Source of the DNA: Escherichia coli
Lineage (GTDB): Bacteria; Pseudomonadota; Gammaproteobacteria; Enterobacterales; Enterobacteriaceae
NCBI RefSeq assembly: GCF_044647545.1
Contig: NZ_CP172818.1
DNA length: 64,000 bases
Reading direction: 5' to 3' (one strand)
Under the pieces are notes generated by a model. The model worked only from the letters and a program-made list of their open reading frames with translations. It made no database searches and was not told the DNA's origin. This document shows positions 1 to 64,000 of the stretch, piece by piece. The position numbers were made by a program, and so were the translations under genes. Every line of letters starts with the position of its first letter. Positions within the stretch are counted from its first letter, which is position 1.

Positions 1-34633: not shown

Positions 34634-35380
34634 TTACCGGGCGATGAGTGCGAACACGCCCCAGCCAAAGCATTCCCGCGCGTAGGTCACGTAGCGTTTC
34701 GGCGCGATGTTTAGTTCGGCCCTGACTTCGGCGGCGAAGTCATCGTCAGGATTCGCTTCCAGCCAGCGGCGCATGGTCAGCCATTTTGCGGCTTCATACC
34801 GGTCCCAGCCTTCCTGGTCTGCCAGTACCATTTCCACCACGTCATAGCCGAGATCGTCGAACGCTCCGACAAGTCCTGGCAGCGTCAGGAAATCGCTTGT
34901 CGAGCTGACGCCGCAGGCCTGGGCTATTTCTTCTGTTGCTGGTAGCTGACGCCAGTAGGGTTCGCCGATAAGCATGATCCCGCCCGGTTTCAGGCTTTGC
35001 GCTAGCAGCTCCTCCGCCCCGGCAAACCCACCGGCAATCCATGTCGCGCCGACGCAGGCCGCCACGTCACATTTTTCATTTGCGACGTAACCGGCCGCAT
35101 CGTTATGAATAAAATGTACGCGTTCGCTGACGCCGAGTTCTTCCGCGCGACGCTTTGCCTGCGCGGTGAAGAGCGAACTCATGTCGATGCCAGTCCCCGT
35201 AATGCCATGATCCCTGGCCCAGGTGCAGAGCATCTCGCCCGAGCCGCTGCCGAGGTCAAGAATGCGGGTGCCCGGCTTCATGCGCAGCACGCGACCCAGC
35301 GTGGCGTACTTCTCTTCGGTGAACGGGTTATGGATGCGGTGTTCACTTTCGCTGATGGTAAAAATACGTGGGATATCCAT
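34634..35380 (-). CDS. yjhP: SAM-dependent methyltransferase
   Basis: 248-aa product with methyltransferase motif I (ILDLGSGSG). Confidence 0.85.
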   Translation of the reverse strand: MDIPRIFTISESEHRIHNPFTEEKYATLGRVLRMKPGTRILDLGSGSGEMLCTWARDHGITGTGIDMSSLFTAQAKRRAEELGVSERVHFIHNDAAGYVANEKCDVAACVGATWIAGGFAGAEELLAQSLKPGGIMLIGEPYWRQLPATEEIAQACGVSSTSDFLTLPGLVGAFDDLGYDVVEMVLADQEGWDRYEAAKWLTMRRWLEANPDDDFAAEVRAELNIAPKRYVTYARECFGWGVFALIAR

Positions 35381-35435
35381 TATTTAATTCCTGTTATTGG
35401 GTTAAGCCTTAAAAAGGACACAACAAGATTGTTAT

Positions 35436-35981
35436 TCACGTCAGTGCTCCGGTTTCATCAGGGTCTGCGCACCGGATGTGGCCGGTCAGGGTCATGGGCT
35501 GAGCGGTGAGTGATTGCATCATCCAGCAGGCTTTGTGCTCCTCCGGGATGGGATAAGGTGCCGGATAGCCTTTGTCTCCGGCACAGGGTTCGAACCCATG
35601 TCGGGGGTAATAGGTGGCGTGGCCGAGAACAAAAACCGTCTGGCAGCCCATCAACCTCAGGTGCTCGATGCCAGTGCGTATCAACCGTCCTCCCACGCCC
35701 ATCCCTTGGTATTCCGGTATGACCGCCAGGGGAGCGAGGATGTGCATCAACGGTGAATCCATTTCTCCTTTGAAGGTTGCCCGGGTAAATAAAATATGCC
35801 CGACGGCTTTGCCTTCATACCGGGCTAGCAGCGATAACGCGGGGCGCGCGCTTTCATCCTCAAGTAAAGAGGCCACTAAATCGGCTTCTTTGCTGAAGCC
35901 AAATGCGCGGGTTTCGACTTCCCGGATATCACTGGCATCACTTTTATCTGTGATATGAAAAGTGAAGTGGTGTACTGTCAT
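35436..35981 (-). CDS. yjhQ: GNAT-family N-acetyltransferase (reported antitoxin partner of TopAI)
   Basis: 181-aa product with GNAT core (...QGMGVGGRLIRTGIEHLRLMG...). Confidence 0.85.
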   Translation of the reverse strand: MTVHHFTFHITDKSDASDIREVETRAFGFSKEADLVASLLEDESARPALSLLARYEGKAVGHILFTRATFKGEMDSPLMHILAPLAVIPEYQGMGVGGRLIRTGIEHLRLMGCQTVFVLGHATYYPRHGFEPCAGDKGYPAPYPIPEEHKACWMMQSLTAQPMTLTGHIRCADPDETGALT

Positions 35982-35992
35982 AGAAACTCTCC

Positions 35993-36250
35993 TTAGCGAT
36001 TATCGAGCTGAGCGCGAACTTTATTCAGCTCGGTGGTGTTGATTCGATAGGGCTGGCCATTGACGGACTTGATAAGTTTTTTGGTTTTGAGTTTTTTGAA
36101 GACGGCGAGCGTGCAGTCGGTCAGCAACAGCCCTTCGCGGCTGTAGCATTCAACGGAAGTGACGCGGCCTGAAGAATCGCGGACGTGCGCAATACGTCTA
36201 CCTTTAGCGAGAACGTGTAAGGTATGTTGTTCCTGACGGGATAAATTCAT
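35993..36250 (-). CDS. topAI: topoisomerase I inhibitor toxin TopAI (YjhX)
   Basis: 85-aa product [85 protein letters not shown]; sits 12 bp upstream of yjhQ. Confidence 0.85.
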
Positions 36251-37211
36251 ACTGAAGAACCTATTTAATCATCATGTGCAAAACGTGCAAACACACCGCG
36301 GTGTCCGCATTCGATTTCGGCGCATTGATAATCAGTCCGGCCTGAAAAGGTCGGGGAACTGATTATCGGATGATTACATTCTCCAGCATCAAAGCCTCGG
36401 GTTGAGTTGAAAGGTATTTACGGAGCGAATATTAACACGTAGTTATAGGAGGGATATGTTTCAGTAGAAAAAGTGTGATGTACTTTGGAAATTGAATGCC
36501 AACCCATTTACTGGAAAAGGCAGATGACACTGACGAATGCATGTTGAAGTACGCCTGAAATGGCCTCATCGGCTTTTCCCTTCGGGAGATTATTCTCCTT
36601 TTGTTAAATCCAGAACATAAATATGCTCACCCATCTTCGATGCTTGAAAAATTGAAGCCAATCCTGATAAGTAATTTTTTTGAAAGGGTATTTTCCGGAT
36701 TCACACCGGCTTTGATGAGTGAAAAACCGTTCTCTTTTATTCAGTCAATCGTGGCGGTAATTGCTTCAATTGCATATCCCTGGCGAGCATAAGCGGGACT
36801 GATGGTATAGCCGAGCCAAAACACATCGCATTGCTGACGTAAATAGATATCACCAATCAAAACCTGCGTCATTTGTTGACAATGGCCAATTGAATATCGC
36901 GAGCAAGTGTAAGAACTCCCAGCAAGACCCTGTAAATAATTCTGTGTAACTGCCCACGATTAAAGGTGGTCGCTCAGGCGGTCACCGTATTCGATAATAA
37001 ATGGGTCTGGAAAAAGTGCAGCATCTGGCAGCGTAATGCAGGTAGCCCAGTTCAACTCTCACTACCAGTATGATCCCAAGTTCGAGCGCGGAATGTATCT
37101 GTATGAGCATCGTCGCTGTTTCAATAACATCATCGACTACTGTAACTCACTTTGCTATCACGGTAAGTTGCAGCCTAAAAGAGGGATGGAAAAAGGACGA
37201 TTTTCCCCGCA

Positions 37212-38228
37212 ATGGGATATTTACATATTGATGGTAGAGGCATGAAGCCAAATGGAGGGAGCCGTCATAACCCTCTTGAAGCTGAAACAATAGCAGCATG
37301 GCTGGTGGCACATAAGGATGATATAGAGCGCCATTACGGGGAACCACTGTACAAAGTTGTTGGTGTTGTGACGCCATTTTCGGCGCAGGTTAATGCTATC
37401 AAAATGTCATTGCGTAAGCTGGAAATTAATGGCAAAGACGAGCAGGGTTTACTGACAGTGGGGACTGTGCACTCCTTGCAGGGGGCGGAAAGGGCGATTG
37501 TTCTCTTTTCTCCTGTCTACTCAAAACATGAAGATGGCAGGTTTCTTGATAGCAACAGCACTATCCTCAATGTTGCTGTCTCACGCGCTAAAGATAGTTT
37601 TCTGGTATTTGGCGATATGGACCTTATCGAGATGCAGCCCGCATTTTCGCCGCGAGGGTTATTGGCAAAATATCTCTTTTCTTCAGATAATAATGCGTTG
37701 CAATTTGAGTTTCAGAAACGACAGGATTTAATTTCCGCACATACACAAATTTCAACGCTGCATGGTGTGGAGCAGCATGATGAATTTTTGAACAAGACTC
37801 TTGCCGGAGCTCAAAAGAAAATAACGATTATTTCCCCTTGGTTATCCTGGCAAAAAGTGGAGCAAACGGGATTTCTGGCATCAATGGCTTTGGCCCGTTC
37901 CCGGGGCATTGATATTACCGTGGTGACGGATAAAAACTGCAATATAGCGCATGTCGATGATGATAAGCGTCAGGAGAAACAACATCTGCTGAATGATGCT
38001 GTTGAAAAGCTCAATAAGATGGGTATCGCTACGAAATTGGTTAATCGTGTTCACAGCAAAATTGTGATTGAGGATGAAGAACTGCTGTGTGTCGGATCTT
38101 TTAACTGGTTCAGTGCTACACGGGAAGATAAGTATCAACGATACGATACGTCTTTGGTGTACCGTGGTGAAGGCGTAAAAAATGAAATAAAGGCAATATA
38201 TGGTAGTCTGGATCAACGTCAGCTTTAA
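37212..38228 (+). CDS. yjhR: C-terminal fragment of an SF1 helicase fused to a PLD-type (HKD) nuclease domain
   Basis: 338-aa ORF with helicase C-terminal motifs ([34 protein letters not shown]) and a perfect HKD motif [18 protein letters not shown]; a helicase-like reading frame continues upstream in another frame (37036..37245), so this looks like a remnant of a larger gene. Confidence 0.75.
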
Positions 38229-38810
38229 ATGTGATGAGCCGTTCATGATACAGGAGTAGTAAAGGGCATATTTTACCAATGTTAAGGCGACTTTCCGTTT
38301 TATTGCGAGTCGCCTTTCCTGATTATAAATCTTATTGTTTACCTAATCATTTTCCTTTGCATAATGCGCCTGGGATTAATGGCGGGTGCTTTTAGGAATG
38401 AAAGAAAATGCAAGCAATAATATAATAATGGCCTAATTTCTTTGAACATCATTAAGCATATCATCATCGTCTATTTGCCAGAATCCGTCGACTTATAATC
38501 GCCAGAACGGCATATCAGGACGGTGCTGCGAACGCTGTGGCCCAAAACGTTCCAGTAAACTGTGTAGATGTTCGTAGATTTCCGAGCCATAATCGAAAAG
38601 GCGCGGATGTCTATTAAGGCATCCGGCTAATCTGTAAGCAATAACAACGGTTTATGCGGTGCGCGTTTTTCACCCTTGTGCCAGATTATTATATTGGCAA
38701 TTGCCTGCTGTTCGAGCCCGCAAGTGAAGAGATATTACCTTGATCTCATTTGTTTTTTGTTGTCTACTCTGAGAACGAACAAGGACATCCCCCATGAATA
38801 AACTCCCCGC

Positions 38811-39791
38811 TCACCTTTCGCGCCAAAACTGCAAAATTGCTTCTACAAACCTGTCAGAAATAATCCCTCGACGGGCTGCCGCGCTGAAATGACTGCTTCG
38901 CAGTGCCGTCGTCCAGTTCTCCGGTGACCGGTACGCTGAACCGTAATATCCCGTGCTTAAATCGTCCGGATCTTCATCAGGCGCGTTCGTCAGTCCTCTT
39001 GCACCTTGTTGCTGGAAGTCGACGAAAATAATATTGGCTAGAACATTATTTTGATAATTGCCATAAATAGCTTCATACGCATGAGGGAAATTTTCTTTCC
39101 AGTACCAGGTGGTATCGCCGCAAAACCACGGCGCGTCAGTAATTTTATTAAGCTGAGAATGGTATTGTTTTAGATCCCTACGAAAGGCGTCAACCATATG
39201 ATTAAAGTGTTGAGGGTGTGACGCGTAGTCACTGGTCATTAAGTCAAATTCGCCTTGCATCCAGCATACGCCGAGGAATTTGTTCTGCGGATTTTTTGCC
39301 AGTGCGGCTCGCGTTCTGCTGACTAAATCCTGGTATAGCGGAGTATCCGTTCCCCAACGACAAGCATCATGGCTGGCTCCGTGCCGTTCTGAATATGTCC
39401 CTTCGCTGCCCGCGGTAAAAGCCGATCCGCCACGGCAACACGGAACGATGAGAACCCCTGCATTATCAGGAATAAAGGGCAGTAATTTCCGTGCTATATG
39501 TAGTGCCTGGCCAACGGTGCCGTACTGTGTTTGATGATTCGTTGCCAGAGGATGGTGATAACCCTGCATATCCTGAACATCGTGTGGGCAGTGAGTCAGT
39601 GGAATAATGTCGTTAAAGTGACATGACGGGCCTCCGGGATGTGTATGCGCAAATCTCGCTAATTGTTTAATTCTGGGATGAGGCGCATCTTCCTTGTCCG
39701 GTAATGGTAGTCCTTCGCCATACGCCATGGCATTAGACTGACCAGCAACGGTAAGAACATAGTAATAATCGGGCGATATTATTGCGTTCAT
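38811..39791 (-). CDS. nanS: 9-O-acetyl-N-acetylneuraminate esterase
   Basis: 326-aa product MNAIISPDYYYVLTVAGQSNAMAYGEGLPLPD...; start trimmed from ORF track 39818. Confidence 0.9.
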   Translation of the reverse strand: MNAIISPDYYYVLTVAGQSNAMAYGEGLPLPDKEDAPHPRIKQLARFAHTHPGGPSCHFNDIIPLTHCPHDVQDMQGYHHPLATNHQTQYGTVGQALHIARKLLPFIPDNAGVLIVPCCRGGSAFTAGSEGTYSERHGASHDACRWGTDTPLYQDLVSRTRAALAKNPQNKFLGVCWMQGEFDLMTSDYASHPQHFNHMVDAFRRDLKQYHSQLNKITDAPWFCGDTTWYWKENFPHAYEAIYGNYQNNVLANIIFVDFQQQGARGLTNAPDEDPDDLSTGYYGSAYRSPENWTTALRSSHFSAAARRGIISDRFVEAILQFWRER

Positions 39792-39855
39792 ATAATTTTC
39801 GCGTAATACAAATGACAAATTGATAGCAAGGCCCCTTTACCGGGGCCCTGAAGCG

Positions 39856-40962
39856 TTAGTTTTGTACTGTGACTTTATTATCCTTCACAGAAATTAAAAC
39901 TGAATCCGTCACCGCTTTGCCGCCTGCAGTTTCACCGCCAATAATTAATAAACTATTATTCCAGGGCAATGATACTCCGTAGGCCCGACCTTGCGATAAT
40001 TCGCCCGATTTATCCCATTTCCCGTTATGCCAAAGATGAATATCAGCGCTATATGATTTTTTCAGGCCTTCATGCGCATAGTTCTTACCGTTCTGGTAAT
40101 TTTCTCGTGAACCTTTGAATCCGGCCCCTCCGGCAAATATAAGTGAGTCATTGCTCATGCCTGCAAAACCGCCAGCGACGCCATCTGGTGATGCGACGGG
40201 AGCAAGCTTATTCCATTTTAAATTATTACCGGTGAAATCAAGTTCAAATACGGCATCCGTTCGCAATCCTGGTTTGGCTTCGCCATTAATAAGCCAGGTT
40301 TTATCACCTTTATTCACAACCGCCGCACCAGCCGTTCCGTACCAGGGAGATTCGCCAGCGTAACTCCATTGCTGTGTAGAGGGATCAAAAGACAACAGAA
40401 ACTTATTGAAGAAATAATCTTCTGCTTTTTTGTCAAAATAGTGGGCGTTGATTTTATCTATAGTGGTTGAATCTTTTCCAGCTTCGTTGAGATCTTCAAA
40501 ATAGCCATTGAAGATATTCTGGTTAACACCGCCAGTAACATAAGCCTTGCCGTTGTGTACAAAAGTCACATGGCCCGCCATGCCCATCGGCGCGTGCGAC
40601 ATCAATTTAACCCAGCTATTGGTTTTGGGGTTGTATTTGTGTACGTCATTAAATACCTGAGTCAAGCCCTCGCTGTTTTTGCCAATGCCGCCAAACACAT
40701 ACAGATTACCATCAATAAATGCAGAGGTTGCTTGATCTCTCGGTCCACCAGGGAATGCAGCTAACGCTGTCCATTTTTTATCTTTGGCCTGTGTATCCAG
40801 CTTGTACCATGCTGTACCTGCGCTACCTAAACCAATGTAGACAGTGTCGTTATCAATTGCTCCGGTACCACTTTTAAATGGCACAGGAGTTTCCGGTAAT
40901 ACAGACGCGTTTGCGGCAAATGAAGCCATTATGATAGCAAGCGCCGTTATTGTTTTATTCAT
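39856..40962 (-). CDS. nanM: N-acetylneuraminate mutarotase (Kelch-repeat beta-propeller, periplasmic)
   Basis: 368-aa product MNKTITALAIIMASFAANASVLPETPVPFKSGTGAIDNDTVYIGLGSAG... with signal peptide; start trimmed from 41070. Confidence 0.9.
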   Translation of the reverse strand: MNKTITALAIIMASFAANASVLPETPVPFKSGTGAIDNDTVYIGLGSAGTAWYKLDTQAKDKKWTALAAFPGGPRDQATSAFIDGNLYVFGGIGKNSEGLTQVFNDVHKYNPKTNSWVKLMSHAPMGMAGHVTFVHNGKAYVTGGVNQNIFNGYFEDLNEAGKDSTTIDKINAHYFDKKAEDYFFNKFLLSFDPSTQQWSYAGESPWYGTAGAAVVNKGDKTWLINGEAKPGLRTDAVFELDFTGNNLKWNKLAPVASPDGVAGGFAGMSNDSLIFAGGAGFKGSRENYQNGKNYAHEGLKKSYSADIHLWHNGKWDKSGELSQGRAYGVSLPWNNSLLIIGGETAGGKAVTDSVLISVKDNKVTVQN

Positions 40963-40981
40963 TGTGACTGTCTCCTGTCTA

Positions 40982-41698
40982 CTACAGTTTAAATGATACA
41001 CCAATGCGATAACTGTTTTCCGATAAATTATCTCTGCCGTTGTAAACACCCTGACGGTCAAGGTAGTCATATTCTATGTATGGCGTAATATCGGGCGTCA
41101 TATGGTATTGTAGAACAAATGCATTTTCCGTCGCCCATTTCTTATGGTTTGCATAGCGATAATCGTTCTGTTTGCTGTATAGCGTCGTTTGCCATGCGAA
41201 GGTGAAATCACTATTAATATGGTAAGTGACATATCCATCCCAACGATGAACGTTATCACGAGACATATCACCGGATAAGTCTTGTTGTCGGTAAGCTTTC
41301 CAGTCGTAACGATAGCGAATGCCAAAATTAAGATCTTTTGTCGCGTCCCAGGACAGTTTTACGTAGGGTCCGTAGCGGGTGCCGTTGCTGCTAAAATGCG
41401 TTAACATTCCCGGGCGCACCGTCCATTGATCATCAAGTTTAATCGCGTAATTAACTTCAACCTGAACATCATTGAGTGCGGCATTTTCCTTTTTATTATC
41501 ATGAATGGTATTCCAGGTATTACTTTCCATGCTTGCCCACCATCCATTTTGCCATCCCTCACTGACTTTGAGTCGAGTCTCATAGGCATGGCTTCCGCTA
41601 CGATATCCACCACGTACGTCCAGTGTCGCAGCCTGAGAAATTAATGGTGACGAAAAGCACAGTAATAATACGCCAGAAAGTATTTTAGCCTTTTTCAT
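40982..41698 (-). CDS. nanC: N-acetylneuraminic acid outer-membrane channel (KdgM family)
   Basis: 238-aa product MKKAKILSGVLLLCFSSPLISQAATLDVRGGYRSGSHAYETRLKVSEGW... ending in an aromatic beta-barrel C-terminus. Confidence 0.9.
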   Translation of the reverse strand: MKKAKILSGVLLLCFSSPLISQAATLDVRGGYRSGSHAYETRLKVSEGWQNGWWASMESNTWNTIHDNKKENAALNDVQVEVNYAIKLDDQWTVRPGMLTHFSSNGTRYGPYVKLSWDATKDLNFGIRYRYDWKAYRQQDLSGDMSRDNVHRWDGYVTYHINSDFTFAWQTTLYSKQNDYRYANHKKWATENAFVLQYHMTPDITPYIEYDYLDRQGVYNGRDNLSENSYRIGVSFKL

Positions 41699-42114
41699 AA
41701 ATTTCACTCATTTGTAGGATACAGAAAGCAATACAAAGCCCGCATAAACAATTAGCATTTATGTTGTGTAATATTTTTTGCCAGGCTTATAGTGTCTTTG
41801 GCAATGGGTAGCTTATTTTATATTTTTTGTATAAGGTCTCCTGTGAAAATTCTCTTTTCACATTATTTAAATAAACAGAGAGCCAGATTAAATACCTGAG
41901 TATAAAATCTCTTCTGATGTTTAATTGATTTGAATGTTCGTAAGCTATATCACTTACTCAATCCATTTTACCCAGAGTCATAAAATAGAGTGTTTGTTGA
42001 TCTCATTTTCATATTCCTTTCAGACTGAAGTGCGTTTTCATCACCCGATGAGAAAGAACTGAAGTGATGTTTGCCATAGATTGCAAGATGCCCTGTCTCA
42101 TTGTCTATCGCGGT

Positions 42115-42136
42115 GCACCTTTATACCTGTTATACC
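42115..42136 (-). promoter_or_regulatory. putative NanR operator (GGTATA repeats) upstream of nanC
   Basis: Minus strand reads gatctggtataacaggtataaaggtgcac, nearly identical to the nanX-upstream module at 5811-5840. Confidence 0.55.
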
Positions 42137-42887
42137 AGATCAAAAATCACGCAATCCATACAACAAAACCAGATTTGCAATTCGTGTCACAAAATATGTC
42201 GATCTTTTTCTAAGAGGAAGATGCCATGTGAAGCCAGACGAACACTTGCGGTGGTCTTCAAAAACTAAAGATATTCTTTTAAATATCTGTTTTATAAATA
42301 ATTTATTTAGAGTCTAAATAAGGGAAGCTTTGTAAGCTAACTCAGTGAGCTTGGTGAAAATAAGTGTTTACCCGCCATCAGGCTTAGCATAATTCTCATC
42401 ATGAAATATGTTTCCTGGTTTGTGGCTTGTAACTGGTCACTCCTGAAGCCGATCTGGAGAGGCTTGTTGATGTTGGTGTTTTCAGGGTGATGCCTCACTT
42501 AGTTTGTTTGCCGTATCGCCCGGCGAACAGCTGTGATTGAGGAAGGTTTAAGTCGTAGTGACCAAAGCCATATTTACCAACGGATGCAGATGAAAAAATC
42601 GTTTCCTGCTTTCCCCCATATCTCCATGATAAAAAGGAATGTAACAATCTCATGGTCTAAACTGACGAACCAGCCAGGAATAATCGCTAGGGACCTAAGA
42701 ATTAGCATGATAATAGCCACTAAGAAATTACTGCGTTCCATGAAATAGCCATTTTGTGGCAAATGGAGTTGACTAATAATGTCATATGTGAGACGGCTAG
42801 TTGAGCGAATATTAAATTTTGCTGAATTTTTTATGTTGATTTTACTTGTTACAGAACATATCACATGATATATAGATAATAAGAGAA

Positions 42888-43550
42888 GACAGCGCCGGGG
42901 GCCCGCGGCGCCCGCTCCCAGCGCGGCGGGGGCGGGGGGGGGATATAAGGGAGCCTCGTCCCACACCAGCAAAGGGGACGCGGCTCGAGCCCAGCGGGAA
43001 GGGGCGCGGGGAACGTCCGAAGGCGTCATACGCGTAAAACAGCCAGCGCGCGCGATGCGCACATCCCACGTTCGTCCATTCCGCGCAGGACGTGACGACG
43101 CCGGCGTTGGCGGGTTACCGCGCGGCGGGCTGCGGGGCGTTGAGGAACGCCCATAATGGCGGGCGTGCGGCTCCAACGTTCGGCTCTGTTTGGGCTGGTG
43201 CGTACCGGGTTGAGAAGCGGGTAAGTGAACGCGTTGCCGTTTTACGGCAGTGAGAGCGAGTAGCGCCCGCGCGCGGGGGGGGCGGCGGGGCGCGGCCGGT
43301 GTCCCCGGCGCGGCGCGGGTTCGTGGAGGCCACGCGCCAGTGCGGGAGTGGGCCCGGCATGCGAACGGCCGCACTGGGGGCATTCAATGACGACCTTCTC
43401 GGTTCGTGGTGGAGAGGGGGGGACGGTGGGCAGGGCGGCGGGGCGCGGCCCGGCGGGGCCGCGCACCGGGGGGGGGGGGGGGGGGGGGGGGGCGCACCAC
43501 CCCGCGTGCTGCGGGGCAGCGGTGGGCGGCCCCTCTCTCGGGAACAGTTG
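42888..43550. other. G/C-rich low-complexity block with homopolymer runs; probable artefact, garbled IS1-like interior
   Basis: Starts at the expected fimB start region and ends inside fimH; contains a G run of about 25 nt and stretches such as gtcatacgcgtaaaacagccagcgc...tgcgtaccgggttgagaagcgggtaagtgaacgcgttgccgttttacggcagtgagagc that resemble IS1 interior as I recall it. Confidence 0.6.
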
Positions 43551-43715
43551 ATGCGCAACGGTACGATTATTCCAGCGAATAACACGGTATCGTTAGGAGC
43601 AGTAGGGACTTCGGCGGTAAGTCTGGGATTAACGGCAAATTACGCACGTACCGGAGGGCAGGTGACTGCAGGGAATGTGCAATCGATTATTGGCGTGACT
43701 TTTGTTTATCAATAA
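43551..43715 (+). pseudogene. fimH: 3' fragment of the type 1 fimbrial adhesin gene (last ~54 codons)
   Basis: Frame reads ...RNGTIIPANNTVSLGAVGTSAVSLGLTANYARTGGQVTAGNVQSIIGVTFVYQ*, which I recognise as the FimH C-terminus; there is no upstream fim gene body. Confidence 0.8.
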
Positions 43716-43786
43716 AGAAATCACAGGGCATTGCTAATGCAGGTACGCAATATTACCTGAAGCTAAAAACCTGCACGTTAGCCCTT

Positions 43787-43823
43787 TGTAGGCCAGATAA
43801 GACGCGTCAGCGTCGCATCTGGC
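43787..43823. repeat. REP (repetitive extragenic palindromic) element
   Basis: gtaggccagataagacgcgtcagcgtcgcatctggc matches the REP consensus family, between fimH' and gntP. Confidence 0.7.
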
Positions 43824-43887
43824 ATAAACAAAGCGCACTTTGCGACAATCCGAACAGAGCCCGCCATTGGCAGGCTCTGGTGTTCTT

Positions 43888-45231
43888 TTACGCTACCATG
43901 CTAATAATCAACACAATAATCAGCCCAACCACGGAGTTGACCAGCTCCAGCAGTCCCCAGGTTTTCAACGTGTCTTTTACCGACAGGTCAAAGTAACCTT
44001 TGAACAGCCAGAATGAGGCATCATTAATGTGGGTGAGGGTGTTGGAACCCGCAGCCGTCGCCAGCACCAGCAGCGCCGGATTCACGCCAACCAGCTGACC
44101 GGTTGCTGGATCAAGGATTGCAGCACTGATAATCCCGGCGGCGGTCATCGCCGAAACGACACCCTGACCCGTCGCCAGACGAATTAGCACAGTGATCAGC
44201 CATGCCATAATGTAGGGCGAGATATTGCCGTGGGACATCAACATGCCGATGGTGTCGCCAATGCCGGTGTCGATGATAGTTTGCTTCAACACGCCACCCG
44301 CACCGATGATCAGAATCACCATTGCAATGCTTTTCACCGCACTTTCAAAAGCGTTCATCACCCACTGCATGTCATGACCACGTGCGGTGCCAAAGAGTAC
44401 GAATGCAACCACCATCGCAATAAACATTGCAATCGGCGAGGAACCGATAAAGTTAACCACTTCCCAGGCAGGGGTATCTTTTACCAGCCAGATATTGGCG
44501 ATGGTGGTGGAGATCATAATGATCGCCGGGATCAGCGGCACCAGAATCGAAACGCCGAAAGAGGGCAGATTGTTCATATCTACCGGTTGATCTGCTTTCA
44601 GGAATGATGGCGTTGGGCGCTCAAGATTGCCGAGGAACTTCGGCAGGATCAGACCTGCGCAGATTACACTTGGGATCGTCACCAGTACGCCATAGATATA
44701 AACCATCCCCATATCTGCGCCATAAGCATTCACCAGCGCCACAGGACCCGGCTGCGGTGGGAACAGTGAATGTGCGGTAGTGGCAGCTGCTACTGCCGGG
44801 ATCGCCAGTTTCAGGAACGGAATTTTAGCTTCGGCGGCAATGACAATAACCAGCGGCGCTAACATGATAAAGGCCACTTCATAGAACATCGCCAGACCAA
44901 AAATCAGGCCGATGATAATCACCGACAGCTGTACATAGCGCAGACCGAGACGCGCCAGCAGCGTATGTGCTATCTGGTGAGCCGCGCCGGAGTCGACCAT
45001 CAATTTACCGATGACCGCACCGAACACCACGATGATAGCCAGTTCCCCCAGCGTGTTGCCGAAGCCCGCTTTCATGGTGTGCAGCAGCGACATCAAATCC
45101 ATGCCCGCCAGCATCCCGACGGACAGCGCCGCCACCAACAAAGCCACCATTGAATTGATTTTGAACTTCAAATTCAGTACCAGCATCAGACCAATGCCGA
45201 ATACCACCCAGAGAATGTTAAGCACATGCAT
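43888..45231 (-). CDS. gntP: high-affinity gluconate permease (GntP family)
   Basis: 447-aa product [43 protein letters not shown]... Confidence 0.9.
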
Positions 45232-45394
45232 AACGTTTTACCTTACCTGGTTGAACCGTTGTTATTTTGGGCGACATGTTATGTAAATTGGTCAACCATT
45301 GTTGCGATGAATGTCACATCCTCTGATCAATAACCATCGATTACCCTTTGCTGCAATTTGCAGCAACAACCAGGAGAGTGAAATTCTTGTGATG

Positions 45395-45408
45395 TGGTTA
45401 ACCAATTT
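45395..45408 (+). promoter_or_regulatory. putative UxuR/ExuR operator (palindrome) in the uxuA promoter, with an adjacent ttgaca -35-like hexamer
   Basis: tggttaaccaattt palindrome resembling AAATTGGTATACCAATTT; ttgaca at 45420-45425. Confidence 0.5.
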
Positions 45409-45570
45409 TAGAATTCGGGTTGACATGTATTACCAAAAGGTAGAACTTATACGCCATCTCATCCGATGCAACGCCACGGCTGCGGTCTGGTTGTTCATCC
45501 GGATACCTAAACAACTCCAGGGTTCCGCGTCTCTTTGCTGTGGAACCCACTATGTGAAAGAGGAAAAATC

Positions 45571-46755
45571 ATGGAACAGACCTGGCGCTGGTACGGCCCA
45601 AACGATCCGGTTTCTTTAGCTGATGTCCGTCAGGCGGGCGCAACTGGCGTGGTTACCGCGCTGCACCATATCCCGAACGGCGAAGTATGGTCCGTTGAAG
45701 AGATCCTCAAACGCAAGGCGATCGTTGAAGACGCAGGCCTGGTATGGTCTGTCGTAGAAAGCGTGCCAATTCACGAAGATATCAAAACCCACACTGGCAA
45801 CTATGAGCAGTGGATCGCTAACTATCAGCAGACTCTGCGCAACCTGGCGCAGTGCGGCATTCGCACCGTGTGCTACAACTTCATGCCGGTGCTCGACTGG
45901 ACCCGTACTGACCTCGAATACGTGCTGCCAGACGGCTCCAAAGCTCTGCGCTTTGACCAGATCGAATTCGCTGCATTCGAAATGCATATCCTGAAACGTC
46001 CAGGCGCGGAAGCGGATTACACCGAAGAAGAAATTGCTCAGGCAGCTGTTCGCTTCGCCACTATGAGCGACGAAGACAAAGCGCGTCTGACCCGTAACAT
46101 CATTGCTGGTCTTCCGGGCGCGGAAGAAGGGTACACCCTCGACCAGTTCCGTAAGCACCTGGAGCTATATAAAGATATCGACAAAGCCAAACTGCGCGAA
46201 AACTTTGCCGTCTTCCTGAAAGCGATTATTCCGGTTGCCGAAGAAGTTGGCGTCCGTATGGCTGTTCACCCGGACGATCCGCCGCGCCCGATCCTCGGCC
46301 TGCCGCGCATTGTTTCCACCATTGAAGATATGCAGTGGATGGTTGATACCGTAAACAGCATGGCGAACGGTTTCACCATGTGCACCGGTTCCTACGGCGT
46401 GCGTGCTGACAACGATCTGGTTGATATGATCAAGCAGTTCGGTCCGCGTATTTACTTCACCCATCTGCGCTCCACCATGCGTGAAGATAACCCGAAAACC
46501 TTCCACGAAGCGGCGCACCTGAACGGTGACGTTGATATGTACGAAGTGGTGAAAGCGATTGTTGAAGAGGAACACCGTCGTAAAGCGGAAGGCAAAGAAG
46601 ACCTGATCCCGATGCGTCCGGACCACGGTCATCAGATGCTGGACGACCTGAAGAAGAAAACTAACCCAGGTTACTCCGCAATTGGTCGTCTGAAAGGCCT
46701 GGCCGAAGTTCGCGGTGTCGAACTGGCGATCCAGCGCGCTTTCTTTAGCCGTTAA
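45571..46755 (+). CDS. uxuA: D-mannonate dehydratase
   Basis: 394-aa product [45 protein letters not shown]...; RBS gaggaaaaa upstream; ORF track start at 45535 trimmed. Confidence 0.95.
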
Positions 46756-46835
46756 TATCCACCGGCATGGCTGCGCGCCGTGCCGGTTCCTTCTTCCTTG
46801 CCGTCACTCTCTGAAGACGGATTCTGGAGTTTACG

Positions 46836-48296
46836 ATGACTACTATTGTTGACAGCAATCTGCCGGTTGCCCGCCCGTCATGGGTGCATTCTCGTCTGGA
46901 ATCACGCATTGTGCATCTCGGTTGCGGGGCGTTTCACCGCGCGCACCAGGCGCTGTATACCCATCATCTGCTGGAAAGTACCGACAGCGACTGGGGTATC
47001 TGCGAAGTTAACCTGATGCCAGGTAACGACCGTGTGCTGATTGAAAACCTGAAAAAACAGCAACTGCTGTACACCGTGGCGGAAAAAGGCGCGGAAAGCA
47101 CCGAACTGAAAATTATCGGTTCGATGAAAGAAGCGCTGCATCCGGAAATCGACGGCTGCGAAGGTATTCTCAACGCGATGGCGCGTCCGCAGACGGCGAT
47201 TGTCTCTCTGACGGTCACGGAAAAAGGCTACTGCGCTGATGCGGCAAGCGGTCAGTTGGATCTCAATAACCCGCTGATCAAGCACGATCTGGAAAACCCG
47301 ACTGCGCCGAAGTCTGCGATTGGTTACATCGTCGAAGCCCTGCGTCTGCGTCGTGAAAAAGGGCTGAAAGCGTTTACGGTGATGTCCTGCGATAACGTGC
47401 GTGAAAACGGTCATGTGGCGAAGGTCGCGGTACTGGGGCTGGCTCAGGCGCGTGACCCGCAGCTGGCGGCATGGATTGAAGAGAACGTCACCTTCCCGTG
47501 CACCATGGTTGACCGCATCGTTCCGGCGGCGACGCCAGAAACCTTACAGGAAATTGCTGACCAGCTGGGTGTTTATGACCCGTGCGCCATTGCCTGCGAA
47601 CCGTTCCGTCAGTGGGTGATTGAAGATAACTTCGTTAATGGTCGTCCGGACTGGGATAAAGTGGGCGCACAGTTCGTTGCAGACGTTGTGCCGTTCGAAA
47701 TGATGAAGCTGCGTATGCTGAACGGCAGCCACTCTTTCCTGGCATACCTCGGTTACCTCGGCGGCTATGAAACTATTGCCGACACCATGACTAACCCGGA
47801 TTATCGCAAAGCGGCCTTTGCCCTGATGATGCAGGAACAAGCGCCAACGCTGTCGATGCCGGAAGGTACGGACCTGAACGCCTATGCGACGCTGCTGATC
47901 GAGCGTTTCAGCAACCCGTCTCTGCGTCACCGTACCTGGCAGATTGCGATGGACGGCAGCCAGAAGTTACCGCAGCGTCTGCTGGATCCGGTGCGTCTGC
48001 ACCTGCAAAACGGCGGCAGCTGGCGTCACCTGGCGCTGGGCGTGGCTGGCTGGATGCGTTACACCCAGGGCGTGGATGAGCAGGGTAATGCCATTGACGT
48101 GGTCGACCCGATGCTGGCCGAGTTCCAGAAGATTAACGCGCAGTATCAGGGCGCAGACCGCGTGAAAGCGCTGCTGGGCCTGAGCGGTATTTTTGCCGAT
48201 GATCTGCCGCAGAATGCCGACTTTGTTGGCGCGGTGACGGCGGCATATCAGCAGCTGTGCGAACGCGGTGCGCGCGAGTGTGTGGCTGCGCTGTAA
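46836..48296 (+). CDS. uxuB: D-mannonate oxidoreductase (fructuronate reductase)
   Basis: 486-aa product MTTIVDSNLPVARPSWVHSRLESRIVHLGCGAFHRAHQALYTHHLL... Confidence 0.95.
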   Translation: MTTIVDSNLPVARPSWVHSRLESRIVHLGCGAFHRAHQALYTHHLLESTDSDWGICEVNLMPGNDRVLIENLKKQQLLYTVAEKGAESTELKIIGSMKEALHPEIDGCEGILNAMARPQTAIVSLTVTEKGYCADAASGQLDLNNPLIKHDLENPTAPKSAIGYIVEALRLRREKGLKAFTVMSCDNVRENGHVAKVAVLGLAQARDPQLAAWIEENVTFPCTMVDRIVPAATPETLQEIADQLGVYDPCAIACEPFRQWVIEDNFVNGRPDWDKVGAQFVADVVPFEMMKLRMLNGSHSFLAYLGYLGGYETIADTMTNPDYRKAAFALMMQEQAPTLSMPEGTDLNAYATLLIERFSNPSLRHRTWQIAMDGSQKLPQRLLDPVRLHLQNGGSWRHLALGVAGWMRYTQGVDEQGNAIDVVDPMLAEFQKINAQYQGADRVKALLGLSGIFADDLPQNADFVGAVTAAYQQLCERGARECVAAL

Positions 48297-48320
48297 CTAA
48301 CTGATTACCCTACAGACTTA

Positions 48321-48366
48321 CTGGTCAATCAAACTGATATTTGGTTGACCAGTTTTCGTTTTTTTG
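48321..48366 (+). terminator. rho-independent terminator after uxuB
   Basis: Stem ctggtcaatcaaactgatatttggttgaccag followed by ttttcgttttttt. Confidence 0.65.
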
Positions 48367-48438
48367 CCCACCTGTACGTGCCAACTTCCAGTGCTAATGG
48401 TATAGTTTGAGATTAACGGGTGCCGTAAAATTGCCCGT

Positions 48439-48474
48439 TGTAGGCCGGATAAGGCGTTCACGCCGCATCCGGCA
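48439..48474. repeat. REP element
   Basis: gtaggccggataaggcgttcacgccgcatccggca, canonical REP sequence. Confidence 0.75.
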
Positions 48475-48510
48475 AAAATTTGATTAACCGCACCTAACGG
48501 ACACAACACC

Positions 48511-49284
48511 ATGAAATCTGCCACCTCTGCGCAAAGACCTTACCAGGAAGTCGGGGCGATGATCCGCGATCTGATCATAAAGACGCCGTACAATCCTGGC
48601 GAACGGTTGCCGCCGGAGCGTGAAATTGCAGAAATGCTTGATGTCACGCGGACGGTGGTACGTGAAGCGCTGATCATGCTGGAGATCAAAGGGCTGGTGG
48701 AAGTGCGCCGGGGTGCCGGTATCTATGTTCTTGATAGCTCAGGCAGCCACAACACAGACAGTCCGGATGCCAACGTTTGCAATGATGCGGGTCCTTTTGA
48801 GCTGTTGCAGGCGCGACAGCTTCTTGAGAGCAACATCGCCGAGTTTGCCGCCCTGCAGGCTACCCGCGAAGATATCGTCAAAATGCGTCAGGCATTGCAA
48901 CTGGAAGAGCGTGAACTGGCTTCCAGTGCGCCGGGCAGCAGCGAAAGCGGTGACATGCAGTTCCATCTCGCTATTGCCGAAGCAACGCATAACAGCATGC
49001 TGGTGGAGCTGTTCCGTCAGTCCTGGCAGTGGCGGGAAAACAATCCAATGTGGATCCAGTTGCACAGCCATCTGGATGACAGCCTGTATCGCAAAGAGTG
49101 GTTGGGCGATCACAAACAGATCCTCGCCGCGTTAATCAAAAAAGATGCCCGAGCGGCGAAGCTGGCAATGTGGCAGCATCTGGAAAACGTTAAGCAACGT
49201 CTGCTGGAATTCTCGAACGTTGACGATATTTATTTTGATGGCTATCTGTTTGATTCATGGCCGCTGGATAAAGTCGACGCCTGA
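48511..49284 (+). CDS. uxuR: GntR/FadR-family transcriptional repressor of hexuronate genes
   Basis: 257-aa product MKSATSAQRPYQEVGAMIRDLIIKTPYNPGERLPPEREIAEMLDVTRTVVREALIMLEIKGLVEVRRGAGIYV... Confidence 0.95.
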   Translation: MKSATSAQRPYQEVGAMIRDLIIKTPYNPGERLPPEREIAEMLDVTRTVVREALIMLEIKGLVEVRRGAGIYVLDSSGSHNTDSPDANVCNDAGPFELLQARQLLESNIAEFAALQATREDIVKMRQALQLEERELASSAPGSSESGDMQFHLAIAEATHNSMLVELFRQSWQWRENNPMWIQLHSHLDDSLYRKEWLGDHKQILAALIKKDARAAKLAMWQHLENVKQRLLEFSNVDDIYFDGYLFDSWPLDKVDA

Positions 49285-49295
49285 CTTATTATAAT

Positions 49296-49328
49296 AAGCG
49301 CAAGGGTAAACGTTCCTTGCGCTTTCTT
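49296..49328 (+). terminator. rho-independent terminator after uxuR
   Basis: Hairpin aagcgcaagg-gtaaacgtt-ccttgcgctt followed by tctt. Confidence 0.5.
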
Positions 49329-49424
49329 AAATTAAGAAGTCGCAATGAGTATTACTTTGTAAATTGCAGGGGATTGTTTAGCTATCTGTATAACCTGAAT
49401 GTTAGTACTCATTCTTCCTGGTAG

Positions 49425-50099
49425 TTATTTACCAATATAATTCCATTCACCATTTTTTAATTCAAACAGTTCTGGAAGAGATGACGGTTGCAGAGTCATA
49501 CGTTTGAGTGGTGCATTTTCATCACCGGGATAGGCTTCTATACCAATTATTGGGTCATTACCCAACTCAATATTAGCATTAAGTAATGCGGCAAGGGCGA
49601 ATCCGGAAGAATTTGCTACCCCTGTTACCGTCATTATCTGATCAATATAGATATCAATCCTTGGCTGCTCATTGGTCCATCTTTTTGCCTGAGAAGCTGG
49701 AAGGGTTGAAATATATCCTATCGTGGTTCCGGCATAACCAGGAACATTGCAACCAGGGCCTAATGTTATTTCATGAACTGTATAGTCCTCAACAGGATCG
49801 AAAGGGCCTTTCATAAATAAATTTAGCCGTAATCCTTTTGCTAACTCTGTGGCAGCATGCGCCTTTTTACATATACCACCATATATTTCGTCTAAAGCTG
49901 AGGTGATTTTCAAGTTTCGATAGAGCATACGTCCTGTTGTTGTAATACCATTGAATTCTCTGCATGTTTCTGTCACATAATTAAATGGCCAGGACTCTTT
50001 ACTAATATCAAGTTTTCTAATTTCGACAACGCTTTTTCTATCGTAATTATGGTTATTGCCACGAGCAAGAGGCGGAAGATAGATATTTTCCGTATCCAT
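49425..50099 (-). CDS. yjiC: uncharacterised protein (YjiC-like); N-terminal extent uncertain
   Basis: 224-aa ORF MDTENIYLPPLARGNNHNYDRKSVVEIRKLDISKESWPFNYV...; I recall the K-12 protein being longer, so the start or an upstream frameshift is unresolved. Confidence 0.6.
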   Translation of the reverse strand: MDTENIYLPPLARGNNHNYDRKSVVEIRKLDISKESWPFNYVTETCREFNGITTTGRMLYRNLKITSALDEIYGGICKKAHAATELAKGLRLNLFMKGPFDPVEDYTVHEITLGPGCNVPGYAGTTIGYISTLPASQAKRWTNEQPRIDIYIDQIMTVTGVANSSGFALAALLNANIELGNDPIIGIEAYPGDENAPLKRMTLQPSSLPELFELKNGEWNYIGK

Positions 50100-50881
50100 G
50101 CGTGCACGTTCATGTTTACGTGTTAACTCACTGTCGACTTTTGGATGATGAAGGAAGTGATTATCTGTAATAATTTAACTCTGAAGGGCATTGCTTAATG
50201 GCATAGACATAATAGTTACCTTTATGAGTATTTCACTGATGCTTAGAAAAATAGATAAATTTTTCTGTAGTAAAAAGAGAAGTAAACAAATGACATGCAT
50301 GTTTCTGTTGTAGTGATATCAACTCTACACAGTGATATTAAATGGTGGGAAACACTCTAAAGTATCAAAAAACGCTCATTTAAAATTATTTGCATGCAAT
50401 TTAAAAGCATATCTTATTACTAATTGGAATTTGATGTTGCTATATTGATGTCTATATTAATAATGCCTGTGAATGGTATTTTTGATGTATTTGATATGTT
50501 ATCAATTTATATTATTTACAAACTAATTGTTTTAAATAATACATAGCTGATTATGCGGAAATAAATAATTTCCCACCGGAATTAAGTAGCGGTGGTGACA
50601 AGTATTTTCATCTACGTAACTATTCGGAATATTCAGAATATACTAGCGGTTTTTTTTTGAGTTTGATGATTTTTATCAAATCATGACTTTTTTCCTGAAA
50701 AGTCAGTAGATATTCATAGGCAAGTAAGGTTTTATACTTTGCTGACAGGATTCAGGCCTGTCTCAGACTGACATGGATGTAATGAACAAAAGGGAATGGC
50801 TATGGAAAATGAGCATCAATACAGTGGTGCCCGGTGTTCAGGGCAAGCCGCATATGTTGCTAAACGTCAGGAGTGCGCAAA

Positions 50882-51274
50882 ATGATGCGCCAATCACGTC
50901 AGGCTGTTTTACCTGAAATTTCAGGCAATAAAACGTCATCGCTGCGTAAATCAATATGTAGCGATCTCCTCACTCTTTTTAATTCTCCTCATTCGGCATT
51001 ACCGTCATTACTTGTTTCAGGCATGCCCGAGTGGCAAGTGCATAACCAGAGCGACAAACATCTCCAGAGCTGGTATTGCCGTCAGCTGCGTTCTGCACTG
51101 TTATTTCATGAGCCACGGATTGCGGCGTTGCAGGTCAATCTGAAAGAAGCGTACAGCCACACGCTGGCGATCAGCCTTGAGATAATGCTGTACCACGACG
51201 ATGAACCGCTAACGTTTGATCTGGTCTGGGATAATGGCGGTTGGCGTAGTGCGACGCTCGAGAATGTCAGCTAA
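50882..51274 (+). CDS. iraD: anti-adaptor protein stabilising RpoS
   Basis: 130-aa product [56 protein letters not shown]...; preceded by a ~770-bp AT-rich region. Confidence 0.85.
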
Positions 51275-52178
51275 GTACAATCTCCAGCTCGCGCAGTTCA
51301 CGCCAGAAGCGTTCGGCAACTGGATTCATGCGGGTATTCATTCGGTATGCATAGGCCTGAATCGGGATCACCAGTTCGTCCCGATTCAGTACAACGAGCT
51401 GCCCGCTGCGAATTTCTTGTTGGATGGCGTACTCCGGCAGCCAGGCAATCCCACAGCCGTCGAGGGCAACCTGCTTTAAAAGCTCGCTCATCGAAGAGAC
51501 AAAAAAGGTGCTGAAACTTAACTCACTGTGGCGCGTCAGGGTGCGATTAATCAATCGCCCCATGTAGGAGTTGCGGCTGTAATTCAGTAACGGAAAGTGT
51601 GGCTGCGCGAGGTTAAAAAGTGCTTCTCCGTGTTCGTCACTGGCGCAGACAGGGAACAATTGAGATTCAAATAAGCGAATGTGGTCAAACGGCGCTTCCA
51701 GCAAATCTTCGTCGTGAAAGGAAAAAATACAGTCACTTTGCCCTTCACGCAGTTTATCGACCGCTTCATCGACATCAATAGCTTCAATTGCCCAGGTAAA
51801 GAGCGGCGGCATCTGGCTGATAATGGACGGTAACAGCCCGAGGGAAAGAGAGTGTGCAGCGGCTATTTTAATTTTGCGTTGCGCGTAATCGCTGCCACCA
51901 CGGAGTTCTGCAAGGTTGCTCTCTAACTGTTGCAACAGATGGCGGATCTGCGAATGGAATATTTTACCTTGTTCCGAGAGTTGCAGCGGCGTCACCTGGC
52001 GGTTAAACAATTCAACGCCAATCGCCTGTTCCAGCGCACGGATGCGGCGGCTGAATGCCGGTTGCGAGACGTTGCGACTGACTGCTGCCTGGGAAAAATT
52101 GCGGCATTTTTCCAGGGTCAGAAAATCATAAAGCCATTTAGTTTCAATATTATGCAAAACCGCACCACAGTCATCCAT
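51267..52178 (-). CDS. hypT: LysR-family transcriptional regulator (hypochlorite-responsive HypT)
   Basis: 303-aa product with LysR HTH (...[35 protein letters not shown]...); 3' end overlaps the iraD 3' end by 8 bp (convergent). Confidence 0.9.
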
Positions 52179-52242
52179 TACGTTTTACTCTGTCAGCCGC
52201 CCTTGCGGGCATTCTACGTCCATTCGGGCGGCTGACAACCGT

Positions 52243-53415
52243 TTATGCCGTTTCAAACGTTCCTTTCACGCAGGCTTTGCCGTCTTTGACCATCAGCTTG
52301 CCGCGAGCGTATACCTGCTCAATGCGTAATTCTGGCGTCATGACCAGTAAGTCTGCGTCATTGCCTGGCAGAATTTCGCCTTTCCCGCTCAGGTTAAGGA
52401 AACCGGCTACGCTACTGGTGAGCGGGCGCAGGGCATCGCTGATACTGAAATCATAATCTTTGACCAGCACCTGCACGGTTTCCAGCAACGTTTCAAAACC
52501 GGCAACACCGATATGGGTTAAATTCCCTTCGTCATCGAAGAACGGCTGGCTACCGTTGCCGTCGGAGCTGAGGGTGACGCGTGCCAGCGGAATACCCGCC
52601 TGAACGGCGCGGGCAATACCTTCGGCAGGGGCGACTGGTTCGTCAATGCTGCTGGTGATATCGATGGTGCCGCCTTTGCGCGCGAACTCCAGCGCCTGCT
52701 CAAACAACGGAACGTTGCGGTTAACGTGGGTCGGCAGCAACTTGCTAATCGGCACATCGCAGTTTTCCAGCAGGTCATAGACAGGCTGTAACGCCTTTTT
52801 GCTGTCGCCCATGTGGAACACGGTGACGCCAGGTTTACCGCCGAGCAAACCGCCAACGCGGGATTCCGCCGCCATATTAGCCAGGTGATAAACGTCCGGT
52901 GCGGCAGAACGGTGATCAGAGATGGCGCATTTCACGCCAATCACGCGATCGATAATCGCCACGTCTTTTTCCACGGAACCCGTAATAGTGCGGGAAGGGA
53001 CATGATAAGCGCCGGTCAGCATCCAGGCGCTGATGCCTTCTTCATTGAGCGCACGGGTCTTGGCGAGCAGGGATTCCGGGTGGCGAGAGATAGAGTCGGT
53101 GCCCAGCAGACCAACCACTGACGTGACGCCTGCTTCCGTCAGACGACTTAACGCCACTTCCGGCGTGCGCGTCGTGGGACCTGCTTCGCCGCCACCGCCA
53201 ATCAAATGGACGTGTTGATCAATAAAACCTGGGCAGAGGATCTGCCCGCTGAGATCGACAACCGTGCAGTCCGGTACAATGTCAGAAGGGATATTACTGG
53301 CAACGGCGATAATTTTGCCGTTAGCGACGAGGACATCGCAAATTCCCCGATCTTCCGGCGCATACAAATGCGCTCCCTGCAGCAGGGTAAAACCGGCTGC
53401 GGTATAATCAATCAT
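52243..53415 (-). CDS. iadA: isoaspartyl dipeptidase (amidohydrolase superfamily)
   Basis: 390-aa product MIDYTAAGFTLLQGAHLYAPEDRGICDVLVANGKIIAVASNIP... with metal-binding HxH (FIDQHVHLIGGGGE). Confidence 0.95.
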   Translation of the reverse strand: MIDYTAAGFTLLQGAHLYAPEDRGICDVLVANGKIIAVASNIPSDIVPDCTVVDLSGQILCPGFIDQHVHLIGGGGEAGPTTRTPEVALSRLTEAGVTSVVGLLGTDSISRHPESLLAKTRALNEEGISAWMLTGAYHVPSRTITGSVEKDVAIIDRVIGVKCAISDHRSAAPDVYHLANMAAESRVGGLLGGKPGVTVFHMGDSKKALQPVYDLLENCDVPISKLLPTHVNRNVPLFEQALEFARKGGTIDITSSIDEPVAPAEGIARAVQAGIPLARVTLSSDGNGSQPFFDDEGNLTHIGVAGFETLLETVQVLVKDYDFSISDALRPLTSSVAGFLNLSGKGEILPGNDADLLVMTPELRIEQVYARGKLMVKDGKACVKGTFETA

Positions 53416-53427
53416 GGTAACTCCTTG

Positions 53428-53889
53428 TTAAACAATAAGCTGCATAACCCAGATCGACAGCAATGCGTTAATCACGCAGACCGTAATGATATGCGGGTAA
53501 TATTTGGCATTCACTTCGGCTGTCCCCAGGCAGCGACCGACATTTTGCACCGGGTTGCCCATTAAATACATCGCGGGCAGTAAAACGGTGACATCGTGAC
53601 CGGTTAATGCGCCAGCGGTTGCCAGACTGGCGGCAACACCGACTGCGCCGCCCATACTCATTAATGCGGCTAAAAGGACGGTTGCCGCTTCACCGGGTAA
53701 TCCCCACAGCGCCATTACGGGTTCACAGATATGCCCCACCCAGTCGAGCAGGCCGGTAATTTTCAGCGCCTGAATGATGACAAACGCCATCACCACGTTT
53801 GGCAGCAGGTTGGTCGTGGCGATAGTAAAGCCACGGCGCGCACCATCGATAAACATATCCATGACGTTTTTGCGGACCTGAGTTGTCAT
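53428..53889 (-). CDS. yjiG: inner-membrane protein (SpmB/nucleoside-recognition-like)
   Basis: 153-aa hydrophobic product MTTQVRKNVMDMFIDGARRGFTIATTNLLPNVVMAFVIIQALKITGLLDWV... Confidence 0.85.
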   Translation of the reverse strand: MTTQVRKNVMDMFIDGARRGFTIATTNLLPNVVMAFVIIQALKITGLLDWVGHICEPVMALWGLPGEAATVLLAALMSMGGAVGVAASLATAGALTGHDVTVLLPAMYLMGNPVQNVGRCLGTAEVNAKYYPHIITVCVINALLSIWVMQLIV

Positions 53890-54569
53890 GCTTGCGCTCC
53901 TTGCGTTGGGTTGCGACGTTCTTCGAAGTTAAGCCAGACGCGCAAAATGTTGGCTCCGACAAATTTAAACACCAGGATGACTGCTAAAGGTACGATTACG
54001 GACGTGCCCAGAAAGGCAAACACCGCGACGCCGGAAGAGAAGTAGTTGGTGATAATGGCGCTACCACTGGTTTGATATGCGGCGAAAATCACTTTATCGC
54101 GTTCGGTAATTTCACCTTCCTGCGCCAGCTCTTTGGTCATACCTGCGGCGGCATCGGTGTTTTGCAGGTTAGCGATCAGCGCCAGCGAGCAGATCCCTGG
54201 AATGCCCAACAACGGTTTTAGCACTGGCGTCATTAACTGCTGCGCGGCGCGTAATCCGCCAAGACCATCGGTAATTGAAATAATCCCCAGAGAGAGAATG
54301 ACTGACGGTGCCAGCTCCAGCGCAAAGAGAAAGCCATCTTTAGCCCCCGCGCCACCCGCGCCGCGAAACGAGGTGGTGGCTCCGTTCGCACCAGGCAGTT
54401 GCCCAAACGATCCGTTCAGAACGGAAAAATCAAAAACGCGCCACCAACTGTCTGTCCCGGAAAAAACACCGGAAAAAAAGATTATGGTGAGAAAAAAAGC
54501 CAGATACCCTTTAATGCCCACTTTTTCTGTCGCCAGCTCCCCGGCTACAGCATCCCCTTGTTGTGTCAT
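53886..54569 (-). CDS. yjiH: inner-membrane protein
   Basis: Product MTQQGDAVAGELATEKVGIKGYLAFFLTIIFFSGVFSG...; 4-bp overlap with yjiG; ORF track start at 54581 trimmed by 4 codons. Confidence 0.8.
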   Translation of the reverse strand: MTQQGDAVAGELATEKVGIKGYLAFFLTIIFFSGVFSGTDSWWRVFDFSVLNGSFGQLPGANGATTSFRGAGGAGAKDGFLFALELAPSVILSLGIISITDGLGGLRAAQQLMTPVLKPLLGIPGICSLALIANLQNTDAAAGMTKELAQEGEITERDKVIFAAYQTSGSAIITNYFSSGVAVFAFLGTSVIVPLAVILVFKFVGANILRVWLNFEERRNPTQGAQA

Positions 54570-54818
54570 AACAATCCCCATTGTTTTTTTGTGTTTGTGT
54601 GTTGCTTGAGCCAGGAAAATTCCTGGAGCTGAAAAACCTTATCAGCCATGTGGGTATGGGGAAAATGCAAGTATGTTTCTGACTATGCGTTTTTTGCATA
54701 GCGGTAAAATTACGCTGTGTGGAAAAGGTTCTACGCAGGATTGAGTTGCAGAAAATTCATAAACCCAGTGACAATGACATAGTAAATAAAAAACAGATAA
54801 TCCAGGGACGAAAACGCG

Positions 54819-55373
54819 ATGGCAAAGTACAACGAAAAAGAGCTGGCGGATACGAGCAAGTTTTTAAGTTTTGTCCTCCGACACAAACCGGAGGCGATTG
54901 GTATCGTACTGGACCGTGAAGGATGGGCGGATATCGATAAGCTCATACTTTGTGCCCAAAAAGCGGGCAAGCGGTTAACCCGTGCATTGCGGGATACTGT
55001 GGTTGCCACCAGCGATAAAAAGCGTTTTAGTTATTCCAGTGATGGTAGGTGCATCCGCGCGGTTCAGGGGCATTCGACTTCGCAGGTCGCTATTTCCTTT
55101 GCCGAAAAAACACCGCCACAGTTTCTCTACCACGGTACGGCAAGCCGTTTCCTTGACGAGATAAAAAAACAGGGGCTGATTGCAGGTGAGCGTCACTACG
55201 TACATCTCTCTGCTGATGAAGCAACGGCACGCAAAGTGGGAGCAAGACACGGATCGCCGGTTATTTTAACCGTCAAAGCACAGGAAATGGCGAAACGAGG
55301 CCTCCCTTTCTGGCAAGCGGAAAACGGGGTCTGGCTGACATCAACGGTTGCGGTTGAGTTTCTTGAGTGGTAA
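54819..55373 (+). CDS. kptA: RNA 2'-phosphotransferase (Tpt1/KptA family)
   Basis: 184-aa product [43 protein letters not shown]... (Tpt1 family). Confidence 0.9.
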
Positions 55374-55385
55374 GGGAAACTTCCC

Positions 55386-56564
55386 TCATGAAGTGACCAC
55401 TTGTAGCTTAAATAATTGCACTGTGCTGATAAGCGCAGCAATAAACAACGCCGCCGCGCCGCAGAGAGTGGCGCTGGCAAGCGCCGATGTTCCATTGCCG
55501 AGCATACTGGTCAGCGCCGGGCCGAGGATTTGCCCAATGCCGTAAATGAGCGTCACAAAGCCTAAAAGATTGAGATTTCCCGGTACGCTCAGTTGGCGGG
55601 CGATAGTCATCACCAGAGATGTCGTGCCCATAAAGGTACCGCCAAAACCAAGACTGCTGATGATAAGCAAGAGAGGCGAGTCGCTGGCGAGAGTAAGCAG
55701 CACACAGATAGCCTGCACCAGCAAATTCGCCGTCAGGCAGGGCAAAGCCCCCCAACGTTTTGCTGCCCATAGCCAGCCAAAGCAACCAGGCACAATTGAT
55801 AAGCCGACTAACGTCCAGAGATGGGCGGTTAACAATGGTGAGCCTGCATCTTTCGCCATGAGCGGCAGGTAAGTCGCGACGATGATATAACCAAATCCCG
55901 CCAGGCCGTACAGAATAGCCAGTAACCACCAGCTCATTATCTGTTGCTCCGTTTTTGCCAATGGCATTGGTGTGATGGCGTGTTTTTTCGAGGGCATTAA
56001 AAGCGTAAGTGCAATCAGCATCATGCCAGAAAGCGCCCCGGCGCCTTGCCATAACGTTTGCGAGGAGAGGTCAAAATGCAGGCCTGCCAGAACATATTCA
56101 TTGCCCAGTGCGATGCCAATGCCAACGCCAGAAAACAAAGCTGCCAGCACAAAAGGATGGCGCGTGTGCTGCATAATCAGCGTCGAACCAAAAATCAGCA
56201 TACCGGCGCTGGCGACACCCGCCAGGACGCGAATCAATAACACCAGAATAAATGGCGGCAACCATGCCATTGCGAGGATCAACAACCCGCTCGCCAGGGC
56301 AGAAGCCAACAGAAATGGGCGCAGGCGCGATGGCTGGTGAAATGCGCCAAAAGAAAATAGCAGACTGCCAGCCAGATACCCCGCATAGTTGCCGCTGGCA
56401 ATCCACGAGAGCTGGCTAAATGAAAACGATCCTTCCGCCATCATGACGGGCAACATAGGCGTATAAAGGAAGCGGCCTAAACCCATACCTAAGGTCAGAA
56501 CCAGCATCCCGAAAAGCGCGGTGCTGAAAGAAAAGCGTTCTACGGGATGCGTGGACGAAGGCAT
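55386..56564 (-). CDS. yjiJ: MFS transporter
   Basis: 392-aa polytopic product [45 protein letters not shown]... Confidence 0.85.
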
Positions 56565-56631
56565 GTTTAACCTTGTTTGTCATTTTTGTTGTTAACAAGT
56601 TAATAACAAAAAGGTGAAGCATGCCAGCCTG

Positions 56632-58584
<1,953 letters not shown>

Positions 58585-58587
58585 TCC

Positions 58588-64000: not shown

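Follow-up and report, generated by a model that had tools for sequence, protein, structure and literature searches.

The three minus-strand genes topAI, yjhQ and yjhP, located within a 64,000-nucleotide stretch of an Escherichia coli chromosome (hereafter the window), are part of the toiL-topAI-yjhQ-yjhP operon of E. coli K-12. Comparison across species showed that in Enterobacterales the usual cargo behind topAI is a methyltransferase and that the GNAT partner of topAI is dispensable. We think it probable that the upstream open reading frame (uORF) toiL and topAI constitute a cassette that senses translation stress, that yjhP is co-transcribed cargo encoding a small-molecule methyltransferase, and that TopAI is restrained mainly through control of its expression, with YjhQ as an optional addition. 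The regulatory steps and the inhibition of topoisomerase I (TopA) come from the literature, while we infer the hierarchy of cassette and cargo from the comparisons reported here.

The operon and its leader

The 2.4-kb region shows 100% nucleotide identity to K-12-type E. coli chromosomes, where the same three genes are annotated, and the operon itself is already known, as it has been described in two publications (Yamaguchi & Inouye 2015, NAR, PMC4666372; Baniulyte & Wade, eLife 2025, PMC12121999). Open reading frames and Pfam assignments agreed with the gene order and minus-strand orientation given by an earlier, sequence-only reading of the locus. The features, in coordinates of the window, are the following:

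36363..36389, minus strand: toiL, an 8-codon uORF (MLENVIIR) with its own Shine-Dalgarno sequence, starting 139 nt ahead of the topAI ATG
36246..36392, minus strand: leader with a helix between toiL and the ribosome binding site (RBS), from the minimum free energy (MFE) fold
36250..35993, minus strand: topAI (yjhX), 85 aa, topoisomerase I inhibitor; first cistron and host of the Rho-dependent termination site
35982..35992, minus strand: conserved junction TAA-GGAGAGTTTCT-ATG, bearing the Shine-Dalgarno sequence of the next gene
35981..35436, minus strand: yjhQ, 181 aa, GNAT acetyltransferase and reported antitoxin
35381..35435, minus strand: yjhQ-yjhP spacer of 55 nt with an AGGA Shine-Dalgarno sequence
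35380..34634, minus strand: yjhP, 248 aa, class I SAM-dependent methyltransferase, predicted to be of the small-molecule type
34247..34507, minus strand: yjhY, a zinc-ribbon pseudogene of 86 codons (CxxC...CxxC)
34093..34209, minus strand: remnant of a VOC/glyoxalase-family gene, from the PGAP annotation of the identical K-12 record

The 12-bp spacing first noted between topAI and yjhQ corresponds to 11 intervening nucleotides (35992..35982), with the yjhQ ATG starting at the 12th base past the topAI stop.

The leader folds with an MFE of -57.8 kcal/mol (z = -4.1, 200 shuffles), and 15 base pairs join toiL to the RBS. It has the layout expected of a drug-sensing attenuator, namely a short uORF that is equipped with a Shine-Dalgarno sequence and pairs with the downstream RBS. 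Rfam placed the leader in no family and returned no significant match within 34000..37000. Experiments have demonstrated that toiL is a sensor of ribosome stalling (PMC12121999). The same study describes topAI, yjhQ and yjhP as "operonic", reports Rho termination within topAI when topAI is untranslated, and concludes that, through toiL and Rho termination, ribosome-targeting antibiotics induce all three genes. Ribosome profiling placed the three among the genes most induced by tetracycline, and together with qRT-PCR it showed them to be co-induced as one operon, across the yjhQ-yjhP spacer (PMC12121999). Our consensus scan for promoters and terminators detected nothing in this spacer and nothing after yjhP, including the yjhP-yjhY interval, where a terminator-like site was sought; the sole minus-strand "terminator" that it returned falls inside the leader. 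The genomic SELEX peaks described close to yjhP and yjhX map to the sgcX-yjhP and yjhX-yjhS spacers, with none between yjhQ and yjhP. Given the published co-induction and a spacer free of promoter- or terminator-like sites, yjhP does not appear to be separately transcribed, in line with the single module proposed in the sequence-only reading.

According to the mechanism assembled from these reports, ribosomes stalling in toiL upon exposure to tetracycline, aminoglycosides, macrolides or other drugs open the RBS and allow translation of topAI; spectinomycin, tylosin, retapamulin and hygromycin are among the inducers of toiL. This translation blocks Rho termination inside topAI, and RNA polymerase continues into yjhQ and yjhP. 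TopAI binds the TopA-DNA complex and inhibits relaxation, and co-overexpressed YjhQ binds TopAI and relieves its toxicity. The principal restraint on TopAI probably lies in toiL and Rho, at the level of expression, with YjhQ as an optional extra brake.

Two degraded genes follow yjhP. Translation of yjhY and comparison with its intact orthologs revealed a single in-frame TAA (34420..34418) in place of Tyr30; other E. coli, as well as three further genera, have TAY at this codon and an uninterrupted gene, which bears out the initial description of yjhY as a zinc-ribbon pseudogene with one stop. It is possibly a former fourth cistron. As for the VOC/glyoxalase remnant, the topAI operons of Trabulsiella carry an intact VOC gene as their last cistron.

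Genes behind topAI across genomes

Within E. coli the trio is inherited together, as judged by near-equal genome counts: of 5426 complete genomes, 1770 have topAI, 1655 yjhQ and 1661 yjhP, and in 1652 at least 80% of the full 2.4-kb stretch is present at one place. The co-occurrence of the three genes anticipated from the sequence thus holds in this species, where they are essentially always together and frequent absence of yjhP is not seen. Around 108 E. coli genomes carry only a divergent topAI (~85% nucleotide identity). At the one such locus inspected, located beside the lsr operon, a class I methyltransferase gene starts 10 nt after topAI and yjhQ is absent; the methyltransferase gene is truncated by an IS21 element.

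We extended the comparison to GTDB, taking one genome per species and a search pattern derived from a 10-sequence TopAI alignment, as a 24-sequence alignment proved too divergent. A TopAI relative is encoded in 587 genomes. The counts given below refer to the best 80 of these 587, nearly all from Enterobacterales, and for this reason they do not amount to a family-wide census. Co-directional genes behind topAI were classed by tblastn against reference proteins, with the following result (loci among the best 80 of 587):

27 loci: yjhP directly behind topAI
11 loci: MT-B only, a methyltransferase of 236-241 aa
7 loci: MT-C, then yjhP
4 loci: MT-B, then MT-C, with or without a VOC/glyoxalase gene
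1 locus: MT-C only
8 loci: intact yjhQ and yjhP, with or without MT-C
10 loci: only remnants of yjhQ and/or yjhP
12 loci: no co-directional gene behind topAI

MT-C is a methyltransferase of 283-297 aa, sometimes fused to YjhP. Overall, yjhP is intact in 44 of the best 80 loci, and an intact SAM methyltransferase of any of the three types is present in 60/80. In the same 80 loci yjhQ is intact in 8 and has left no trace in 66, in which topAI is nevertheless intact; all 8 loci with intact yjhQ also have yjhP, and 34/80 have intact yjhP with no trace of yjhQ. Citrobacter werkmanii and Enterobacter wuhouensis are examples of species lacking yjhQ. Because loci with yjhP but no remnant of yjhQ (34) and loci with a methyltransferase (60) are set against only 8 with intact yjhQ, most of these topAI family members have no GNAT neighbour. 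Nor are topAI and yjhQ kept as a pair, as the genes of a toxin and its antitoxin would be. The sequence-only reading had presented the locus as a toxin-antitoxin (TA) pair with an attached methyltransferase. The TA label is the published one and the wording fits E. coli, but the hierarchy it implies breaks down across the topAI family: by the counts above, the framing inverts the pattern and is not supported.

Generic class I methyltransferase Pfam domains are present in each of the three methyltransferases YjhP, MT-B and MT-C, which share only ~30% identity with one another, limited to the SAM-binding core. Whichever gene comes first, it starts ~10 nt past the topAI stop, and the TAA-GGAG-N6-ATG junction is found for yjhQ, yjhP, MT-C and MT-B alike; where topAI has no cargo, a hairpin terminator takes the place of the junction. 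Upstream, toiL (MLENVII[R]) is found 135-140 nt before topAI in 74/79 assessable loci (best 80 of 587), whatever the cargo. A rough neighbor-joining tree of leader and topAI DNA, built with no bootstrap, placed the yjhQ loci in at least 6 places among yjhP-only loci. This distribution suggests that the uORF and topAI are the constant part and that enzyme genes may be interchanged past the fixed junction. The commonest of them would be yjhP, the others being two SAM methyltransferase families, the GNAT gene yjhQ and the VOC/glyoxalase gene. If enzymes are interchangeable behind a constant uORF-topAI unit, yjhP would therefore be co-transcribed and probably translationally coupled cargo, standing outside the toxin-neutralising pair.

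Distant TopAI sequences retrieved from a 50%-clustered library were located on metagenome contigs of ~1 kb, and genomic context was taken instead from long NCBI contigs and plasmid records. Alphaproteobacteria encode 5845 TopAI-family proteins at E <= 1e-5, and the chromosomal homologs sampled in this class were all solo (5/5), followed by a convergent gene. Plasmid context was sampled at seven plasmid or megareplicon loci and in Janthinobacterium. A YjhQ-like GNAT gene directly follows topAI in Rhizobium, Paracoccus and Janthinobacterium (~30% identity where compared), and in Agrobacterium a gene annotated as GNAT is found 11 nt after topAI. A Salmonella IncF plasmid carries a shortened topAI and yjhQ without yjhP, and an Enterobacter plasmid carries topAI and a methyltransferase gene without yjhQ. 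Because pairs of topAI and a GNAT gene are seen repeatedly, in distant lineages as well as on plasmids, the link between the two is genuine and goes back further than a sporadic insertion would, but it is optional. Plasmid carriage is rare overall: tblastn detected the family in 26 of 72,556 plasmid records, several of them megareplicons or mislabelled chromosomes.

In all 13 non-enterobacterial leaders examined (13/13), a uORF of 4-15 codons begins 115-147 nt before topAI, and most of these uORFs have a GGAG-like Shine-Dalgarno sequence ahead of them. Among Alphaproteobacteria, Sphingomonas and Caulobacter are examples of genera with a uORF-topAI leader. The encoded peptide often follows M-[LSK]-E-[ILN]-[VA]...R, and the peptides include MLEIAVIR, MLEIAGIR, MSEIVAR, MKELAIR and MLELVQNH. 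Pairing between uORF and RBS was observed in 20/21 leaders from gamma-, beta- and alphaproteobacteria, with 10-17 pairs versus shuffle means of 1-3. Because uORFs and RBS pairing recur in leaders outside enterobacteria, we regard uORF-topAI as the conserved core of the family.

Functions of the encoded proteins

YjhP scores above the cut-offs for Methyltransf_31, Methyltransf_25 and Methyltransf_11 (Pfam), has the motif I sequence LDLGSGSG, and shows D42, G44, G46, G48, D66 and D94 invariant in 20 homologs. Profile, motif I and the acidic residues of motifs II and III are all those of a class I SAM-dependent methyltransferase. The protein is identical to PDB entry 1NKV, and its full-length structural neighbours are small-molecule methyltransferases; for YjhP, MT-B and MT-C together, structural and sequence neighbours are likewise of the small-molecule type. 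Orthologs of YjhP also occur away from topAI, for example in Thiobacillus. Knockouts of yjhP are described as having normal growth and no clear RNA-methylation (m6A) phenotype. Because of its co-regulation with topAI, the variety of enzymes at its position and its structural neighbours, YjhP is most likely an active methyltransferase of small molecules (O-, N- or C-methylation) that, as predicted here, would act on a metabolite or xenobiotic tied to the translation stress sensed by toiL. The authors of the eLife study similarly speculate that YjhQ and YjhP act on the molecule that is sensed (PMC12121999).

TopAI matches Pfam PF09857 YjhX_toxin (UPF0386) over residues 1-85 of 85 (E 2.5e-37, 127.2 bits against a cut-off of 27) and NCBIfam PRK13687 (148.6 bits against a cut-off of 99), and has several invariant Lys/Arg positions. 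YjhQ matches the GNAT family PF00583 (E 4.8e-12, 46.6 bits against a cut-off of 20.7). Its acetyl-CoA-binding motif (Q/RxxGxG/A), present as QGMGVGG, is conserved across homologs, and its closest solved structures are 4ZBG and 4RS2. In a paper screening lysine acetyltransferases, yjhQ appears only in the list of plasmids tested. In the K-12 yjhQ allele 2 bp are missing between 35471 and 35470, which changes the final 9 residues, and the resulting tail DPDETGALT stands where homologs keep a conserved ALMKPEHWRE. Strain S8, in which PGAP annotates a frameshifted yjhQ next to an intact topAI, was considered as a natural case of antitoxin loss and rejected: S8 has the ancestral frame and K-12 the shifted one. 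The ancestral allele encodes 183 aa. We also dropped an anti-phage defence reading, as PADLOC defence-system models matched neither TopAI nor YjhQ, and YjhP matched only the generic methyltransferase domain of mad2.

Three other explanations of the operon were weighed, each of them less consistent with the distribution data than the view of yjhP as cargo. The best-surviving one, which we consider unlikely, holds that topAI-yjhQ is a self-contained type II TA module and that yjhP is an unrelated passenger sharing the transcript. Its foundation is experimental. TopAI is lethal when overproduced, and through its binding to the TopA-DNA complex it inhibits topoisomerase I; co-induction of YjhQ restores growth, and under overexpression YjhQ co-purifies with TopAI in pull-downs with PrS fusions (PMC4666372). 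Co-IP and BiFC in a 2025 study confirmed that TopAI interacts with TopA; the study also saw an effect of topAI copy number on the growth of an evolved strain, and lower mortality with YjhQ co-expression in an engineered strain. The topAI-GNAT pairs without yjhP on the Salmonella IncF plasmid, on Rhizobium, Paracoccus and Agrobacterium replicons and in Janthinobacterium also count in its favour. However, among the best 80 of 587 loci topAI stays intact where yjhQ has vanished (66/80, against 8/80 with yjhQ intact), the alphaproteobacterial chromosomal homologs are solo, and the family is rare on plasmids. The published EMSA, in which neither YjhQ nor the complex bound the upstream "palindromes" at ratios of up to 100:1, was negative for autoregulation by the complex (PMC4666372); the "palindrome" used in that assay is a stem of the leader RNA. 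Moreover, methyltransferases occupy yjhQ's own 10-nt junction, which is unlike the behavior of a random passenger.

That same junction lends some appeal to a second explanation, in which the downstream enzymes, YjhP included, would neutralise or modulate TopAI or TopA by methylation or acetylation in a type VII-like manner, since the first downstream gene, of whatever family, takes up the translationally coupled position of yjhQ. To judge from its retained acetyl-CoA-binding motif, YjhQ looks like an active enzyme, and the several invariant Lys/Arg positions of TopAI are also in keeping with this explanation. We nonetheless find this explanation improbable. It would require four unrelated enzyme families to converge on a single 85-aa substrate, and TopAI has no partner at all in 12 Enterobacterales loci (best 80 of 587) and in the alphaproteobacterial homologs. 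The full-length structural neighbours of YjhP, which are small-molecule enzymes, and the YjhP orthologs found without topAI also speak against it. Finally, it is very unlikely that YjhP confers inducible resistance by methylating rRNA or a ribosomal protein, in the manner of Erm enzymes under an ermCL-type leader: the drug-sensing uORF control closely parallels ermB/ermC according to the eLife authors, and the induced genes do include a methyltransferase (PMC12121999), but YjhP matches neither the Erm/KsgA (RrnaAD) family nor other rRNA methyltransferase families at E < 0.01, and three methyltransferase families, a GNAT and a VOC protein at one position argue for varied small substrates.

Within the preferred reading of yjhP as cargo of a stress-sensing cassette, methyltransferases, and not the GNAT "antitoxin", appear as the typical output of the switch, and the automatic labels "YjhX family toxin" and "yjhQ-yjhX TA system" usually mark genes without an adjacent antitoxin. 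The comparative pattern makes it easier to test why a uORF sensing multiple antibiotics controls a topoisomerase I inhibitor and two enzymes. A bolder proposal, which we put forward tentatively and regard as rather doubtful, is that toiL-topAI is an ancient portable cassette, distributed from alpha- to gammaproteobacteria, into which different small-molecule-modifying enzymes were slotted at the fixed 3' junction in Enterobacterales, and that the K-12 operon is a cryptic, inducible system for detoxification of, or resistance to, a ribosome-targeting natural product. If so, the "antitoxin" activity of YjhQ would be a side aspect and the name "YjhX toxin" misleading. Should the cargo enzymes indeed modify a translation inhibitor, Enterobacterales would possess a resistance determinant that is widespread, silent and inducible.

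Relation to known systems

As in ermC and ermB, a drug-stalled ribosome in a short uORF melts an RBS-masking helix, and the genes induced include one for a SAM methyltransferase. Unlike these systems, toiL answers several drug classes, the first regulated gene encodes a TopA inhibitor, control of the operon also runs via Rho termination in topAI, and YjhP is not of the Erm family. The AtaT/AtaR, TacT/TacA and KacT/KacA systems resemble topAI-yjhQ in placing a GNAT enzyme within a two-gene toxicity module. In AtaT, TacT and KacT the GNAT enzyme is the toxin and acetylates aminoacyl-tRNA, whereas the GNAT enzyme YjhQ is the protective partner and its catalysis putative. A precedent for an antitoxin working as an enzyme is offered by type VII TA systems. 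YjhP itself belongs to a family known from structural genomics (PDB 1NKV, 5BP7 and 5EPE), and its Thiobacillus ortholog does not adjoin topAI.

CcdAB and ParDE share with topAI-yjhQ a small topoisomerase-inhibiting protein that is neutralised by the product of a neighbouring gene. They act on gyrase, whereas TopAI targets TopA; in addition, the topAI gene comes first and the "antitoxin" YjhQ is a 181-aa GNAT enzyme. Further differences are that the published EMSA gave no sign of autoregulation for topAI-yjhQ (PMC4666372), that toxin and partner are not conserved together, and that the family is rare on plasmids. The closest relative is of course the K-12 operon (PMC4666372, PMC12121999), with the same genes, uORF and leader and no sequence difference. 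Its published accounts treat yjhQ and yjhP as fixed companions of topAI, and the usual absence of yjhQ and the variety of methyltransferases are not reported there. What is new in comparison with these accounts is the comparative pattern, including a toiL-like uORF in front of solo topAI genes in Alphaproteobacteria.

Cargo at the topAI 3' junction

The stop codon of topAI is followed by the same arrangement, TAA-GGAG-N6-ATG, whether the next gene is yjhQ, yjhP or one of two further SAM methyltransferase types, MT-C and MT-B, that is, in front of four unrelated genes (35982-35992 in the window; equivalent positions in the 80 species loci, L003-L082). Where a locus of this set carries no cargo, a stem-loop terminator occupies the junction. 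The 3' junction of topAI resembles a fixed site at which cargo genes dock.

A second type of topAI locus was found in E. coli WCHEC005784 (L104), where it adjoins the lsr operon and shows approximately 85% nucleotide identity. This locus lacks yjhQ and has, 10 nt 3' of topAI, a class I methyltransferase gene interrupted by IS21. The second type is the only topAI present in about 108 E. coli genomes, and some genomes of the species carry up to three copies of topAI. On the Microbulbifer plasmid p_2 (L100), the genes behind the topAI homolog are an 83-aa ORF, one annotated as encoding an aminopropyltransferase-like member of the 'bis-aminopropyl spermidine synthase family', and two GNAT genes, a set that hints at polyamine-type substrates.

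The K-12 operon and its surroundings

Compared with the gene in other E. coli and in other genera, K-12 yjhQ carries a 2-bp deletion near its 3' end (35470-35471, minus strand), which replaces the conserved ALMKPEHWRE by an altered last nine residues, DPDETGALT, and gives a protein of 181 aa rather than 183 aa. The K-12 allele is the one behind the published antitoxin experiments; in strain S8, yjhQ retains the ancestral frame and is labelled 'frameshifted' by PGAP.

Of 82 loci, 11 have the zinc-ribbon gene yjhY (34247-34507 in the window) close to topAI, among them L001 and L002, which are the E. coli reference loci; it lies either 3' of yjhP or approximately 1.3 kb 5' of topAI. In Trabulsiella, the topAI operons end with an intact VOC/glyoxalase gene, of which the window retains only a remnant at 34093-34209 (loci named for the yjhY and VOC gene observations: L026, L027, L032, L033, L039, L051 and L054). 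The K-12 operon may formerly have been longer.

The surroundings of the operon (36741-36872, 37212-38228 and 38811-39818) belong to the KpLE2 region and consist of decayed island DNA, which includes a fragment of a GNAT gene, the helicase pseudogene yjhR, a remnant of a phosphorothioate-dependent restriction endonuclease and a gene for a sialate O-acetylesterase. Some strains have an IS3-family element between topAI and yjhR.

The topAI leader and its uORF

One palindrome was noted in the leader:

36292-36303, minus strand: palindrome ACACCGCGGTGT, upstream of topAI

As a possible operator this palindrome was negative by EMSA (Yamaguchi and Inouye, PMC4666372). In the predicted leader RNA the palindrome folds into an internal hairpin, and it is therefore probably an element of the RNA and not a DNA operator.

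A toiL-like uORF was found 115-147 nt 5' of topAI homologs from Alpha- and Betaproteobacteria, most of which are solo genes (L088-L092, L097-L103 and L076). These uORFs mostly span 5-8 codons, the shortest having 4 and the longest 15, and frequently encode the peptide M-[LSK]-E-[ILN]-[VA]..R.

Follow-up and report, generated by a model that had tools for sequence, protein, structure and literature searches.

The yjhR locus of Escherichia coli is very probably a non-functional relic of a type II Mokosh anti-phage gene

Introduction

What kind of gene did yjhR of Escherichia coli come from, and is anything of it still at work? The question is raised by a 338-residue open reading frame in the 64,000-nt stretch of E. 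coli DNA analysed here (the window; contig NZ_CP172818.1), in which 2.1 kb around the remnant are 100% identical to E. coli K-12 MG1655. RefSeq labels window positions 36988..38228 as 'helicase YjhR; frameshifted; incomplete; missing N-terminus' and the intact form in E. coli and E. marmotae as 'helicase YjhR', and older source names are 'frameshift suppressor' and 'Putative uncharacterized protein YjhR'. The accessible portion of a preprint by Cury et al. 2022 (bioRxiv 10.1101/2022.12.12.520048) treats YjhR as a fused Mokosh and aligns K-12 YjhR to MOV10L1 and PLD6; the truncated-pseudogene status of YjhR is not mentioned in that portion. The K-12 YjhR in that comparison is the 338-aa pseudogene product, without the first motor domain and part of the second. 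In a 2026 paper, the yjhR/yjhS interval serves as a neutral integration site. The identity of the relic and its status as a pseudogene are thus already known (RefSeq annotation, Cury et al. 2022); added here are the exact breakpoint and frameshift site, intact alleles at the same locus, evidence for neutral decay and a reconstruction of the ancestral defence islet. We estimate at roughly 93% the probability that the window locus derives from a single-gene type II Mokosh anti-phage system (MkoC) and no longer functions.

Results

The remnant holds part of a helicase motor and a whole nuclease domain

The 338-aa ORF contains about 60% of the second RecA-like motor domain and the whole PLD nuclease domain (Pfam, PADLOC), and is preceded by a segment of the same gene in another frame:

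37002..38228, plus strand: yjhR pseudogene, codons 764-1171 of an 1171-aa MkoC gene, 5' truncated and frameshifted
37003..37245, plus strand: upstream segment read in the gene's own frame, codons 764 to ~828 (three-frame translation)
37212..38228, plus strand: ORF 'YjhR', 338 aa, residues 834-1171 of the intact protein
37464-37490, plus strand: SF1 helicase motif V, TVHSLQGAE (motif search)
37569-37589, plus strand: SF1 helicase motif VI, NVAVSRA (motif search)
38052-38105, plus strand: HKD catalytic motif of the PLD domain, HSKIVIED-x6-GSFN, ORF residues 281-298 (Pfam, motif search)

In the 338-aa product, Pfam assigns residues 15-136 to AAA_12, which is the second RecA-like domain in SF1 helicases (4e-18; only model positions 81-194 of 195). 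Residues 195-300 match PLDc_2 (4.4e-11), and residues 277-300 match the active-site motif PLDc (1.7e-6). Together with motifs V and VI, these matches bear out the initial annotation of the ORF as SF1-helicase C-terminal motifs followed by a PLD/HKD motif. It had also named AAA_11, the N-terminal motor domain, as a domain to look for; AAA_12 and PLDc_2 are present in the remnant, but AAA_11 is absent from it, and Pfam finds this domain only in the intact allele that other strains carry. The columns of motifs V and VI are invariant or nearly so in a family alignment of 54 sequences, as are H1114, K1116, D1121, G1128, S1129 and N1131 of the HKD motif, and the window copy retains an intact HKD motif and all family-invariant PLD residues. 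The upstream segment reads on past the frameshift to a TGA at 37243-37245 and includes a 69-aa ORF (37036..37245), the helicase-like frame that had been noticed there from the start; it matches positions 752-809 of the PADLOC MkoC profile (E=3e-26), just N-terminal of the part covered by the 338-aa ORF. A crude consensus scan upstream of the ORF found no sigma-70-like promoter site.

The gene belongs to type II Mokosh

MkoC is the single protein of type II Mokosh, represented by PADLOC profile PDLC03924 with a length of 1136 (Millman et al. 2022). The 338-aa ORF matches this profile at E=3.8e-139 (463.7 bits, profile positions 812-1135 of 1136), far beyond chance, and this gives the proposed relic of an antiphage gene a precise family name. 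An end-to-end match is seen for the intact allele described below (residues 1-1169 against profile positions 1-1135, 1467.9 bits) and not for the window copy, and the same is true of the fusion of an N-terminal Upf1-like (COG1112) helicase with a C-terminal PLD domain. Walker A and the DEAxQ motif, both located 5' of the breakpoint at codon 764, are missing from the window copy; the HKD motif of the PLD domain is intact. The intact allele has the architecture that defines type II Mokosh, with an N-terminal Upf1-like COG1112 helicase and a C-terminal PLD nuclease in one polypeptide, of which the window remnant represents the C-terminal 35%. The window copy differs in having lost residues 1-763 (N-terminal domain, Walker A, DEAGQ and motif III) and in being frameshifted, and is therefore a pseudogene and not a system.

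Several related systems share parts of this architecture. Type I Mokosh (MkoA and MkoB) has the same two activities, and the remnant matches MkoA (E ~2e-18) and MkoB (E=1.4e-14) partially, but in type I the helicase and the nuclease are separate genes and MkoA has a Ser/Thr kinase domain (Millman et al. 2022). Intact yjhR, by contrast, carries helicase and PLD in one frame, its type I scores are far below that for MkoC, and Pfam detects no kinase domain in the intact allele. The eukaryotic proteins Upf1, senataxin, IGHMBP2 and MOV10L1, as well as PLD6/Zucchini of the piRNA pathway, are likewise separate polypeptides with other accessory domains. An AlphaFold model of the intact protein (mean pLDDT 89.5, pTM 0.85) has the RNA helicases senataxin, Upf1 and IGHMBP2 as its closest folds, at a sequence identity of only 11-14%. 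A sequence search for solved structures returned no close relative, the sole matches being Dna2, an RNA helicase and IGHMBP2 (E 1.5e-4 to 5e-4). The PLuB helicase-like protein, ProA, Hhe, DISARM DrmC and NucT have either an SF1 C-terminal or a PLD domain in common with yjhR. Matches of the remnant to MkoA, MkoB, DrmC, PLuB, ProA, IGHMBP2 and NucT are all weak. Measured against curated NCBIfam cut-offs, membership of the remnant in PLuB (49 vs 999), ProA (33 vs 1500) or NucT (~17 vs at least 211) was rejected, as was that of the intact allele in PLuB (74.6 vs 999), ProA (52.7 vs 1500) or Hhe (24.3 vs 2000). Assignments to IGHMBP2 and cardiolipin synthase were also discarded as sub-threshold NCBIfam matches.

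Intact alleles occupy the same chromosomal locus

Only 13 of 5,426 complete E. coli genomes (0.24%) hold the 5' part of the gene, and in all six of these that were checked the RefSeq annotation is intact. In strain 2017-02-2CC the gene spans 3,516 nt and encodes 1171 aa (L005 10659-14174); intact alleles were also identified in strain 2017.09.02CC. Two of the intact 1171-aa alleles have the coordinates NZ_AP027764.1 4330772-4334287 and NZ_AP025214.2 2317167-2320682, the latter with two HNH genes as neighbours. Window positions 37002-41000 correspond to L005 12947-16946 of strain 2017-02-2CC at 97.4% identity (BLAST), through nanS, and the intact allele lies between tRNA-leuX and nanS. Longer versions at 95% identity are found on contigs where the gene adjoins nanS, nanM, nanC and fim, as in K-12. 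The remnant had been proposed to be the 3' part of a larger helicase and HKD-nuclease fusion gene, and the 1171-aa alleles at the same locus are that gene. By Pfam the intact product contains AAA_11 (273-347), AAA_12 (795-969) and PLDc_2 (1028-1153), and its motifs comprise Walker A GPPGTGKT (294-301), DEAGQ (697-701), motif III (721-725), motifs V and VI, and HKD (1114-1131), with all catalytic motifs invariant or nearly so in the 54-sequence alignment.

An impression that no full-length form exists came from the first homologue search, which listed only matches of up to 723 aa; all of these were at most ~1.75 times the query length, suggesting a length limit in that search, and full-length forms were then recovered through contigs, genome BLAST and a representative search. 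The suggested check for full-length homologues in other Enterobacteriaceae succeeded, with examples in E. coli, E. marmotae and Klebsiella quasipneumoniae. The MkoC family comprises 1,100 clusters at 50% identity (E <=1e-30), and most of the members among the best matches listed are 1,150-1,190 aa long and align end to end.

Homologues elsewhere are accessory genes that are often broken

A paralogue at ~69% DNA identity is the best match in 862 of 5,426 E. coli genomes. In strain 4973 (L036), the sole strain inspected, it is apparently intact, encodes 1171 aa and lies in an island with tRNA-Phe, an integrase, SIR2 and a type I RM system. Homologues are also carried by plasmids of Vibrio, Agrobacterium, Pseudomonas and other genera, and no convincing close homologue was found in the phage collection searched. 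Matches to a 9.6-kb Salmonella 'plasmid' turned out to be unannotated linear contigs. Distant full-length homologues often stand alone between unrelated housekeeping genes, with different flanks in every case, as single-gene accessory cassettes do. A consistent housekeeping setting would have spoken against a defence origin; no conserved housekeeping operon surrounds these homologues.

MkoC homologues are broken by IS3, IS5, IS66 or IS110 elements in Klebsiella (L010, L011, L025-L032), Kosakonia (L012) and Escherichia sp. (P0076), and the IS-truncated Kosakonia copy adjoins an AIPR/Z1/DUF4420 cluster. Such recurrent IS hits suggest that MkoC is either a large mutational target or a gene with a fitness cost.

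A deletion from within an insertion sequence removed the 5' part

Compared with the intact allele, the window shows an abrupt onset of homology at 37002, which is the final base of codon 763. The end of the gene originally placed at 36990-38228 therefore stands and its start does not, the 12 bases before 37002 belonging to an insertion sequence. Two features mark the damage:

36925..37001, strand not assigned: IS256-family (ISEc39-like) terminal fragment, ~76 nt, matching the 3' ends of IS256/ISEc39 transposases in other genomes
37195..37196, plus strand: frameshift site, GG here against GGG in the intact and many truncated alleles, a 1-bp loss (alignment)

The promoter and codons 1-763, 65% of the protein including Walker A and DEAGQ, are lost from the window copy. 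About 42 nt from the 3' end of the transposase gene, together with the IS terminus, make up the IS256 fragment, which joins codon 764 of yjhR at its broken inner side. Because the interior of the IS is joined to the interior of yjhR, the junction reflects a deletion with one end in the IS and not a clean IS insertion. The 1-bp loss at 37195/96 accounts for the two-frame layout of the remnant.

yjhR marks the distal border of the leuX hotspot

To the left of yjhR the window carries topAI (35993..36250), yjhQ and yjhP on the minus strand, and to the right nanS, a gene layout that agrees with the reported position of yjhR next to the topAI-yjhQ pair. The accompanying view of yjhR as cargo inside an IS-rich island has to be revised. 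yjhR forms the distal, unchanging edge of the leuX integration hotspot and is not cargo of the K-12 island, since the left neighbours differ among the six checked genomes with the intact gene: varying islands, or nothing, lie between leuX and the gene. In one arrangement tRNA-leuX precedes it directly, ~300 nt away; in another a P4-like satellite is present, separated from yjhR by its own attR and by the native leuX terminator; further arrangements show a CbtA/YeeU-type island, or an island with a methyltransferase and IS elements. In strain 2017-02-2CC, intact yjhR might have belonged to the cargo of the adjacent P4-like satellite, but this was rejected, as the satellite attR and the leuX terminator separate the primase gene from yjhR, and in other strains yjhR directly follows leuX or follows unrelated islands. 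In the window the island extends from ~54 nt downstream of leuX, where native sequence is kept, to the IS256 fragment. A leuX-derived attR repeat, sought in the window to delimit the island, was not found; given this and the ~54 nt of native leuX-downstream sequence, the island is not bounded by a classical P4-type att duplication, and its left junction is no P4-type attL of the classical kind within the tRNA.

Some further observations concern the same region. For window positions 1400-4400, which contain leuX and the integrase, coverage stays below 80% in every complete E. coli genome. One MG1655 record matches positions 2816-37301 at 99.73% identity; further upstream it diverges and carries an IS2. 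On the minus strand, positions 36601-36880 hold a degraded gene for a small GNAT acetyltransferase, with just a 43-aa ORF (36741..36872) left; the annotation of other strains shows this gene whole, at 99 aa (L002 8228-8527). The P4-like satellite at leuX in strain 2017-02-2CC (L005 1-10400 / L007) encodes a 961-aa RNA-directed DNA polymerase and a 229-aa protein, both located between the integrase and the delta/psu/sid genes; the pair is probably reverse-transcriptase defence cargo in the known P4 hotspot.

HNH nuclease genes accompany the intact gene

The other side of yjhR also carries a decayed gene:

38465..38711, minus strand: N-terminal remnant of a phosphorothioate-DNA-binding HNH restriction endonuclease gene, 247 nt (BLAST to L009 10772-11019)

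RefSeq lists this segment as a pseudogene. In a 94%-identity allele group, the right side instead has an intact 290-aa phosphorothioate (PT) HNH endonuclease, which is ScoMcrA-like and scores 437 bits against NCBIfam NF045808 (cutoff 180), and a 216-aa HNH protein. The gene for the second HNH protein is deleted in the window (gap from 38711 to 38808), and both HNH genes are intact beside full-length yjhR in L009, L034 and L035. In Klebsiella quasipneumoniae these three genes recur with order and orientation unchanged, next to sugar-utilisation genes that are unrelated; MkoC is complete there, interrupted by IS3 or broken up by multiple IS elements, and the HNH genes are whole. The occurrence of this triad both at leuX-nanS in E. 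coli and in K. quasipneumoniae, with MkoC repeatedly hit by IS elements in both genera, raises the idea that the ancestral locus was a co-inherited module of MkoC (plus strand), the ScoMcrA-like PT HNH endonuclease (minus) and a ScoMcrA_N-HNH protein (plus) and not a lone Mokosh gene. We regard this as unlikely; if true, Mokosh could be functionally coupled to modified-DNA sensing, or a specific fitness cost of MkoC could drive its recurrent inactivation.

The truncated gene is widespread and decaying

The yjhR 3' part is carried by 1,707 of 5,426 complete E. coli genomes (~31%). Among these carriers, 921 (54%) have an exact copy of the frameshifted 70-mer and 665 have one of the in-frame 71-mer, and the in-frame version gives a 397-aa ORF in at least 665 genomes. 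A search with a 5' probe matched 1,294 genomes, all but 13 of them only over the last ~54 nt (~1,280 genomes), and among the matches listed every one starts at query base 947. Likewise, among the matches listed in the distant search, the truncated ones that reach the break start at query 2289, with a few starting further in. This common breakpoint shows that the truncation was a single old event that has been inherited vertically, and that the frameshift came later. The dead copy is now more than 100 times commoner than the live one (~1,700 vs 13 genomes).

These counts bear directly on two other ways of reading the remnant. The A5 run followed by GG at the shift is a slippery-looking context, and the historical source name 'frameshift suppressor' could be taken to point the same way, but a sequencing error or a programmed frameshift yielding a single 409-aa product has practically no probability: the same 1-bp deletion recurs in 921 independently assembled complete genomes and 665 are in frame, so that the polymorphism is real, and even the in-frame version is without 65% of the protein. 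The other reading holds that a domesticated fragment of 338 aa (397 aa where the frameshift is absent) is retained as a stand-alone PLD nuclease or regulator, as its intact HKD motif, its family-invariant PLD residues and its presence in almost a third of genomes, often with an in-frame ORF, would allow. The evolution of the truncated alleles makes this very improbable. Their dN/dS is 0.84-1.03, based on only 12-14 substitutions, vs 0.10-0.13 between intact alleles (Nei-Gojobori), and by parsimony the ratio of nonsynonymous to synonymous changes is 11:3 within the truncated clade vs 28:58 between intact alleles (Fisher p=0.002). Two nonsense mutations have arisen independently, Q776* (L016, strain SB0258h1) and Q892* (BL21-type L018), more than half of the carriers are frameshifted, and there are at least four independent insertions into truncated copies, by IS3, IS5, ISEc52 and IS66. 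Family-invariant positions have been substituted (N853S and Q892* in the BL21 type, H838Q in L016), the native promoter is deleted with no promoter-like site in its stead in the crude consensus scan, and persistence is explained by vertical inheritance of the one old deletion. On the strength of the dN/dS of ~0.8-1.0, the independent nonsense mutations and the IS insertions, the remnant is a dead relic that is decaying neutrally. It may have residual nuclease activity, which is conceivable because the PLD domain and its HKD motif are intact and stand-alone PLD nucleases of ~150 aa exist.

A last alternative concerns the ancestor itself, which could have been a Dna2- or Upf1-type helicase-nuclease with a housekeeping or repair role and not a defence gene. 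The lone distant homologues between housekeeping genes, the solved structures that are its only sequence matches (Dna2, RNA helicase, IGHMBP2) and a RefSeq name of merely 'helicase YjhR' are compatible with this, yet we consider it extremely improbable in view of the end-to-end match to the MkoC defence profile and the defence shown experimentally for family members (Millman et al. 2022). Moreover, the rarity of the intact gene (0.24% of E. coli) and the differing flanks of distant homologues form an accessory-gene pattern, the site is a tRNA integration hotspot beside a PT-dependent restriction enzyme, the ~69%-identity paralogue sits in the tRNA-Phe/integrase/SIR2/type I RM island, and homologues occur on plasmids of many genera. 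The reading that we prefer remains that of a type II Mokosh relic.

Discussion

The alleles that are still intact, in other E. coli and in E. marmotae, show the ancestral state of the locus and allow its likely history to be sketched. In that state a gene for the 1171-aa protein lies ~300 nt downstream of leuX, followed by the PT-dependent HNH endonuclease gene, the second HNH gene and nanS. Island DNA would have built up between leuX and yjhR in the lineage of the window, after which a deletion reaching from an IS256-family element to codon 764 took away the promoter together with codons 1-763. The reading frame that was left was later broken by the 1-bp loss at 37195/96, which left the 338-aa ORF.

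The PLD nuclease of the intact protein has a single HKD motif and presumably acts as a dimer, as is usual for PLD-family nucleases of this kind. From the family data of Millman et al. 2022, the intact leuX-locus protein would be expected to sense or translocate on phage nucleic acid with its ATP-driven Upf1-like helicase and to cleave that nucleic acid with its PLD nuclease. That study reported that Mokosh systems defend E. coli against phages and that defence is abolished by mutations in the ATP-binding site or the PLD active site. We infer a defence role of the ancestral gene from its HMM membership and from experiments on other Mokosh systems. Since the ATP-binding motor domain is missing and in view of the published mutant data, the remnant is unable to work as a Mokosh system.

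For E. coli K-12, this means that there is no working Mokosh system at the yjhR locus. Censuses and structural comparisons in which K-12 YjhR serves as a fused Mokosh should be read with caution, as they use the last 29% of the protein, without the ATPase core. The intact alleles, for example those of strains 2017-02-2CC and 2017.09.02CC, can be cloned for tests in a K-12 background. More generally, yjhR provides a clean example of the death of a defence gene at an integration hotspot, in which the gene first lost its 5' part to an IS-associated deletion and then took a frameshift, nonsense mutations and more IS hits.

Follow-up and report, generated by a model that had tools for sequence, protein, structure and literature searches.

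The window, by which we mean the whole 64 kb stretch of Escherichia coli DNA analysed here, carries a G-rich block of 665 bp between nanC and the end of fimH. This block is very probably not real DNA; on comparison with related genomes, it is best read as a corrupted rendering of an ordinary IS1A element of ~768 bp at a known deletion of the fim operon (Table 1). The first-pass annotation had proposed a real fim::IS1 deletion beneath corrupted sequence, and that reading is upheld by flanks identical to those of E. coli 042, by 307 relatives with the same arrangement, by a garbled IS1 that is still colinear with the IS1A of those relatives, and by two sibling blocks elsewhere in the window. In the living strain, an IS1A in reverse orientation most likely has the nanC-fimB intergenic region on one side and fimH codon 245 on the other. 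An IS1-linked deletion of ~8.85 kb would have removed fimB, fimE, fimS, fimA-fimG and most of fimH, and the strain would then be non-fimbriate for type 1 fimbriae. The corruption itself would have arisen in sequencing, assembly, gap-filling or later processing. The fim locus beneath the block is an ordinary, already published IS1-linked deletion and involves no new biology.

Table 1. The G-rich block, its parts, its neighbours and the elements compared with it (window positions; reference positions are those of the 776-bp interval of E. coli 042)
Feature	Position	Strand	Remarks
Sibling block 1	2213..2815	-	603 bp, 78% GC, C-rich on the + strand
Intact IS1, IS1F type	20669..21436	+	both inverted repeats present, one mismatch each to the IS1A consensus
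nanC (N-acetylneuraminic acid outer membrane channel)	40982..41698	-	intact left neighbour; coordinates transferred from the colinear annotated relatives L001 (042) and L007
nanC-fimB intergenic remnant	41699..42879	.	matches 042 to 42879, 9 bp before the true IS1 junction
G-rich block (block 2), very probably corrupted	42880..43544	-	665 bp, in place of 9 bp of flank and a reverse-oriented IS1A of ~768 bp; no inverted repeats, no InsA/InsB frames
Left part of block	42880..43012	-	133 bp for about the first 326 reference positions (compressed), colinear
Core of block, best preserved	43016..43265	-	reference 327-638, z = 39.7
Second degraded copy	43321..43420	-	reference 485-586, already present in the core; breaks colinearity; z = 11.2
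G homopolymer	43468..43492	+	25 bases
fimH remnant	43545..43715	+	171 bp, codons 245-300 and stop; without its own start codon or promoter
gntP (gluconate permease)	44000..45343	-	intact right neighbour; coordinates transferred from L001; flank identity
Sibling block 3	62382..~63262	+	~880 bp (881), 67% G; G runs of 116, 38, 22 and 17

The fim locus in relatives and in the window

Extension of exact matches against E. coli 042 showed that the window is base-for-base identical to this strain as far as 42879 and from 43545 onwards. In 042, nanC is followed by a minus-strand IS1A, a 171-bp partial gene and gntP, and the 776 bp between the two matching points consist of 9 bp of unique flank (GATTAGTTG) and a clean IS1A (GGTAATGACTCC ... 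GGCAGCATCACC). The block had been placed at 42888-43550 in the first-pass annotation; its presence was correctly recognised, whilst its limits are moved by the comparison with 042 to 42880-43544, a length of 665 bp.

A megablast search of 5,426 complete RefSeq E. coli genomes, with 41900-44500 as the query, showed that many strains (042, ST648, FORC_031, TOK-001 and others) have the two flanks, at 99.9% identity, ~775 bp apart with an annotated IS1A transposase between them. To count the arrangement, the 042 IS1, extended by 400 bp into either flank, was used as the query at a coverage of at least 80%, which can be reached only if both junctions are present. The full arrangement (nanC upstream region, IS1A, fimH remnant and gntP) was found in 307 of the 5,426 genomes (~5.7%). 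Since these 307 relatives have a clean IS1, a clean IS1 is the expected true content of the locus and, extrapolating from the relatives to this strain, we infer that the true underlying sequence would be a clean IS1A. The configuration has also been described in the literature, as a 171-bp partial fimH between gntP and nanC that is interrupted by an IS1-family element in EAEC, EAHEC, an ST648 strain and ETEC 90-9281 (PMC8281228).

The corresponding interval of K-12 contains fimB, fimE, fimA, fimI, fimC, fimD, fimF, fimG and most of fimH, so that the fimB, fimE and fimA through fimG expected there from the outset are all present in the K-12 record. Relative to K-12, ~8.85 kb is absent from the window; the left breakpoint precedes fimB by 264 bp, and the right one falls at fimH codon 244/245. 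The earlier figure of ~9 kb is thereby slightly refined. The fimS switch, which is not annotated in the K-12 record, lies between fimE and fimA and by position belongs to the missing interval. The other K-12 Fim proteins had no match anywhere in the window by tblastn.

What is left of fimH can be translated from 43545 to 43715 without interruption as QLMRNGTIIPANNTVSLGAVGTSAVSLGLTANYARTGGQVTAGNVQSIIGVTFVYQ, followed by the stop. K-12 FimH matches the remnant with 98.2% identity over residues 245-300 (tblastn), and relatives annotate the same 171 bp as a partial fimbrial protein. The FimH C-terminus with its stop at 43715 had been identified in the first-pass annotation, although as ~54 codons; there are 56 codons and the stop.

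An intact IS1 is ~768 bp long, has insA and insB' joined by a programmed -1 frameshift, and is flanked by an 8-9 bp target-site duplication. The clean IS1 of 042 has no such duplication, the sequences being GATTAGTTG on its left and CAGTTGATG on its right (L001, 3981-3989 and 4757-4765); the window's own left flank is destroyed. Judged from the 042 junctions, the lack of a duplication would fit an IS1 that made an adjacent deletion, or two IS1 copies that recombined, as opposed to a simple insertion.

The window agrees with the 042-type allele in its right breakpoint, which is identical (fimH codon 245, at 43545), in the 171-bp remnant adjoining gntP and in the neighbours nanC and gntP. The orientation of the IS1 (antisense to fimH), its colinearity and its IS1A subtype are consistent with that allele, in an element that is unreadable as given. 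The left flank is the same until 9 bp before the breakpoint and is likewise consistent with it; those 9 bp are lost within the block, which hides the junction from direct reading. However, where the 042-type allele has a clean IS1A in 776 bp, the window has 665 bp at 75% GC, with no inverted repeats and no transposase frames. We attribute this difference to data corruption and not to biology.

Composition and coding content of the block

The block has a GC content of 74.6% (A 13.7%, C 29.0%, G 45.6%, T 11.7%), compared with 51% for the whole window, and a G/C skew of +0.22. The fraction of distinct 6-mers was 0.71, whereas random 650-bp stretches of the same window averaged 0.89 and never fell below 0.79; both values bear out the initial description of the block as GC-rich and of low complexity. 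The G runs that it contains measure 9, 8 and 25 bases, and the longest, which had been put at ~25 nt, is exactly 25 (43468-43492). Across the 64 kb, every run of eight or more G or C falls inside this block or one of its two siblings.

All open reading frames within the block encode low-complexity strings of Pro, Gly, Arg and Ala without real coding signal, and comparison of all of them with the IS1 translation revealed no InsA- or InsB-like frame. When the block was sought in the 5,426 complete RefSeq E. coli genomes by sensitive blastn, the best coverage was 38%, with all matches being ordinary IS1, and an exact 63-mer from the core of the block was absent from 100,044 GTDB representative genomes and from the JGI metagenomes.

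A GC content of 75% greatly exceeds the 51% of the E. coli background and could be taken as a sign of foreign high-GC DNA that was acquired horizontally and replaced the fim operon. We assign this a negligible probability: the frames are low-complexity strings and the sequence as a whole is of low complexity, the 63-mer has no counterpart in the collections above, and the 250 bp that survive best can be recognised without doubt as IS1A of E. coli (z = 39.7, see below). The colinear homology to IS1 effectively refutes an origin in foreign DNA.

Relationship of the block to IS1A

Global alignment showed the block to be colinear with the reverse-oriented IS1 of 042. To score individual segments, local alignments to the 776-bp 042 interval were compared with those of dinucleotide shuffles and expressed as z-scores. 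A resemblance to IS1 had been noted from the sequence itself, with an alignment proposed as the check; it lies far above chance, the core reaching z = 39.7 with the 042 interval and E = 5e-31 with IS1A by blastn.

The 250 window bases of the core comprise 237 matches, 8 substitutions and 5 insertions, and 67 of the 312 reference bases are deleted; the match rate counted over the window bases is 95%, and the loss counted over the reference is ~21%. The earlier description as "substitutions and compression" is thus right as to compression and not as to substitutions, since deletion dominates (67 deletions versus 8 substitutions, plus the 5 insertions). Retention per reference base was 95% for G, 80% for C, 61% for A and 62% for T, a bias in the deletion of A/T versus G/C that is significant (Fisher p = 3.5e-7). 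Each of the 5 insertions adds a G or C, and each of the 8 substitutions changes a base to G or C. In the core, AT-rich stretches of the reference such as TTTTTTAAGTGACGTAAAATCG are lost almost entirely.

On either side of the core the relationship is looser. The compressed left part has one recognisable stretch, in which 42937-42996 corresponds to reference 201-284 (z = 5.8), and the right 279 bp of the block stand for 138 reference positions and are expanded, the run of 25 G included. The second copy of reference 485-586 has the same orientation as the one in the core and is degraded separately. A segment duplicated in this way implies that the corrupting process emitted part of its template again.

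By blastn, the block is nearer to IS1A, at 73.5% over the aligned part, than to the IS1F-type copy of the window, at 68.3%. It was the latter, at 20669..21436, with which the block had initially been compared; the homology is genuine, although the IS1 of the block is in the opposite orientation and closer to IS1A. With IS1A (768 bp) the block shares a colinear interior, reference ~201-638; unlike IS1A, it has no terminal inverted repeats, no insA/insB' frames and not the proper length, and it has in addition the duplicated segment and the run of 25 G. A search of the whole window for the IS1 inverted repeats (~23 bp, GGTGATGCTGCCAACTTACTGAT and GGTAATGACTCCAACTTATTGAT, with up to three mismatches) found them only at 20669-20691 and 21414-21436, with none in or near the block. 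The 9 bp of unique non-IS flank have gone along with both repeats. We attribute the failure of the block in these tests for IS1 (inverted repeats, length and frames) to corruption.

Quality of the surrounding sequence

The IS1F-type copy provides an internal control, being a normal IS1 that is correctly rendered in the same window. The rest of the sequence is similarly clean. Between 2900 and 27800 the window is 99.6% identical to K-12, with 88 substitutions and 4 single-base indels in 24.9 kb; these are clustered, and many kilobases have no difference at all. Between 27800 and 42879 it is 99.4% identical to CM2010-0578/1 and others, and relative to CM2010-0578/1 there are 90 substitutions and 5 indels in 15 kb, again clustered. 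A uniformly error-prone assembly was ruled out on these grounds, the differences outside the blocks being clustered substitutions with almost no indels. Given this clean background, the damage is local and does not reflect a general error rate.

Two sibling blocks

Two further blocks of the same style are found near the ends of the window. Block 1 contains only 4% T and has C runs of 11, 8 and 14 bases. It is situated between a truncated, leuX-adjacent tyrosine integrase and a pseudogene fragment of a phosphoethanolamine transferase; strain CB209, with flanks 100% identical to those of block 1, has merely 16 bp at this position (ATTTATTAGCACCTAT). Block 3 starts 27 bp into the 5' end of mdtM, with loss of the first 9 mdtM codons, and on the right it passes gradually into a degraded mrr 3' end, from which single T/A bases have dropped out, before the sequence is clean again. 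At this interval, relatives have either an IS1-family element with brnT/brnA (strain 300709) or the hsd-mrr restriction region.

Blocks 1 and 3 were compared, with shuffled controls, to IS1A, the IS1F-type copy, the IS4 and IS30 regions, the mdtM-IS1-brnTA region of strain 300709, and hsdR-mrr. For block 1, no homology to IS1, to anything else tested or to E. coli genomes was found. The sole comparison above z > 5 was that of 62701-63060 with IS1A (score 13.5, z = 5.6), the mrr-like right edge of block 3 being the other exception; we regard this match as low-complexity noise and not as an IS1A remnant. No sequence is shared among the three blocks, and a common template (a vector, an adapter or a single insert) was rejected. 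The excess of G is strand-specific, being on the plus strand in blocks 2 and 3 and on the minus strand in block 1. The sibling blocks, which the first-pass annotation had not noticed, are the strongest argument that block 2 is an artefact.

These observations also bear on whether block 2 could be a real relic, i.e. an IS1 that decayed in the cell through a localised process removing A/T and expanding G tracts. Colinearity with IS1 at the exact site of the relatives' IS1 would be expected of a relic, and dead IS copies do exist, as in the K-12 counterpart of the IS1F-type copy, which is annotated with an internal stop. We nevertheless consider a relic very unlikely. The flanks are 100% identical to those of relatives right up to the block, leaving no time for a divergence of ~25-40% in its interior. 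Mutation in E. coli is AT-biased, and the loss of A/T, the gain of G/C and the long G runs are in the opposite direction; we know of no repair or editing pathway that gives this pattern. The destruction extends to 9 bp of non-IS flank, and a degraded segment is duplicated. Two unrelated loci have blocks in the same style, on either strand and in one case with a run of 116 G, and nothing similar is present in any other genome among the 5,426. It is because the flanks are perfect to the last base, and because 9 non-IS bases were destroyed as well and like junk recurs at two further sites, that we do not regard the block as biology. For all three blocks to be genuine, the strain would need a process that strips A/T and expands G tracts to as many as 116 bases at mobile or variable loci, before a single mutation could arise in the flanks, and this we take to be extremely unlikely.

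Technical origin of the block

As to how a clean IS1A could have been rendered in this form, our best guess, which we put forward tentatively, is that assembly breaks in repeats or variable DNA were filled with a spliced-in patch of low quality, made by a process that calls G too often on the read strand. The strand-specific excess of G suggests a process tied to the read strand. Block 2 lies at a multi-copy IS1A and block 3 at an interval in which relatives have an IS1-family element and a variable region, and the divergent IS1F-type copy, which is probably single-copy, was rendered correctly. These placements fit a patch at assembly breaks, without proving it.

Two-colour Illumina chemistry calls G where there is no signal and so produces poly-G read tails, an error of the substitution type (fastp; PMC6129281). 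The blocks resemble this artefact in their strand-specific G excess, their long G runs and their loss of T and A. However, the chemistry puts G in place of T or C in read tails of at most 150 bases, whereas in the core deletions outnumber substitutions (67 versus 8) and the blocks extend over 603-881 bp. With deletions dominant and blocks longer than short reads, simple poly-G tails were accepted as only part of the explanation. Read tails running outward from contig ends were ruled out for block 2, whose middle is rendered most faithfully and whose edges least so. None of the known error models of sequencing platforms fits the block fully.

The lack of fit to any platform would be accounted for if the corruption was made purely in silico, by gap filling or imputation with software or a generative model, or by damage done to the record, whether on purpose or by accident, and not by wet-lab read error. 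We regard this as possible but somewhat doubtful. The abrupt onset beside perfectly clean flanks is in its favour, as are the manner in which the template was skipped along, with GC-rich words kept and AT-rich stretches dropped whole, the re-emission of part of the template (43321-43420), the collapse into long single-base runs (of 116, 38 and 25 G), and the absence of the blocks from the public collections searched. In contrast, the graded edge of block 3, which passes into the mrr 3' end with single-base dropouts, is more like a noisy measurement of real DNA, and the excess of G depends on the strand, being on the opposite one in block 1, in keeping with an effect of read direction. The sequence of the block is equally compatible with a noisy patch and with purely computational infill or corruption.

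Consequences for annotation

Taken at face value, the blocks would give rise to false 'high-GC islands', G-quadruplex tracts, open reading frames and a 'novel fim-locus insertion'. The source record is locally unreliable, and we recommend that 2213-2815, 42880-43544 and 62382-63262 be masked and that findings overlapping them be discarded. In particular, mdtM should not be scored as disrupted, since its first 9 codons fall within block 3. Block 2 would be remarkable if true, but the evidence is strongly opposed. The real biology at this locus is that type 1 fimbriae are lost by an IS1-linked deletion that is both published and common, at ~5.7% of complete E. coli genomes.

Ancestry of the window

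The island at leuX is K-12-like (KpLE2 type) with full coverage relative to MG1655, and contains the IS4 insG, nanX/nanY, IS30, an ISEc52 fragment, fecIRABCDE, yjhU, yjhF, yjhG, yjhH and yjhI. The junction of nanC, IS1 and fimH remnant, unlike this K-12-like island, matches 042, ST648 and FORC_031-type strains, and in the middle of the window both CB209 and 042 carry an island of quite different content. The locus is accordingly a mosaic. A single genome colinear with the whole window was sought among the relatives and none was found, the nearest being 99.3-99.6% identical over long stretches.

The differences from relatives form clusters, with 43 in 3000-4999, 36 in 9000-11999 and none in 12000-19999, and further clusters in 20000-22000 and 38000-42879. 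They are mostly substitutions without G/C bias, and the majority fall within or close to IS fragments and in the nan region; they look more like patches left by natural recombination than like mild corruption. The IS1F-type copy adjoins fecI as in K-12, where its counterpart carries the internal stop mentioned above, and ~11 positions differ from the region of the K-12 copy. The sole tRNA gene in the window is the tRNA-Leu gene leuX (anticodon CAA, 1512-1596), the attachment site of the island, which begins with the truncated integrase.

Follow-up and report, generated by a model that had tools for sequence, protein, structure and literature searches.

A possible toxin-linked role for the stand-alone RNA 2'-phosphotransferase KptA of Escherichia coli

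Background

The kptA gene of Escherichia coli has been known since 1998. Since then there has been no explanation for why E. coli and many other bacteria, which lack any pathway to its substrate, retain an enzyme of tRNA splicing. KptA of E. coli carries out the Tpt1 reaction in vitro and complements a yeast tpt1-delta mutant (PMC6097658), and Arg21, His22, Arg69 and Arg125 are essential in the E. coli enzyme according to the account of Sawaya (2005) given in PMC6097658. The role of Tpt1 in taxa such as E. coli, which have no known source of internal RNA 2'-phosphates, has been called obscure (PMC6097658, PMC6573784). ADP-ribosyl capping of 5'-phosphates, removal of terminal 2'- or 3'-phosphates and action on non-RNA substrates have been proposed as alternative functions (PMC6182162, PMC6573784, PMC12678800). 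When the archaeal RNA kinase ArkI was expressed in E. coli, 2'-phosphouridine-47 on tRNA was erased by KptA (PMC9095486), so a 2'-phosphate installed by a kinase is a good in vivo substrate for the E. coli enzyme; the Up47 comparative screen of the same study groups E. coli with organisms without Up47. Reviews place Tpt1/KptA beside Thg1, sirtuins, macrodomains and phage RNA-repair genes. Fungal Tpt1 is accompanied in its genome by a ligase that generates the 2'-phosphate, whereas E. coli has none, and Runella Tpt1 lies in an RNA-repair cluster, whereas E. coli kptA does not.

Immunity by enzymatic reversal has precedents in Tri1, which reverses the Tre1 modification, and in DarG, which reverses that of DarT. 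The DarT/DarG pair is mentioned in PMC9967889.

Here, a 64,000-nucleotide stretch of E. coli DNA holding kptA (the window) was analysed together with loci encoding relatives of KptA. Taken alone, the window gene is the old puzzle, to which kptA itself adds nothing new. Its relatives give a concrete, falsifiable answer, in which KptA is the conserved third gene of a cassette built around a toxin of kinase-type fold. We consider it possible, at somewhat less than even chances, that KptA erases RNA 2'-phosphate marks placed by an incoming polymorphic toxin.

The kptA locus in E. coli

Positions 54819-55373 of the window (+ strand) were called as an ATG-start open reading frame of 184 aa plus stop. 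Its product matched PF01885 (PTS_2-RNA) at E=7.1e-46 and 156.9 bits (cut-off 26), with residues 10-175 aligned to profile positions 4-176 of 177, and matched the NCBIfam equivalog NF002012 at 424 bits (cut-off 233) over positions 1-184 of 184. In sequence searches, residues 10-182 matched the solved Tpt1 structure 7kw8 (E=2.5e-43) and residues 11-182 matched 6e3a and 6ede, both of C. thermocellum Tpt1 (~8e-33); both lobes of the solved Tpt1 structures are covered by the match. The catalytic tetrad Arg21-His22-Arg69-Arg125 is complete in the window KptA, and Arg-His-Arg-Arg is invariant across an alignment of 18 homologous sequences. The identical stretch is named kptA in RefSeq. All tests of Tpt1/KptA family membership that were run were positive, and the gene is an already known one; in domain, length, tetrad and RefSeq locus it agrees with E. 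coli KptA, with no difference at the protein level. We regard it as practically certain, in identity and in chemistry, that 54819-55373 encodes E. coli KptA, a functional, stand-alone enzyme of the Tpt1 family. An earlier note on this DNA had called it a Tpt1/KptA RNA 2'-phosphotransferase, in agreement with PF01885, NF002012, the structure matches and RefSeq, and had described its native substrate as unclear, which PMC6097658, PMC6573784 and PMC9095486 acknowledge. The features of the locus are as follows.

54819..55373, + strand: kptA coding sequence, NAD+-dependent RNA 2'-phosphotransferase of the Tpt1/KptA family (open reading frame, PF01885, NF002012, RefSeq name)
53886..54581, - strand: yjiH, divergent upstream neighbour, Gate-domain membrane protein (longest open reading frame, TTG start)
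54582..54818, no strand: yjiH-kptA intergenic region, divergent, which must hold the promoters of both genes
54774..54801, + strand: predicted sigma-70-like promoter candidate for kptA (ATGACA, 16-nt spacer, GATAAT; 10/12 matches)
55374..55385, no strand: kptA-yjiJ gap, 12 bp between convergent stop codons
55386..56564, - strand: yjiJ, convergent downstream neighbour, MFS_4 transporter

The gene order is hypT, iadA, yjiG and yjiH on the - strand, kptA on the + strand, and yjiJ, yjiK, ytiA, yjiL, yjiM, yjiN and mdtM on the - strand. yjiH is the first gene of yjiH-yjiG-iadA and its RefSeq start is at 54569; kptA lies 237 bp from the longest yjiH open reading frame and 249 bp from the RefSeq start. 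Since kptA is divergent from yjiH and convergent with yjiJ, it is monocistronic by geometry. Pfam places a Gate/nucleoside-recognition domain in both YjiH and YjiG and MFS_4 in YjiJ; geometry and domains thus bear out the earlier description of kptA as monocistronic between membrane-protein genes. Both adjacent genes are context only, yjiH being without functional link to kptA. Two promoter-like sites were found against 1.3 expected in shuffled sequence, and because this count is not above that of the shuffles the promoter site alone is not significant. The same scan for promoters and terminators found no terminator on the + strand beyond kptA.

The gap between kptA and yjiJ is occupied in some E. 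coli strains by iatD, an inserted 5.2-kb inverse-autotransporter gene, and the strains carrying it encode a KptA of 194 aa. This 3' position of kptA is also where an immunity gene adjoins in the toxin-linked relatives described below.

An Rfam scan of the whole window gave no family near kptA or in 54582..54818; its only matches, a tRNA and a fragment of a group II intron, lie 50 kb from kptA. The other 45 large open reading frames of the window matched 79 Pfam families, and among the 25 of these that were listed, RNA ligase, kinase, RNA-repair and toxin families were absent. Elsewhere the window holds genes of sugar-acid catabolism, genes for the transport of ferric citrate, IS elements and an island associated with leuX. 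Strain WP4-S18-ESBL-09 has a kptA region 100% identical to that of the window, whose left part is K-12-like; this ruled out a match of the whole window to one annotated strain, and annotation was made on the open reading frames of the window itself.

Conservation of kptA in E. coli

A megablast search with positions 54600-55400 found the kptA region, in single copy and annotated as kptA, in 99.3% of complete E. coli genomes (5390 of 5426). Compared with three other strains, kptA has a dN/dS of 0.06-0.16, comparable with that of the neighbouring genes, and the gene is under purifying selection in E. coli. In 597 genomes identity to the kptA region is 90-95%. This class is an imported divergent haplotype block over yjiG-yjiH-kptA; diversifying selection was considered for it and ruled out, the divergence being mostly synonymous (dN/dS 0.10). 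A locus labelled 'Escherichia sp.' at 84% (L006) was likewise rejected as an intermediate orthologue, being a MAG of E. coli with many indels. Independent 1-bp frameshifts in kptA occur in two strains of the sample, 112 and MS20654, and clusters of a truncated, 119-aa KptA protein have about 300 members. The gene is generally maintained yet dispensable in some lineages, because it is frameshifted there.

E. coli kptA could be a relic of horizontal acquisition that drift has preserved and that selection no longer maintains. The independent frameshifts and the truncated 119-aa clusters would fit such a history, as would the patchy occurrence of the gene in Enterobacterales and a KptA tree incongruent with taxonomy, and PMC6333775 calls Tpt1 inessential in exemplary bacterial taxa. 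Against it stand the presence of the gene in 99.3% of complete E. coli genomes, a dN/dS comparable with that of its neighbours and the intact catalytic residues of the window allele, and we hold this explanation to be unlikely.

Gene neighbourhoods of KptA relatives

The survey consisted of 80 proteobacterial genome loci encoding a KptA 55-67% identical to that of the window, in which genes were called and neighbours clustered. The nearest KptA homologues outside E. coli are ~55-74% identical and are scattered over Budviciaceae, Superficieibacter, Erwinia, Xenorhabdus, Pseudomonas and Betaproteobacteria, with a patchy distribution in Enterobacterales. The KptA tree is incongruent with taxonomy, which points to horizontal movement.

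By clustering, the only large recurrent neighbour families of kptA in the 80 loci are one pair. Its first part is a protein of 117-157 aa, encoded directly convergent with kptA; its second is the C-terminal end of a large protein encoded beyond the small gene and on the small gene's strand. With HMMs built from these neighbours, the small immunity family was found adjoining kptA in 20 of the 80 loci and the toxin domain in 20, both occurring together in 19. The gap between kptA and the immunity gene is mostly -22 to +25 bp, and a TTAA is often common to both stop codons. Five further loci have probably related toxin subtypes (B and C) and other immunity proteins next to kptA, so that in 25/80 loci kptA adjoins a polymorphic-toxin immunity gene. 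Among the 73 loci with enough downstream sequence, 23 are toxin-linked, in 16 of 38 genera. The Arg-His-Arg-Arg tetrad is kept in all 25 toxin-linked KptAs. In a neighbour-joining tree drawn without support values, linked and unlinked KptAs interleave, and the E. coli/Superficieibacter branch lies inside a radiation made up of both.

About two thirds of the surveyed KptA homologues lie in other neighbourhoods. Superficieibacter and Erwinia persicina kptA have unrelated surroundings without RNA-repair genes, two other loci have unrelated toxins near kptA, and Kosakonia has an orphan CdiI_4 immunity gene. Where a cassette is present, kptA is always at its 3' edge, and in three loci (L016, L061 and L064) it stands between successive toxin cassettes.

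No RNA ligase, 2H, RtcB or end-healing gene lies near kptA in E. coli, and none recurs in the 80 loci. The sole RNA-repair-associated exception is Xenorhabdus RlaP (PF10127), whose gene precedes kptA by 23-24 bp in the same orientation. E. coli kptA is not part of an RNA repair operon. The earlier note had suggested a neighbourhood analysis and had said that consistent co-localisation with an RNA ligase or repair genes in close relatives would tell against it; apart from the RlaP of Xenorhabdus nothing of the kind was seen, and instead between about one quarter and one third of the closest homologues proved to be tightly toxin-linked. For E. coli in cis, its statement that kptA is without an obvious substrate-generating partner is correct; at the level of the family, with kptA linked to a ParB/Srx-fold toxin and immunity gene in 16 of the 38 genera, there is a strong candidate partner in trans. 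The observation in that note is right, and its interpretation is broadly right and partly supported.

The same neighbourhoods bear on housekeeping RNA end-healing, where KptA would remove terminal 2'-phosphates after a 2H phosphoesterase has opened 2',3'-cyclic phosphate ends; the cyclic ends would come from metal-independent RNases, and the healed ends would be re-ligated or re-used. The E. coli 2H phosphoesterase, ThpR/LigT, is encoded elsewhere. A KptA-2H route is described in Aravind-lab reviews (PMC9503650), some Tpt1 enzymes, that of C. thermocellum included, remove terminal 2'- and 3'-phosphates (PMC6573784), and the RlaP gene upstream of kptA on the same strand in Xenorhabdus would suit it. 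Runella and human Tpt1, on the other hand, are without terminal phosphatase activity (PMC6573784), and no such test of E. coli KptA was found in the literature. With no 2H, ligase or RtcB gene linked to kptA either in E. coli or in the 80 surveyed loci, and with the ParB-like toxin linkage left unexplained, we consider end-healing quite unlikely as the role of KptA.

Toxin and immunity proteins

The small protein encoded beside kptA is SMI1/KNR4 (SUKH)-like. The large proteins are polymorphic toxins on PAAR, RHS, haemagglutinin repeats/DUF637, PT-VENN, PT-HINT and LXG scaffolds; the toxin domain is always C-terminal and falls into 1442 clusters at 50% identity. Searches at the sequence level were uninformative for this domain, and only fold comparison was informative: no Pfam or NCBIfam family was matched apart from one sub-threshold RepB match, and a search of the PDB gave no sequence relative. 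An AF2 model of the C-terminal domain had a pLDDT of 93 and a pTM of 0.84, and Foldseek agreed with a ParB/sulfiredoxin fold, to which the modelled domain can confidently be assigned.

This is the fold of three known phosphotransferases, sulfiredoxin, SerK and SbnI, which depend on ATP or ADP. Two of them, Srx and SerK, are mentioned in a study of the toxin ToxB (bioRxiv 10.64898/2026.05.05.722872).

The motifs of the domain are a near-invariant Ser in RFSQ and an invariant DNTR, and it has a 50% identical relative in N. gonorrhoeae. Because of the RFSQ Ser, the DNTR motif, the SUKH immunity protein and this gonococcal relative, the domain fits, by its sequence features, Tox-ParBL1 of Zhang et al. 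2012. Subtype B, aligned to the main toxin family with hhalign, gave a match at the level of motifs only (E=7.6e-4, probability 25%).

Linkage as seen from the toxin

In the reverse direction, the toxin domain was used as query and diverse matches were looked up for a neighbouring PF01885 gene. All six of these showed the toxin, then the immunity gene, then a PF01885 gene; over all ten look-ups made besides the metagenome scan below, the toxin-immunity-KptA triad was seen in six. In the triads of Vibrio ruber, Pseudomonas orientalis and an ENA MAG, kptA is convergent. In Enterococcus, Bacillus pseudomycoides and Listeria welshimeri the triads lie in LXG (type VII) loci with all three genes co-directional; in these Firmicute triads the immunity and kptA open reading frames overlap by 8 bp, and the KptA is 61% identical to the biochemically characterised Tpt1 of C. 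thermocellum.

Metagenome contigs were also scanned with the toxin alignment, which returned 80 loci, 71 of them with at least 1 kb of downstream sequence. KptA followed right after the immunity gene in 43 of the 71 (30 convergent, 13 co-directional). After dereplication, KptA was found with 26 of 30 toxin clusters at 80% identity and with 33 of 39 at 95%. Lineages without a nearby kptA are an abundant human-gut RHS toxin (23 contigs), N. gonorrhoeae, a Streptococcus plasmid and two divergent members of the toxin family. Most cassettes of the ParB/Srx-fold toxin thus carry a KptA gene, and the toxin-KptA linkage is strong, reciprocal and cross-phylum, though not obligatory. In the literature searched, KptA/Tpt1 is nowhere linked to ParB-type toxins, an earlier mention being possible in Burroughs & Aravind 2016 (NAR) and Spinelli 1998; the triad and the kinase/eraser reading are absent from that literature and new relative to it.

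E. coli itself lies outside these cassettes. Neither the window nor the E. coli loci L001, L096 and L097 matched the toxin and immunity HMMs, and blastn with a Hafnia cassette had no match in 5426 E. coli genomes at a sensitivity limit of ~65-70% DNA identity. The convergent neighbour of E. coli kptA is yjiJ, or iatD in some strains, and not a SUKH-like immunity gene, and no ParB/Srx-fold toxin domain lies within ~1 kb. By homology the window KptA belongs with those of the triads, being 55-67% identical to the surveyed homologues and interleaved with them in the tree. Because adjacency was looked for and not found, E. coli kptA is not counted as a triad member.

The linkage could be real and yet involve no repair of a toxin product. 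KptA might act on or with the toxin, for instance by neutralising through ADP-ribosylation a phospho-enzyme intermediate on the conserved serine, or kptA might be a downstream homology arm for cassette exchange. Points in keeping with this are the near-invariant Ser in RFSQ and the constant place of kptA at the 3' edge of the cassette, or between cassettes in the three loci named above. To our knowledge, Tpt1 does not act on phosphoproteins. The linkage spans phyla, different KptA lineages and both gene orientations, and retention of the tetrad in 25/25 linked KptAs argues for selection on enzyme activity; we hold both variants to be very unlikely.

A role as ADP-ribosyltransferase, in which the native work of KptA would be to cap 5'-monophosphate RNA or DNA ends for regulation or protection, and not to remove 2'-phosphates, draws on the finding that bacterial, archaeal and human Tpt1, and reportedly E. 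coli KptA, ADP-ribosylate 5'-phosphate ends in vitro (PMC6182162, PMC6582358, PMC8120803). The physiological relevance of this activity is acknowledged to be unclear, and it may be promiscuous (PMC11833690); no macrodomain or ARH eraser gene is linked to E. coli kptA, and capping does not explain why kptA travels with a kinase-fold toxin. We judge it highly improbable. That KptA takes a 2'-phosphate or other phosphomonoester off a small molecule, for instance a metabolite derived from NADP(H) or ADP-ribose, has been proposed repeatedly and recalls the NADP(H)-derived ligands in Tpt1 structures (PMC12678800, PMC6097658), but is most unlikely when E. coli KptA complements yeast tpt1-delta and works efficiently, in vivo as well as in vitro, on RNA with a 2'-phosphate (PMC6097658, PMC9095486) and when no metabolic genes are consistently linked to kptA in the 80 loci.

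Proposed role of KptA

The preferred reading is that KptA undoes the work of the toxin with which its relatives are encoded. Under it, the toxin would be an NTP-dependent kinase placing phosphates on RNA 2'-hydroxyls, for example in tRNA, an activity suggested by the modelled fold. Toxins of the Tox-ParBL1 type may be delivered through T5SS, T6SS and T7SS, and in many Proteobacteria and Firmicutes the toxin domain, the SUKH-like immunity protein and KptA form one compact module fused to PAAR, Rhs, CdiA/haemagglutinin or LXG scaffolds. The immunity protein would bind, and so block, the toxin made by its own cell, and KptA, with NAD+, would erase marks that are made anyway or that are made by non-cognate toxin variants. 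E. coli would have retained the eraser by itself, as an orphan, broad-spectrum enzymatic immunity against the toxins of competitors. The proposal that the toxin phosphorylates the RNA 2'-OH and KptA erases the mark, which would make E. coli kptA an orphan gene of enzymatic immunity, is tentative, and we give it a little less than an even chance. The more general claim, that bacterial Tpt1/KptA, the E. coli copy included, serves mainly as an antidote to toxins of the Tox-ParBL1 type that phosphorylate RNA 2'-hydroxyls, is more doubtful. The extension to E. coli is made through homology alone, because no remnant of a toxin or immunity gene lies next to its kptA.

Several points weigh against the eraser role. 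The kinase activity of the toxin domain is predicted from its fold, and ToxB, the only ParB-fold toxin that has been studied, is reported to be an ATPase and belongs to another family. Linkage is not universal, some toxin lineages being without kptA, and some lineages of E. coli have a frameshift in the gene. The usual arrangement of kptA and cassette in Proteobacteria is convergent, so that the two are not co-transcribed.

If the proposed eraser role is correct, bacterial Tpt1 would gain a physiological role, and with the triad bacteria would have a first natural source of substrates for KptA. The toxin would be the first RNA 2'-kinase toxin, making RNA 2'-phosphorylation a weapon in bacterial competition, and the E. 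coli gene would stand for a new kind of orphan, one giving enzymatic cross-immunity. Since RNA 2'-phosphates can be tagged by the 2''-OMe-NAD+ Tpt1-poison method (PMC12621583), the reading is testable.

Comparison with known systems

The KptA-linked toxin fits the description of the Tox-ParBL1/Imm-SUKH cassettes (PMC3482391). These have a predicted ParB fold with a conserved N-terminal Ser and a [NT][RT][RT] motif, as has the KptA-linked toxin with its DNTR, and they share with it SUKH immunity, RHS, haemagglutinin and LXG scaffolds and a Neisseria gonorrhoeae member. Zhang et al. 2012 (PMC3482391) proposed a nuclease and did not mention KptA; the third gene and the kinase/eraser reading come from the present analysis. 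The E. coli locus differs from the Tox-ParBL1 cassettes in having neither toxin nor immunity gene.

CdiA-ToxB (bioRxiv 10.64898/2026.05.05.722872) is similar to the KptA-linked toxin in being a C-terminal ParB-fold domain on a CDI toxin that is followed by a small immunity gene. ToxB is a member of the classical ParB family PF02195, whereas the KptA-linked domain matches no Pfam family and is without a sequence relative in the PDB. ToxB is described as an ATPase that causes nucleoid collapse and pleiotropic effects and is toxic in kptA+ E. coli, not as an RNA kinase, and neither of the terms Tpt1 and phosphotransferase occurs in that paper.

In chemistry, the nearest parallel is the ArkI/KptA pair of thermophilic archaea (Ohira et al. 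2022, PMC9095486), in which a kinase writes an internal RNA 2'-phosphate and KptA erases it, the same chemistry as is proposed for the toxin and KptA. The fold of ArkI is protein-kinase-like, and the mark it writes is beneficial and stabilises the tRNA, whereas the proposed partner has a ParB/Srx fold and would be a delivered toxin, its activity being predicted. In logic, the parallel is with Tre1/Tri1 and DarT/DarG, where an enzyme undoes the covalent mark of a toxin and can protect against non-cognate variants. Tri1 and DarG are themselves the immunity or antitoxin proteins, whereas KptA would be a third component beside an immunity protein of the binding type, and is often encoded convergently with it.

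kptA in E. coli strains

In two E. coli strains kptA has been knocked out by 1-bp deletions that represent independent events, located at nt 198 of the gene in strain 112 (locus L097, 6175-6770) and at nt 344 in the blood isolate MS20654 (L181, 3220-3773). Truncated KptA of 119 aa is found in protein clusters with ~300 members, which suggests that kptA is a pseudogene across whole lineages.

In comparison with positions 53428-55373 of the window, yjiG-yjiH-kptA of MS20654 (L181, 1829-3773) forms a divergent haplotype block with dS of 0.15-0.26, whereas dS of the adjoining genes was 0.03 for yjiJ and yjiK and 0.07 for iadA. This contrast between block and flanking genes suggests that the block is a recombination import ending at the kptA/yjiJ junction.

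In some strains, a 5.2 kb inverse autotransporter gene, iatD, was observed to be inserted exactly between kptA and yjiJ, at the site corresponding to window 55374-55385, and the C-terminal end of KptA is altered in the strains carrying it (194 aa):

L096 6925-12165, iatD insertion, E. coli strain AR_0077
L097 6927-12169, iatD insertion, E. coli strain 112

An apparent KptA orthologue with 84% identity, in the "Escherichia sp." metagenome-assembled genome GCA_047233685.1 (L006), was rejected as an artefact: every gene of this contig differs from its E. coli counterpart by numerous indels of 1-2 bp (nucleotide identity ~93-99%), a pattern typical of unpolished long-read assembly.

Duplicated, damaged and missing kptA at toxin cassettes

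Gilliamella genomes (locus pairs L014/L019, L016/L048 and L020/L025) encode two kptA copies each, one in a toxin cassette and one stand-alone; the stand-alone protein in L029 and L048 is N-terminally truncated and lacks the catalytic Arg21-His22. The Vibrio ruber cassette of toxin, immunity gene and kptA (L087) seems to be an orphan in decay: its toxin is a stand-alone 138-aa domain, and its KptA (158 aa, gene at 5784-6260) carries an internal deletion that takes out the region around Arg125. RHS-repeat toxins with the same type of ParB/Srx-like C-terminal domain, paired with an immunity gene, are abundant in human-gut metagenomes (23 contigs, L141-L165, e.g. L142 1367-4697); kptA is absent 3' of the pair in these contigs, and orphan RHS fragments are found in its place.

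Putative island at the left end of the window

The following features lie at the left end of the window:

1512-1596 (+), tRNA-Leu(CAA)
1783-2268, truncated P4-type integrase ORF, 3' of the tRNA gene
3388-3527 (-), group II intron D1-D4 fragment (Rfam RF02003, 66 bits)
4300-5643 (-), IS4 transposase

No intact reverse-transcriptase ORF accompanies the intron fragment, and region 1512-5643 has the appearance of a tRNA-associated island that has decayed.

RNA-related neighbours of kptA

The only RNA-repair-type linkage among the 80 genome loci surveyed was found in Xenorhabdus (L039, 7155-7952; L085), where kptA is preceded, at a distance of 23-24 bp and in the same orientation, by a gene for an RlaP-family nucleotidyltransferase (PF10127, "RNA repair pathway", E=6e-96). 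In the Pseudomonas fluorescens group, trmB, encoding the tRNA m7G46 methyltransferase (PF02390), is directly convergent with kptA in L017, L052 and L073 and one ORF farther away in L023; this proximity may be coincidence. In E. coli, 2'-phosphorylation of tRNA U47 by the archaeal kinase ArkI is reported to be blocked by the m7G46 and acp3U47 modifications (PMC9095486).
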